From a bacterium (GTDB lineage Bacteria; UBA8248): a DNA stretch of 64,000 bases. Positions 1 through 64,000 of the stretch are shown here, piece by piece (positions within the stretch are counted from its first letter, which is position 1; each line of letters begins with the position of its first letter). Position numbers and translations under genes: made by a program. The notes under the pieces are model-generated. The model did not search any database. It worked only from the letters and a program-made list of their open reading frames with translations, and was not told the DNA's origin. Location: positions 2,080,001-2,144,000 of the forward strand of contig OZ241326.1 of assembly GCA_965199855.1 (NCBI GenBank), given 5' to 3'.

Positions 1-711
1 ATAGCGATGGACAAGGCCGTGGCCAAGGCGGTGCTGCGCGCGGCGGGGCTGCCCGTGCTGCCCTCCCTCACCCTGCGCCCCGAGGCCTGGGAGAAGGAGC
101 GCGGCGCCATCCTGGAGAAGGCGGCCGCCGAGATCGGCTATCCCCTGTTCGTCAAGCCCTCCTCCTCGGGCAGCAGCGTCGGCGTCCACCTCGTGGAGAG
201 CGCGGAGGCGCTCCCCGCCGCCGTGGAGGACGCCTTCCGCTTCGACGCGAAGGTTCTCATCGAGGAGCATTCCCGGGGCCGGGAGGTGGAGTGCGCCGCG
301 CTCGAAGGGGCGCGCACGGACGACCTCCTCGCCAGCCCGCTCATGGAAATCCGGCCGAAGGAGGGCTGGTACGACTACGAGGCGAAATACGAAGAGGGGC
401 GCGCGGAGCTCGTCATTCCCGCCCCGGTGGAGGAATCCGTCGCCGAGGGCATCCGCTCCTACGCGCGCGCCGCGTTCCGCGCCCTGGGCTGCTCCGGCCT
501 CGCCCGCGTGGACTTCTTCTACCGAGAGAAGACGGGCGAGACCTACGTGAGCGAGGTGAACACCCTGCCCGGCTTCACGCGGCTGAGCGGATACCCCCGG
601 ATGATCCGCGCGGCCGGCGTCCTCTACCCCGAGATGCTGGACAGGCTCATCGACTGCGCGCTGGCGCGCCGCGAGAAGCTGGCGGCGAGGGAATACGACC
701 GCAAGGGCTAG
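1..711 (+). CDS. ddl: D-alanine--D-alanine ligase, 5' end cut by the window edge
   Basis: ATP-grasp motifs MDK, FVKP..GSSVGV, YDYEAKY, RVDFF and EVNTLPGFT. The frame is open from base 1. Confidence 0.95.
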   Translation: MAMDKAVAKAVLRAAGLPVLPSLTLRPEAWEKERGAILEKAAAEIGYPLFVKPSSSGSSVGVHLVESAEALPAAVEDAFRFDAKVLIEEHSRGREVECAALEGARTDDLLASPLMEIRPKEGWYDYEAKYEEGRAELVIPAPVEESVAEGIRSYARAAFRALGCSGLARVDFFYREKTGETYVSEVNTLPGFTRLSGYPRMIRAAGVLYPEMLDRLIDCALARREKLAAREYDRKG

Positions 712-744
712 CCGGCCTCTCTCTCCGCGCGCCGCCGCGCGGCC

Positions 745-1743
745 TCAGCCCCCGGGCGCCAGGCGCTCCCGCAGAAAGGCGAACGCGCGCTCCTCGGCCC
801 AATAGCCGGGCGAGCGGACGCTCCGGCCCGACACGAAGCCCACGTGCCCTCCCCTTTTGGACAGGACGCCGGTGAGCCAGGGGGACTTTTCTATCTCCTC
901 GCGGGGGAATACGCGGGCGGGGACGATGGGGTCGTCCTCCGAGGCGAGAAGAAGCGTCTTCACCCGGACGCGGGAGAGCCAGGGGGAGCAGTCCGCCTTT
1001 TCGTAGTAGTCCAGCTCGTCGCGGAAGCCGTAGAGGGGCGCGATGACCGCGCGATCGAACTCGTGGAACGTCCGCGCGCGCCGCGCCGCCTCCGCCTCGA
1101 TGAGGCCGGGGTGACGCTCCGAGAACTCGCGCGCCTTTCGCTTCGCGCTGCCCAGCAGATGCCGCCTGTAGAGCCAGCCCGCCGGGGAATCGAGCGCCCT
1201 CGCGCAGACGCCCGGCTGGAAGCTCGCCGAGACGCAGACCGCCCCCCGAACGCGCGGGGAGACTCCCTCCCCCCGCTCGCCCAGCCACCGGAGCAGGACG
1301 CTCCCCCCCAGGGAGAAGCCCGCCAGCGCGAGGGGGGCGTCGAACCTCCCGAGAATCCGCTCCGCCGCGAAGGCCAGATCGCCCGTCTCCCCGCAGTGGT
1401 AGAAGCGGGGCCGCAGGTTCGGCGCCCCGCCGCACGAGCGGAAGTTCAGCGCCGCCGCCCGCCAGCCCAGGGCGCGCGCCCGCGCCGCCGCCCCGCGCGC
1501 GTAATGGGAGGCGGAGGAGCCCTCCAGCCCGTGCAGGATGAGCAGCGTCGGCGCGCCGGGGGCTTCGGCGTCGAGGAAATCGACTTCGAGAAAATCGCCG
1601 TCGGGCGTCTCCCAGCGCTCCCGCCGCCAGTCGATTCGCGGGTGCTTGCGGAAAAAATACCCCCAGGCGCTCTGAAGATGGGCGCCGGGGCAATACCAGG
1701 CGGGGCGAAACGGGGGGGCGCCCCGGGAGGGCTGGGAAGTCAT
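745..1743 (-). CDS. YheT-family alpha/beta hydrolase (putative esterase/lipase)
   Basis: HGLEGS, nucleophile elbow GFSLGG, DDP acid motif and GGHVGF histidine motif. Confidence 0.88.
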   Translation of the reverse strand: MTSQPSRGAPPFRPAWYCPGAHLQSAWGYFFRKHPRIDWRRERWETPDGDFLEVDFLDAEAPGAPTLLILHGLEGSSASHYARGAAARARALGWRAAALNFRSCGGAPNLRPRFYHCGETGDLAFAAERILGRFDAPLALAGFSLGGSVLLRWLGERGEGVSPRVRGAVCVSASFQPGVCARALDSPAGWLYRRHLLGSAKRKAREFSERHPGLIEAEAARRARTFHEFDRAVIAPLYGFRDELDYYEKADCSPWLSRVRVKTLLLASEDDPIVPARVFPREEIEKSPWLTGVLSKRGGHVGFVSGRSVRSPGYWAEERAFAFLRERLAPGG

Positions 1744-1761
1744 GCCGCGCGCGGGAGGGAA

Positions 1762-2682
1762 TCAGCCGTCCAGGCCGAAAATCGCCCTGTAGATGTCCTC
1801 CCGATGCGTCGGCGGGTCCTGGCTGCGGTGGTTTCTCTCGTATTTCTGCGCCAGCACCTGATAGAGCCCCAGCGAGTTCGAGAAAAAGGCGACCGAGGAG
1901 CAGACCAGCCAGATGCGATAGACGCGGTAGGTGCGCTCGCCGACCAGCGCCTTTATCTTCTCGGCCCTCTCCTCGAACCTCTCATACCACTGCCTGCAGG
2001 TGCGCGCGTAGTGAAGCCTGAGATTCTCCACGTCGAGAATCTCCCAGCGCGCCCGCTCCATCACGTCCTGAATGTGGGAGATGTTGTCCAGCTCCCCGTT
2101 GGGAAAGACGTTGCGCAGCAGAAAGTCGTACTGGCTCGTGCGCTTCCAGAACTTGTTGGCCGTGATTCCGTGGTTGAGGAACAGCCCCCCCTCCCGCAGG
2201 CGGCTCCTGACGGAGGCGAAGTAGGCCGGGTAGTTGGCGATGCCTACGTGCTCGATGATGCCGATGGCGGAAATCTTGTCGAAGGTGCGCTCCTTCGGGA
2301 AATCCCTGTAGTCCATGTGGTGAATCTCGCACCTGCCCTCCAGCCCCTCCCGGCGCACCCACTCCCGGCCCCAGGCGGCCTGCTCGCGCGAGAGCGTAAC
2401 CCCGGTCGCGTTCACGCCGTAGCGCTTCGCCGCCCATATCGCCAGCGAACCCCAGCCGCAGCCGATGTCGAGATAGTCCTCCCCGGGGGCGAGCCTGAGC
2501 TTCGCGCAGACGAGGTCCATCTTGTCGCGCTGCGCCTGGGCGAGCGCGCCGTCCGGCTCGCGGTAGTAGGCGCACGTATAGACCATGTTCTCGCACAGGA
2601 ACTGCTCGTAGAACTCGTTGGACCTGTCGTAGTGGTGCGAGATCGCCCGGGCGTCGAATTCCTTCGTTCTCTCTTTCACCAT
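1762..2682 (-). CDS. cfa: Cfa-family SAM-dependent lipid methyltransferase, catalytic domain only
   Basis: HYD, MVYTCAY, LDIGCGWG, EHVG, NHGI and HY motifs. Start moved to the ATG at 2682 after a GAGG RBS. The usual N-terminal domain is absent. Confidence 0.85.
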   Translation of the reverse strand: MVKERTKEFDARAISHHYDRSNEFYEQFLCENMVYTCAYYREPDGALAQAQRDKMDLVCAKLRLAPGEDYLDIGCGWGSLAIWAAKRYGVNATGVTLSREQAAWGREWVRREGLEGRCEIHHMDYRDFPKERTFDKISAIGIIEHVGIANYPAYFASVRSRLREGGLFLNHGITANKFWKRTSQYDFLLRNVFPNGELDNISHIQDVMERARWEILDVENLRLHYARTCRQWYERFEERAEKIKALVGERTYRVYRIWLVCSSVAFFSNSLGLYQVLAQKYERNHRSQDPPTHREDIYRAIFGLDG

Positions 2683-2701
2683 GGCCGCCTCAACCTCGTT
2701 T

Positions 2702-3814
2702 TCAGCCGATTCCGAACGCGCCTTCCAGCACCAGCCGGCGCCTGAGCCAGGCGTTGCGGCAGATGAACCGCGCCGCGCCGAGGACAACCCCGTCGGGCGC
2801 GCGCTCGACCAGCCCGTCGAGCATCCCTCCCCCGCCGCGCCCGTATTTCCGGGCGATCGCGCCTCCGTATGCCTCCAGACTCTCGCCCGTCCGCAGGTGC
2901 GCGTCCACCGCCTCGGCCGCCATCCTGGCGCTGCGGACGGCGGGGCCGATGCCCTCCCCGCTGAAGTCCTTGGCCAGCCCGGCGGCGTCGCCGACGAGGA
3001 CGAACCCCTCGCCCGCCGGCCGCCGCGCGCGGCCGCGGTGGACGGAATAGGCGTGGCCGCGGAACTTCGTGAGCTCCATCTTCTCGGGCAGCCTGCCCGT
3101 CCGGCGGAACTTCTCCAGCAGCGCCTCCAGCCGCTCGTGGACGCTCGGGCGCCTGCCGATGCAGCCCACCCCGATGTTCAAAAAATCTCCCTTGGTGAAA
3201 TACCAGGCGTAGCCCTTGAAGTCCGGCTCCGCGAACAGCTCGGGCAGGCCGTAGTTCGGCGCCAGGGCGCGGAGCCTCGCCGCGCCCACGTTCGTCTCGC
3301 TCTCCTGCGTGAGAACGACGGATTCCTCGCGCGACGCCTCGCCGAAGGCCCTGGCGACGGGGCAGGCGTGCCCCCCCGCGCCGATGACGACGGGCGCCTC
3401 TATCTTCTCCCCTCCGACGTCCACGCGCATCCCCCGCGCCGTCCTCTCGACGCCCCGCACCCGCGCGCCCTCGCGCGCCTCCGCGCCCTCCTCCCGCGCG
3501 CGCCCCAGCAGCCAGGCGTCGAACTGGCTCCGGATGATGCCGTAGCTCGCAGGCTCGCTCCACCTCGTCTCGAAGAGCCTGTCGCCGCAGCCCAGGAACA
3601 CGCTCTGAAACGACTGGATCGTGTGGGGATACTCCTCCGGCCTGATTTCCAGGTCCGCCAGCACCTGCTTCGTCACCCAGCCCGCGCAGAGCTTCACGCG
3701 GGGAAACGAGGCGGCGTCCAGGAGCAGGACGCGCCGGCCGCGCCGCGCCAGCTCCCGGGCGGCGGCGCTGCCGCCCGGGCCGCCGCCGACGATGAGGGCG
3801 TCCCACGCGCTCAT
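2702..3814 (-). CDS. Geranylgeranyl-reductase-family FAD-dependent oxidoreductase
   Basis: GGGPGGS, FPRVKLCAG, R..FD..L, GYAWYF and VGDAAG....SGEGI. The ATG at 3814 overlaps the upstream TGA (ATGA). Confidence 0.88.
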   Translation of the reverse strand: MSAWDALIVGGGPGGSAAARELARRGRRVLLLDAASFPRVKLCAGWVTKQVLADLEIRPEEYPHTIQSFQSVFLGCGDRLFETRWSEPASYGIIRSQFDAWLLGRAREEGAEAREGARVRGVERTARGMRVDVGGEKIEAPVVIGAGGHACPVARAFGEASREESVVLTQESETNVGAARLRALAPNYGLPELFAEPDFKGYAWYFTKGDFLNIGVGCIGRRPSVHERLEALLEKFRRTGRLPEKMELTKFRGHAYSVHRGRARRPAGEGFVLVGDAAGLAKDFSGEGIGPAVRSARMAAEAVDAHLRTGESLEAYGGAIARKYGRGGGGMLDGLVERAPDGVVLGAARFICRNAWLRRRLVLEGAFGIG

Positions 3815-4167
3815 TCGGAGAGCTTCCAGATGCGAAAGGCGAGCAGGAGCTTCCGCAGCGCGCCCGGCTCGATGCTGTCCAGGCTGTCGCCCACCTTCAT
3901 GACCTCGAACAAATCGCCCTCGAAGTCGATGGCACCGTCGCAGTAGGCTTCGGCGAAGGCGTCCGCCTGGGGGTTCAGCAGAACGCGCTTGAAGGCGGCC
4001 AGCGAGGTGAAGACGACGGTGACGGGAACCACCTCCCGCCCCACCGCCAGCGTCGAGCCGTCCCACATGCGAAAATTGAGTCCGTATTCGAGGTCCGCGA
4101 AAATCCGCCGCAGAACGTCGGCCGCCCCGGACGCGGCGGAGCGGCTCCTGGCGGGGGACGCGTTCAC
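3811..4167 (-). CDS. Stand-alone homolog of the Cfa N-terminal (lipid-binding) domain, about 118 aa
   Basis: GGAGG RBS then GTG at 4167. F(R)MWDGS...F..P...FAEAYCDGAIDFEGDL resembles the N-terminal region of full-length Cfa proteins. Confidence 0.75.
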   Translation of the reverse strand: MNASPARSRSAASGAADVLRRIFADLEYGLNFRMWDGSTLAVGREVVPVTVVFTSLAAFKRVLLNPQADAFAEAYCDGAIDFEGDLFEVMKVGDSLDSIEPGALRKLLLAFRIWKLSE

Positions 4168-4264
4168 GATGCCATCCTCCTCGAATGATTCGGCGGGGGA
4201 TGATGTATCGGGCGGCGCGGCTCGCGCCCGGCCCCCCGGAGCGGGCCGGGCGCTCATCGGTTTG

Positions 4265-4293
4265 AAATAACGCTCATGGCGCGCCTCTGTCAA
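4265..4293 (-). promoter_or_regulatory. Putative sigma70 promoter of the cfa-like operon
   Basis: TTGACA on the minus strand, a 17-18 nt spacer, then a TTATTT/TATTTC -10-like box. Confidence 0.45.
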
Positions 4294-4367
4294 CCGCTCT
4301 TCACGGCGCGGGGAGCGGGGGGCTTCCATCCTCCATGCGGCGCGCCGCCGGGAATCCCCCGCCGCCC

Positions 4368-5225
4368 CTAGCGGAACGACGTCACCAGAACCACGCCCGA
4401 GACGGTGAACAGCGCGCCCAGGGCGACGCGCCGGGTGATTCTCTCCCTGTCGCCCAGAATCAGGGGCGCGAGAACGAGGGTGAAAAGCGGCACCGTCGCC
4501 ACCAGGGGCGAGACGCGCGAGACCTCCCACCGGCTCAGCGCGGCCAGCAGCGCCAGCTGGGCGGCGGCCATGGCGAGGCCCGAGAGGATGAAATTCCCGG
4601 TTGAAGCCCTGCTGAAGACGAACGGACTCCAGCCCGCGCTCACCTTCAGGAGGAGGGGGCCGGCGGTCGATGCCGCCAGGGACTGCAGAAACGCCCCGAA
4701 GAGGAGCGAGTCCATGCCCGCCAGCCCCACCTTCCTGAGCATGTGCGCCAGCCCGAAAAAGGCGGCCGAGGCGAAGGGCAGGAGCAGCCCGCGCCCTCTC
4801 GCCAGCAGGCCTCCCCCGCTCGACATCCAGAACACCCCGGCCGCGACGAGGAGGATGCCCGCCCACACCATGGCGGAGGGGCGCTCCCCGAGAAACGCGA
4901 AGGCCCAGAGCGCCCCGAAAATGGCGTGGGTGTTGGAGATGGCGCTCGTGGGCGCCACGCCGATGCGCTGAATCGAGCGGAACAGGAACAGCAGGGCGAG
5001 CGCGGGCGAGGAAAGCCCCGCCGCCAGAAAGGCGAGCCAGTGGACGGAAAGCGATATTCCGCTGAAATCCACCAGTGCCAGGGTGAGGGAGAAGACGACG
5101 AGCTGGGTGAGGAGGACGACGAGGCTTCCCGTGTGCGGGGTGCTGCCGTCCAGCCCCTTGCGGGTCATGATGCTGGAGAGGCAGAAGAAAAGCGCCGGAA
5201 TCAGGGCGAGGGGCTCAAACGGCAT
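4368..5225 (-). CDS. EamA/DMT-family transporter
   Basis: About 10 hydrophobic helices in two repeats, with FLGER and LGDRERIT loop motifs. Confidence 0.88.
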   Translation of the reverse strand: MPFEPLALIPALFFCLSSIMTRKGLDGSTPHTGSLVVLLTQLVVFSLTLALVDFSGISLSVHWLAFLAAGLSSPALALLFLFRSIQRIGVAPTSAISNTHAIFGALWAFAFLGERPSAMVWAGILLVAAGVFWMSSGGGLLARGRGLLLPFASAAFFGLAHMLRKVGLAGMDSLLFGAFLQSLAASTAGPLLLKVSAGWSPFVFSRASTGNFILSGLAMAAAQLALLAALSRWEVSRVSPLVATVPLFTLVLAPLILGDRERITRRVALGALFTVSGVVLVTSFR

Positions 5226-5278
5226 TCAGACTCCGGCCCGGGCGGGCGCGCCGCTCCGCCGGGGGCGGCGAAGGGCGC

Positions 5279-6229
5279 TCAGGAGGCGACTTCGGGGTTC
5301 ACGACGTTGACGGGCCGCTCGCCGGCGAGCGCCAGGCGCACGTTCTCCGCCGTCCGCTCCATGGCGGCGGTCTGCGTCTCCGGCGTCCGGGAGGCGTGGT
5401 GCGGGCTGACGAGGACGTTCGAGAGCCCCCACAGGCCGTGCTCCTTCGGCAGGGGCTCGGGGTCCGTGACGTCAAGCCCGGCGCCTCCCAGGTGGCCGGC
5501 GCGCATCACCTCCAGCAGGTCATCGCTCACCACGGCGGGGCCCCGGGAGACGTTGACGAGAATGGCGTCGGGCTTCATTTTCAGCAAATTCTCCCGGCCC
5601 ATGATCCCCCGCGTCTCGGGCGCCAGGGGCATGCACAGAACCAGAAAGTCCGCCCGCGGCAGGAGGTCGTCGAAAGAGAGGAACTCGAGCCTCGCCTCGG
5701 GCACGTAGGAGGGGTCCTCCGTCCGCGTGTTCACGAGCAGCTCCATGCCGAAGCCGTGGCCGATGCGCGCCGCGCGGCGGCCGATGTCGCCCAGCCCCAC
5801 GACCCCGAGCGACTTGCCGCCCAGCTGCACCGCCGGCGTATGCTCCCACTCCTCCTGCCGGTGCCGCATCCAGGCGTGGCGCGCCAGATAGAGCGCCATG
5901 AAAAAGGCGTGCTCGGCCACCGAGCGCCCGCGCACGCCCTCCACGTTGCACACCAGGACGCCGCGCCCGGTCGCCGCCTCCACGTCGATGTTGTCCACGC
6001 CCGCGCCCGGCTTGGCCGCCACCCGGAGGTTCGGGGCCATCTCCATCATCTCGCGCGAGACGGGCCGGAACACCGTGAGGATGCCCTCCGCCTCCGGCAG
6101 GAGCGGCGCTATGACCTCCGGGGTGAACTCCTCCGGCGCCACGACCTCGTGTTCGCCGCCCAGCCAGTCGGAGGACACGCGCCACGCCGGGGTCGAGTAG
6201 AGCGGATCGATCAAAACGACTTTCGCCAT
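5279..6229 (-). CDS. D-isomer-specific 2-hydroxyacid dehydrogenase
   Basis: GAGVDNID, GLGDIG, NVSRG, LDVTDPEP and SPHHA. Confidence 0.92.
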   Translation of the reverse strand: MAKVVLIDPLYSTPAWRVSSDWLGGEHEVVAPEEFTPEVIAPLLPEAEGILTVFRPVSREMMEMAPNLRVAAKPGAGVDNIDVEAATGRGVLVCNVEGVRGRSVAEHAFFMALYLARHAWMRHRQEEWEHTPAVQLGGKSLGVVGLGDIGRRAARIGHGFGMELLVNTRTEDPSYVPEARLEFLSFDDLLPRADFLVLCMPLAPETRGIMGRENLLKMKPDAILVNVSRGPAVVSDDLLEVMRAGHLGGAGLDVTDPEPLPKEHGLWGLSNVLVSPHHASRTPETQTAAMERTAENVRLALAGERPVNVVNPEVAS

Positions 6230-6349
6230 CGCCGGAAGCTCCTCAGGGGGTTTTCATGGAGAAGCGGCGCGCGCGCGTTTCAGGGGGGAGTATCCGTCCG
6301 CCCCGGGCCGGGTGGCCCGCGGGTTCGGGGGGCTGCTCTTTCCGCCTCC

Positions 6350-7441
6350 TCACCCGATGATCTTGAGTTCGGGCGCGGCCACCGGCCCCGACGCGTTGGC
6401 GATGGCGACCTGCTCGGCCACCTTTCTCGCCGCCTCCCGAAACGCCATGGCCACGGGATGCGCGGGTTCTCCCGCCACGACGGGCGTCCCGCAGTCTCCC
6501 CCCCTCCGCACCTTGATATCCAGCGGAATCGCGCCCAGGAAGGGCGTCTCGTAGCGTCGGGAGGCGCGCTCCCCGCCGCCGGTGTCGAAAATGTCCTCGC
6601 GGCGCCCGCACCCGGGACACTGGTAGTAGCTCATGTTCTCGATGATGCCGAGGATGGGCACGTCCGTCTTCCGGAACATCTGGAGGCCCTTGCGCGCGTC
6701 GAGCAGGGCGATGTCCTGGGGCGTGCTGACGATGACGGCGCCCGCCAGCGAGACCTGCTGGACGATGGTGAGCTGCGCGTCCCCGGTGCCGGGCGGCAAA
6801 TCGAGAATGAGGTAGTCGAGATCCCCCCAGATCGTCTCGCTCAGAAACTGCACCAGCGCGCGCATGACCATGGGGCCGCGCCAGATGACGGGGCTGTCCT
6901 CGTCCACCAGAAACCCCATCGACATGACCTTCAGGCCGTGCGCCTCGAGGGGGCGTATCTTGTTCTCCCCCTCGGCCATGGGCCGCGCCTCGGGAATTCC
7001 CAGCATCAGGGGCTGGCTCGGCCCGTAGATGTCGGCGTCCAGCACGCCGACCCTGGCACCCTCCATGCTCAGGGAGAGGGCGACGTTCGCGGCCACGGTC
7101 GATTTGCCCACGCCGCCCTTGCCGCTCGCCACGGCGATCATGTTCTTCACGCCCTCGACGGCCATCTTGCCGGCCATGGAGGTCCGCGCCATGACGCGGC
7201 TCGTCACGCGCACGTTCACCGCGCTCACGCCCGCCAGGGCGCCCACGGCCAGCTTGCACTCGCGCTCGAACTCCTCCTTGCGCGGATGCGCGGGCGTGGT
7301 CAGTTCCAGGGTGAAGGCGACCGCGTCCCCGCAAATCTGGACGTCCTTGATCATGTTGAGGCTCACGAGGTCTTTTCCGATCTCGGGGTCCCGCACGCCC
7401 CCGAGAGCCTCCAGAACCCGGGCTTCCGTCGCTTCCGACAT
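6350..7441 (-). CDS. apbC: Mrp/ApbC Fe-S cluster carrier ATPase
   Basis: N-terminal DUF59-like domain, GKGGVGKST, DADIYGPS, WRGPM, DLPPGTGD and CPGC. Confidence 0.95.
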   Translation of the reverse strand: MSEATEARVLEALGGVRDPEIGKDLVSLNMIKDVQICGDAVAFTLELTTPAHPRKEEFERECKLAVGALAGVSAVNVRVTSRVMARTSMAGKMAVEGVKNMIAVASGKGGVGKSTVAANVALSLSMEGARVGVLDADIYGPSQPLMLGIPEARPMAEGENKIRPLEAHGLKVMSMGFLVDEDSPVIWRGPMVMRALVQFLSETIWGDLDYLILDLPPGTGDAQLTIVQQVSLAGAVIVSTPQDIALLDARKGLQMFRKTDVPILGIIENMSYYQCPGCGRREDIFDTGGGERASRRYETPFLGAIPLDIKVRRGGDCGTPVVAGEPAHPVAMAFREAARKVAEQVAIANASGPVAAPELKIIG

Positions 7442-7616
7442 TGCGGAATCCTCTGGAACGAAAGGGAAGTTTCATGGAAAATCACGCGGGGCGGGGCGCT
7501 CTCCCCGCGCCGCCCTCCCCTTATCTCCCGTCTTCGTTTCGGTGTCAAACGACAAAGACGGACGGAGCGGGCGGGCGCCGCGGGCGCGCGGGTTCGGCGA
7601 AAAACCCCGCGCGCGG

Positions 7617-7645
7617 TTGACGCATCGGCTCCGCCTCATTATTTT
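7617..7645 (+). promoter_or_regulatory. Putative sigma70 promoter of etfBA
   Basis: TTGACG-17 nt-TATTTT. Confidence 0.5.
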
Positions 7646-7730
7646 GAGGCCGTCTCATGCCGTCGATTCCGCGCGCGTCCGGGCGGCCGCGCGGCGGACC
7701 CGCGGCGGCGAAAGCGAGGAGAGCCGACCC

Positions 7731-8531
7731 TTGGACATCATCGTCTGCGTCAAGCAGGTGCAGGACCCGGACATCCCCCCCCGCGACTTCAGTGTCGACG
7801 AGGAGCGGATGGACGTCATCGCGCCCGCGAACGTCTCGCCCGTCATCAACGGCTTCTGCGAGAACGCCGTCGAGGCGGCCATCAGCCTCAAGGAGGCGCA
7901 CGGCGGAAAAGTCACCGTGATGACGGTGGGCGATGAGAAGGCCAGGGACGGCCTGAAGAAATGCCTCGCCATGGGCTGCGACGAGGCCGTCCTGCTCGAG
8001 GACGAGGCATTCGAGGGCTCCGACGCCTTCGGCGCGGCGCGGATTCTCGCCGCCGCCATCCGCAAACTGGAGGGCTTCGACGCGATTCTCTGCGGCAGGC
8101 TGAGCAGCGACTGGAGCTACGGCGCCACCGCCCTCGCCCTCGCCGAGGCGCTCGACCTCCCCAGCGTGAGCCAGCTGCAGAAGGTGGAGAAGACCGAGGG
8201 CGGCCTGCTGTGCGAGCGCGCCCTGGAGGACGGCGTGGAGGTCGTCGAGGTCTCGACGCCCTGCCTGCTCACCGCCAGCAACGAGCTCAACGCGCCGCGC
8301 CTGCCCTCGGTCAAGGGAATCCTCATGGCCTCGCGCAAGCAGATTCCCGTCTGGGGCGCGGAGGATATCGGAATCGACCGCGGCCTGGTCGGAGGGGAGG
8401 CCGCCACCTTCGAGGTCACCAGGCTCTACCAGCCGGTGTTCGACGGAAACTGCGAGTTCATCGAGGGCGAATCGCTCGAGGAGGCGGCCGGTGCCCTGGC
8501 GCTTCGCCTCCGAGAAGACAAGATCATCTAG
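7731..8531 (+). CDS. etfB: Electron transfer flavoprotein beta subunit
   Basis: TTG start after GAGGAG. IIVCVKQV, NAVEAA, AMGCD, CGR.SSD and PRLPS. Confidence 0.93.
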   Translation: MDIIVCVKQVQDPDIPPRDFSVDEERMDVIAPANVSPVINGFCENAVEAAISLKEAHGGKVTVMTVGDEKARDGLKKCLAMGCDEAVLLEDEAFEGSDAFGAARILAAAIRKLEGFDAILCGRLSSDWSYGATALALAEALDLPSVSQLQKVEKTEGGLLCERALEDGVEVVEVSTPCLLTASNELNAPRLPSVKGILMASRKQIPVWGAEDIGIDRGLVGGEAATFEVTRLYQPVFDGNCEFIEGESLEEAAGALALRLREDKII

Positions 8532-8548
8532 GGAGAAAGCGCGCCGCC

Positions 8549-9541
8549 ATGTCGAACGACGTCCTCATCCTCGCCGAGCGCGCGGGGGAGAAGCTCGCGC
8601 TCGTGAGCAGCGAGCTCTGCGGAATCGGGCGCAAGCTCGCCGACGAGCGGGGAGGCTCCCTCTCCGCCCTTCTGCTCGGCGGCGCCGGCGCGGGGGAGCT
8701 GGCGAAGGGGCTCATCGCCCTGGGCGCCGACAGGGCGCTGGCGGCCGAGTCGGAGATTCTGGCGGGCTACACGAACGCGGCGTATCTCAAGGTCATCGAC
8801 GCCGTCCTCGAGGAGGAGGGCCCGGGCGTCTTCCTGGTCGCCAACACCTCCGTCGGGCGCGACGTGGCGCCCCGGCTCGCCTTCCGCCGCGGCGCCTGCT
8901 ACGCCCACGACTGCACCGACCTCATGATCGAGGAGGGCAGGCTCGCCGCCGTCCGTCCGGTGCACGGGGGCAGCGCCGTCAGCCACGTCCGCTCGAGGAC
9001 GGAGGCGCTCTCCATCGCCTCCACGCGCGCGAAGGCCCTGCCCCTGGCGGAGGTTCAGGAGGGCCGCGAGGGAGAGTTCGTGGAAATCGGCGTCTCGGTG
9101 GACGCGGACGAGATCAGGATGAACTTCGTCGAGGCGAAGCGGGTGGAGGCCGGCGGCGTCCGCCTGGAAGACGCGGAAATCGTCGTGAGCGGCGGCCGGG
9201 GCCTCGGCGGGCCGGAGAATTTCGAGCAGCTCCGGGAGCTCGCCAAAGTCCTCAAGGCGGCCGTGGGCGCGAGCCGCGCCGCCGTGGACGCCGGCTGGGT
9301 TCCGACGCCCATGCAGGTGGGCCAGACGGGCAAGATCGTGAGTCCGAACCTCTACATCGCCGTCGGCATCTCCGGCGCCATGCAGCACATGGTCGGCGCG
9401 GGGCCGAGCAAGAACATCGTGGCCATCAACACGGACGCCGAGGCGCCCATCTTCCAGCGCGCGCGCTACGGCATCGTGGGAGACTACAAGAAGGTCATCC
9501 CCGCGCTGACGGAAAAATTCCGGGAGCTGATGAACTCCTGA
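8549..9541 (+). CDS. etfA: Electron transfer flavoprotein alpha subunit
   Basis: VSGGRG, GASRAAVDAGW, QVGQTGK, GISGAMQH and AINTD. Confidence 0.95.
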   Translation: MSNDVLILAERAGEKLALVSSELCGIGRKLADERGGSLSALLLGGAGAGELAKGLIALGADRALAAESEILAGYTNAAYLKVIDAVLEEEGPGVFLVANTSVGRDVAPRLAFRRGACYAHDCTDLMIEEGRLAAVRPVHGGSAVSHVRSRTEALSIASTRAKALPLAEVQEGREGEFVEIGVSVDADEIRMNFVEAKRVEAGGVRLEDAEIVVSGGRGLGGPENFEQLRELAKVLKAAVGASRAAVDAGWVPTPMQVGQTGKIVSPNLYIAVGISGAMQHMVGAGPSKNIVAINTDAEAPIFQRARYGIVGDYKKVIPALTEKFRELMNS

Positions 9542-9545
9542 ACCC

Positions 9546-18979: not shown

Positions 18980-19960
18980 CTACATGAAATACTTGCGGTC
19001 GTTCATGTCCGGATACATGTCCGCCACCCATTTCCCGTAGCCGTTGAACAGGAGCGTCGGCCGCCTCTCGTTGGTCCCCAGCATCCGCTCGGTCGCCTGC
19101 GACCATCGGGGGTGGTGGAATTTCGGGTTGATGTTCGCCCAGAAGCCGTATTCGCTGGGCGCCGTCCGCTCCCAGAAGGTGCGGGGGCGCTTCTCGGTGA
19201 ACTCGATGGAGACGATGGACTTCACGTTCTTGAACCCGTATTTCCAGGGAGCGACCAGCCGCAGGGGCGCGCCGTGCTGCTGCGGCAGGGGATGCCCGTA
19301 GATGCCCGTCCCCATCATCGCCAGCTCGTTCATGGCTTCCTTCATGGTGAGCGCCTCCACGTAGGGCCACGGATACCAGACCTGGAGCTGCCCGAGCGCG
19401 ACCTTGCGGTTCAGAAACGTGGTGAATTTCACGTATTTCGCCCTGCTCGTGGGCTCCACCTTTTTGATGAGCTCGGATATGCGGAACCCCGTCCAGGGGA
19501 CGGCCATCGCCCACGCCTCCACGCACCGGAAGCGGTAGAGGCGCTCCTCGAGCGTCATGCCCCTTATCAACTCGTCGATGTCGTAGGTCTTGGGCTTTTT
19601 GACGTGGCCGCCCACCTCCACCCGCCAGGGGCGCGTCTCCATGCGCTTCGCCAGCCAGGCGATGTATTTGTTGCCGCCGAACTCGTAGAAATTGTTGTAT
19701 TCGGCCGCGACCTTCTCGTCCGTGAGGGGCCTGTCCAGGGCGAAGGCCGGGTTTCTCGCCGCCGGGTAAAGCCCCGTCGTCTTGTCGTCGGGGTGCGGGC
19801 CGCCCTCCTTCTTCGCCTGGGCCAGGGCGGGGAGCGCCGCCATCTGGCCCAGCATGACGCCCACGCCGCCCGCCATGAAAGAGCGGCGGCTCAGGAAAAC
19901 GGATTCCGGCGTCGCCTCGCGCTCGGGCATCGACCATCCGGGCTTTTTGATGAAGTTCAT
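18980..19960 (-). CDS. msrP: Protein-methionine-sulfoxide reductase catalytic subunit (molybdoenzyme)
   Basis: TPE..F.SRR Tat signal, YNNFYEFG, RCVEAW, HGAPLRL, WKYGFK..KSI and HPRWSQATER. Confidence 0.95.
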   Translation of the reverse strand: MNFIKKPGWSMPEREATPESVFLSRRSFMAGGVGVMLGQMAALPALAQAKKEGGPHPDDKTTGLYPAARNPAFALDRPLTDEKVAAEYNNFYEFGGNKYIAWLAKRMETRPWRVEVGGHVKKPKTYDIDELIRGMTLEERLYRFRCVEAWAMAVPWTGFRISELIKKVEPTSRAKYVKFTTFLNRKVALGQLQVWYPWPYVEALTMKEAMNELAMMGTGIYGHPLPQQHGAPLRLVAPWKYGFKNVKSIVSIEFTEKRPRTFWERTAPSEYGFWANINPKFHHPRWSQATERMLGTNERRPTLLFNGYGKWVADMYPDMNDRKYFM

Positions 19961-20225
19961 CTTCTCCCCCCTCACTGACGGCGTTGGCGGCGAATGACGC
20001 GCGCGCCCTCCACGGCGCGCGGAAAACATTACCACACCATCGCGCGCGAAAACGCCGAAAAATCGAATTTTATCGGGCGAAGATATGCCTCATGCGCGTC
20101 ATTGCGGCGGGCGCCAAGCCGAAATCCAGACGAACGAAAGGCGACGGCGGCCCGACGGGACGCATGAATGCGGCCCGCTTTGCAAGGAAAACCCGGACGC
20201 GCCCCTACGGCGCGTTGAGCGGGGT

Positions 20226-20786
20226 TCAGGGCAAGAGTTTTATCAGGCTGACGATCGCGCCGACGGCGCCGGCGGTCAGATACAGCGCCTTGCGGTATAT
20301 CTCGCCGCGGAAATCGGAGAGTTCATTGCGCAGTTTGGCGATGTCTCCTTTGAATTCCTCGCGCGACTCGGAGAATTCGTTGCGCAGCTTGGCCATGTCT
20401 TCCTTGAATTCACCGCGCAACCCGGCCATGTCTTCCTTAAGCTCCGCGCGCACATTGGCGATTTCCATTCGCAATCCGGCGATATCGCTCTTGACTTCCG
20501 CGCGCAGCTCGGAGAACTCGTTGCGCAGCTCGGAGAACTCGTTGCGCAGCTCGGCGTGGTCTTCCTTGAGTTCCGCGCGCACGCCGGCGATGTCTTCCTT
20601 GAGTTCCGTTCGCAGTTTGGCGTGGTCGAGCTTCAGTTCGTTGCAGGCCTCGGCGAGGTCGGCTTTGGTGGCGACGTTCTCGGCGACGGCGTCGCGCACG
20701 GTGGCGACCACGGCTTCCGCCTGGGTCTCCCCGAAGCCGGACTCCTTGAGCAGCTTCGTCGCCTTGAGGGTGTCGAACGCGGGCAT
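20226..20786 (-). CDS. DUF1640/CCDC90-like coiled-coil protein with C-terminal membrane anchor
   Basis: FDTLK..L...GF.E.QAEA head, ATKADL neck, 11- and 7-residue coiled-coil repeats, hydrophobic C-terminus. Confidence 0.85.
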   Translation of the reverse strand: MPAFDTLKATKLLKESGFGETQAEAVVATVRDAVAENVATKADLAEACNELKLDHAKLRTELKEDIAGVRAELKEDHAELRNEFSELRNEFSELRAEVKSDIAGLRMEIANVRAELKEDMAGLRGEFKEDMAKLRNEFSESREEFKGDIAKLRNELSDFRGEIYRKALYLTAGAVGAIVSLIKLLP

Positions 20787-21043
20787 GATCTTCTCCTCCG
20801 GTTCAGAGCGTCCACCATAGCACCGGGGGCTTCGCCGACGCAACCATCCGCATAATGCGGGGTTCCGGGATATGTCCGCCCCTTCCTCCCAGCCTCTCGC
20901 GCGGGACAGCCGCAGGGAGTTTGCCCTGCCGCGAACCGCGCGCCTCATACGGCCGCTCCCCTGAATTGATCGGTGATGAAAATCCGCCGATAATCCGCGA
21001 GCGCACCGCAGACGAACCTAGAACCTGAAGGCGAGGAGACCCC

Positions 21044-22102
21044 ATGCCCGATCCGCGCTATCCCGTCGAACGCCTGGAGAACTTCATCCGCGCCGCGCTC
21101 ACGGCCCACGGCGTTCCTGATGAGCAGGCCCGCGTCTGCGCCCTCCGCATGGTCGAGGCCGACCTGCACGGGATGCGCGGACACGGCATCTTCCGGCTCC
21201 CGCCCTACTGCCGCAGAATCCGCGAGGGCGGCTACAACCTGCGGCCCGACATCCGCGCGGAGCGCGAAACCCCGGTGAGCGCGCTGGTGGACGGGGACAA
21301 CGGCCTGGGCCAGGCGGTCGTCACCTTCGCGGCCGAGCTCGCCATCCGGAAGGCGAAGGAAAGCGGCCTGGCGTGGGTCGGCATCCGCCGGGGAAACCAC
21401 GCCGGCGCGGCGGGCGTCTATGCGGCGCTTCCCCTCGCCCACGACATGATCGGCATCTACATGGCGGTCGCCAACGCCAACCACATGCCCCCCTGGGGCG
21501 GCGTGGACATGCTGCTGAGCACGAACCCCATCGCCTGCGCCATCCCCGCGGGCGAGGAGCCGCCCTTTCTCCTCGACATGGCCACCACCGAGACCTCCTA
21601 CGGCAAGGTGAAGGTCTACGCCCAGGAGGGGAAGCCGATGCCCGAGGGCTGGATGATGACCAGGGACGGAAAGCCCCTCACGGACGCCTCGCGCGCCGGG
21701 GAGGGCTTTCTGCTGCCCATCGGGGGCCACAAGGGCTACGGCCTGAACATCATGATCGGCGTCCTCGCCGGCGTGCTGAACGGGGCGGCCTTCGGCTCGG
21801 CCGTCGTGGACTTCAACGAGGACTTCCAGACGCCCACGAACACGGGCCAGGTCTTTCTCGCCGTGCGGCCGGACCTTTTTCGGGACATGGACGACTTCAG
21901 GGCCGAGATGGACTCGCGGCTGCGCGAAATCAGGAACTCCGCCCCCATGAAGGGCGGAGGGCCCGTCCGCGTCCCCGGCGAGGGACTGGCGCGCCGCAAA
22001 GAGGAAATGCGCCGCGCGGGCGTCCCCCTCGCCCCGCCCCTGCTTGACCGGCTGCGGGCGCTGGCGCGGGAGCTGAGCCTCGAGGACGCGCTGGCGGACT
22101 GA
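21044..22102 (+). CDS. Ldh_2-family oxidoreductase (malate/L-lactate/sulfolactate dehydrogenase type)
   Basis: GHGIFRL, DGDNGLG, NHAG, TNPIA, DMAT and GGHKGYGL. Confidence 0.93.
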   Translation: MPDPRYPVERLENFIRAALTAHGVPDEQARVCALRMVEADLHGMRGHGIFRLPPYCRRIREGGYNLRPDIRAERETPVSALVDGDNGLGQAVVTFAAELAIRKAKESGLAWVGIRRGNHAGAAGVYAALPLAHDMIGIYMAVANANHMPPWGGVDMLLSTNPIACAIPAGEEPPFLLDMATTETSYGKVKVYAQEGKPMPEGWMMTRDGKPLTDASRAGEGFLLPIGGHKGYGLNIMIGVLAGVLNGAAFGSAVVDFNEDFQTPTNTGQVFLAVRPDLFRDMDDFRAEMDSRLREIRNSAPMKGGGPVRVPGEGLARRKEEMRRAGVPLAPPLLDRLRALARELSLEDALAD

Positions 22103-22190
22103 ACGCCCAAAGCCCCCCCCTCCCAGCGCGGCGGCGATGAACGCTTCGCGCCCGCGTCGGGCGGCTCCGCCCGGGAGGGCGCGCCCTACC

Positions 22191-23708
22191 CTACGGGCCG
22201 CTGACCCGCTCCCGCTCTTCCAGGACGTAGGAGCGCAGCTTCCTGGCTCTCGCTCCATAAACCCTGATTTTCGCGGCGTCCAGGGGGACGTTCACGCGCT
22301 GCATGAGGATTCTGTCGTCGCCCTCGTGGACGTGGGGCATGACGCCGGCGAACGAAAGGCCGATTCTCTCGCACTGCTCCACCAGACGCGGAGAGGAGGC
22401 GTCGCCCAGCGGCAGGAAGGCGTACGCGGCGTCCCTCCGCTCGCGCGCGCACCGCCGCACGGCGTCGGCCACCTCCGCCGCCGTCGCCTCGCCTATCCTG
22501 CGGACGGTGATGAGGACGGCGTTCAGCTCCTCCGGGAGGGCGGACGCGCTGACGGAGGACTCCCCGGCGGGCGCGCCCTCGCCCGCCTCCGCGAAGGTCC
22601 TCGGCAACTCCAGCCATTCGTAGATTTCGGCCATCATCGCCCGGTGACGGGGCGGGGCGTAGATGGCCGCCGCGGAGCGATCGAAGGCCCTGTAGTGGTT
22701 CAGAACGGAGCCTTTCTCCTGCCTCTCGGTCGGCATGTCCTTCAACCGCATTCCGGCCGCCGCGATTCCCATGAGCAGGCCGCAGGGCCGCGCCCCGCAG
22801 TGCTCCTCCATGGCGCGCTGGGAGGCGGTGTGCGTCGTGACGGAGCAGTCGAAAAAGCCCCTGTCGCCGGCCTCCTCGGACACCTCCAGCACCGCGCGGC
22901 CCATCCGCGCGGAAAGCCCCGGACACTTGTAGGCCGGATCGATGAAGGCCAGGCCGACCTCGGGCGCCCCGCTTTCGGGGGCGTGCCGCTTGAAGCAGAC
23001 GTGGGCGATCATCTCCCCGCCGGCCGGATTGAAGAACACCAGGGGTCTGTAGGCGCCGGCCAGAAATTTCTCGGTCAGCAGGTCCAGGTCATAGAGCAGC
23101 TCCTCCTGGGTGTAGCCGTAGCACCTCCACGCCAGCCGGCAGATTTCCCCCAGATCGTCCAGCGTCCCCGGGCGCATGACGGCGCTCTCGACCAGGGAGC
23201 GCCTCCGGCGCCGCCCCCGCGCGCCGCCCCGCAGCAGCTCCTCGGGCAGGGCGCCGAACCTGAGCTTCTTGCGCAGGCGGGTCTCCTTGCCCTCCCGCCC
23301 GTGAACGAACAGCTCTACGGAGTCCACCCCCTCGCGCATGAGCAACATCCCCAGCCCGGGGGCGTTCATGCCCTCCAGGGTGTCGGGGGTGTAGCGATCC
23401 GCCTGGCTCAAGTCGAAGGGGATGCCGTTTTCGCGGATGGAGACGACCAGCGAATCCTCCTGAACGCGAAACTCCAGATGAACGCGCTCGTCCTCGTCGG
23501 CGGGCCTCGAGAAATGCCGCACGGCGTTCGAGAACGCCTCCTCGACCGCGACCTCGAGAGCGAACCTGTCGCTCTCCCCGAAGGAGAGGAGCTCGCTCAC
23601 CTGCCCCGCGCAGGCCGCCGCGCTCCGCACCATCAGCGGATTGACCGGAAGCGCCATCGCCGCGATGAAGATTCCAGGGGCGGGCGGCGTTCGATCCGTC
23701 ATTTCCAT
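22191..23708 (-). CDS. RsbW-like HATPase domain fused to a GNAT-like region
   Basis: LAVEEAFSNAVRH, ENGIPFD and GLGMLLM kinase motifs, followed by an EVGLAFIDPAYKCPGL GNAT-like motif. Confidence 0.75.
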   Translation of the reverse strand: MEMTDRTPPAPGIFIAAMALPVNPLMVRSAAACAGQVSELLSFGESDRFALEVAVEEAFSNAVRHFSRPADEDERVHLEFRVQEDSLVVSIRENGIPFDLSQADRYTPDTLEGMNAPGLGMLLMREGVDSVELFVHGREGKETRLRKKLRFGALPEELLRGGARGRRRRRSLVESAVMRPGTLDDLGEICRLAWRCYGYTQEELLYDLDLLTEKFLAGAYRPLVFFNPAGGEMIAHVCFKRHAPESGAPEVGLAFIDPAYKCPGLSARMGRAVLEVSEEAGDRGFFDCSVTTHTASQRAMEEHCGARPCGLLMGIAAAGMRLKDMPTERQEKGSVLNHYRAFDRSAAAIYAPPRHRAMMAEIYEWLELPRTFAEAGEGAPAGESSVSASALPEELNAVLITVRRIGEATAAEVADAVRRCARERRDAAYAFLPLGDASSPRLVEQCERIGLSFAGVMPHVHEGDDRILMQRVNVPLDAAKIRVYGARARKLRSYVLEERERVSGP

Positions 23709-23747
23709 GCCCCCGCGGCTTGAGGCGCGGCGCGCGGAGACGCCCCG

Positions 23748-24986
23748 CTAGTCCTGAAGGATCAGCTCCTCGCAGTAGGGCGCGCGCGTCATATAGACGG
23801 GTTCGTCCTCCGTGACGAGGATGTGATCCTCGATGCGCACGCCCGCCCCGCCGGGGACGCCCGGCACGAATATCAGGGGCTCGATGGCGAACGTCATCCC
23901 AGGGACGAACTCCACGCTCTCCGCCCCGGGCATCACCTCGCCCACGTAGGGCGGCTCGTTGGGCGAAATGCCGCAGCCGTGCCCGATGAAGAGCTTGATG
24001 AAGTTCTCCTCCAGCCCCGCCGCGCGCGCGACTTCGAGAAACTCCGCCGCCGAGTCGTCGTTCGTCCAGCCGGGGCGCATCTTTTCGATTCCCGCCCGAA
24101 GCGCCCTGTAGACGGTCGTATAGACCTTCTTCTGCATGGGGTGGGGCGGGCCGCCGGCGACCTTCGCGCGCCCGCAGTCGCCGAAGTAGCCGTTCCAGCA
24201 GGCGCCGATGTCGATGAACACGATGTCGCCGTTGCGGATGATCTTGTCGGTGGGAAAGCGCGTGGGCGGCGCCATGTGCTCGCCCGAGGCCACGAACGGA
24301 GAGGCCAGGTGTCCGAACTCCCCTCCGTGGGTGAAGAGCGTCTTCATCGCCTCGGCCGCCACGTCGTATTCGCGCGCGCCCGGCGCGGCCGCATCCAGCG
24401 CCGTCATGGTCACGGCGTCGGCGATCGCGCACGCCTGCTGAAGGCAGGCCACCTCGTCCGGCGTCTTCTGAATCCGGCTCATATACATGAACCGCTCCCC
24501 GTCCACGAAGGAGGCTTCGGGGAAGTATTTCTCGATCATCGCCCGCTGGGTGAAGGTGTGGCCGTCCAGGCCGATGACGCCGTTCGACACCCCCCAGGCG
24601 TCGAAGCGCTTCCGGATGTCCTCGCGCACCGCGTGTTCCACGAGGCCGGGCTCCTCCAGGATGCCGATGGGGACGTAGTCCTCTATCCAGGGCATGCACT
24701 CCTCGATGCGGTGCGCCTCGCCGCTCGAGGCCAGCAGCGTGGGGCTCCCCTCCTGCCGGAGCAGGACGCCGTAGGTGGTGGAGGAGCGATACTGAATCAT
24801 GATAACGCGCGCGCTGGTGAGATAGCGCACGTTCTCGTCTTTCCACAGGATGAGGGCGTCGATGCCCTGCTCCTTCATCGCCGCCTGGGTTTTCGCAACG
24901 CGCTCCCTCCGCATCCGCTCCATGTCGATTCGATGCTCCCAGTCCACCATCATGGAGCCGCGCGCCCAGGTGGGGTAGTCCGTCAT
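23748..24986 (-). CDS. M24-family (Xaa-Pro peptidase / creatinase-like) metalloenzyme
   Basis: NVRYLT, QKTPDE and metal ligands DIG..WNGYFGD, GHG.G, EP and RIED. Confidence 0.88.
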   Translation of the reverse strand: MTDYPTWARGSMMVDWEHRIDMERMRRERVAKTQAAMKEQGIDALILWKDENVRYLTSARVIMIQYRSSTTYGVLLRQEGSPTLLASSGEAHRIEECMPWIEDYVPIGILEEPGLVEHAVREDIRKRFDAWGVSNGVIGLDGHTFTQRAMIEKYFPEASFVDGERFMYMSRIQKTPDEVACLQQACAIADAVTMTALDAAAPGAREYDVAAEAMKTLFTHGGEFGHLASPFVASGEHMAPPTRFPTDKIIRNGDIVFIDIGACWNGYFGDCGRAKVAGGPPHPMQKKVYTTVYRALRAGIEKMRPGWTNDDSAAEFLEVARAAGLEENFIKLFIGHGCGISPNEPPYVGEVMPGAESVEFVPGMTFAIEPLIFVPGVPGGAGVRIEDHILVTEDEPVYMTRAPYCEELILQD

Positions 24987-25096
24987 GTCGCGTTCCTCCT
25001 TCGACAAATCGTTGAAAAACAAAAGGTTGTCATGTCAAACGCCCCGCCGGGCGGGGGGGCCGTCCTCAATGGTTCGCGCGCGGGATTTTCCGGGCG

Positions 25097-25222
25097 ACGC
25101 TAGCACCCGCGCGGCGGCGTGTCAAGAAATCGCCGCAGGACGCCGCGCCGGCGGCGAACCGGACGCGGGATCGAATCCCAAACCCCCGCCGCGCTTGATG
25201 CCGCGGCGAAAAGCGGTAGAAT
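25097..25222. promoter_or_regulatory. Divergent sigma70-like promoters (M24 gene and crotonase operon)
   Basis: Minus strand TTGACA-17-TAGCGT. Plus strand TTGATG-16-TAGAAT (25195-25222). Confidence 0.45.
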
Positions 25223-25361
25223 GCCCGAAGGCGGAACCGCCGCTTCGCGCGCGCTCGGGAGCCCGGCCGGCGGGAACGCCTCGCCTTCCGGCGCCGCTCT
25301 CGCGGCGGGAGGCGCGGGCGGCTTCTGAATATCCCCCGAAAACGGGAGCGGAGAACCAGCG

Positions 25362-26129
25362 ATGAGCCTCGTCCTCTACGAAGTGAAGGACAAAATCGCC
25401 ACCGTCACCCTGAACCGGCCGGAGAAGCTCAACGCCTACAACGAAGAGATGGTCGGGGAGCTGTACGAAGCCTGGCGGAAGTTCGCCGGCGACGACGACG
25501 CGTGGACGGCCATCGTCACCGGCGCGGGGGATCGCGCGTTCTGCTCGGGCCACGATCTGGACATGATTCTGGAGAGCGACGGCCAATACAAGGACCACGA
25601 CTCGCCCACGATGTGGTACGGCGAACTCGAGATCTACAAGCCCATCATCGCCGCGGTGAACGGCTACGCCTTCGGCGGGGGGTGTTCGCTCGCCCTCTCG
25701 TGCGACATCCGCATCGCCTCGGAGAAGGCCGCGTTCGGCTACCCGCAGCCCAGATACGGCGCGATGAGCCTGGGCGGACACCAGCGTCTTCCCAAGACCA
25801 TCCCGCCCGGCATCGCCATGGAGTTCATCCTGACGGGCCGAACCATCCCCGTCGAGGAGGCCTCGCGCTGGGGCATGGTGAACAAGGCGGTTCCCCACGA
25901 GGCGCTGATGGACGAGGCGCGCGCCATGGCCCACCTCATCAACCAGAACGCGCCGCTCTCCGTCCGCCACACGAAGGAGGCGCTCCTGAAGGGCATGAGG
26001 ACGCCCGACGTGCGCGAGGGCATCAACATGGCCAAGCTCATCAGCTACCGCCTCCAGACCTCCGAGGACACGCGGGAGGGCCTGGCGGCCTTCACGGAGA
26101 AGCGAGAGCCCCAATGGCGGGGCCGCTGA
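25362..26129 (+). CDS. Enoyl-CoA hydratase/isomerase (crotonase) family protein
   Basis: LNRPEKLNA, AFCSGHDL, KPIIAAVNG.AFGGG and AFTEKREPQW. Confidence 0.93.
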   Translation: MSLVLYEVKDKIATVTLNRPEKLNAYNEEMVGELYEAWRKFAGDDDAWTAIVTGAGDRAFCSGHDLDMILESDGQYKDHDSPTMWYGELEIYKPIIAAVNGYAFGGGCSLALSCDIRIASEKAAFGYPQPRYGAMSLGGHQRLPKTIPPGIAMEFILTGRTIPVEEASRWGMVNKAVPHEALMDEARAMAHLINQNAPLSVRHTKEALLKGMRTPDVREGINMAKLISYRLQTSEDTREGLAAFTEKREPQWRGR

Positions 26130-26208
26130 GCGGGGCGGCGTCCGCGCCCCCTCCCCGCCCGCCGGAAGCGGCGCGCGTCCGCGTTTTCGCGCGCCCGGGA
26201 GACCGCGA

Positions 26209-27246
26209 ATGAGCGATTCCCAAAAAATCGGCATGGCCTTCATCGGTCTCGGCTGGTGGGGCGCCGCGCTCGCCGACGCCGCCCTGGCCTCCGGGAAAGC
26301 GCGGGTGACCGGAGGCTTCGCCCGCACCCCCTCCTCCCGCGAGGAATTTATCGGCAAATACGGCGGCAGGAACTTCGGCTCCCTGGAGGCACTGCTGGCG
26401 GACGGGGAGACCGAGGCCGTCGTCATCGCCACCGCGAACTCCGTCCACAAGGAAATCGCCGTCGCCGCCGCCCGCGCGGGCAAGCACGTTCACCTCGAGA
26501 AGCCCATGGCGCTGAGCGTCTCCGACGCGAAGGCCGTCGAGCGCGCCTGCCGGGACTGCGGCGTGAAGCTCCACCTGGGGCAGAACTTCAGGCGCTGGCC
26601 GATGTTCCGCAAGGCGAAGGAAATCGTCGAAAGCGGGAAGCTCGGGCTGGTGAGCCTCGCGGTCGCCACGTTCTCCAACAACCACGGCTTCACGGCGGGG
26701 CCCGGCAGCATGAGGTGGGACGCCGCGGAAAACCCCGGCGGGCCGCTCTACAGCTACACCATCCACCTGGGCGACGTGATGGAGTATCTCTTCGGCGAGG
26801 TGGCCGAGGTGAGCGCCCGATGCGCCAAGGTGGGCGGCCCCAACCCCCAGGAGGACGCCGCCGCCGCCATCCTGCGCTTCGAGAGCGGGCTTTTGGGCGC
26901 CGTTTCGGGCAGCTACCTCGCCCCGTTCCACTTCGCCTTCGACGTCCAGGGGACGGAGGCGAACCTGGGCCTCACCACGACGGACAACCCCACCCTCAAG
27001 CGGCCCATCGACATGATGGGCGGGGTGGAGACGGAAACCATCCCCCTCGACCACGACCTGGTGGAGGGGAGGCTGCTCGCCAACCGCGAGCAGTTCGACG
27101 ATCTCGTCGGCGCCATCCGCGAGGACAGGGACCCGGAAGTCACCGGCCGCCACGGCGTGCGCGCCCTCGCCGTCATGCGGGCGATTCTGAAAAGCAGCGC
27201 CGAGAGGCGGACGGTGACGATGGAGGAGATTCTCGAGACGGACTGA
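26209..27246 (+). CDS. Gfo/Idh/MocA-family oxidoreductase
   Basis: IGLGWWG, GKHVHLEKP and GG.L....IH..D. Confidence 0.92.
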   Translation: MSDSQKIGMAFIGLGWWGAALADAALASGKARVTGGFARTPSSREEFIGKYGGRNFGSLEALLADGETEAVVIATANSVHKEIAVAAARAGKHVHLEKPMALSVSDAKAVERACRDCGVKLHLGQNFRRWPMFRKAKEIVESGKLGLVSLAVATFSNNHGFTAGPGSMRWDAAENPGGPLYSYTIHLGDVMEYLFGEVAEVSARCAKVGGPNPQEDAAAAILRFESGLLGAVSGSYLAPFHFAFDVQGTEANLGLTTTDNPTLKRPIDMMGGVETETIPLDHDLVEGRLLANREQFDDLVGAIREDRDPEVTGRHGVRALAVMRAILKSSAERRTVTMEEILETD

Positions 27247-27341
27247 AAGCCCTCCGCCCCTCCCGCCCCCGGCGCCCGGCGTCCCTGTCATGCCGGCCGG
27301 GCCGCGCGTCGGGAGAGCGCTCCGCCCCGGGAGCAGCGCGA

Positions 27342-28058
27342 ATGGGCAGGCGCCGCGACACGCCGGACTTCACCCGCTCCAGCAGGCTCCTCTCGCTGAA
27401 CTACCGGCCCTCGCCGGAGGAGCGCGAACTCGCGCGCCGGCTCATCGCCTCCACCCGCGCGAGCGAGCGCGAAGCCTTGGGCCAGAAGCTGATTGACGGC
27501 GTCTGCCGCGCCATGAACATCCCGCCCGCGCGCCTGCGCGTGCTCGACGATCGACAGCCCCACAAGCTGCGCGGGGGGAAACTCGCCTACAAGGAATACG
27601 GCGTCTATTACTTCGGGAACGCGGCGATCGGAATCGCCAACCTCACCGCCGTGCGCGAGCAGGTCGTGGCGGGCAGGACGTTTTTCGACACCCTCGTCCA
27701 CGAACTCATGCACCACATCGACAGAAAGCTGCTCGGCATCCCCTCCACTCCGCACAGCCCGGGCTTCTACGCCCGCGTCGACGACCTGAAGGCCCGGCTC
27801 GCGCGCGCGAAGGGGCGCGAGCGGCCGCCGCCGAAGGGAGGCGCCTGGGAGCGGCCCGGAAACCTCAAGGCGGCGTTCGAGACGGCGGTCTCCGCCGCCC
27901 GGCGAAGAAGCGGGAGGGCGGACGCCGCCCCGCCGCCCGAAGCCGCGCCCCCCTCCCCCGCTCCGGAGCGAGGCGCGAAAAAGGATTTGCCCCGCCTCCG
28001 CCCGGAAGCCGACGCGCCGACCGGGGAGAAGGGACAGCTGGCGTTCGACTTCAGGTAG
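27342..28058 (+). CDS. Putative Wss1/SprT-like zinc metalloprotease with C-terminal QLAFDF motif
   Basis: TLVHELMHH...PHSPGFY (HExxH plus a third His), a low-complexity tail and terminal QLAFDFR. Confidence 0.65.
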   Translation: MGRRRDTPDFTRSSRLLSLNYRPSPEERELARRLIASTRASEREALGQKLIDGVCRAMNIPPARLRVLDDRQPHKLRGGKLAYKEYGVYYFGNAAIGIANLTAVREQVVAGRTFFDTLVHELMHHIDRKLLGIPSTPHSPGFYARVDDLKARLARAKGRERPPPKGGAWERPGNLKAAFETAVSAARRRSGRADAAPPPEAAPPSPAPERGAKKDLPRLRPEADAPTGEKGQLAFDFR

Positions 28059-28271
28059 GCGTATTCGCTCCCCCCGCAAGGGACGCTCGCGCGAACCATG
28101 AGACGCGGAGCGGGCGGCCGTCTCCCGAAGAGGGGAAAGGAGGGGCACCCGGCGGCGGGAGGCGCGTATTCCAGGCTTGTATTTCCTCCGGCGATTGGGT
28201 AAAGAGGAAACGGAGCGGACAATCGTCCCCTTCATCCAGTCGAACGCCTTTATGAGAGGAGCGTCTTCACC

Positions 28272-28964
28272 ATGCGACCGGCGAACGATATCGTCCAAAA
28301 GCCCTGGGGCCCGATGGCCGGCTTCTGGTCCTGGCGGTACCTGAACCTCTGGAAAACCCTGAAGCTCGTCACCAGCAAGCGGGTCAAGAGCTTTTATGAG
28401 AAATTCCCGGACGTTCTGCCCCCCGGCACCCCCTTTCCGGATTTCGAGCTCGGGGACATTCACGGAACGCGCCGCCGCATGGCGGACTACCTCGGCAAGA
28501 AGTACGTGGTGATCACCACGGGCGCCATCACGTGACCGCCCTACAGGCGGCAGGTGCCGTTCTATGAGGAGCTCCAGGAGAAATACGCGGAGCGCGACGT
28601 GGTCGTCTTCAACCTCTACGTGCGGGAGCCCCACGCGGGCGAGCGCGGCTTCCCGGAGGTGCGGAACCACGAATCCTACGAGCACAAGCTGGGCTGCGCC
28701 AGGGAGCTGGCCGAAATCAAGGGCATGAAGACCGGCATCCTGGTCGATGAGATGGATCAGAAGGTGCACGCCATGCTCGGCGACCTCCCGAACACCATCT
28801 GGCTCATCGGCAGGGACGGGAAGGTCGCCTACAAGTGCAGCTGGTCGAACGCCGAGCACGTGGACGAATATCTGGTCGGGATGGTGAACGCGGACCCCGC
28901 CTTTGAGGGGATGCCGAAAATGGAGCGCACCATCTTCACCGCCCGCGCCGGAACGGCCATCTGA
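28272..28964 (+). CDS. Deiodinase-like thioredoxin-fold selenoprotein (Sec at codon 88, TGA 28533-28535)
   Basis: ORFs 28272-28535 and 28554-28964 are in the same frame. Read-through gives PDFEL..., TGAIT-U-PPY and YVREPH, matching deiodinase GSxTUPxF and YIxEAH motifs. Confidence 0.85.
28536..28570 (+). promoter_or_regulatory. Putative bacterial SECIS element
   Basis: Hairpin CGGC-AGGT-GCCG (28548-28559), extendable by G-U pairs. The G-containing loop starts about 17 nt after the UGA. Confidence 0.6.
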
Positions 28965-29027
28965 AGACGCTCTTTCGCCCCCGGAAGCGGGGGGGCATCT
29001 TCATCACGCGCGCAGGAGGAGCCCCGC

Positions 29028-29552
29028 ATGGACGCGCCCGCCATCATCTCGGAACGCCTGGAAGCCTACGGCATGAGGCTCCGGGAAGTCATGGAGGACG
29101 TGAGCGACGCGGACCTCATGGTTCAGCCGGGCGCCAACGACAACCCCATGGGCTGGCTCGTCTGGCACATGACGCGCTTCGAGGACAGGACGTTCTCCTT
29201 CCTCGCCGGGGCGCCGCAGTTCTGGCTGGAGGCGAAATGGCACGATCGCTTCGGCATGGCGGCCGAGGCCGGGCGCGACGGCATGGGCGACACGCTGGAG
29301 CAGGCGCTCGCGCTCAAGGTGAGCAAGGACGCCCTGATGGGCTATTTCGAGGCGGTGCGCGAGAGGACGCTCGCCTGCCTCTCGGAGCTTCGCGCGGCGG
29401 ACCTGGACGAGGAAAGGGACGATTTCGCGGGTCCCGGGCGCATCAAGGTCGGCCTGCTCCTGGGGCGGTATCTGGGCGATCACCTCTCCCACATGGGGCA
29501 GATCTGCTATCTGCGGGGGCACGTCGCCGGCTGGGGGCGGTATCCGAGATAG
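29028..29552 (+). CDS. DinB-family protein
   Basis: NPMGWLVWH..RFED and H..H.GQI.YLRG. Confidence 0.88.
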   Translation: MDAPAIISERLEAYGMRLREVMEDVSDADLMVQPGANDNPMGWLVWHMTRFEDRTFSFLAGAPQFWLEAKWHDRFGMAAEAGRDGMGDTLEQALALKVSKDALMGYFEAVRERTLACLSELRAADLDEERDDFAGPGRIKVGLLLGRYLGDHLSHMGQICYLRGHVAGWGRYPR

Positions 29553-29556
29553 AGAG

Positions 29557-30558
29557 TCAGTCGAGTTCTCCCAGAATCCGAATCGCGCGCCTCGCTTCCT
29601 CCTCCTCCATCTCGTCGGGCGCCCGGAAAAGCGGCCGGGAGACGCCCGCCTCCCGAAGGGCGGCGAGCTTCTCCGCGCATCTCGACCGGGGGCCGCAGAC
29701 GCTGAGCTCGTCCACGAGGGCGTCCGGCAACGCCTCCCCCGCCGCCTTGCGGCCGCCCTTTCTCCACGCCGCCCGAATCGCGTCCGCCTCCGCGCCGTAG
29801 CCCCAGCGCGTGAGCTGGGCGTGGTAGTAGTCGCCCATCGCCCCGACGTAGAAGCCGAGTTCCGGCCTCACGAGGGCGCGGGCGCGCGCCAGGTCGTCGA
29901 GGGGAGCGGCATAGACGAAGGGCGCCACGTCGATTTCCGACGCCGCCCTGCCCGCCGACGCCGCCCCCTCCTCAAGATGCCTCATCGCCTCCCGCATTCT
30001 CGAGAACGGGACGCAGAAGGGAATCCAGCCGTCGGCGACCTCCCCCGTCAGCCTCGTGTAGTTCGGGCCGTTCGCGCCCAGATAGATGGGCAGCCGCTCC
30101 TGAGCCGGCCCGCGCCGCAGCTTGAAGCCGCTCATCCGATAGACCTCGCCGTCGAGCTCCACCCGCTCCCCCCGGAACGCCTGCCGCAGGGCGTCCACCA
30201 TCTCCCGGGTGCGCTTCAGGGGGCTTCCGAAAGGAACGCCGTGCCAGTTCTCGATGACCGCCCGGCCGCTCGAGCCGAGCCCCAGGCGGAAGCGGCCGCC
30301 GCTCAGAACGTCGAGCTCCGCCGCCGTCTGCGCCATGAGGCCCGGGCTTCTGCCATAAACGTTGAACACCGCCGCGCCCAGCCCGATGCTCTTCGTCCCC
30401 GCCGCCGCCATGGCGATGAGAACGCTCCCGTCGCGCACCCAGGTTTCGGGAAACCACAGCGAGTCGATTCCCGAATCCTCGCACCACCGCGCGAACCGGG
30501 GAACCTCCCGCGCGTCGATGGTCTCCTGGTGCCGCAAAACCACGCCCTTGCCCGCCAT
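29557..30558 (-). CDS. Luciferase-like (LLM) flavin/F420-dependent oxidoreductase
   Basis: LD.LSGGRF.LGLG.S, PIYLGANGP and GEVADGW. Confidence 0.88.
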   Translation of the reverse strand: MAGKGVVLRHQETIDAREVPRFARWCEDSGIDSLWFPETWVRDGSVLIAMAAAGTKSIGLGAAVFNVYGRSPGLMAQTAAELDVLSGGRFRLGLGSSGRAVIENWHGVPFGSPLKRTREMVDALRQAFRGERVELDGEVYRMSGFKLRRGPAQERLPIYLGANGPNYTRLTGEVADGWIPFCVPFSRMREAMRHLEEGAASAGRAASEIDVAPFVYAAPLDDLARARALVRPELGFYVGAMGDYYHAQLTRWGYGAEADAIRAAWRKGGRKAAGEALPDALVDELSVCGPRSRCAEKLAALREAGVSRPLFRAPDEMEEEEARRAIRILGELD

Positions 30559-30601
30559 GAGCCGCCTCCTCCGGCAATGGTGATTTCCGGGGGTTTCCCG
30601 C

Positions 30602-30631
30602 TTGACACGCGGAAGCGTCTTGCCCTATAAA
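30602..30631 (+). promoter_or_regulatory. Putative sigma70 promoter of the DEAD-box helicase
   Basis: TTGACA-18 nt-TATAAA, 8 nt upstream of the GTG at 30640. Confidence 0.6.
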
Positions 30632-30639
30632 GGCTCCCC

Positions 30640-32361
30640 GTGAGAATTATCAGATACTTGGCGAGCATCATACGCTCCGAAAACGAAGAAGACGACCCCG
30701 AGAACCAGGCTCCCCCCAAGGTTCAGGAAGCCGCGTCCCCGCCGACGGGAAACCGATCCGCCGACGGGTGCGGCGCGACCGCCCGCAAACCCGCTCGCGG
30801 CGAAGCCCGCCGGAGCGAAGCCGGCCCGGATTCCCCAAAATCCCGACGCCGGCGCAGACGCCCCCGGAAAAAACCGGGAGATGGAGAACTTTTGCGAAAA
30901 CAGAACGAAGCAGTCGCGGAACGAGGAGAACGGACGAACGGCGGCCCGCCGCCCGCGGATCGGAAAAAAAGGAGGCGCCGCAGGAGAAAGCCGGCCGCCC
31001 CGGACGCGGGGGCGGCGCGCCGGCAGGCGCCCCGCAAGGCGGCCGACGACGCTCCCTACAACGGCGTCTCCGCCTACGAGAAGGAAGCCGCCGACCTGGG
31101 GCTGGGCGACTTCGACGTGAGCCGGGCGCCCGAGGGCTTCCGGGAGCTCGACCTGCCGCCCGAGCTGCTCCGGGGCGTCCACGCCATGGGCTTCGGCGCG
31201 CCCACGCCCATTCAGCGGGAGGTGATTCCCGTCGCGCGCGAGGGCCGGGACGTCATCGGCTGCGCGCAGACGGGGACGGGAAAAACGGCCTCCTTCGCCC
31301 TGCCGACGCTCGAGCGCCTGCGAAGCGGGACGGGCACGCGCTGCCTCGCGCTCACCCCCACGCGGGAGCTCGCCATCCAGGTCTCCGGGCAGTTCCACCA
31401 GCTCGGAAAGCACCTGAAAACCTCGTGCGCCGTCATCTACGGCGGGGTGGACTACGAGCCGCAGTTCAAGGTCTTTCGGGAGGGCGTGGACATCATCGTG
31501 GCGACGCCGGGCCGCCTGCTCGACCACATGAACAGAAAATCCGTCCACTTCCGGGATCTCGAAATCCTCATCATCGACGAGGCGGACCGGATGCTGGACA
31601 TGGGCTTCGCCGAGGAGATCACCGACATCCTCAGACGCCTGCCCAAGAAGCGGCAGACCATGCTCTTCTCCGCCACCATGCCCCCGAAAATCCAGGACCT
31701 GGCGAACCGCGCGGTGAGCGACCCCGTTCAGATCACCATCTCGCCGCCCACGACGCCGGCCGAGGGCATTCACCACGGCGTCTATCCCATCAGCGCGGCG
31801 AACAAGCCCCGCGGCGTGCTGGGCATCATCGAGAAATACGAGGCGACGAGCGTCCTCATCTTCACAAGGACGAAGGCGGGCGCGGATCAGCTGTGCGACT
31901 TCCTGGAGCGGGAGAAAATCTCCGTCGCCAGGATTCACTCGGACAGGAGCCAGCGCCAGAGGGAGAAGGCGCTCGCCGGGTTCCGGGAGGGGAGGCACCG
32001 CGTCCTCGTGGCGACGGACATCGTATCGCGCGGCATCGACGTTACGGGCATCTCGCACGTCATCAACTACGACGCGCCCGAATACCCCGAGGACTACGTC
32101 CACCGCGCCGGCAGAACGGCGCGCGCGGGCAGCATCGGCTACGCCATGACGCTCATGTCCCCCGGGGAGATAGCCCCCGTCAAGAACATCGAGCGCTTCA
32201 TCGGCAAGGCGCTGCCCCGGGTCGGCATTCAGGGCTTCTCGGACGACGTGCACCAGCAGAGCCTCGAGGACGAGCCCAAGCCCCTCATCAACCAGCCGCG
32301 CGTCGCGCGCTACGAGCGGCTCCGCAGAATGCCGCGCCGCACCGGCCTCTCGCTTCGCTAG
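30640..32361 (+). CDS. DEAD-box RNA helicase (RhlE-like) with Arg/Lys-rich disordered N-terminus
   Basis: PTPIQ, AQTGTGKT, PTRELA, TPGRL, DEAD, SAT, SRGID and HRAGRTAR. Confidence 0.95.
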   Translation: MRIIRYLASIIRSENEEDDPENQAPPKVQEAASPPTGNRSADGCGATARKPARGEARRSEAGPDSPKSRRRRRRPRKKPGDGELLRKQNEAVAERGERTNGGPPPADRKKRRRRRRKPAAPDAGAARRQAPRKAADDAPYNGVSAYEKEAADLGLGDFDVSRAPEGFRELDLPPELLRGVHAMGFGAPTPIQREVIPVAREGRDVIGCAQTGTGKTASFALPTLERLRSGTGTRCLALTPTRELAIQVSGQFHQLGKHLKTSCAVIYGGVDYEPQFKVFREGVDIIVATPGRLLDHMNRKSVHFRDLEILIIDEADRMLDMGFAEEITDILRRLPKKRQTMLFSATMPPKIQDLANRAVSDPVQITISPPTTPAEGIHHGVYPISAANKPRGVLGIIEKYEATSVLIFTRTKAGADQLCDFLEREKISVARIHSDRSQRQREKALAGFREGRHRVLVATDIVSRGIDVTGISHVINYDAPEYPEDYVHRAGRTARAGSIGYAMTLMSPGEIAPVKNIERFIGKALPRVGIQGFSDDVHQQSLEDEPKPLINQPRVARYERLRRMPRRTGLSLR

Positions 32362-32509
32362 CCCGAAAGACGGCCTCCGCCCGTTCGGGGAAGGAGCGGC
32401 GGGGCCGCGCCCGGAAGAAAGCCCCGGATCCCGCGCCGGCGGCGGCGCGCCCGGGCGCGCTTTCCGGGCCGCCGAAAGCGGAAAATCGCCCTCCCCCCTT
32501 CGTTTCCTG

Positions 32510-32538
32510 TTGACCCCCTCGCGCGGCTGGGCTAGACT
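32510..32538 (+). promoter_or_regulatory. Putative sigma70 promoter of hup
   Basis: TTGACC-17 nt-TAGACT. Confidence 0.55.
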
Positions 32539-32633
32539 TCGCCCGTCCATGCTGGATAGACGCAATCCATGCGGCGCATACGCGAAGCCGAACGCTTCGG
32601 TCCAGCCCACTTACACCGTTGAGAGGATTCCCG

Positions 32634-32906
32634 ATGCAGAAGTCTGATCTCGTAGAGAAAATCGCCGATGAGGCGGGAATCTCCAAGGCCGCCGCGGACA
32701 GGGCGCTCAAATCCCTGCTCGATTCCGTCACCCGCGCCCTGAAAAAAGGGGACAGGGTCTCCCTCGTCGGCTTCGGCACCTTTTCCGTCTCGAAGCGCGC
32801 CGCGCGCACGGGACGCAACCCGCGCACGGGCGAAACCATCCGCATCAAGGCGAGCAAGGCGCCCAGATTCGCCCCCGGCAAGAGCCTCAAGGACGCCGTG
32901 AAGTAG
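32634..32906 (+). CDS. hup: DNA-binding protein HU
   Basis: [24 protein letters not shown] and PGKSLKDAV. Confidence 0.97.
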
Positions 32907-32958
32907 GAAGCGCGGCGGATTTCCGGGCGCGCGGTCCGGCGCCCGGAGAGGGGGAGCT

Positions 32959-34095
32959 TTACGTCCGCGAGCCGCCCCGGGCGAGAAAGCGGCGCAGCGC
33001 GGAGAGGAGCCGCTCGTTCTCCTCGGGCAATCCGACGGAGACGCGAATCCACTCCGGGCATCCGAAGGCGGAGCCCGCGCGAACGATGACGCCCTCGCGC
33101 GACAGCGCCTCGGCCGCGGCGTCTCCCTCGCCCACCCGCGCGAAAACGAAGTTGGCCTGGCTTTCGAGGCACTCGACGCCCATCTCCGCAAGCGCGCGGC
33201 GCAGAGCCTCCCTGCCCTCCCGAACCAGCGCGATGGCGCGGCGCCTGTAGTCCTCATCCTCCAGGGCGGCGAGCGCCGCCGCCTGCGCGAGCCGGTTCAC
33301 GCTGAAGGGCTCGCGCACGCGGTTCATGTATTCCACCACCCCGCTGCGGCTCACGCCGAACCCCACGCGCAGGCCCGCCAGCCCGTAGATTTTGGAAAAC
33401 GAGCGCAGAACCACGAGCGGGAAGCGCTCCGCCAGCGCCGCGCCGTCGGGAAAGGCGGGGTCGTCCGCGAAATCCCCGTAGGCCTCATCCAGAAGAACCA
33501 GCGCGCCGCCGGGCAGCGACTCGAGGAAGCGAAGGAGCTCCTCCTCCCGCAATATCGCGCCCGTAGGGTTGTTCGGGGAGCAGAGGAAGATGAGCTTCGT
33601 CCGCGCGGAAACCCTGGCGGCGACGTCCCCCAGGTCTATCCGCATATCCCGCAGGGGCGAGAAGACGACGCGCGCCCCCATCACCCGGCTCACGTGCTCG
33701 TAGGGGCTGAAAGTCGGCCGGGGGATGACGACCTCCTCCCCCTCGTTCAGGAACGTTCGGGCGAGAACGGAGAGCACGTCGTCGCCCCCGTTTCCCACGA
33801 AAATCCGCGAGGGCGCGACGTCCAGCTTCCGCGCCAGGCGCCCGACCAGCGCCTTCGCCCCGCCGTCGGGGTAGCGGTGCAGGCCCTCCAGGACGCCCCG
33901 AATCGCCTCCAGCGCGCCGGGGGCGGGGCCGAGCGCGTTCTCGTTGCTGGCGAGCTTGACGACGCCGCTCAGCCCGTATTCGGCGGCCACCTCCTCGATG
34001 GAGCGGCCCGGAACGTAGGCGCGCAGCGAGGAGACGCCCTTTCGCAGCAGGCGCTCCGCGTCGAAGGCCGCGCCCGCTTCCTTCTCTTCCGTCAT
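32959..34095 (-). CDS. hisC: Histidinol-phosphate aminotransferase
   Basis: YVPG, KLASNEN, RYPD, PNNPTG, DEAY and RSFSKIYGLAGLRVG. Confidence 0.95.
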   Translation of the reverse strand: MTEEKEAGAAFDAERLLRKGVSSLRAYVPGRSIEEVAAEYGLSGVVKLASNENALGPAPGALEAIRGVLEGLHRYPDGGAKALVGRLARKLDVAPSRIFVGNGGDDVLSVLARTFLNEGEEVVIPRPTFSPYEHVSRVMGARVVFSPLRDMRIDLGDVAARVSARTKLIFLCSPNNPTGAILREEELLRFLESLPGGALVLLDEAYGDFADDPAFPDGAALAERFPLVVLRSFSKIYGLAGLRVGFGVSRSGVVEYMNRVREPFSVNRLAQAAALAALEDEDYRRRAIALVREGREALRRALAEMGVECLESQANFVFARVGEGDAAAEALSREGVIVRAGSAFGCPEWIRVSVGLPEENERLLSALRRFLARGGSRT

Positions 34096-34264
34096 CGCCG
34101 TGAACTCCCCGAGCGCCGCCGCGGCCCTCCCCGCGCGGCTGGCCGCTCCTTACCAGAAAAGCCCGAAGTTGTCATGCGCCCCGAAAGGCGCGATATTCAT
34201 GCGTTGCCCCCGGAATGCGGAACGGGCTAGAATGGAGAGGGCTAAAGTTCGCGGGAGATTCGCC

Positions 34265-35116
34265 TTGGACGATCGGAAGCTGGACGCGAAGCTCGAAAGC
34301 CTCGAGCGAATTCTGGGGGAGATGGGGAGCGTTCTCGTCGCGTTCTCGGCAGGTGCGGACAGCGCCTTTCTCTGCAAGGCGGCGCATCGCGCGCTGGGAG
34401 ATCGGGCGATCGCCGTCACGGGTCGCTCCGTCACCCTCGCCGCCTCCGAACTGGAGGAGTCGCGCGCGCTCGCCAAGCGCATCGGCATCCGCCACCTCAT
34501 CGTGGACACCGACGAGATAGCGGACGAGTCCTTCGGAAACAACCCGCCGAACCGCTGCTATTTCTGCAAGAGCGAACTCTATTCGATACTGCGCCGCGTG
34601 GCGGCCGAGCAGGGTGCGAACTTCGTCGCCGACGGCTCGAACGCCGACGACGCGGGCGACCACCGCCCCGGAATGCGGGCGGCGCGGGAGCTGGGCGTGC
34701 GGAGCCCGCTCATGGAGGCGGGCATGACGAAGGCGGACGTCCGCGCCCTCTCCAGGGCGTTCGACCTCCCCACCTGGGACAAGCCGGCGCAGGCGTGCCT
34801 CTCAAGCCGCTTTCCCTACGGAGACCGCATCACGCCGGAGAAGATCGCCCAGGTGGAGAAAGCCGAAGCCCTCCTGCGCGGGCTCGGCTTCCGGCAGCTG
34901 CGGGTGCGCCATCACGGGACGGTCGCCCGAATCGAGGCGCCGAAAGAGGACGTCCCGCGCTTCGTGGGCGAGGACATCTCCCGCAAGGTCGTCGCCGGCA
35001 TGAAGGAGGCCGGCTTCACCTACGTGACCATCGATCTGGAAGGCTTCCGCTCGGGCAGCATGAACGAAGTCCTCGAATCGCCCGCGCGCGCCTCCGATCT
35101 GCCCCTCCTCTCGTGA
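34265..35116 (+). CDS. larE: ATP-dependent sulfur transferase LarE (nickel-pincer cofactor synthesis)
   Basis: PP-loop AFSAGADS, RCYFCK, DHRPG, ACLSSRFPYG, RVRHHG and GFRSGSMN. Start is TTG 34265 or ATG 34232. Confidence 0.92.
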   Translation: MDDRKLDAKLESLERILGEMGSVLVAFSAGADSAFLCKAAHRALGDRAIAVTGRSVTLAASELEESRALAKRIGIRHLIVDTDEIADESFGNNPPNRCYFCKSELYSILRRVAAEQGANFVADGSNADDAGDHRPGMRAARELGVRSPLMEAGMTKADVRALSRAFDLPTWDKPAQACLSSRFPYGDRITPEKIAQVEKAEALLRGLGFRQLRVRHHGTVARIEAPKEDVPRFVGEDISRKVVAGMKEAGFTYVTIDLEGFRSGSMNEVLESPARASDLPLLS

Positions 35117-35871
35117 ATCCCGACGCCCTCCTCGAACTCCTGGAGCGGGTGAGGGAGGGTCGCCTCGCGCCCGGGGACGCGGCCTCCCGGCTGCGCGATC
35201 TGCCCTTCGAGGATTTGGGCCACGCGCGGGTGGACCACCACCGCGCCCTGCGAAGCGGGCTTCCCGAGGTCGTCTTCGGGGCGGGAAAGACCACGGAGCA
35301 GGTCGTCGAAATCGCCAAGAGCCTCATGGCGCGGGATCAGACGGCGCTCGTCACGCGCGCCGGGGCGGAGCAGGCCGAGGCGCTGCTCGCCCTCTCCCCC
35401 CGCGCGCGCCATCACGAAGCCGCGCGCATCGTCGAAATTCCCCCGGAGAATCCCCCCGAGCCCGTCGGCGAGGTCGCCGTCGTCTGCGCGGGCACCTCGG
35501 ACATCCCCGTGGCCGAGGAGGCGGCGGTTACGGCGCGCGCCCTGGGCTCCCGGGTGACGCGCGTCCACGACGCGGGGGTGGCGGGCCTGCACCGCCTGCT
35601 CGCCGAGGTCGGGACACTGCGCCGCGCCAACGCCGTCGTCGCCGTGGCGGGCATGGAGGGGGCGCTTCCCTCGGTGGTCGCCGGGCTCGTGGCCTGTCCC
35701 GTCATCGCCGCGCCCACCTCGGTGGGCTACGGCGCCAGCCTAGGCGGGCTGACGGCGCTGTTCGCCATGCTGAACTCCTGCGCCGCGGGCCTGAGCGTGG
35801 TGAACATCGACAACGGCTTCGGCGCGGGCTGCCAGGCGCACCTCATCAACAGACAGGCGGCGGGCGCGTGA
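35113..35871 (+). CDS. larB: Nickel-pincer cofactor carboxylase/hydrolase LarB
   Basis: DHHR..R.G.PEVV, AGTSDIPVAEEA, AGMEGALPS, PTSVGYG and NIDNGFGA. Confidence 0.95.
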   Translation: MNPDALLELLERVREGRLAPGDAASRLRDLPFEDLGHARVDHHRALRSGLPEVVFGAGKTTEQVVEIAKSLMARDQTALVTRAGAEQAEALLALSPRARHHEAARIVEIPPENPPEPVGEVAVVCAGTSDIPVAEEAAVTARALGSRVTRVHDAGVAGLHRLLAEVGTLRRANAVVAVAGMEGALPSVVAGLVACPVIAAPTSVGYGASLGGLTALFAMLNSCAAGLSVVNIDNGFGAGCQAHLINRQAAGA

Positions 35872-37115
35872 GAACGCTCTACTTCGACTGCTTCTCGGGC
35901 GCGGCGGGCGACATGCTCCTGGGCGCGCTGCTCGACGCGGGCCTCGACTTCGCCGCGCTCGAGGCCGAACTGGCGAAACTGGGGCTGGAAGGCTGCTCGC
36001 TCTCCGTGCGCTCCGTCGTGAAGGGAGGCGTCTCGGCGCGGCAGTTCAGCGTGAGCGTCCGCGAGGCGGCGCCCCGGCACCACGGGGGCGAAGGCGGCGA
36101 GAAGCCGCATGGCCGCTCCCTCGCGCGGATTCAGGCGATGCTCGAAGGCGCGCCCATCCCCGAGGTACCCAAGCGGCGCGCCGCCGCCGCGTTCCGCCGG
36201 CTGGGCGTCGTGGAGGCGGGCATTCACGGGACGCAGCTCGAGGCGGTGCACTTCCACGAGGTCGGCGCGGTGGATTCCATCATCGACGTCGCGGGCTACT
36301 TTCTGGGCCTCCATCTGCTGGGGGTCGAGCGGGTGGCGGCCTCGCCGCTTCCCGTCGGGCGCGGATGGGCGGAGTGCGCCCACGGGCGGATGCCCGTCCC
36401 CGCGCCCGCGACCGCCAAGCTGCTCGAAGGCGTCCCCGTCTCGGACAACGGGCTGGAGGGCGAAGTCCTCACGCCCACGGGCGCGCTGCTCCTGGGCGAG
36501 AGCGCGGAGTTTTTCGGCCCCATGCCCGACATGACGATAGAGCGGGTGGGCTACGGGGCGGGCGAGAAGGATTTCGCGGACGCGCCGAACCTCGTCCGCG
36601 CCTTTCTGGGGGAGTCGGAGCCCTCCGGCGACGGCGGCGATGGCGTCGGGGCCGGAAAACCCCCGACGACCGTCGCCGTACTCGAGGCCAACGTGGACGA
36701 CATGAGCCCCGAGCTCATCCCCCACGTCATCGAGGGCGCCATGCGCGCCGGGGCGCTCGACGCCTTCTCCATTCCCGTCACGGGCAAGAAGGGACGGCCC
36801 GCGCAGCTGCTCACCATCCTGGCGCCGCTCCCGAAGCGGGAGGCGCTCACCCGCTTCCTCTTCCGCGAAACCTCCACCCTGGGGGTCCGCCATCGGCGGG
36901 CGCGGCGCTCGGTCGCCGCGCGCGAATGGGTGGAGGTCGAGCTGCCCTGGGGCCGCGCCCGCGTGAAGAAGGCGGCCTACCAGGGCGAACTCGTGAATCT
37001 CGCGCCCGAATACGAGGACTGCAGGCGGCTGGCCGAGGCGGGCGGCGTCCCCCTCAAGCGGGTGATGGAGGCGGCCGCCGCGCGCGCGAGGGAGACGCTG
37101 GAGGGCGGGCCGTGA
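35868..37115 (+). CDS. larC: Nickel insertase LarC (single open frame)
   Basis: YFDCFSG..GDM, HFHEVGAVDSI.D, PAPAT, TPTGA, NVDDM, KKGRP, ETSTLGVR and PEYEDC. Confidence 0.95.
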   Translation: MRTLYFDCFSGAAGDMLLGALLDAGLDFAALEAELAKLGLEGCSLSVRSVVKGGVSARQFSVSVREAAPRHHGGEGGEKPHGRSLARIQAMLEGAPIPEVPKRRAAAAFRRLGVVEAGIHGTQLEAVHFHEVGAVDSIIDVAGYFLGLHLLGVERVAASPLPVGRGWAECAHGRMPVPAPATAKLLEGVPVSDNGLEGEVLTPTGALLLGESAEFFGPMPDMTIERVGYGAGEKDFADAPNLVRAFLGESEPSGDGGDGVGAGKPPTTVAVLEANVDDMSPELIPHVIEGAMRAGALDAFSIPVTGKKGRPAQLLTILAPLPKREALTRFLFRETSTLGVRHRRARRSVAAREWVEVELPWGRARVKKAAYQGELVNLAPEYEDCRRLAEAGGVPLKRVMEAAAARARETLEGGP

Positions 37116-37182
37116 AAGCGCCTCCCGCGGGCGACGGGGAGACGCCGGGCGGAGTCCTCCGGGGGGCGCGGGAAAGCCGGCC

Positions 37183-37425
37183 ATGAAGCTGCGCGTCATG
37201 CTGTTCGCCGACTTCGCCGAGAAGATGCCGCCCGCGCAGGACATGAACGGGGCGGCGGAAATCGCCATGCCCGAGGGCGCCACGGTGGGCGACGTGCTGG
37301 ATCGCTTCGGCATTCCCCACGAGACGGCCTACACCGTCCTCCTCGACGGCCGCCACGCCAGGAAATCCGCCCCCATCCCGGAAGGGGCCGAGCTCTGCGT
37401 GTTCCCGCCCATCGTGGGCGGATGA
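37183..37425 (+). CDS. MoaD/ThiS-family ubiquitin-like sulfur carrier
   Basis: 80-aa beta-grasp-like sequence ending FPPIVGG. Confidence 0.88.
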   Translation: MKLRVMLFADFAEKMPPAQDMNGAAEIAMPEGATVGDVLDRFGIPHETAYTVLLDGRHARKSAPIPEGAELCVFPPIVGG

Positions 37426-37457
37426 AAAGGGAATCGAAGGGCTTGACGCTCTTCGTC

Positions 37458-37520
37458 GTCATTGCGGCGAAAGCCGCAATCCAGCGCCGACGAGAAAACA
37501 CCGGCTTCCGCCGGAATGGC
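37458..37520. repeat. GTCATT(C/G)CGGCGAA.GCCG.AATCC-type palindromic intergenic repeat
   Basis: Related copies at about 12577-12595, 20098-20127 and 61048-61072. Confidence 0.65.
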
Positions 37521-37553
37521 GCGCGTTGAATATGCGATCGCCTTGCGAAGCCG

Positions 37554-38021
37554 CTAGCCCCCGTCCTTGTCCCGCCTCGCCACCATGATGGTGACGTCGC
37601 CCTCGTGAATCGTCTCGTCCCGCTGGTTCAGCAGGCGCAGGGCGAGCGTCACCAGCCCCTGCCCCTTGCTGGAGACGCGCCTGGACTTCACGGCGACCTC
37701 GCCGTGAATCGTGTCGCCGAAGCGGATCGGCCCCCGGAAGCGCCACTCCAGGCCCAGAAACGCCTCGACCGTCCCCTCGATGACGCCGAGCCGCGTCACC
37801 AGCCCGATGAGAAAGGAAAGCCCCAGAAGTCCGTGCGCCACCCGCTCCCCGAAGGGAGTTTGGGCGGCGCCCCGCGCGTCGGTGTGGAGGTAGGTGTAGT
37901 CCCCCGTGAGGGCGGAGAAGGCGCTGACGTCGGACTCCCCCACCGTGCGCGCGGCGGTGCGCCAGGATCTCCCCTCCTCGAATTCCTCGTAAAACAGGCC
38001 GCTCGCCTCGTATTCCACCAT
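37554..38021 (-). CDS. MaoC-family dehydratase
   Basis: FSALTGD...LHTD, FGERVAHG and F.GPI.FGDT. Confidence 0.9.
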   Translation of the reverse strand: MVEYEASGLFYEEFEEGRSWRTAARTVGESDVSAFSALTGDYTYLHTDARGAAQTPFGERVAHGLLGLSFLIGLVTRLGVIEGTVEAFLGLEWRFRGPIRFGDTIHGEVAVKSRRVSSKGQGLVTLALRLLNQRDETIHEGDVTIMVARRDKDGG

Positions 38022-38028
38022 AAACTCC

Positions 38029-38871
38029 TCAGCGCAGGCGAAAGCGGAAGGTGACCTCGCCCCACTGCTCGACCGCCTCGGCGCCCCGCGGAAGCGGGCT
38101 GAACCGCCAGCGCTTCAGGTGATTCGCGGCCAGTCCCTCCAGACGGGCGCTCGCCTTCCTGATCGGCACGACGCGGCCGACGGTGCCGTCGGGCAGCACC
38201 CAGAATTTCAGCACGATCTCCGCCGCGTCCTCCAGCCCTCTGAGCCTGGGCTTTTTGGGCCGAAACACGATTCGCCGACTCGCCGCCGGGCCCTGGATGG
38301 CGGCGCGCCGCCTCGCGCGGGGGCCGTAGGCCAGCGCGTCCAGCATTCTCCCGTCCGCCCCGTCGCCGGGCAACGGTCTCCCGCGCCCTCCCTTCAGGCC
38401 CTGGGATTCGGCGGGCCGCGGCGGCCGCAAGACGACTTCTCCGAGAGCGCCGCTCTCCGGGGGCGCCTCCACCGGCGGGGCGTCGCCGGGGGCGAGGGCG
38501 GGCGGCGGCATATCCACCGCGGGCGGGGCGGGCAGGGGTCTGACGCCGGGCAGTTCGACCGGCCCGCGCGCCCCGAGCCCCGGCTTCACGGCGAGGCCCA
38601 GCTTCCGCCTGGCCGCCGCCGTCCCCCCCGGCAGACCCCTCAAATCGAGCGGCTCCGGCAGGGGAATCTCGGGCAGGGGCTTCGGCAGCAGGGCGTCGGG
38701 GATGGGGACCTCGCGGCTCACGAGCTCGACCTCCATGGCGTCGGACAGCCCGGCGCGCGCCGGCGCGAGCGGCACGGCGGGGCCGAACAGAATCACGCCC
38801 ACGTGCAGAACGATGGAGACCAGCACCGTCAGGACGAGTGAAAAACTCAGGGGCCTCGCGCCGCTCTCCAC
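38029..38871 (-). CDS. TonB-like energy transducer
   Basis: N-terminal helix with SxxxH (SIVLH), a Pro-rich linker and a C-terminal FWVLPDG.V...WRF.P domain. Confidence 0.85.
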   Translation of the reverse strand: MESGARPLSFSLVLTVLVSIVLHVGVILFGPAVPLAPARAGLSDAMEVELVSREVPIPDALLPKPLPEIPLPEPLDLRGLPGGTAAARRKLGLAVKPGLGARGPVELPGVRPLPAPPAVDMPPPALAPGDAPPVEAPPESGALGEVVLRPPRPAESQGLKGGRGRPLPGDGADGRMLDALAYGPRARRRAAIQGPAASRRIVFRPKKPRLRGLEDAAEIVLKFWVLPDGTVGRVVPIRKASARLEGLAANHLKRWRFSPLPRGAEAVEQWGEVTFRFRLR

Positions 38872-38875
38872 CGCG

Positions 38876-39301
38876 CTACCTCGCCGGCTTCTCGCGCGCC
38901 CGCCGGGCGGGCGCCGTCGCTATCGACATGCGGAGCGCGCCCGCCTGCTTGGCGACGTCCATCACCCGCACCACCAGGCCATGCGGCACGCCCCTGTCCG
39001 CCCGGATGACGATGACGCCCTGGGGCTGCGCCTTCAGCTCCTCGATCAGGCGGCCCCAGAGCGATTCGAGGGGCACCTGATCGTTGTTCAGAAAAATTCG
39101 CCGATCCCGCGCGATGATGAGAATCAAATCCTTGCGCACGGGATGATCCTGCGTGACCGTCCTCGGCAGCTCCACCTTCATCCCCGGCTGGAGCACGAAC
39201 GAGGAGCTCAGGACGAAGAACAGGAGCAGGAGGAAGATGATGTCGATCATGGCGGTCATGCCGGGCTCGGCCCGCACCCGCCTGAGCTCCCGGAACTTCA
39301 T
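38876..39301 (-). CDS. exbD: ExbD/TolR protein
   Basis: MIDIIFLLLLFF, IRAD and VMD.AK.AG. Confidence 0.93.
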   Translation of the reverse strand: MKFRELRRVRAEPGMTAMIDIIFLLLLFFVLSSSFVLQPGMKVELPRTVTQDHPVRKDLILIIARDRRIFLNNDQVPLESLWGRLIEELKAQPQGVIVIRADRGVPHGLVVRVMDVAKQAGALRMSIATAPARRAREKPAR

Positions 39302-39308
39302 CGCCCCC

Positions 39309-39908
39309 TCACCGCTTGAGCGTCTCGACGACCCGGTAGGAGTGCTTCTCGACCTCCACGACGAGGCGATCCGCCTTGTTCGTGAAATAGTTGTAGAAGA
39401 TGAGCGTGGGGATGGCGACGACGAGGCCGGCCGCCGTGGTGATGAGCGCCTCGCTGATGCCGCCCGCGAGCTGGCTGGGGTGGGCGATTCCCTTCTCGCT
39501 GATGATGGCGAAGGTGCGAATCATCCCGAAAACCGTGCCCGTGAGGCCCAGCAGCGGCGAGATGGCGGCGATGGTGCCCAGGGCGCTCAGGTTCCTGTCG
39601 AGCGAGGCGGCCTCCTGCCTGCCCGCGTCCTCCACGATGGAGCGGAGCTCCTCGCGCCCCCTGTCGTGATTGGCGATCGTGACGAGCAGGATTCTCCCCA
39701 TCACGGAAGGGTAGCGCCGGCAGAGCGTGATGGCGTCGGCGACCTGGTTCTCCGCGAGCAGGTCCCTCACCTGCCGGAGGATGTCCGTCTGAATGACCTT
39801 GCGGGCGCGCAGATTCAGCGAGCGCTCCAGAATGAGCGCCAAGGACAGGATGGAGCAGACGCCCAGCGGAATCATCAGCACCCCGCCCCTCGCCAGAAAC
39901 TCGACCAT
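39309..39908 (-). CDS. exbB: ExbB/TolQ/MotA proton-channel protein
   Basis: PLLGLTGTVFGMI, GISEALITTAAGL and three hydrophobic helices. Confidence 0.93.
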   Translation of the reverse strand: MVEFLARGGVLMIPLGVCSILSLALILERSLNLRARKVIQTDILRQVRDLLAENQVADAITLCRRYPSVMGRILLVTIANHDRGREELRSIVEDAGRQEAASLDRNLSALGTIAAISPLLGLTGTVFGMIRTFAIISEKGIAHPSQLAGGISEALITTAAGLVVAIPTLIFYNYFTNKADRLVVEVEKHSYRVVETLKR

Positions 39909-39945
39909 CAGCCCGCGCCCCCGGATGAAGGGAAATTTTTCATTC

Positions 39946-42900
39946 TCATCGCTCCCTGCCGCCTTTCGCCCGCCGCCTGACGCGCTTCAGGGCGATTCGC
40001 GCCTTTCGCCGAAGCGCGGCGTCGCCCGCCGTCTTCTCCATCTTCTCATAGACGCGAAGGGCCATGGCGCGCTTGCCCGCCTTCTCGTAGAGCGCGCCCG
40101 CGCGCTCGAGCGCGCGCGCCGCCCACATCTTCTGATCGGGATACAGATAGGTCAACTTCAAATACTCGGCCGCCGCCCGCGGGTCTCCGCGCTCCCGGAG
40201 CATCCCCGCGCGCGCGAAGAACGCCTCCGCCGCCAGCCCGGGCGCGCCCAGCTCGATCGCCGCGCTGAGCGCGCGGGCGGCCTCGGCGTATTCTTTTCGC
40301 TTTCGATGGACTCCGCCCGCCAGGAGCGCGGCCTGGGCGCGCAGGTCGGGCCCCGCGCCGGAGCCCTCCGCCATCACCTTCCCCAGGCGGGAGAGCGCCG
40401 CGCCGCCCTCGCCCAGACGGACGAGGCATCGGCCCAGGATCAGCCGCGCCAGCATCTCGTAGTCGTGGCGCGGATGCGCCCTCAGAAACTCCTCGAGCCT
40501 TCGCCTCGCCTCCGCGCAGCGTCCGATGCCGGCCAGGGTCTCGCCGATGCCGAAAAGTCCGTCGGCGCGGAAGGCGCCGCCCGCGTCGCGCGTCAGAAGA
40601 GCCTCATACGAATCAAGCGCCTTGTCGACGTCCTTCCCGCTCCGGTAGATGCCCGCGATTCGCAGGAGGGCGTGGGCGGCCAGATCGTCGCGCGGGTAGC
40701 GGGCGATGACGTCCCGATACGCCTTCAAAGCCTCCTCCCGGCTCCCCCGCGCGAGGAACACCTCGCCGATTTGAAACGCCAGGGAGATGCTCAGGCTGCT
40801 TTCCGGGTAGCGGTCGATATAGCCGCGCGCCCCCGACAGGAAGCTCTCGCGTTCGCCGAGCTGCAGATGGCTGATCAGGCCGCCATAGACGGCTTCGGGG
40901 AACTTCGGGTGGGAGGGATGGCGCCTCATCATCAGCCGGTAGAGGCGGCTGGCCTCCCGGTAGCGGCCCTCGTTGTAGGAGGCGTCCGCCATGCGCAGAT
41001 GGGCGTCGCCCGAGAAGGGGGATTTCCCGTGAGAGCGGAGGAAGGCGCGGAGTTTCGCGCGCGCCTCGGCGTATCGCCCCAGGCGAAGCGGAATCAGCGC
41101 GAGGAGATACCTCGCCTCGGCGGCCTCTCCGCCCTTGGGGTAGCGCCTGAGAAAGGCGCGAAGGCTCTTGCGCGCCGCGCCGAAGCGCCCGCGCCGGAAC
41201 AGCAGCTTGGCCTTCTGGTAGAGCGCCTCCCGGGCGACGCCGCTTCCCCTGTATTTTTTCTCGATCCTCTCGAAGGAGCGCAGGGCGCCCTCGTAGTTGC
41301 CGAGATTGAAGCGGGCCTCTCCCGCGCGGGCGAGGGCCTCCGCCGCCAGGACGCCGCCCGGCTCGCGCCGGAAAACGCGATCGAAGGCGCGCGCCGCCGC
41401 CTTCCAGTTTCTCCGGCGATATTGAATCCAGGCGAGGCCGCCCAGGGCGCGGTAGAACTCGGGCGCGTCCTCGGGAACCGCCCGGAACGCGCGCGCCGCC
41501 TCCGCGAGTTCTCCGAGCTCGAAGGCCGCCTCTCCATACCAAAGCGCGGCGAGGCCGTCCCTGGCGGCCCCTCCCCCCTTGCCGGGGGCGAAAGCCCAGC
41601 GCCTGAGCACGTCCCGCGCGCCGCCGAAGTCCTTGAGCCGAAACGCCGCGAAGGCCGTCGCCATGGCGGCCGAGCGGGCGGCGCCGCGCTCCGCCCGCCG
41701 CTCCGCGCCGGCGGGGGCGCGCTCGGCGCCCAGGCGCAGGACGCCGTAGGCGCGCTTCACCTCGCCCAGATGGTAGCGGGCGAGGCCCTCCACGATTCTG
41801 GCGGCGCGATAGATTCGGCCGAGCGGAAACTCGTCGCTCACCTCTCCCGCCAGATCGGACGCTTCTTCATAAGCCCCCACGCGGAACAGCTTCCAGGCCA
41901 GCTGGAGGCGAAGGGCGCCGGCGGGCGCCTCCCGGCCGCCGGCGGCGAATTCCCGAAGGCGGGACTCCCATTCCCCGGGCTTCCCGCGAGGCTTCCGCAT
42001 GGCCTCGATTTCGGCGGAAAGCAACGCGGCGCGCGCGGAATTTTCGAGCGGATGCTTCGGGTGGCGGCGCGCGAAGCGGGCGAAGGCGCGCCTCGCGTCC
42101 GCGATCCGGCCCGAAAGCAGCCGCGCCCAGCCGAGGCCGTAGAGCGCCTCTCCCGGGAGCCTCGCGCCGGCGCCGTCCCCTTTGGCGGCGAGAGCGTCGG
42201 CCGCCGCATAGCGCATCTCCGCCCGCGCGTATTCCCCCCGCGCGAGGCGGACGTGTCCGAGAGCGACGAGCGCCCGAAGCGCCAGCCGTTCGCGGAGACC
42301 CGAGAGCCCCGCCCAGGCGTCAATCGCCCGCTTGACGGAGCCCGCGCGCGCCTGCGCCCATCCTTTCAGAAAAGCCGCCTCCTCGTAGGCGAATTTCCCC
42401 CGAACCCAAGTCCCCCCCTCCAGCAGGGCGAGACAGCGCGGATAGTCGCGCGCCCCGCAGCGCTCCTCCGCGAGGGCGTATCGCGCCGCCGCCGCGTAGC
42501 GAAAGCTCTCCTCATTCAGGGGCGTTCGCAGCAGACGCTCCCTCGCGGCGCTCGCCTCGCGGCCCTTTCTCAGGCGCGCAAGCGCTTCTCCCGCCCAGAA
42601 AAGAGCCGCCGCGCGCCAGCGGGGACGCTTCGCGCTCCCGGCCAGCTCCTCGAAAAGGGAGAGCGCCTCTATCGGCGCGCCCTTTCGCAGGTTGGCGAGC
42701 GCCGCGCCGAACCGATCGCTCTCATCGGCGAAGAGGAACCGCGCGAGCCCCCCCGGCTTCGGCTTCTCCTCGCGGGGAAGCGGGCGCGGCGGCAGGCGAA
42801 CGGGAGGAATTTCCGGCTCGATGAAAACGGCGGGAAGGCGAACGCCCAGCCGCCCGGGCGGCCGGGGGCGCACGCGGGAGGCGATGAGGCGCTCGATGTC

Positions 42901-43044
42901 GGGAGATTCCACCACGACTTCGGGCAGGGAGACGGACAGCCGCTTCCCCTCGGCCGCGCCCGCGCCGCCGAGGCAGACGCAGAGGAAGACCAGCGCGCCC
43001 GGAAGAAGCCCGCGCCCCGAACCGCCCGCGAAGACTCGCATCAT
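39946..43044 (-). CDS. Large exported TPR-repeat protein
   Basis: Signal peptide, a Pro-rich segment, then many CpoB/BamD-like TPR units. Confidence 0.85.
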   Translation of the reverse strand: MMRVFAGGSGRGLLPGALVFLCVCLGGAGAAEGKRLSVSLPEVVVESPDIERLIASRVRPRPPGRLGVRLPAVFIEPEIPPVRLPPRPLPREEKPKPGGLARFLFADESDRFGAALANLRKGAPIEALSLFEELAGSAKRPRWRAAALFWAGEALARLRKGREASAARERLLRTPLNEESFRYAAAARYALAEERCGARDYPRCLALLEGGTWVRGKFAYEEAAFLKGWAQARAGSVKRAIDAWAGLSGLRERLALRALVALGHVRLARGEYARAEMRYAAADALAAKGDGAGARLPGEALYGLGWARLLSGRIADARRAFARFARRHPKHPLENSARAALLSAEIEAMRKPRGKPGEWESRLREFAAGGREAPAGALRLQLAWKLFRVGAYEEASDLAGEVSDEFPLGRIYRAARIVEGLARYHLGEVKRAYGVLRLGAERAPAGAERRAERGAARSAAMATAFAAFRLKDFGGARDVLRRWAFAPGKGGGAARDGLAALWYGEAAFELGELAEAARAFRAVPEDAPEFYRALGGLAWIQYRRRNWKAAARAFDRVFRREPGGVLAAEALARAGEARFNLGNYEGALRSFERIEKKYRGSGVAREALYQKAKLLFRRGRFGAARKSLRAFLRRYPKGGEAAEARYLLALIPLRLGRYAEARAKLRAFLRSHGKSPFSGDAHLRMADASYNEGRYREASRLYRLMMRRHPSHPKFPEAVYGGLISHLQLGERESFLSGARGYIDRYPESSLSISLAFQIGEVFLARGSREEALKAYRDVIARYPRDDLAAHALLRIAGIYRSGKDVDKALDSYEALLTRDAGGAFRADGLFGIGETLAGIGRCAEARRRLEEFLRAHPRHDYEMLARLILGRCLVRLGEGGAALSRLGKVMAEGSGAGPDLRAQAALLAGGVHRKRKEYAEAARALSAAIELGAPGLAAEAFFARAGMLRERGDPRAAAEYLKLTYLYPDQKMWAARALERAGALYEKAGKRAMALRVYEKMEKTAGDAALRRKARIALKRVRRRAKGGRER

Positions 43045-43058
43045 CCCGCCTCTTTTTT

Positions 43059-45719
43059 TCACCGGAGCATCGGGACGCGGCTTTTCATCTTCCTCTCGCG
43101 CTCCCGCACCGAGGCCAGATAGGATTCGAGCCGGAGGATTCTCGCTCTCGCCCGCCTCGCCTCCTCCCCCACGCGGGCGGGAGCGTCCCGGCCCGCGAGC
43201 GCCGCGATGCCCCGGTAGTGCTTGATGGCCGCCTTCCATTCCCGCCGCGATTCCCGAATCGAAGCCGCCCGCCAGGCGGCGGAGCGCGCCCATTCCTCCT
43301 CTCCCGCGCCCAGACGCGGAAGCGACTCATAGAGTTCGAGCGCCTCCGCCTTCGCGCCGTCCCTTTCGAGCCAAAGCGCGACCTGAAGCCGCGCGGGGCC
43401 GGAGACGTTCGCGTCCTTCGATTTGGAAGCGGCGCGAAAGGCCCGCAGCGCGGCTTCCGGCTTCCCTCTCCTCAGTTCGAGCGCGCCCAGCCGCAGGGCC
43501 GCCGCGGCCGCCTCGCCGCTTCGGGGAAACCCGGCTACGAAGCGGGCGTAGGCGCCGGCGGCCTCATCCACGCTCCCCATATTCTCGAAAACCTCCGCCA
43601 GCTCCAGGGCCGCCGCGGCGTCCTTCGGCGCAAGCGCCACAACGCGGCGCAGCTCGTCGGCGGCTTCCGCCAGATTCTTCCGCCGGAGAAAGCACGAGGC
43701 CCGAAGGCGGCGCAACGCCAGCCTCCCCTCCTTCGACGCCGCGAGGCGCAGCGCCCGCTCCGATATTTTCAGCGCGCGTCCGCATCCGCCGCCCCGAAGC
43801 GCCGCGAACGCCCAAAGCGCGAGCCCCTCGCCGGGGTCGGGCGGGGCGAGCGCGTCCCAGGAGGAGAACGCCGCGTCCGCGCCCTTCCAGTCGCGCGAGT
43901 CGGCCGCGGTCCGCGCCAGAAAATACCAGATCGCGCGTCTCCTCGGAGCGCTCACCTTCTCGTCGTGGGCGAGCGGCAGGAGCGCCGCCCGCGCCTTTTG
44001 GAAATCGCCCCGCTCGCGGTGGAGCGCGCCCATATTCAGGCGCGCCTCGCGCCTCAACTCCTCGGGGAGAAGGGGCAGCGCGTCCTGAAAGCGCCTCAGC
44101 GCCTCTCGCGCGTCTCCGCGCCTCCGCGCCGCCTCGCCCAGGCGATACCGCGCCCGCGCGGCGAGGGCGGGAGGGCCTTCGCCGAGGAGAACCTGGCGGA
44201 AGCGGCGCGCGGCCTCCTCCAGTTCGCCCGCCTCCCAGGCGCATTCGGCTCTCAGGAAGGCCGTCTCCGCGCGCGAGCGCTCGGGGACGAACTCTTCGGG
44301 AACCATCTTCAGCAGCCCGACGGCGCCCGCGCAGTCCTTCCGCGCCCCGTGAATGGACGCCGCCCGCAAAACGCCCTGATAGACGGCTCGCGCGAGCCCG
44401 GGCTCGATCTTTTTCCCCGATTCCCGAAGCCCGCGGAACGACCGGAACGCCTGCCGATACCGCGCCAGAACCTCCTCCTCCCGCTTCGCGTCCTTCTCGG
44501 CCATGGCGGCCAAGCGAAGCCCCGACCACACCGCCTCGAGCGCGTTCGGCGCGCGCCGGACGACCTCTCGATACTGGCGCGCGGCCTCTTTCTTCATCCC
44601 CGCGCCGCGCAGGCAGTCCGCCAGCCGGAGCCGCCCGGCGAGAGAAAGCGGGGCGCCTCCCTCGAGGGCGCCGAGGGCGGAAGCGAGATATTTCCCGCCT
44701 TTTTTCCGACAGCCCCCCGCCTTTTTCACGCTTTCGAGGAAATGCGGGAGATAGCCGCCCCCATCGGGGCGGCGGCGCAGCAGGCGCCGGTAGGCTTCGG
44801 CGGCTTTGGCGTGCTCGCCCGCGCGCCGCCAGGAAGACGCCAGCCCCCGCTCCGCCGTCGCGCGCTGCGCTTTGGAGAGCTTCATCCGCAAAACGGCGGC
44901 GAACGCCGCGCCCGCGTCCTCGTATTTCCTCCGCCCGAAGAAGCTCGCGGCCTGGGCGAGCCTCGCGCCGGCGCGCTTTTTCTCCCGGGGATATTTGCGG
45001 AACAGGGCGGCGAGGGTATTCCCGGCCGCCTCGAACTTCCCGAGCCGCAGCCGGATTTCCGCGAGTCTCGACATGAAGGCGCGCGCGCGCGGATTTTCGG
45101 GAAAGCGGCGCAGGACGGACGCATAGGCCCTCTCCGCCGCGCGGGGGCGCGGGACGCGATCCAGGGCGACGGCGCGCTCGAAGAGGGCGGCTTCCGCTCT
45201 CGGATCCTTCGGCGCGGAGGCGAGGAAGGCGTCGAGGGCGGCGACCGCGTCCGGCCACCGGCGCGCCGCCAGCCCGAGCGCGGCGATTCTGTAGAGCGCC
45301 TCCGTTCGCCAGCGCCCGGAGCGGACGGAGGCGTAGGCGCGCGCGGCCTCTTTCGCGCTCCCGATTCTCTCGGCGAGCTCCCCGACCCGGAACCGCGCCT
45401 CATCCGCCCTTTCATGCCCGGGATGCCGCCGCAGAAGCGTCCGATAGGCCGCCGCCGCCGCCCGAAGCCGGCCGTCCCGGCGTAGCGCCTCGGCGAGCAG
45501 ATACCGGACGCGGGGGGCGTCGGCGCGCTTCCCCGCCTGGTCGAGATAGGCGCGAAAGGCGTCCGCCGCGGGCTCGAAAAGCCCGTCCCGGTAGAGGTTC
45601 AGGCCGAATTCGAGATGGGCGCGCGGGCTCTCCTTCGTCTGCCCCAAGGCGAGGGAATGCGGGAGGGCGGCCATCGCCAACAGGGCGAGCGCCGCAATGG
45701 CCGGGAGCCTAGCCCGCAC
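43059..45719 (-). CDS. Large exported TPR-repeat protein
   Basis: Signal peptide followed by tandem TPR units. Very Ala/Arg-rich. Confidence 0.82.
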   Translation of the reverse strand: MRARLPAIAALALLAMAALPHSLALGQTKESPRAHLEFGLNLYRDGLFEPAADAFRAYLDQAGKRADAPRVRYLLAEALRRDGRLRAAAAAYRTLLRRHPGHERADEARFRVGELAERIGSAKEAARAYASVRSGRWRTEALYRIAALGLAARRWPDAVAALDAFLASAPKDPRAEAALFERAVALDRVPRPRAAERAYASVLRRFPENPRARAFMSRLAEIRLRLGKFEAAGNTLAALFRKYPREKKRAGARLAQAASFFGRRKYEDAGAAFAAVLRMKLSKAQRATAERGLASSWRRAGEHAKAAEAYRRLLRRRPDGGGYLPHFLESVKKAGGCRKKGGKYLASALGALEGGAPLSLAGRLRLADCLRGAGMKKEAARQYREVVRRAPNALEAVWSGLRLAAMAEKDAKREEEVLARYRQAFRSFRGLRESGKKIEPGLARAVYQGVLRAASIHGARKDCAGAVGLLKMVPEEFVPERSRAETAFLRAECAWEAGELEEAARRFRQVLLGEGPPALAARARYRLGEAARRRGDAREALRRFQDALPLLPEELRREARLNMGALHRERGDFQKARAALLPLAHDEKVSAPRRRAIWYFLARTAADSRDWKGADAAFSSWDALAPPDPGEGLALWAFAALRGGGCGRALKISERALRLAASKEGRLALRRLRASCFLRRKNLAEAADELRRVVALAPKDAAAALELAEVFENMGSVDEAAGAYARFVAGFPRSGEAAAAALRLGALELRRGKPEAALRAFRAASKSKDANVSGPARLQVALWLERDGAKAEALELYESLPRLGAGEEEWARSAAWRAASIRESRREWKAAIKHYRGIAALAGRDAPARVGEEARRARARILRLESYLASVRERERKMKSRVPMLR

Positions 45720-46563
45720 CGCCGGGCTCCAGGGCGACGTTGTCGATCAGCCGGGTCGCGCCGATGCGGGCGGCGACGGCCATCCGCGCGGCGGCGGCGA
45801 CTTCCTCCACCGCCTCGAGCGTCGCCGGATGCACGATTTCGACGTAATCCACTTTCGCCCCGGCCTTTTCCAGCTCGGCGGCGCAGGCCTCTATCAGGCG
45901 GGCGCAGCGCCTCTCCCCGGCCGCCGCCCTCTTGCGCGCGCGGAACAGGGCGGCGCTGAGGGCGCGCGCGCGCAGGCGCTCCTCCGCGGACAAATAGGCG
46001 TTCCGGCTGCTCAGCGCCACGCCGTCCTCCTCCCGGACGATCGGGCAGGCCACGATTTCCACCCCGAGGTTCAGGTCGCGCGACATCCGCTCGATCAGGA
46101 CGAGCTGCTGATAGTCCTTCTCGCCGAAATACGCCCGGTGCGGAAGGCAGGCGGCGAACAGCTTGAGCACGACGGTGGCCACGCCCCGGAAGTGTCCCGG
46201 CCGATGCGCCCCGCAAAGACGCCCTCCCAGCCCGGGGGCGTCCACCCAGGTGTCGTATCCCTCGGGATACATGGCCTCCGCCCCGGGCGCGTAGAGGAGG
46301 CGCGCGCCCGCCTCCCGGCAAGCCCGCGCGTCCGCCTCGAAGTCGCGGGGGTAGGCCCCGTAGTCCTCGCCGGCGGAGAACTGCGCCGGGTTCACGAAAA
46401 CGCTCACGACGACGGCGCCGCACTCCGCCCTCGCGCGGGCGATCAGGCTCCCGTGTCCCTCGTGCAGCGCCCCCATCGTCGGCACCAGGCCTAGGGGCGC
46501 CTCCGCCCGCCTGAGCGCCTCCGCCGCTTCGCGCATCTCCCGTGGGGCGTTGACGACTCGCAT
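45709..46563 (-). CDS. panC: Pantoate--beta-alanine ligase
   Basis: PTMGALHEGH, FVNP.QF, RPGHF.GV, FGEKDYQQ, SSRN and RLIDN. Confidence 0.97.
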   Translation of the reverse strand: MRVVNAPREMREAAEALRRAEAPLGLVPTMGALHEGHGSLIARARAECGAVVVSVFVNPAQFSAGEDYGAYPRDFEADARACREAGARLLYAPGAEAMYPEGYDTWVDAPGLGGRLCGAHRPGHFRGVATVVLKLFAACLPHRAYFGEKDYQQLVLIERMSRDLNLGVEIVACPIVREEDGVALSSRNAYLSAEERLRARALSAALFRARKRAAAGERRCARLIEACAAELEKAGAKVDYVEIVHPATLEAVEEVAAAARMAVAARIGATRLIDNVALEPGGAG

Positions 46564-46675
46564 GGGGAATCTCGGATGAAAACGGGCGGCGGGGCATCAT
46601 CTCAAACCTTCGGGGGAGATGACAAGGAGGGACGAGCCGGGGCGTCGGGTCGGATCGCGTCTCACCGCCGCGCCG

Positions 46676-46860
46676 GGGGCCGCCCCGCAATTCGTGAACC
46701 GCCCGTTGCGATGATCGCCCACAGATCGGGCTCCGCCCCCGACGTGCAGGGACAGGTCGCGACCTGTCCCTACGGAATGTTCGCGCGTCGGCGGGATGAG
46801 AACCCGGCGCGGACAACAACGGGGGATTGTCCCTGCGAACCCAATCCGTTCGCCCGCAAT
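46676..46860. repeat. Cluster of REP-like palindromes
   Basis: Perfect palindrome (GC)AGGGACAGGTCGCGACCTGTCCCT(AC) at 46746-46773, GGACAAC...TTGTCCCTGC at 46811-46836, and a degenerate TTCGTGAACCGCCC. Confidence 0.7.
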
Positions 46861-46911
46861 CAACCGCCGAAACATCGACTGCCCGGAAGGGACATTCCCG
46901 CCCCCGCGCCC

Positions 46912-47418
46912 TCACCTCTCCTCCGGCAGCCTCTCCACCCAGGGGCCGTCCGGAGGGAGGGCGGCGAGAAGTTCGGAGACGGAGCGTCCGAGGACGGGAT
47001 GCGCGAGGTCGGGAGCGAGCTCGGCCAGGGGGGCGAGGGCGAAGCGCCTCTCGCCCAGCCTCGGGTGCGGAACCCTGAGGCCCGGCGCGCTGACGACGGC
47101 CGCGCCGTGGAGGAGGAGGTCGAGGTCGATGACGCGGGGGCCCCACCGCTCCTTCCGCTCGCGCCCCAGCCCGCGCTCGACCTCCAGAAGCAGGGCGAGC
47201 AGTTCCGCGGAAGGCATGGCGCATTCCAGCTCGAAGACGGCGTTGACGAAGGGAGGCTGGGGGATGGGCCCCACGGGCTGGGCGCGATAGAAGGAGGACG
47301 CGCCCAGGAGCCGGACCCCGGGGCTTTTCGCCAGCGCCTCGCGCGCCCGGCGAATCTGGCGGATCGGCTCGCCCAGGTTCGCGCCCGCGCCGATGAAGGC
47401 GCGGGCCTTCGGGGTCAA
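46912..47418 (-). CDS. folK: 2-amino-4-hydroxy-6-hydroxymethyldihydropteridine diphosphokinase
   Basis: GANLG, FVNAV, WGPRVIDLDLL, PHP and RRF.L.PL. The TTG start overlaps the dapL stop. Confidence 0.95.
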   Translation of the reverse strand: MTPKARAFIGAGANLGEPIRQIRRAREALAKSPGVRLLGASSFYRAQPVGPIPQPPFVNAVFELECAMPSAELLALLLEVERGLGRERKERWGPRVIDLDLLLHGAAVVSAPGLRVPHPRLGERRFALAPLAELAPDLAHPVLGRSVSELLAALPPDGPWVERLPEER

Positions 47419-48590
47419 AAGCCCGCCTTCTCGATTCTGGCGAGCGCCTCCCGGAGCCTCTCCTCGGGAACCGTGAGCGCCATGCGGACGTATCCCTCTC
47501 CGGAGGGGCCGAAGCCGTTGCCCGGCGTCGTGACCACCCCGCAGTTCCGGAGAATATGCGCCGTGAACTCGCTCGACGTGAAGCGCTCGGGGCACCTCAC
47601 CCAGACGTAGAAGGTGGCCCGGGGCGTCGCCGCCTCCAGCCCGATCCGCCTGAGTCCCTCGACGACCACGTCTCGCCTGCCCTGGTAGATCCTCCGCATC
47701 TCGGCCACGCAGCCCTGATCCGCGCTCATCGCCCTGACGCCCGCCTCCTGCACCGCGCCGAAAACGCCCGAGTCCACATTCGTCTTGACGGCGCCCAGGC
47801 CGGCGATGACCTCCGCGTTTCCGACCGCGCAGGCGACGCGCCAGCCCGTCATGTTGTAGGTCTTCGAGCAGGAGTGGAACTCGACGCCCACCTCCTTGGC
47901 GCCCTCCGCGTTCAGGAAGCTGACGGGCTCGTAGCCGTCGAAGGCCATCTCGGAATAGGCGTTGTCGCTGCACACGATGACGTCGTAGGAGCGGGCGAAC
48001 TCCACGAGCGCGTCGTAGAAGTCCGTCTCCGCGCAGGCGGCGGTGGGGTTGTTCGGGTAGTTGACGAACAGGAGCTTGGCGGCCTTCGCCACCTCGGAGG
48101 GAATCGCGCCCAGATCCGGCAGAAAATCATTCTCCGTCGTGAGGGGCATGAAGTGAACCTTCCCGTCGGCGAAATACGTCCCGATCTCATAGACGGGATA
48201 GGCCGGGTCGGGCACGAGCGCGTAGTCGCCCGGGTCCACGAACGCCAGGGGCACGTGGGCGATGCCCTCCTTCGAGCCGATGAGGGAGAGCACCTCGGAG
48301 GCGGGGTCGAGCGAGACCCCGAAGCGCGAGCGATACCAGTCGGCGCACGCCTTGCGATAGGCCGGCATCCCCTCGTAGGAGGGATACTGGTGATTCGAGA
48401 CTTTCCGCGCGGCGGCTTCGAGTTCCTCGATGACGTGGTCGGGGGTCGGCAGGTCGGGATCGCCGATGCCCAGGCTGATGATGTCCATGCCCGAATCGGC
48501 GACCTCCTGCTTCATCCTGTCGATTTCGGCGAAGAGGTAGGGAGGCAGGCGCTTCAAGCGCCGCGCGCGTTCGATCCTGATTGACGCCAT
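47415..48590 (-). CDS. dapL: LL-diaminopimelate aminotransferase
   Basis: LPPYLF, GIGDPD, LIGSKEG, NYPNNPT, DNAYSE and SKTYNMTGWR, within a dap gene cluster. Confidence 0.9.
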   Translation of the reverse strand: MASIRIERARRLKRLPPYLFAEIDRMKQEVADSGMDIISLGIGDPDLPTPDHVIEELEAAARKVSNHQYPSYEGMPAYRKACADWYRSRFGVSLDPASEVLSLIGSKEGIAHVPLAFVDPGDYALVPDPAYPVYEIGTYFADGKVHFMPLTTENDFLPDLGAIPSEVAKAAKLLFVNYPNNPTAACAETDFYDALVEFARSYDVIVCSDNAYSEMAFDGYEPVSFLNAEGAKEVGVEFHSCSKTYNMTGWRVACAVGNAEVIAGLGAVKTNVDSGVFGAVQEAGVRAMSADQGCVAEMRRIYQGRRDVVVEGLRRIGLEAATPRATFYVWVRCPERFTSSEFTAHILRNCGVVTTPGNGFGPSGEGYVRMALTVPEERLREALARIEKAGF

Positions 48591-48877
48591 GGAGTCCCTC
48601 ACGGAAGGATGATGGGTGAACGCCGCGGCGGCGGTCGGCCGCACGGGCCTTCAAGCGGCTCCACGGGCTCGGGAGCCGGGTTCGACGCGGGCGAGCCTAG
48701 CACGCCTCCCCCGGGCGCGGCAAGGCGCGCCGCCCCCCCCCCGCTCGCCTGATTGCGAACGCCCCCGCTCCTGGCGTATCCTGTTGCCTCCCGGCGGGGA
48801 AAGGTGCTAGCATCCCCGCCGGAGAAAGCGAGCGGAACGCGCGAGGCGCCCGAATCCCGACGAAGGAGCGCGATTCG

Positions 48878-49870
48878 ATGACCCACGTCATCGCCGAACC
48901 CTGCATCGACACGAAGGACACCGCGTGCGTGGACGTGTGCCCGGTGGACTGCATCCACCAGGCGGAGGACGGATCGAGCCCGATGCTCTACATCGACCCC
49001 GTCGAGTGCATCGACTGCGCGGCGTGCGTCCCGGCCTGCCCGGTGGACGCCATTTTCGCGGAAGGCGACCTGCCCGCCAAATGGAGCAAATACACGCAGA
49101 TGAACGCGGATTTCTTCGCGGGCGAGGCCGCCCCCGCGGCGGCCGGGGCGGGAGCGACCGCCTCCGCCGCGCCGGCGAAGAAAAAAGCGGAGCCGGAGCC
49201 CGAGCCTTTGCCCGAGCCTCTGGAGCTCGCCCCCGAGGAGATGTACAAGCAGCTCTCCGAAATCCGGGAGGACGTGGCCGCCAACCGGGGCAGGGAGGAA
49301 GGGGACAAGGGCGCGGCGAGGAGGTCTCCCTCCCTCGTCCTGCTGGCGGCGGCGGCGATATTGCTCATGATCTACGGCATCTCGAACAATTTTTCCAAAA
49401 CCGTCAACGCCAGCGTCTATGGGAAGCTGAGCGCCTTCGCCCTGGGGAGCAGGAAGCCCACCCTCTCGGGCGGCGTCTATTCCGTGAACCGGGTGATCGG
49501 GGGCGAAAAATACACGCTGCTGGTGTCCGATTCGATATTCGGCGGAAGGACGCTCAGGCTCCAGGCGCCCACCGGCCCGATTCAGAAGATCTACCACGAG
49601 GACGAGAAGTTCTTCTCGAACGTCTCGAACCAGTACAGCCGCTACTACTACACGTTCGTGGACGAGAAGAGCGACGGAACCGTCGATTCCATTCTTCAGG
49701 TGCGCGAAATCTGGAGCCGGGAGAACCGCTTCCTGGGCCGGTATCACAACCCGATCGCGCCGAGCCCCGAACTGCAGGAATCCTACCGGAACGCGGCGAG
49801 AACGCTGGCGAAGGGAATCGGCCTCATCAAGCCGGACGCCCGGGGCGAGGCGCGCCCCGCCGCTTCGTAG
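48878..49870 (+). CDS. 7Fe-type ferredoxin fused to a linker, a transmembrane helix and an unknown C-terminal domain
   Basis: AAGGAG RBS. C..KD.ACVDVCPVDCI...CIDCAACVPACP..AI...N..FF, then an Ala/Pro/Glu linker, LVLLAAAAILLMIYGI and about 160 more residues. Confidence 0.8.
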   Translation: MTHVIAEPCIDTKDTACVDVCPVDCIHQAEDGSSPMLYIDPVECIDCAACVPACPVDAIFAEGDLPAKWSKYTQMNADFFAGEAAPAAAGAGATASAAPAKKKAEPEPEPLPEPLELAPEEMYKQLSEIREDVAANRGREEGDKGAARRSPSLVLLAAAAILLMIYGISNNFSKTVNASVYGKLSAFALGSRKPTLSGGVYSVNRVIGGEKYTLLVSDSIFGGRTLRLQAPTGPIQKIYHEDEKFFSNVSNQYSRYYYTFVDEKSDGTVDSILQVREIWSRENRFLGRYHNPIAPSPELQESYRNAARTLAKGIGLIKPDARGEARPAAS

Positions 49871-49892
49871 GGGCGGTTCGCACGAACCGCCC
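49867..49892 (+). repeat. GTAG-type REP palindrome
   Basis: GTAG GGGCGGTTCG CA CGAACCGCCC. Its TAG is also the stop codon of the ferredoxin fusion. Confidence 0.75.
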
Positions 49893-49985
49893 GTCGGGAA
49901 CGGTCGCCCATGGACGACGGGGGCGCGGGCCCGCTTTGACGGCGCGGAGCGGCAAGGCGGGGTGGACGAGCGCCGCGGCGGGCGG

Positions 49986-50507
49986 CTAGAAATCCACCTT
50001 GTCCGCCTCGTCGGTCTCCGGGAAGGGGCCCTCCTTGATCTCGATGGCGCGGGTTCCCTCCTCCAGAAACTCGATGCGGTGTCCCTCATACATGAGAATC
50101 AGGTCGCCGGGGGCGAGCTCCACGTCGGCGGCGCGCTCGCCCTCTTTGGAATACACCCCGACGCGCATCCTGCCCGAGCGGCAGATCATGATCTGGTGGC
50201 GCGTCTCGTTCGAGGGCCGCTCGGTCACCCTGTGGTAGTGGGGATTCACCACCGCGCCCGGGTTCCTGTTCAGCATGACGATCTGGAGCGGGTTCTCGTC
50301 CGGCGTCATGTGCGCCTTCGTTCTCCGCTCGGTTTCCGGGTCGGCGCCGGAGTAGGCTTCCGCCAGATGGGCGCGCTCCGCCTCGGAATCCAGGTAGGGG
50401 GGAAAGGCCGCGTAGTCGTCAAAGCGGCTTCGGATGACCATCGCCAGCGTCCTGCCGTCCGCGGCGCGGGCGTATTCGACGCCGGCCGCCTCGATCTCTC
50501 GCGCCAT
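49986..50507 (-). CDS. Cupin-fold protein of unknown function
   Basis: PHYH...HQIM...G.M.V and L.PGD.I....GH.I cupin motifs, plus EIKEGP. Confidence 0.7.
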   Translation of the reverse strand: MAREIEAAGVEYARAADGRTLAMVIRSRFDDYAAFPPYLDSEAERAHLAEAYSGADPETERRTKAHMTPDENPLQIVMLNRNPGAVVNPHYHRVTERPSNETRHQIMICRSGRMRVGVYSKEGERAADVELAPGDLILMYEGHRIEFLEEGTRAIEIKEGPFPETDEADKVDF

Positions 50508-50564
50508 CAGCGCATCTCCCCAAAAAATACGTTCGATGGATGAGGCGGAAGCGAGGGATTCTCC

Positions 50565-51362
50565 CTACAGCCCCAGCACCTCCGCCATGCCGTATATGCC
50601 GGGGGGGCGGCCCGCCGCCCAGCGCGCCGCGCGAACCGCCCCGGCCGCGAAATTGTCCCGGCTTCCCGCCCGGTGGGTGATCTCCACCCGCTCGCCCATG
50701 CCGAAGAAATAGGCCGTGTGCTCGCCCGGAACGTCGCCGCCGCGCAGCGTCTGCATCCCGATGACGCCGGGGGGGCGCTTTCCGGTCTGCCCCTCGCGGT
50801 GAAACACCGCGTCGCGCGGGTATTCGCGCCCCGTCGCCTCCGCGAGAATCTCCCCCATGCGCACCGCCGTTCCCGAGGGGGCGTCCACCTTCTGGCCGTG
50901 GTGGATCTCCATCACCTCGATGTCGTAGCCCGCGCCGAGCAGCCGCGCCGCTTCCTCCATCAGGCGAAAGACGACGTTCACCCCCACGCTCATGTTGGGG
51001 GCGAGGACGCAGGCGATTGCGCCGCCGAAGCCGGCGATTTCCTCCCGCTGCGCGCCGCTGAAGCCGGTGGTGCCCACGACGGCGGACATCCCCTTCTCCG
51101 TCGCCAGCCGGACGTGGGCGACGCTCGCCTCGGGAACCGCGAAGGAGACCAGCACGTCGCCCTCCAGCGCGGAGGGATCGGCGGTGAGGCCCACCCCCAG
51201 CTCCCCGACGCCGGCGCGCAGGCCCGCGTCCTCTCCCAGCGCCTCGAAATCCTCGCGCTCGAGCGCGCCCGAGAGGGCGATATCCTCCGAGGCGGCGATC
51301 TGGTGGATGACGCGCCCCCCCATCCGTCCGCCGGCGCCGGCCACGACGATGCGTATCGACAC
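50565..51362 (-). CDS. dapB: 4-hydroxy-tetrahydrodipicolinate reductase
   Basis: GAGGRMG, GTTG, APNMSVG, EIHH..KVDAPSGTA, RGGD and FAAGA. GTG start after GGAG. Confidence 0.96.
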   Translation of the reverse strand: MSIRIVVAGAGGRMGGRVIHQIAASEDIALSGALEREDFEALGEDAGLRAGVGELGVGLTADPSALEGDVLVSFAVPEASVAHVRLATEKGMSAVVGTTGFSGAQREEIAGFGGAIACVLAPNMSVGVNVVFRLMEEAARLLGAGYDIEVMEIHHGQKVDAPSGTAVRMGEILAEATGREYPRDAVFHREGQTGKRPPGVIGMQTLRGGDVPGEHTAYFFGMGERVEITHRAGSRDNFAAGAVRAARWAAGRPPGIYGMAEVLGL

Positions 51363-51525
51363 GAAATTTCTCCCTTCTCTCGCAAGGAAAAAGGCGAACC
51401 AGCTCTTCGTCGGAAAGCGCATTATACGCGCTTCGCCCCGGGGAAGGAACCCGCAGGCGTCACAAGGGGGAAAGAGGAAAGCGCCTGTTTCCGCGCCGTT
51501 TGTTTGATAGTATAAGGCGACCGCA

Positions 51526-52152
51526 ATGCTCTCGCTCGCCATACGGACATTGGGATGCGGCCTGTTGGAAGCCCCGCCTGACGAACGCGAAGAGTCCGCC
51601 TGGATCAAGCGCTGCCAGAACGGGGACAGGGACGCCTTCGAGCCTCTCGTCCGCCAAAACGCCGGAAAAATTCACCGCCTCGTATGGGGAATGCTCGGCG
51701 AGCGCAGAGAGGACGCCGACGACGTCGTTCAGGAGATATTCCTCAAAGCCTACCTCGCCCTGCCGAAATTCCGGGGAAACGCCCGGTTCTCCACCTGGCT
51801 CTACCGCATCGCCGTGAACCATTGCCGCGACCACCTGAAGCGCGGCGCGCCGTGGTCGGCCGGGCTCTCCGAGGAGCGGCTCGCCGGGGAGGCGGCGCCG
51901 GAGGACGAGGAGGGGCGGGAGGAGGCGCGGCGGGCGCGGGAGAGGCGCGCGAGCGAGGAGCTGCACCGGCTTCTGGCGCGCCTGCCGGAGAAGCATCGCC
52001 GCATTCTCGTGATGCGCGAGCTCGAGGGCATGAGCTACGAGGAGATTGGCGAGACGCTGCGCATCCGGCCCGGCACGGTGCGATCGAGGCTCAATCGCGC
52101 GCGGGCGGGCGTCCTGCGGGCGGCGGAGAGGGCGCGGGAGGAGGAGCGATGA
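51526..52152 (+). CDS. ECF RNA polymerase sigma factor
   Basis: DDVVQE.F, FSTWLYRIA.N, region 4 SYEEI and GTVRSRLNRAR. The start may lie slightly downstream. Confidence 0.93.
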   Translation: MLSLAIRTLGCGLLEAPPDEREESAWIKRCQNGDRDAFEPLVRQNAGKIHRLVWGMLGERREDADDVVQEIFLKAYLALPKFRGNARFSTWLYRIAVNHCRDHLKRGAPWSAGLSEERLAGEAAPEDEEGREEARRARERRASEELHRLLARLPEKHRRILVMRELEGMSYEEIGETLRIRPGTVRSRLNRARAGVLRAAERAREEER

Positions 52153-52622
52153 GCGCGTGGAAAAGGGCGGGCGAGAGGCGCCGGAGCGCCCGGAACTGGG
52201 ACGCGCCCGGGCGGGCGGACGCGGAGGTCTCCGGGGTCAGGGCGCTGTTCGAGGCGGCGCGCGAGGAGGCGCCCGCGCCCGACGCGGCGCTCTGGGAGAA
52301 GCTGCGCCCCCGCCTCGCCGCTCACGCGGCGCGGAGCCGGCGCCCCCTGCCCTTCATCTCCGCGCTGGCCGAGACGGGGCCCGGGCTCGCCGCGGCCGCC
52401 CTGGGAGTCCTGCTTCTCGCCGCGGGCCTTTACTGGAGCCAGAGCGTCGGGAAGGAGGCGCCCTCGCCGGCGCCTGCGGCGCGCCCGGCGGTTCGCCCGG
52501 GCAGCACCCTGGACCCTTTTCAGATGATCGGCGGCGGGCTTGAGGCGCGAACGGGCCAGGGGCTGCTCCGCCACATCGCCTACGACGCGCCGGAGGCGCC
52601 GGGTTTGAGGGCGAGACGATGA
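52149..52622 (+). CDS. Putative membrane-anchored anti-sigma factor
   Basis: ATGA-coupled to the sigma gene. P...LW.KL..RL motif followed by one TM helix. Confidence 0.7.
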   Translation: MSAWKRAGERRRSARNWDAPGRADAEVSGVRALFEAAREEAPAPDAALWEKLRPRLAAHAARSRRPLPFISALAETGPGLAAAALGVLLLAAGLYWSQSVGKEAPSPAPAARPAVRPGSTLDPFQMIGGGLEARTGQGLLRHIAYDAPEAPGLRARR

Positions 52623-53083
52623 AGATCTGGTTCACCAAAGAGTTCATGAAGGCGGCGGCCGCGCTCCTGGTCGTCTTCCTCGCCGGCGCGGGCGTCGGCT
52701 ACATGGGCGGGCGCAAGCACGCGGAATACGGGCTTCTGAAGCGCGGGGAGCCGCGCGCGCCGCGCGAGGCCCGCTCCCGCCCCGCCGGGCGCGAGAGGCG
52801 CTTCATGCGGATGCTCGCGCGGGATCTGAACCTGAACCCCGCGCAGGAGGCGAGCGTGAACCGCGCTCTCGATCACCACTACGAGCGCATCCGCGACATA
52901 CGGAACCGGATGCGGCCGCAGATCGTCTCCATCATGCGCGAGGTGCGCCGGGACGTGCGCTCCTTCCTGGACGGCGAGCAGAAGCTCTCCTTCGACCGCA
53001 TCGTCGAAGAATTCGAGAAGAGGCGCGAAAGAAGATGGAGAAAATTCAGAAGGCGCCATCCGGGCGCCCCGCCCGGTCCGTAG
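52619..53083 (+). CDS. Exported Spy/CpxP/heavy-metal-sensor-like helical protein
   Basis: N-terminal hydrophobic helix, L.L..AQ and L..EQ motifs. Confidence 0.72.
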   Translation: MKIWFTKEFMKAAAALLVVFLAGAGVGYMGGRKHAEYGLLKRGEPRAPREARSRPAGRERRFMRMLARDLNLNPAQEASVNRALDHHYERIRDIRNRMRPQIVSIMREVRRDVRSFLDGEQKLSFDRIVEEFEKRRERRWRKFRRRHPGAPPGP

Positions 53084-53165
53084 AAGAAGCGGGCGAATCC
53101 CGCAGCGACGGACGCGAAGCCGCCCGAAGCGAAGCCCAGCCGCCGCCAATCGGAGGAACCAGAAC

Positions 53166-53768
53166 ATGAAGATTCACGGAAAGCGCCACACGCTCCGCGC
53201 GGCCGCCGCGGCCGCCGTCCTCGGCCTCGGCCTCGCCGGCGCGCCCCCGGCCGCCGGGGAATCCCCGAGGGACGCCGCGCCCGGCTTCCCGCAAATCATC
53301 GAGAGCATGATGCGGGACGCCCACTTCGGGATGCGCCACGGCAAGGGGAGGCTCCACGGACGCCCCCCTCTGGCGGCGCGCCCGCTGGTCTCCATCGCGC
53401 TCAGAAACCATGAGGAGCTCCAGCTCACCGACGCCCAGGTGAAGCACCTCAAGGACATCCGGGACGCCTTCTCGAAAGAGGCGGTGAAGGCGGGCGCCGA
53501 AATGAAGGCCGGCCGAATCGACCTCCGCCGCGCCCTCGACGGCGAGAAGGTCGATTTCGCCGACGTGGAGAAGCGGATGCGCAAGCTCTCGGAGATGCGG
53601 GTGAATCTCCGGCTCGCGCGCCTCAAGGCGATTCAGGAGGGCAGGTCCGTCCTGAGCGAGGAGCAGCGGAAGCAGCTGGTGAAAATCGCCCGCAAGGGGC
53701 GCGGCCGCGCGATGAGGCGGATGATGCGCCACGAGGACGCGCCTTCGGGCCGCCCCCGGACCTACTAG
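53166..53768 (+). CDS. Spy/CpxP-family periplasmic chaperone
   Basis: Signal peptide, LQLTDAQ and VLSEEQ (LTxxQ) motifs. Confidence 0.85.
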   Translation: MKIHGKRHTLRAAAAAAVLGLGLAGAPPAAGESPRDAAPGFPQIIESMMRDAHFGMRHGKGRLHGRPPLAARPLVSIALRNHEELQLTDAQVKHLKDIRDAFSKEAVKAGAEMKAGRIDLRRALDGEKVDFADVEKRMRKLSEMRVNLRLARLKAIQEGRSVLSEEQRKQLVKIARKGRGRAMRRMMRHEDAPSGRPRTY

Positions 53769-53850
53769 ACCTCCTGAACTTCTCCGGTCGCCCCGCGGCA
53801 AGGCTTTCGCGCCGCGGGCGCGGCCGGGGGCATCCTGATCGGAGCGGGCC

Positions 53851-54006
53851 ATGTGGATTCCGATGCGGGAGATATGCGCCGGCTACGACTTGCTCGACCT
53901 CGCCCTGACGGTCGGCATCCTGGCGGGCATGGGCGCGCTCTGCATTCTCCTCAGAAGACTCGGACGGGAAGATTCGCCGGACGCCGCCGAATCCGGAAGA
54001 CGCTGA
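53851..54006 (+). CDS. Small single-pass membrane protein (51 aa), not in the ORF track
   Basis: GGAG RBS, then MWIPMREICAGYDLLDLALTVGILAGMGALCILLRRLGRED..., ending just before a terminator. Confidence 0.5.
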   Translation: MWIPMREICAGYDLLDLALTVGILAGMGALCILLRRLGREDSPDAAESGRR

Positions 54007-54026
54007 GGGGCGCGGCGTTTGGACAT

Positions 54027-54067
54027 GAAAAGCCGGCGGGGGACGGACGCCTACCCGCCGGCTTTTC
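54027..54067. terminator. Bidirectional rho-independent terminator
   Basis: GAAAAGCCGGCGGG...CCCGCCGGCTTTTC inverted repeat. Confidence 0.75.
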
Positions 54068-54209
54068 GTCGCCGCGGCTCGATTCGCTTGATTTTTCCCT
54101 AATATATCATTGCCTTTCTTTTTGTTCCGGGAGTATATTTACGCGAGAAAGTGGTATTTTCAGGAAAAAGAACGCCAAATAAACCAGGAAGATTTTGAGC
54201 GTGGGCGCC

Positions 54210-54548
54210 ATGAACAACAAGGATAAACGCTACAAGATAACAACCACGGCGGCATCGGTGATAATAGCCGCGGCGGCCTTGCTCACTCTGTATTATACCG
54301 CCAAGAGCAATTTTTTGTCCGAGGTATCCGCCCAAATCGCTACCGTAAACGTCAAAATTTCCGAATCAGTCAAAAGGCTTGATTCGGCGGATCAAAGCGC
54401 GAAGGAGAAAACAAGGGATTTTGCGAAACATATCGACAGGCGCTTTGACGACATGCAAACAAGCATAAGAGAGTTGAGGGAAGATATAAGGAGCAACGGG
54501 GAAAAAATGGACGCTATCCTATTGAAGCTTTCAACCCTGCAAAAGTAA
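54210..54548 (+). CDS. AT-rich orphan protein with an N-terminal TM helix and coiled coil
   Basis: Hydrophobic ASVIIAAAALLTLYY followed by a heptad-like helix. Codons are much more A/T-rich than in flanking genes. Confidence 0.65.
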   Translation: MNNKDKRYKITTTAASVIIAAAALLTLYYTAKSNFLSEVSAQIATVNVKISESVKRLDSADQSAKEKTRDFAKHIDRRFDDMQTSIRELREDIRSNGEKMDAILLKLSTLQK

Positions 54549-54654
54549 GAGTTCGCCGGAAGCCGCTCTCTCAATCATCCCTCTCCCCCTCATTCCAAGT
54601 GGAAAGTCGCCCGGCGGGGGCGGCTTCCGTTCCGTCAAGCCTCCGGCCCGAGGC

Positions 54655-55476
54655 TCAGAGCAGGGCCTCCTCCGTCAGCTCGCCCCGATAGACGAGCCTG
54701 GCCTCGCCTTCCATATAGACGTCGCGGACGTCCGCCCCCTCGCCCTCGAAATGGATTCGCAGCGTCTCCCCGCTTCGGACCCGCACGTCCACGGGGGCTT
54801 CGAGGAGGCCGCGCGCGCAGGCGAGCACGGCCGAGGCCACGGCGCCCGTGCCGCAGGCGAGGGTTTCGTTCTCCACCCCGCGCTCGTAGGTTCTCAGAAC
54901 GACGTCGCCGCCCTCGACCTGGGCGAAATTCGCGTTCGCCCCCGCGGGAGCGAAGGCGTCGTGCCCGCGAATCGCCCGGCCGTCGGCGGCGACGTCCACC
55001 GCCTCCGCGTCCTCCACGAACTCCACCGCGTGGGGGACGCCGGTGTTCAGATGGTCGACGATCGCCCGCCTTCCGTTGATCTCGAGCGCGACCTCCGGGC
55101 GGTAGTCGAAGGGCCGCGTCATCCGCAGCTTCACCCTCGATCCGCTCATCGTCGCGTCGATGACGCCCGCGACGGTCTCGAAGGACACCGCGTCCTCGGC
55201 GATGCCCAGCTCCCGCGCGAAGCGCGCGGCGCAGCGCCCGCCGTTTCCGCACATCTCGCCCTCGGAGCCGTCGGCGTTGAAGAAGCGCCACTTGAAGTCG
55301 GCGCGCTCGCTGGGCTCGATGAACATCAGCCCGTCCGCGCCCACGGACTGCCCCCGGCGGCAGACCTTGCGGACGAAGCCCGTCATCTCGTCGGCGCGGT
55401 GCCGCAGGTCCCTGTTGTCGATGAAGATGAAGTCGTTGCCGCTTCCGCTCAGCTTGGTGAATGGGATTTTGTTCAC
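54655..55476 (-). CDS. dapF: Diaminopimelate epimerase
   Basis: GSGNDF, GADG, NADGS..EMCGNG, TGVPH and ERGV..ETLACGTG. Confidence 0.97.
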   Translation of the reverse strand: MNKIPFTKLSGSGNDFIFIDNRDLRHRADEMTGFVRKVCRRGQSVGADGLMFIEPSERADFKWRFFNADGSEGEMCGNGGRCAARFARELGIAEDAVSFETVAGVIDATMSGSRVKLRMTRPFDYRPEVALEINGRRAIVDHLNTGVPHAVEFVEDAEAVDVAADGRAIRGHDAFAPAGANANFAQVEGGDVVLRTYERGVENETLACGTGAVASAVLACARGLLEAPVDVRVRSGETLRIHFEGEGADVRDVYMEGEARLVYRGELTEEALL

Positions 55477-56750
55477 GGAATCCGCCTTTCCTCGAGAAAC
55501 GCCGGAATGCGCTCGCCGCGCACGAGGTCGTCATACGTCTCGCGCTCCCGGATGACGTGGTATTCGCTCCCGCGCACGAGAATCTCCGGCGGCCTGGGCC
55601 GGGAGTTGTAGTTCGACGCCATGGTGAACCCGTAGGCGCCCGCGCTCATCACGGCCACCAGATCGTCCCGGCGGAGCTCGGGCAGGCTCCTGTCCTTCGC
55701 CAGATAGTCCCCGCTCTCGCAGATGGGGCCGACCAGGTCCGTAACGCGCCTCGCCCGCTCCCGCGCCGCCTCCTCCACCGGCCACACGTCCTGGAACGCC
55801 TGATAGAGGCTGGGGCGGATGAGGTCGTTCATGCCCGCGTCGATGATCACGAAGCGCTTCTCGGGGTTCGCCTTCCCGTAGAGCACCCGGCTGACGAGAA
55901 TCCCCGCGTTTCCCGTAATGACGCGCCCCGGCTCGAAGATGAGCGTGCACCCCAGCCCCTCCAGCCGCGGCAGGATGGCCGCCGCGTAGTCCTTCGGCAG
56001 GGGCGGCGCCTCGTCGCTGTAGGTGATGCCCAGGCCGCCGCCCAGGTTCAGGTAGCGGATGTCGCGCCCGTCCTCCCGGAGCGCCTCCACCAGGCGCGCC
56101 ACGATATCCACCGCGTCGGCGAAGGGCGCGCTCGTGGTTATCTGGCTTCCGATGTGGCAGTGCACGCCCGTGGGCTCGACGCCCTCGAGCGCGGCGGCGG
56201 CGCGATACTGCTCGCGCGCGCGGCTGATGTCGATGCCGAACTTGCTCTTTTTGAGGCCGGTGGCGATGTAGGGATGCGTCTGCGGGTCCACGTCGGGGTT
56301 CACCCGGATGGCGACCTGCGCGCGCGCCCCCAGCCGGCGCGCCGCCGCGCCGATGTTCGCCAGCTCCTCCTCGCTCTCCACGTTGAAGAGCAGCACGCCC
56401 CGCTCGAGGGCGAAGGCGATCTCCTCGTCCGACTTGCCGACGCCGGCGAACACGACGCGCCCGGGCGGAACCCCCGCCTTGAGCGCGCGAAAGAGCTCGC
56501 CCCCCGACACGATGTCCAGCCCGCCGCCCATCGCGCCGAACAGCCGCAGTATCGCCAGGTTCGAGTTGCTCTTCATGGCGAAGCAGACGAGATGGGGAAC
56601 GGAGGAGAACGCCTCGTCGAACACCCGGAAGTGCCGCGAGAGCGTCTCGTGGCTGTAGGCGTAGAAAGGCGTGCCCACCTCCTCCGCCAGCCGCGCGAGG
56701 GGGACGTCCTCCGCGTACAACTCCCCGTTCCTGTATTCAAAGTGGCGCAT
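55473..56750 (-). CDS. lysA: Diaminopimelate decarboxylase
   Basis: FAMKSN, VSGGEL, SKFG, HIGSQI, EPGR, GPICESGD and GAYG..MASNYN.RP. Confidence 0.97.
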   Translation of the reverse strand: MRHFEYRNGELYAEDVPLARLAEEVGTPFYAYSHETLSRHFRVFDEAFSSVPHLVCFAMKSNSNLAILRLFGAMGGGLDIVSGGELFRALKAGVPPGRVVFAGVGKSDEEIAFALERGVLLFNVESEEELANIGAAARRLGARAQVAIRVNPDVDPQTHPYIATGLKKSKFGIDISRAREQYRAAAALEGVEPTGVHCHIGSQITTSAPFADAVDIVARLVEALREDGRDIRYLNLGGGLGITYSDEAPPLPKDYAAAILPRLEGLGCTLIFEPGRVITGNAGILVSRVLYGKANPEKRFVIIDAGMNDLIRPSLYQAFQDVWPVEEAARERARRVTDLVGPICESGDYLAKDRSLPELRRDDLVAVMSAGAYGFTMASNYNSRPRPPEILVRGSEYHVIRERETYDDLVRGERIPAFLEERRIP

Positions 56751-56794
56751 CCCTCACCTTCCTTTCCGAAACGCCCCCGCGAGGGGGGACGTCC

Positions 56795-56914
56795 TCACAA
56801 GCCCTTGATGATCGGCGTCTTCGGAGGCTTCGGCGGCCCCTTGACCCCGCAGCCGGCGATCGTCCACGCCGCGGCGATCAGCAGGACGCCCGCCAGCAGG
56901 ATTCTCCCCGTCAT
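56795..56914 (-). CDS. lptM: Small lipoprotein, LptM (YifL/LppL) family
   Basis: Lipobox IAGC followed by GVKGPPKPP, immediately upstream of lysA. Confidence 0.8.
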   Translation of the reverse strand: MTGRILLAGVLLIAAAWTIAGCGVKGPPKPPKTPIIKGL

Positions 56915-57120
56915 CCCGCGGATCCTGCGGCCACCATGAAAATCCCCAGCGCCATCGCGCACATCCAGAAAAGAATCGCGCATACCCACAAAAAGACGAA
57001 AAACGGCCACAGCGCCACGTGGACGTAGAGCCACGGATCCGCCCAGGAGAACGCGACCGAGCCTCCCAGGTGATACAGGAGGCCGATCGCCAGGTAGATC
57101 AGGCTCCCCATCACGCCCAT
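56911..57120 (-). CDS. Small hydrophobic membrane protein (about 69 aa)
   Basis: GGAGG RBS, 2-3 hydrophobic segments, ATGA-coupled to the lipoprotein gene. Confidence 0.6.
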   Translation of the reverse strand: MGVMGSLIYLAIGLLYHLGGSVAFSWADPWLYVHVALWPFFVFLWVCAILFWMCAMALGIFMVAAGSAG

Positions 57121-57143
57121 TCGCAACCTCCGGCGGCGCCCGC

Positions 57144-58556
57144 CTAGGCACCCAGGCGCTTCCTCTCCGCCCGCAACTGCGCCAGAACGCTTCTGCGGGA
57201 GGCGCCGCCCGCACTGCTCCTCGCCCGCAGCGACTCATCGAGATGCGTCGCCGCCAGGTCTTCCGTCCGCAGGCGGGCGTCGGCGCGCCCCAGATCGGCG
57301 GCGTCCAGATCCTTCAGCGCGACCCCCTTCTCGATGGCGGCGCGCACCGCGCGCCCCGCCGCCTCGTGCGCCTGGCGGAAGGGGACGCCCCGCCGCACCA
57401 TGGCGTCGGCCAGGTCCGTCGCCGTCATGTAGCCGCCCTCGGCGGCGCGCGCCATCCTCTCCGGCTGAAAGCGCATGGCCCCGACCATGGGCGCCATGAC
57501 CTCCAGGGAGGCCAGCAGCGCGTCGGCGGCGTCGAAGAGGGGCTCCTTGTCCTCCTGAAGATCCCGGTTATACGAAAGCGGCAACCCCTTCATCAAGGCG
57601 AGCAGGGCGAGGAGGTCGCCGAAGACGCGCCCGCTCTTGCCGCGGACGATCTCGGCCGCGTCGGGGTTCTTCTTCTGCGGCATCAGGGAGCTGCCCGTGG
57701 CGAAGGCGTCCGGCAGCTCGACGAAGCCGAACTCCCCGCTCGCCCAGAGGACGATCTCCTCCCCCAGCCTGCTGAGGTGCATCATGGATATGGCGGCGGC
57801 CGAGGCGAAGTCCAGGGCGAAGTCGCGGTCGCTCACCGCGTCCATGCTGTTCTCGGCCACGGCGGCGAAGCCGAGCTTCCGCGCCGCGCCCCTCCTGTCT
57901 ATCGGGTGGCTCGTTCCCGCGAGCGCGCCCGCGCCCAGGGGCGAGACGTTGACGCGCGCGCGCGCCTGGGCGAAGCGCTCCGCGTCGCGCCGGAGCATCT
58001 GCGAATAGGCGAGCAGATGGTGCGCCAGGGACACCGGCTGGGCGCGCTGGAGGTGGGTGTAGCCGGGCATCACCGCGTCCACGTGCGCCTCCGCCTGCGC
58101 GAGCAGGGCGCGCCTGAGCGCGAGGAGGGCGGCCTGGGTCTCGTCTATCCGATCCCGGAGCCAGAGCCTGAGCGAGGTGGCCACCTGATCGTTGCGGCTG
58201 CGCGCCGTGTGCAGCCGCCCGCCGGCCTCGCCGACGCGCTCGACGAGCGCCGCCTCTACGTTCATGTGCACGTCCTCGAGCTCCGCCCGGAAGCGGAAGC
58301 GGCCCGCCTTCACCTCCCGCAGAATGGCCTTGAGGCCGGAGACGATTTTCCGGGCGTCCCCCTTCGGGATGACGCCCCGCGCCCCCAGCATCTCCGCGTG
58401 GGCGATGGAGCCGAGAACGTCGTGCGCCGCCAGCCTGCGGTCGAAGGAGACGCTCTGGGTGAACGCCTCGGCGCGCGCGTCGGTCTCTCCCTGAAACCTC
58501 CCGCCCCAGGGCTTTCGGGCCTTCGCCCGCCCTCGCCTCGCCTCGCGCTCCGGCAT
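57144..58556 (-). CDS. argH: Argininosuccinate lyase
   Basis: WGGRF, EDVH, HTARSRNDQ, PGYTHLQ.AQP, GSSLMPQKKNPD and YNRDLQEDK. Confidence 0.98.
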   Translation of the reverse strand: MPEREARRGRAKARKPWGGRFQGETDARAEAFTQSVSFDRRLAAHDVLGSIAHAEMLGARGVIPKGDARKIVSGLKAILREVKAGRFRFRAELEDVHMNVEAALVERVGEAGGRLHTARSRNDQVATSLRLWLRDRIDETQAALLALRRALLAQAEAHVDAVMPGYTHLQRAQPVSLAHHLLAYSQMLRRDAERFAQARARVNVSPLGAGALAGTSHPIDRRGAARKLGFAAVAENSMDAVSDRDFALDFASAAAISMMHLSRLGEEIVLWASGEFGFVELPDAFATGSSLMPQKKNPDAAEIVRGKSGRVFGDLLALLALMKGLPLSYNRDLQEDKEPLFDAADALLASLEVMAPMVGAMRFQPERMARAAEGGYMTATDLADAMVRRGVPFRQAHEAAGRAVRAAIEKGVALKDLDAADLGRADARLRTEDLAATHLDESLRARSSAGGASRRSVLAQLRAERKRLGA

Positions 58557-58713
58557 CTCGAACGCTCCTCCCCAGCCTTCCCCGCTCCCGTCCGGGGGAG
58601 CCGAAGGAAACTGCTTACACGATAGCGGGCGCGAAGGGCAACCGGGGAGACGAGGCCCGGCGGGAGGCGAGAGGGCGAAGCCGCCCCCACGCGCCCGCTT
58701 TCGCTCGCGGCCA

Positions 58714-59485
58714 AACGGCGCGGGACGCATATATGCGTGTCCCCTACGAAGCCATGAAACCCGCATCCCCCCGTCGTGAACGAATCGCCTTCGCATTCGG
58801 AGGTCTTCGTAGTACCGCCCCCTCCCCGGGGGCGTCCCGCAGGCCGCGGCCTGTCCCTAACATAAACATAAAATCCTTGATTCCCGCCGCGATGGGAAAA
58901 TCCTCGAATCGATCGCGCATTTGCCCGCATTTGCGCTGCGGCGTCCCGGGCGGCCGCGCCCTATATTCCCCAGGTCGGAGGCGGCGGGAAGCGTTCCGCC
59001 CTCCGGCGCGGCGGTCTCGCGCGAAGCGAAAGAGGCGGATGATGGCGAAGCGGGGGGATTGCGGAATCCGGGGGGTTGTCGTCCGGCAACGGGCGGCGCG
59101 CGCGCCGTCGCCATCATAATGAAAACGCTCCCATTTTCGACAAAAAAAGACAAATTCACGGCCTTTTCAGACACATTCGCAGCTTTTTTCGACCTGTTCC
59201 AGACCCTTTTGAACGCGGAAAAAGAAATGTCAACTTATTGAAAATAAAGGTATTGTATCAAAAAAGGGCGTCCGGAGAGGGTGTTTCACGCAACCGCGGC
59301 ATTTGTCCGCATCCGCGCGCATCCGCGCTTCTCGCCCACCCCGCCGGGAGCGTGGGGACAACCCCCGTGGTTGTCCTTCGTCGGGTTCTCATCCCGCCGA
59401 GACGCAACCATCCCGCAGGGGCGGTTCGGGAACCGCCCGCCCCATATCAACGGGAACGGCGCGGGACGCATATATGCGTCCCCAC
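58714..59485. repeat. Intergenic REP-like palindromes and a 25-nt direct repeat flanking an AT-rich block
   Basis: AACGGCGCGGGACGCATATATGCGT at 58714-58738 and 59455-59479. Other palindromes at 59352-59378 and 59415-59438. Confidence 0.7.
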
Positions 59486-59558
59486 CCTGTGAAATCGAAC
59501 GCCGCCCGCAGGCGAAACGCCCGCGGCGCGCTTGCGGGCGGGCGGCGTCTGCCCTAGG

Positions 59559-60899
59559 ATGCGTCGCGTCAACCCGTTATCTTCCCTTCCACCCGCCTCA
59601 CCCGGAAAGAAGCCCTTGGAGCGCGGCTACCGGCTCTTCTCGCCCAGGCAATGGCTCTTCATCGCCGCCGCCTTCGCGCTCATGGGGCTTTTCTCGGGCC
59701 TCAACTTCCTTTTCGGCATTTTTCTCAATCCCCTGATCGACGAATTCGGCTGGAGCCGCTCGACCGCCTCGGCGGCCTATTCCATCAACATGTGCATGAT
59801 AGCGTTCTGCTCGATGATCGCGGGCGGCCTCTCCGACAGGTTCGGGACGCGGCCCGTGCTGCTCGCGGGCGTCCTCATCGCCGGCGGCTCGCTGCTGCTC
59901 TCCTTCTTCATCTCGAATCTGTGGCAATACTTTCTGCTGGCGGGGGCGATGTCGGGGCTGGGGCGCGCCGCCATCGCCACGCCCGTCCAGGCCTTCATCC
60001 AGCGCGGCCTGACCAGGAACCGGGGGCTCGCCACCGGGCTGGCCGGCTCGGGGGCGGGCCTCGGCATCCTCGCCCTGGCGCCCCTCACGGGCTTTCTCGT
60101 GAGCGCCCACGGGTGGCGGGCCTCCTACCTCTTTCTGGGCGTCCTCTTCCTCGCCGTCGCCGTCCCGGCGGCGCTCGTCCTCAGACCCGCGAAGCGGCGC
60201 GAGGCGGAGGGCGAAGCGCGGCGCCGCCCGGCCGCCCCGGAGGAGCCCGCCCCGATCCTCCCGGAAGCCTCCATGGGGATGCGGGAGATTCTCCGGCGCA
60301 GGCCCTTCTGGATGATTCTCGCAAGCCACGCCACGGACTGCATGTGCCACTCGGTGCTCATCGTGCATCTGGCGCCCATCGCCATCGAGGCGGGCGTATC
60401 CCCCGCGCGGGCGTCGGGCCTCGTCGGCCTTCTGGGGCTGGGAACGCTCATCGGGCGCATCGGCGCGGGCGTCCTGGCGGACCGCATCGGCGCGAAGCGC
60501 GCCCTGCTCGCCGCGCTGCTGACGCAGACCCTGCCGGTGCCCCTGCTCTTCTGGATAGGATCTCCCGCCGCCTTCTACGCCGTCGCCCTCATGGTCGGCT
60601 TCGGCCTCGGGGGACACGGGACGATGTATCCCGTCGTCACGCGCGAATACTACGGCCCCCGGAGGGTGGGCGCCCTGTTCGGCGCCTTCATCACCGGCGC
60701 GAGTTCGGGCATGGCCACGGGGGGATTCATGGGCGGCCTCCTGCACGACCTGACGGGCGACTACAGGCTCTCCATCCTGTTCAGCTTCGCCGCCGGCGTC
60801 GCCTCGCTCCTCTTCGTCCTCTCCTACCCCTCCCGCGAGAGCGCCGCGAAAAAAGACGCCGCGCGCGCCCTCGCCCAGCCCGCGGGGGGAGGCGCCTGA
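59559..60899 (+). CDS. MFS transporter (OFA/MCT-like)
   Basis: About 12 hydrophobic helices, FGWSR, GGLSDRFG.R, GWR and G.LADRIG.K. Start is ATG 59559 or TTG 59616. Confidence 0.92.
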   Translation: MRRVNPLSSLPPASPGKKPLERGYRLFSPRQWLFIAAAFALMGLFSGLNFLFGIFLNPLIDEFGWSRSTASAAYSINMCMIAFCSMIAGGLSDRFGTRPVLLAGVLIAGGSLLLSFFISNLWQYFLLAGAMSGLGRAAIATPVQAFIQRGLTRNRGLATGLAGSGAGLGILALAPLTGFLVSAHGWRASYLFLGVLFLAVAVPAALVLRPAKRREAEGEARRRPAAPEEPAPILPEASMGMREILRRRPFWMILASHATDCMCHSVLIVHLAPIAIEAGVSPARASGLVGLLGLGTLIGRIGAGVLADRIGAKRALLAALLTQTLPVPLLFWIGSPAAFYAVALMVGFGLGGHGTMYPVVTREYYGPRRVGALFGAFITGASSGMATGGFMGGLLHDLTGDYRLSILFSFAAGVASLLFVLSYPSRESAAKKDAARALAQPAGGGA

Positions 60900-60996
60900 A
60901 GGGCCGGCGGGACGCCCGCGCCGCCGCAGGGCGCCGTGGTTCGCCGCAGGGGGCGACTTCTCCTCGGCGGCGCGACGGCGCCGGACGTCCCGAAAC

Positions 60997-61137
60997 GGGC
61001 GCTTCGCGAACCGCCCCTGCGGAATCAAAAAAAAACCATCCCCCGCCGTCATTCCGGCGAAGGCCGGAATCCGGGGTTTTCGGCCCAGGGGAGAGGGACG
61101 GCGGAATCCGCGGCGCGCGCCCCTGTGGTTGTCCTTC
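60997..61137. repeat. Cluster of REP-like and GTCATTCC-type palindromes
   Basis: GGGCGCTTCGCGAACCGCCCCTGC, GTCATTCCGGCGAAGGCCGGAATCC and CCCTGTGGTTGTCCTT. Confidence 0.65.
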
Positions 61138-61282
61138 ACCGCATCCTCGTCCCCGCCGACGCGCGAACGTTCCCGGCGCGCCGGGGGCGGAACCCGCGCG
61201 CGTTGCCATCGCCCTCCCGATTTCGTATGATGCGCGGAATCACCCGGCGTGAATGCGCGAACCGGGAGCGGGGAGAGGCGCG

Positions 61283-61740
61283 ATGACGGAGTTTGAACTG
61301 GCGACGGCGGCTTTCCAGAACGCGACGATTGAATTTCAGAACGCGACCCTCGAGTTTCAGAACGCGGCCCTTGAATTTCAGAAATGGGGGGTCGAGTTTC
61401 AGAAGTGGGGGGTGGCGGCGCAGTGGGTCGTCGGTCTTCTTCAGGTCGCCCTGATCGCCTACGGCCTTCGCCTCATGGAGCGCGGCGGCGCGCGGCGCTC
61501 TCCGAGCGTCAGCACGACGAGACGATGGCCGCCCTCGCCGCGGAGCAGGCGGCCTCGGAAAAGCGACACGAAGAGACGATGGCCGCTCTCGCCGAGGAGC
61601 GGGCGGCTTCCCAGAAGCGGCACGAGGAGGCCATGGACGAATCGGAGAAACGGCACGAGGAAGCCATGCGGAAGCACGACGAGTCGATGACCGCCCTCAC
61701 GGAGCTCATCAGGCGGACGGGGAGCGGGGAGAGTCCCTGA
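61283..61740 (+). pseudogene. Frameshifted repeat-rich membrane coiled-coil protein
   Basis: The frame from ATG 61283 gives EFQN/EFQK heptads and a TM helix. Coherent RHEE(T/A)M repeats continue only in the -1 frame after about 61495. Confidence 0.6.
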
Positions 61741-61817
61741 GCGGGACGCGCCCGCGATTCTCCCGAACCGGCCCCTTTCGACCGGGCGCGAAAACGGAAA
61801 ATATGATATGATGCCGG

Positions 61818-62055
61818 CGCAGACCGCAGACCGCAGACCGCAGACCGCAGACCGCAGACCGCAGACCGCAGACCGCAGACCGCAGACCGCAGACCGCAGA
61901 CCGCAGACCGCAGACCGCAGACCGCAGACCGCAGACCGCAGACCGCAGACCGCAGACCGCAGACCGCAGACCGCAGACCGCAGACCGCAGACCGCAGACC
62001 GCAGACCGCAGACCGCAGACCGCAGACCGCAGACCGCAGACCGCAGACCGCAGAC
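61818..62055 (+). repeat. Perfect heptanucleotide tandem array (CGCAGAC)x34
   Basis: 238 nt of uninterrupted identical 7-mers, with no spacers. Confidence 0.97.
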
Positions 62056-62079
62056 GTAGGGGCGGTTCGGGAACCGCCC
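62056..62079 (+). repeat. GTAG-type REP palindrome
   Basis: GTAG GGGCGGTTC GG GAACCGCCC, directly abutting the heptamer array. Confidence 0.78.
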
Positions 62080-62189
62080 GCGCTCTCTTCGGCGGCGTGG
62101 GCGGCTCGTGAGCCTCCCCCGCGAAACCGCAAGGCCCGCCCCCGCGGCCCGTCATCCATCGGGAACGGCCCGCGAGCGCGTCCGCGTCC

Positions 62190-62219
62190 TTGACGGGCGC
62201 ATTCCGCTATCTATATGCT
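62190..62219 (+). promoter_or_regulatory. Putative sigma70 promoter of the autotransporter-like gene
   Basis: TTGACG-18 nt-TATGCT. Confidence 0.45.
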
Positions 62220-62354
62220 TTTCCGTCCGTTGTCCGCCCTCAGGCGGGCGGCGCGAGCAGCGGCGCCGCCCGGATGGAGAGTCATTCGCGCCCCGCGGAG
62301 CGGAGGCGCCCCGGACAAACCCTTCAGCCCGAACTCACGGGAGAACATGACATT

Positions 62355-64000
62355 ATGCTCACGAATCGCCATCACCGTTTTCCGGCTTCCGCCGCCGCGC
62401 GCGCCCTGGGACTGGCGCTGGCCGCCGCGCTCCTCCTCGGCGCGGGAGAAGCGGCGGCGCAGACCCCGCTGTGTCCCACGGCCGGCCATGAGACGACCGC
62501 CGTCTTTCCCCCCGGAACCAACCTTCAGAACCTGACCCGGGATCAACTGAAGACGATTTATCGCTCCTTCCCGAACCTGGTGATTCCCTCCGCGAGAATC
62601 GAGTGCAGGTACGGGGTGGCGGACAACAAACACCACTCTTTCCTCGTCCGCAGCCCCAAAATCACCGTCGCGGACGACTGGGTGACCGGAATCTACGCCC
62701 TGCACGAGAGCAGGGGGACTCTGGAGGTCTATATTCACGCCGTGGGCCCGACCGGCGAGGCGCAGCACTTCCACCCGATCGACTACGGCAACATGGCCGT
62801 CAGAACGGGGGGCGTGGCGGCCGACTACACGACGGGCGAAGAATCCCACGCCATCCACGTCGAGCACACGGGCGAAGGCGGGGTCGGCCTCGATTTCCGG
62901 AATCTCTCGCTGTTCACGCAGGGCGACTACGCCTATGGCGTTTACGTCAAGCAGCAGGGCTCCTACGTCTTCAGGCACGGGGCGAGCCGGCGCGCCAGGG
63001 GCGAGATCGTGGTCAGGATCATCGAGACCGACCGCGATCGCGAGGGGCGGGCGCGCCCGCTGATAGCGACGCGGGGCGACTGGGCCGACGCCGTCCGCGC
63101 CGAATTCTCCCGCGGCGCGGCGCAGGGCGACGTCACCGTCGCCATCAAGGGCTACACCATCGCGACGGGCGGCATCGTCCCCCAGCAGGAGCATCCCGAG
63201 ACCTACCCCCCCCCCACGGGACAGGCGGCCCGCGCCGTATTCGCCCTGCACCAGGGCTACGGCGACATCCGCGTCTCCGCGACAGACGCCCAAATCCTCA
63301 CGTGGGGCAATCAGGCCTCGGCCATTTTCGGCCATCATGAGGGCAGGACGAGAACGATCATGAACGTGGGGGGCGGCTCCGAGGTCATCCCGGGCGGAGG
63401 CGTCATCTCCCTCACCGTGAGCGGCGGCGAGATCAGGACGATGGGCTTCATCAGCTCCGAGGAAGGAGCCGAGGAGACGCTGCAAGGGATCGGCGTGAAT
63501 TTCCGGGCGACAGGCGGCTCCAACTCCCATGGCGTCTATGGCTGGCACCAGGGAGACGGGCCCATCGACATCAACCTGACGAACGCCTCCGTCTCCACGA
63601 CGGGCGCGGGCGTCTTTGGCCACCACAAGGGCGGCGACGGCGCAATCGACATCAACCTGGCGAACGCCTCCGTCTCCACGACGGAGGAGAACGCCTACGC
63701 CTACGGCGTCCTGGCCTGGCGGGAGCACGGCGGCGAGGGCGATGTCTCCGTCTCCGTCGCGGGCGGCTCGATTTCCACCGCCACGGAGAGCTCCCACGCC
63801 GTCTGGGGCCGGCAGGAAGGCGCGAAGGGCGGCGTCTCCATCACCGCGGCGAACGCCGCCCTCTCCACGGCGGGCAAGGCGGCCCACGGCGTAATCGGCG
63901 TCATCCAGGGCAAAGCCGCCGTGGATGACGGGGAAGGCGGGACGACGCTCGCGCGGAGCGGCGAGGGGGTATTCGCGGGCGAGGGCGACATCGCCGTCTC
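62355..64000 (+). CDS. Large secreted beta-helix protein, probable autotransporter passenger (3' end beyond the window, so absent from the ORF track)
   Basis: ATG after GGGAG. Signal peptide MLTNRHHRFPASAAARALGLALAAALLLGAGEAAA|Q, then repeats like G(D/P/A)(I/V)xI....S(V/I)ST.G..(S/A)H(G/A)V. The frame is open to the window end. Confidence 0.8.
   Translation, partial: MLTNRHHRFPASAAARALGLALAAALLLGAGEAAAQTPLCPTAGHETTAVFPPGTNLQNLTRDQLKTIYRSFPNLVIPSARIECRYGVADNKHHSFLVRSPKITVADDWVTGIYALHESRGTLEVYIHAVGPTGEAQHFHPIDYGNMAVRTGGVAADYTTGEESHAIHVEHTGEGGVGLDFRNLSLFTQGDYAYGVYVKQQGSYVFRHGASRRARGEIVVRIIETDRDREGRARPLIATRGDWADAVRAEFSRGAAQGDVTVAIKGYTIATGGIVPQQEHPETYPPPTGQAARAVFALHQGYGDIRVSATDAQILTWGNQASAIFGHHEGRTRTIMNVGGGSEVIPGGGVISLTVSGGEIRTMGFISSEEGAEETLQGIGVNFRATGGSNSHGVYGWHQGDGPIDINLTNASVSTTGAGVFGHHKGGDGAIDINLANASVSTTEENAYAYGVLAWREHGGEGDVSVSVAGGSISTATESSHAVWGRQEGAKGGVSITAANAALSTAGKAAHGVIGVIQGKAAVDDGEGGTTLARSGEGVFAGEGDIAV

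Follow-up and report, generated by a model that had tools for sequence, protein, structure and literature searches.

A bacterial deiodinase-like gene with an in-frame UGA that is almost certainly decoded as selenocysteine

Two open reading frames that are separated by a single TGA and lie in the same frame raise the question of whether this triplet ends a gene or encodes an amino acid within a longer one, and what kind of enzyme the longer product would be. They were found in a 64,000-nucleotide stretch of bacterial DNA (GTDB lineage UBA8248, assembly GCA_965199855.1, contig OZ241326.1, positions 2,080,001 to 2,144,000), here called the window and numbered from its first base. A first-pass annotation of the window had described the two frames as a hidden selenoprotein resembling iodothyronine deiodinases, with two deiodinase-type motifs in a 230-residue read-through product. 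This description of the frame was accurate in every coordinate. The frame begins with ATG at 28272 on the plus strand, is interrupted by a sole internal TGA at codon 88 (28533-28535) and ends with a terminal TGA (28962-28964); translation past the internal triplet gives 230 residues, including TTGAIT-U-PPY and YVREPH. The start codon is an ATG at the same position in all 30 orthologs. The features of the locus are compiled in the table.

Table. Positions of the selenoprotein gene, its recoding signals and its neighbours in the window
Feature	Position	Strand	Basis and remarks
Deiodinase-like selenoprotein CDS	28272..28964	+	230 codons and stop, predicted Sec at codon 88; single frame, Pfam, phylum-wide conservation
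Shine-Dalgarno-like GAGAGGAG	28254..28261	+	Read from the sequence; 10 nt upstream of the ATG
UGA as predicted selenocysteine (U88), motif G-A-I-T-U-P-P-Y	28533..28535	+	TGA in 50/50 sequences; Cys in homologs
SECIS-like upper hairpin	28546..28561	+	Arms GGCGGC 28546-28551 / GCCGUU 28556-28561, loop AGGU 28552-28555; covariation
Possible extended SECIS lower stem	28538..28572	+	28538-28545 with 28565-28572; tentative, weakly supported
Conserved ORF with HELMHH (HExxH) motif	27342..28058	+	213 nt upstream; no Pfam family
DinB_2 / mycothiol-transferase-like gene	29028..29552	+	PF12867, E 1.2e-13; 63 nt downstream
Luciferase-like monooxygenase	29557..30558	-	PF00296, E 1.6e-76; convergent with the gene

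Scans of the surrounding region gave little else. No promoter-like site was found between 27200 and 29800, and the one terminator-like site in the same interval lies on the opposite strand and is within shuffle expectation. An Rfam scan of 27000-30000 returned only chance matches to mir-608 and EBER1, far under their gathering scores. An ORF overlapping the gene on the minus strand (27288-28859) matches no Pfam family and was taken as a GC-rich shadow frame; the long overlapping ORF at 26256-28058 on the plus strand matches no Pfam family either.

Conservation of the internal TGA was assessed in 50 sequences, of which 30 are orthologs with 68-100% identity and 20 are distant orthologs or paralogs with 38-54% identity. 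All sequences in both sets (30/30 and 20/20) carry TGA at the same codon, and they are referred to below as Sec forms. In a search of the phylum at E <= 1e-26, each of the 109 matches spanning codon 88 holds exactly one TGA as counted by hand, and one of them additionally holds a TAG. Of 51 genomes in the phylum, 48 contain strong matches (E <= 1e-43) with one TGA, and the number of strong matches in a genome ranges from one to four. The first-pass annotation had named three points on which its proposal could be checked, namely the residue that homologs carry in this column, the presence of a selenocysteine machinery, and TGC or TGT in the reads, and all three came out in favour of selenocysteine. 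Among 125 full-length homolog representatives the column is occupied by Cys in 113, Ser in four, Gly in three and other residues in the rest. The genes selA, selB and selD as well as tRNA-Sec (selC) are present in the same genome, all above curated cut-offs; the tRNA-Sec scores 79.4 bits, and selD itself has an in-frame TGA. Contigs from four public runs agree on TGA at this codon without exception. Three are DNA runs, each from a different study (X3, X4 and X5), with X3 as a possible source of this assembly, and the fourth is an RNA library (X20), which contributed one contig. The X20 contig spans the TGA and differs at 12 of 184 bases. It was set aside as expression evidence because it comes from a relative and DNA carry-over is possible.

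A CGGC-AGGU-GCCG hairpin starting 13 nt past the UGA had also been described, and it is present as claimed (CGGC 28548-28551, AGGU 28552-28555, GCCG 28556-28559; onset at the 13th base), covaries and lies at frozen synonymous sites. Two G-U pairs lengthen it to 6 bp, GGCGGC-AGGU-GCCGUU, and it overlaps codons R92-F97. Across the aligned sequences 92.5% of cells are paired, and three pairs are changed on both sides (15 cells). The covariation score of 0.239, compared with 0.088 in shuffles, was reached by none of 500 shuffles. When the partners were shifted by +1 as a control, the score was still 0.203, though no more than 57.5% of cells were then paired; relatedness therefore accounts for part of the covariation score. 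In 29 orthologs the synonymous entropy of codons 93-96 is zero, compared with a gene mean of 0.764 bits, and codons 91-96 rank 2nd of 162 codon windows for low synonymous variation, although protein and RNA constraint are not fully separable in these values because the hairpin sits in conserved codons. The residues R-R-Q are invariant in Sec forms and variable in Cys forms, a difference that the position of the stem-loop within codons R92-F97 would explain. The single-sequence folding energy is ordinary (z = -0.85; an equal or better fold in 36 of 200 shuffles). Therefore, the case for the hairpin comes from sequence comparison and not from folding energy.

Similar hairpins lie 9-12 nt after the UGA in selD and in the deiodinase-like paralog of this genome. 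A stem-loop soon after the UGA with a small, G-containing apical loop is a feature of bacterial SECIS elements (PMC1088965) and is found here as well. A rival hairpin spanning the UGA, which is the minimum-energy fold, has a covariation score of 0.031, which was reached by 20 of 500 shuffles; it is mostly invariant and breaks in divergent members, and the upper hairpin was preferred. The extended stem listed in the table is the minimum-energy fold of the region past the UGA, with only 72% of its lower helix paired across the 50 sequences. In the mechanism suggested by these comparisons, the stem-loop 11 nt past the UGA, with its 6 bp, 4-nt loop and conserved G, would recruit SelB with Sec-tRNA(Sec), which would then decode the UGA of codon 88 as selenocysteine.

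Two other readings of the triplet have to be weighed against selenocysteine. If the TGA were a true stop, the locus would hold either a pair of small genes or one gene in decay, with the downstream part translated from GTG 28554 or left untranslated. Such halves are indeed what gene callers yield: as the first-pass annotation had anticipated for standard annotation, 39 of 40 database matches are C-terminal halves of 127-137 aa, and N-terminal halves of 87-112 aa are present as entries as well. However, GTG 28554 lies within the loop of the SECIS-like hairpin, where the C-terminal fragments begin, and homologs are continuous with Cys at the column. Across 50 sequences with identities as low as 38%, a nonsense mutation is not expected to have become fixed at the same codon every time with both halves in-frame and conserved, and, judging from the structural model, neither half alone would make a thioredoxin fold. 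A true stop is thus very improbable. A reassigned code or a suppressor tRNA that reads UGA as Trp, Cys or Gly is similarly hard to credit. Nothing specific speaks for it, though an in-frame TGA by itself would look the same under both readings. TGA ends this gene and four further orthologs, interchanging with TAG and TAA (terminal stops across the 30 orthologs: TAG 24, TGA 5, TAA 1), the genome encodes the tRNA-Sec and selA, selB and selD, and the UGA stands in the catalytic Cys/Sec column and is followed by a covarying hairpin. From these sequence comparisons, the internal UGA almost certainly encodes an active-site selenocysteine, and it is very probable that this is a genuine Sec-decoded gene of the deiodinase-like family. 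The full reading, in which one gene encodes a soluble, cytoplasmic, deiodinase-family selenoprotein of 230 residues with a thioredoxin/peroxiredoxin-like fold, is given a probability of about 0.9.

The predicted protein was compared with known families. Three Pfam models pass their cut-offs, of which the deiodinase model PF00837 scores highest (44.5 bits against a cut-off of 27), followed by AhpC-TSA (PF00578; 40.3 bits against a gathering score of 26) and Redoxin (36 bits). PF00837 is matched by 40 of 41 aligned proteins, and the paralog reaches 53.8 bits. A phmmer search of the PDB retrieved mouse Dio3 (4tr3) with E 2.4e-6. In this alignment GAIT-C-PPY corresponds to GSCT-C-PPF, YVREPH to YIEEAH and NHES to QHRS, the Dio3 chain being a Sec-to-Cys mutant, and the active-site sequence T-U-P-P-Y fits the deiodinase pattern Thr-Sec/Cys-Pro-x-[Phe/Tyr]. 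The AlphaFold2 model has a mean pLDDT of 85.4. Its top Foldseek matches are ResA/TlpA and Bcp-type proteins, and structural scores are equal for deiodinases and for 1-Cys peroxiredoxin and TlpA/ResA-type proteins. The longest structural alignments are with Dio chains (157-164 residues, compared with about 137 for TlpA-like chains). By the Kyte-Doolittle scale, a crude test, no membrane segment was detected; the highest 19-residue mean is 0.65 and comes from the core rather than from the N-terminus.

The proton relay proposed for deiodinases consists of Ser, Thr, Tyr, Glu, His and His, which are residues 127, 129, 157, 160, 162 and 182 of Dio2 (PMC11592359). Mapped through the HMMER alignment to Dio3 and the Dio2/Dio3 numbering given there, five of the six are present as T87, Y116, E119, H121 and H133, whereas the sixth, the Ser, is replaced by Ala85. 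T87, Y116, H121 and H133 are kept in all 50 Sec forms and E119 in 49. Ala occupies the Ser position, three residues before Sec, in 48 of the 50 Sec forms, and 96 of 125 Cys-form homologs carry Ser. Deiodinases have a specific insertion, loop-D, next to the active site; here a loop does lie between H121 and H133, but it has 11 residues compared with 16 in Dio3. No conserved Cys besides the Sec position was found among the 50 Sec forms, and this clade shares an N-terminal motif, P-x-G-P-x-x-G-x-W-S. The Sec motif is U-P-P-[YF] in 38 of 50 Sec forms and has A, T or S at +3 in the other 12.

This gene is a further member of the bacterial "deiodinase-like protein" selenoprotein family, which has been in print since 2005 (PMC1088965) and also appears in later papers from 2008 (PMC2398784), 2022 (PMC9312934) and 2026 (PMC13188914). 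The family described in these papers agrees with the present gene in PF00837, a catalytic Sec, Cys homologs and a SECIS right after the UGA with a small, G-containing apical loop. The lineage of this organism is listed as selenoprotein-rich in BSepDB (PMC13326102), and this exact clade may already be catalogued there or in selenoproteome papers. Both reviews (PMC9312934, PMC13188914) give UxxC as the motif of the family, whereas the clade described here has mostly U-P-P-[YF] and no Cys at +3; the GOS table of 2008 (PMC2398784) gives no motif for the family. A Cys at +3 occurs in none of the 50 Sec forms and in only six of 125 homolog representatives, so that the difference probably reflects the choice of the listed representative.

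The animal deiodinases Dio1-3, as represented by the structures 4tr3 (Dio3) and 9h48 (Dio2) and described in PMC11592359, share T-U-P-P-[FY] and the Tyr-x-x-Glu-x-His motif with a distal His, at about 21-24% identity. In contrast to them, the protein lacks an N-terminal membrane anchor and the proximal and distal Cys, carries Ala instead of Ser at -3, and has a His-His loop five residues shorter than that of Dio3. Its SECIS would be of the bacterial type inside the coding region, whereas that of animal deiodinases is a 3'-UTR element, and thyronines would not be expected as its substrate. Peroxiredoxins of the 1-Cys type and TlpA/ResA-type oxidoreductases have the same fold, and the former also a single catalytic chalcogen, but the present protein has no CxxC, no Thr or Ser at -3, and the deiodinase-type E-x-H with a distal His. 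The NCBIfam model NF038285 (deiodinase_rel, a hypothetical equivalog of 347 residues) is matched by the catalytic domain, with residues 54-189 aligning to profile positions 181-324. At 67.4 bits the match falls far short of the 250 bits required, and the N-terminal part of the model, approximately 180 residues, has no counterpart here; the protein is not a member.

The gene neighbourhood was examined for partners that might indicate a substrate. A co-oriented DinB-family gene, interpreted in the first-pass annotation as a putative thiol transferase, does follow on the same strand, but the association extends to close relatives only. The DinB-family gene scores 110 bits against NF047843, below the cut-off of 170, and adjoins the selenoprotein gene in 20 of 30 ortholog loci and in none of the eight most divergent. 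A functional link was rejected, as this adjacency is synteny of close relatives. The ORF with the HELMHH motif, for which ATG 27342 was the chosen start, has WLM as its best Pfam match (E 0.13, not significant) and occurs in 19 of the 30 ortholog loci, four of which are among the eight most divergent. The luciferase-like monooxygenase is present in 23 of 30 ortholog loci. Such a gene lies near both deiodinase-like copies of this genome; these two monooxygenases share only 24% identity, and there are 28 such matches genome-wide. In further loci a monooxygenase was found within about 3.5 kb in only four of 20 (two from the same genus, the other two being divergent pairs from another family), and a general link fails across the phylum. 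Downstream of the paralog lies a flavin reductase in just two genera. Clustering of the flanking ORFs of 21 loci from 11 genera returned nothing recurrent besides the gene and its antisense shadow, and no substrate-indicating partner gene recurs across genera.

What reaction the protein catalyses can be considered from its active site. Sec88 would be the sole redox residue, acting without a resolving Cys beside T87 and the Y116-x-x-E119-x-H121 ... H133 network. The chemistry would most likely be a two-electron reduction in which the selenolate takes an electrophilic atom, which could be a halogen (as X+) or the oxygen of a peroxide. The leaving group would receive its proton from the relay, and the resulting Se-X or Se-OH would then be reduced by an external thiol or thioredoxin. 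The "reductive dehalogenase or redoxin" hedged in the first-pass annotation would be compatible with the sequence evidence.

For a Sec-decoded member of this family, peroxide or other thiol-selenol redox chemistry is a tentative assignment with somewhat less than even odds, reductive dehalogenation of halogenated phenolics is possible but rather unlikely, and the remainder falls to something else. In the former case the protein would be a peroxiredoxin-like peroxidase or thiol-selenol oxidoreductase that serves antioxidant defence or redox buffering without dehalogenation, an interpretation that falls a little short of an even chance. This agrees with the AhpC-TSA and Redoxin matches, the ResA/TlpA and Bcp-type proteins at the top of the Foldseek results and the Cys found in most homolog representatives. 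The near-universal distribution in one to several copies also suits housekeeping redox defence over a niche substrate. The predominance of Cys forms in the family speaks against a general role in halogen chemistry. In peroxiredoxins, however, the motif PxxxTxxC places a Thr or Ser three residues before the peroxidatic Cys, whereas this position is predominantly Ala in the Sec forms. The Y-x-x-E-x-H ... H arrangement is likewise a deiodinase-type relay, and PF00837 outscores the other two models. Zhang, Fomenko and Gladyshev suggested a redox function in their 2005 paper, as thyroid hormones are unexpected in bacteria (PMC1088965). According to the 2026 review, these selenoproteins were identified by bioinformatics (PMC13188914), and a search of the published literature found no assay for any bacterial deiodinase-like member. 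The more specific proposal is that the Sec forms of this phylum are cobalamin-independent reductive dehalogenases of halogenated phenolics that remove iodine or bromine, for example from bromotyrosine derivatives. They would be soluble enzymes with one Sec that retain the active site of the animal deiodinases and are recycled by a low-molecular-weight thiol. It is a long shot, but one compatible with the conservation of the catalytic network in 49-50 of 50 Sec forms and with near-identical DNA in runs that carry the label sponge metagenome (X5).

The practical outcome of this analysis is an annotation correction, as public protein collections carry the gene and its relatives as halves only. 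The findings so far stay within what the discoverers of the family already proposed. To this family, described twenty years ago, they add a clade that is well supported, present in almost the whole phylum and frequently found in several copies. As a small, soluble protein with a single redox residue and natural Cys-form relatives, the clade is handy for a first biochemistry of the family. If the dehalogenase reading were true, deiodinase chemistry would exist in bacteria and predate thyroid signalling, and the turnover of marine organohalogens would gain a new class of enzyme.

The TGA at codon 88 (28533-28535) is the sole in-frame interruption of the deiodinase-like gene, which has a GAGAGGAG stretch ten bases upstream of its ATG at 28272. 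Read-through yields a product of 230 residues containing TTGAIT-U-PPY and YVREPH. The single broken frame, this product and a CGGC-AGGU-GCCG hairpin starting 13 nt after the UGA (28548-28559) had been described in the first-pass annotation, and all were recovered as described. On four independent lines of sequence evidence, which agree with each other, codon 88 is very well supported as a selenocysteine codon: conservation of the TGA, Cys homologs, the Sec machinery and the base calls.

The read-through search covered 51 genomes of the phylum, 48 of which yielded a strong match (E <= 1e-43). Genome G008 had no match in this search, and G011 (67% complete) and G013 had only weak redoxin-like matches. 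All 109 matches that span codon 88 at E <= 1e-26 hold exactly one TGA (counted by hand from the table), one of them with a TAG besides, and the six matches without TGA (E 2.6e-40 to 2.9e-13) are partial, codon 88 being outside their span. The TGA occupies the identical codon, in the context T-U-[PA]-P-x-R-R-Q, in all 50 sequences that were cut out, comprising 30 orthologs (68-100% identity) and 20 distant orthologs or paralogs (38-54% identity). The terminal stops of the 30 orthologs vary (TAG 24, TGA 5, TAA 1). This indicates that TGA is an ordinary stop in these organisms except at codon 88. An exhaustive profile-free protein search retrieved 1880 proteins at E <= 0.001; among the best 150, 125 are full-length (150-480 aa), and 113 of these have Cys at the Sec column, the others Ser (four), Gly (three) or further residues. 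PF00837 was matched by 40 of 41 aligned proteins. The source genome (G000) has selA, selB, selD and tRNA-Sec, all above cut-off (tRNA-Sec 79.4 bits). Contigs from three DNA runs of three studies (X3, possibly the source run of the studied assembly, X4 and X5) show no base other than those of TGA at codon 88. The same codon was found in a relative's contig from an RNA library (X20); this contig has 12 differences in 184 bases and may stem from DNA carry-over. Homologs, Sec machinery and base calls had been named as checks in the first-pass annotation, and its selenoprotein reading was thereby found to be correct. At the terminal stop codon, one X5 contig has 10 extra bases immediately after 28962, a strain variant by which the C-terminal end of the protein would be altered. 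Protein collections hold the gene family as halves: 39 of 40 database matches are C-terminal pieces of 127-137 aa that begin at or near GTG 28554, inside the hairpin loop, and N-terminal pieces of 87-112 aa ending …GAIT are likewise present.

Coordinates of the deiodinase-like gene, its neighbours and related genes
Feature	Position	Strand	Remarks
Conserved ORF without Pfam match, HELMHH (HExxH metalloprotease-like) motif	about 27342-28058	+	best match WLM, E 0.13; start codon guessed
Deiodinase-like gene	28272-28964	+	ATG start, one frame, terminal TGA 28962-28964
SECIS-like hairpin	28546-28551 paired with 28556-28561	+	6-bp stem; two flanking G-U pairs added to CGGC-AGGU-GCCG
DinB_2 / mycothiol-transferase-like gene	29028-29552		downstream neighbour
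Luciferase-like monooxygenase	beyond DinB_2 gene		convergent with selenoprotein gene
Second Sec-containing deiodinase-like gene (paralog)	G000:C1:933704-934327 (L102 4205-4828)	+	41% identity; PF00837 53.8 bits
selD	G000:C1:2985603-2986568 (L001)	-	in-frame TGA near N-terminus, …RAGG-U-GSKLG…

Folding of the SECIS, a further check proposed at first pass, gave a divided result: the energy of the single sequence is unremarkable, but the hairpin originally proposed covaries across the 50 sequences. The single-sequence fold has a z of -0.85, with 36 of 200 shuffles folding equally well or better, and the minimum-energy structure is a different hairpin with the UGA inside. Covariation was assessed in an alignment without gaps of all 50 sequences, against 500 shuffles. 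The proposed hairpin is paired in 92.5% of cells, and three of its six pairs show two-sided changes (15 cells; C-G to A-U, G-C to A-U, G-U to C-G). Its covariation score of 0.239, compared to 0.088 in shuffles, was reached by none of the 500. A control slid by +1 still scored 0.203, but with only 57.5% of cells paired; thus, relatedness contributes to the score of the hairpin. The UGA-containing alternative was rejected, as it is mostly invariant, scores 0.031 (a value that 20 of 500 shuffles attained) and breaks in divergent members. Synonymous codon entropy was calculated for 29 orthologs (L050 was left out for a one-codon insertion). Codons 93-96 (CGG CAG GTG CCG) do not vary synonymously at all, the mean over the gene being 0.764 bits, and the six-codon windows 91-96 and 92-97 rank second and fourth of 162 for low variation. 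The first rank, with less variation than in the SECIS window, belongs to codons 174-179 (28791-28808), where synonymous variation is likewise very low. Residues R92-R93-Q94 are invariant across the 50 Sec forms and variable among Cys forms, as expected if these codons are under a constraint at the RNA level. Comparable hairpins with small G-rich loops lie 9-12 nt past the UGAs of selD and the paralog. In selD this is GGGUCC-GGA-GGACCU, about 11 nt downstream of the in-frame TGA, which indicates that the selenophosphate synthetase is here also a selenoprotein. A possible lower stem, with which the SECIS would measure about 35 nt, shows no more than 72% pairing. Bacterial SECIS elements are described as having a small apical loop containing G, just downstream of the UGA (PMC1088965), a description that the loops of this clade (AGGU, AGUU or AAGU) fit.

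The protein matches the Pfam families T4_deiodinase (44.5 bits, cut-off 27), AhpC-TSA (40.3) and Redoxin (36). It scores 67.4 bits against NCBIfam deiodinase_rel, below the cut-off of 250, and is therefore not that equivalog. A phmmer search of the PDB found mouse Dio3 at E 2.4e-6, with the active-site, E-x-H and distal-His segments aligned. For an AlphaFold2 model based on 41 sequences, the mean pLDDT is 85.4 (below 50 for residues 1-22 and 225-230); with this model, Foldseek ranked ResA/TlpA-type oxidoreductases first and Dio3 21st, so that the fold agrees with the deiodinase family assignment without proving it. For Dio2, a proton relay of Ser127, Thr129, Tyr157, Glu160, His162 and His182 beside Sec130 has been proposed (PMC11592359). 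The counterparts here are A85, T87, Y116, E119, H121 and H133 beside U88. Five of the six relay residues are kept, each of them shared by 49-50 of 50 Sec forms; in 48, Ala takes the place of the Ser. The His-to-His loop comprises 11 residues compared to 16 in Dio3. No other Cys is conserved among the 50 Sec forms (C189 occurs in 25), and Sec88 would thus lack an internal resolving partner. A 19-residue hydropathy scan for a hydrophobic segment found none (highest mean 0.65), and the protein looks soluble and cytoplasmic, unlike animal deiodinases. Of the 50 Sec forms, 48-50 share the residues of an N-terminal motif (P11, G13, P14, G17, W19, S20), which could have a binding or targeting role; it falls in the part of the model with pLDDT below 50 (residues 1-22, 28272-28337).

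Of the 30 ortholog loci, 19 have the HExxH ORF directly upstream, among them four of the eight with the greatest divergence. The DinB_2 gene occurs in 20, being absent from the eight most divergent, and a luciferase-like monooxygenase in 23. A link of the monooxygenase to the gene family was rejected, as the monooxygenases of the two copies are 24% identical, the genome has 28 such matches and a monooxygenase of this kind lies nearby in only 4 of 20 additional loci. These 28 PF00296 matches in a 3.04 Mb genome represent a striking expansion. No partner gene recurred when the flanking regions of 21 loci, drawn from 11 genera, were clustered. Behind the paralog in G000, on the same strand, lie a luciferase-like monooxygenase and a flavin reductase; the flavin reductase recurs behind the paralog in one further genus (L114, L115). 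Two genomes from a different genus have ortholog and paralog in tandem on the same strand, about 180-290 nt apart (G039:C1:2278980-2280447, locus L122; G038:C50:9946-11419), an arrangement suggestive of an origin of the two types by tandem duplication.

On the comparative evidence, SelB with Sec-tRNA(Sec) would bind the hairpin when the ribosome arrives at UGA88. Judging from the family assignment, the Sec88 selenolate would abstract an electrophilic atom from the substrate, the Y-E-H-H network would donate a proton, and an external thiol or thioredoxin would regenerate the selenol. The abstracted atom may be a halogen, formally a cation, as in deiodinases, and the deiodinase-type relay and the T-U-P-P-[FY] motif lean this way. 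It may also be a peroxide oxygen, as in peroxiredoxin-like enzymes. Three observations lean towards a general redox function of this kind: Cys forms predominate in the family at large (113 of 125 full-length proteins, best 150 of 1880), the gene is near-universal and often multi-copy in the phylum, and no informative neighbour gene was found.

A 2005 study of the Sargasso Sea reported deiodinase-like selenoproteins of bacteria together with their Cys homologs (PMC1088965). The GOS analysis counted 22 Sec sequences in the family, its account of which gives no motif (PMC2398784), and reviews of 2022 (PMC9312934) and 2026 (PMC13188914) give the family motif as UxxC. According to the latter, these selenoproteins were recognised through bioinformatics and their functions 'remain largely ...'. 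No biochemical test of a bacterial member was found in the literature searched. In BSepDB, UBA8248 MAGs (Nitrospinota at NCBI) rank in the top ten bacteria by selenoprotein genes, with 48-54 (PMC13326102), and one of them, FO_M_Nitrospinota_01, carries a 70%-identical ortholog (L095). The gene adds one more member to a family already described, in a lineage whose richness in selenoproteins was also on record, and the addition to prior knowledge is modest. It consists of the apparent lack of a conserved partner gene, a protein predicted to have neither resolving Cys nor membrane anchor, a putative covarying SECIS with arms formed by the R-R-Q-V-P-F codons, and Sec forms that appear near-universal in the phylum.
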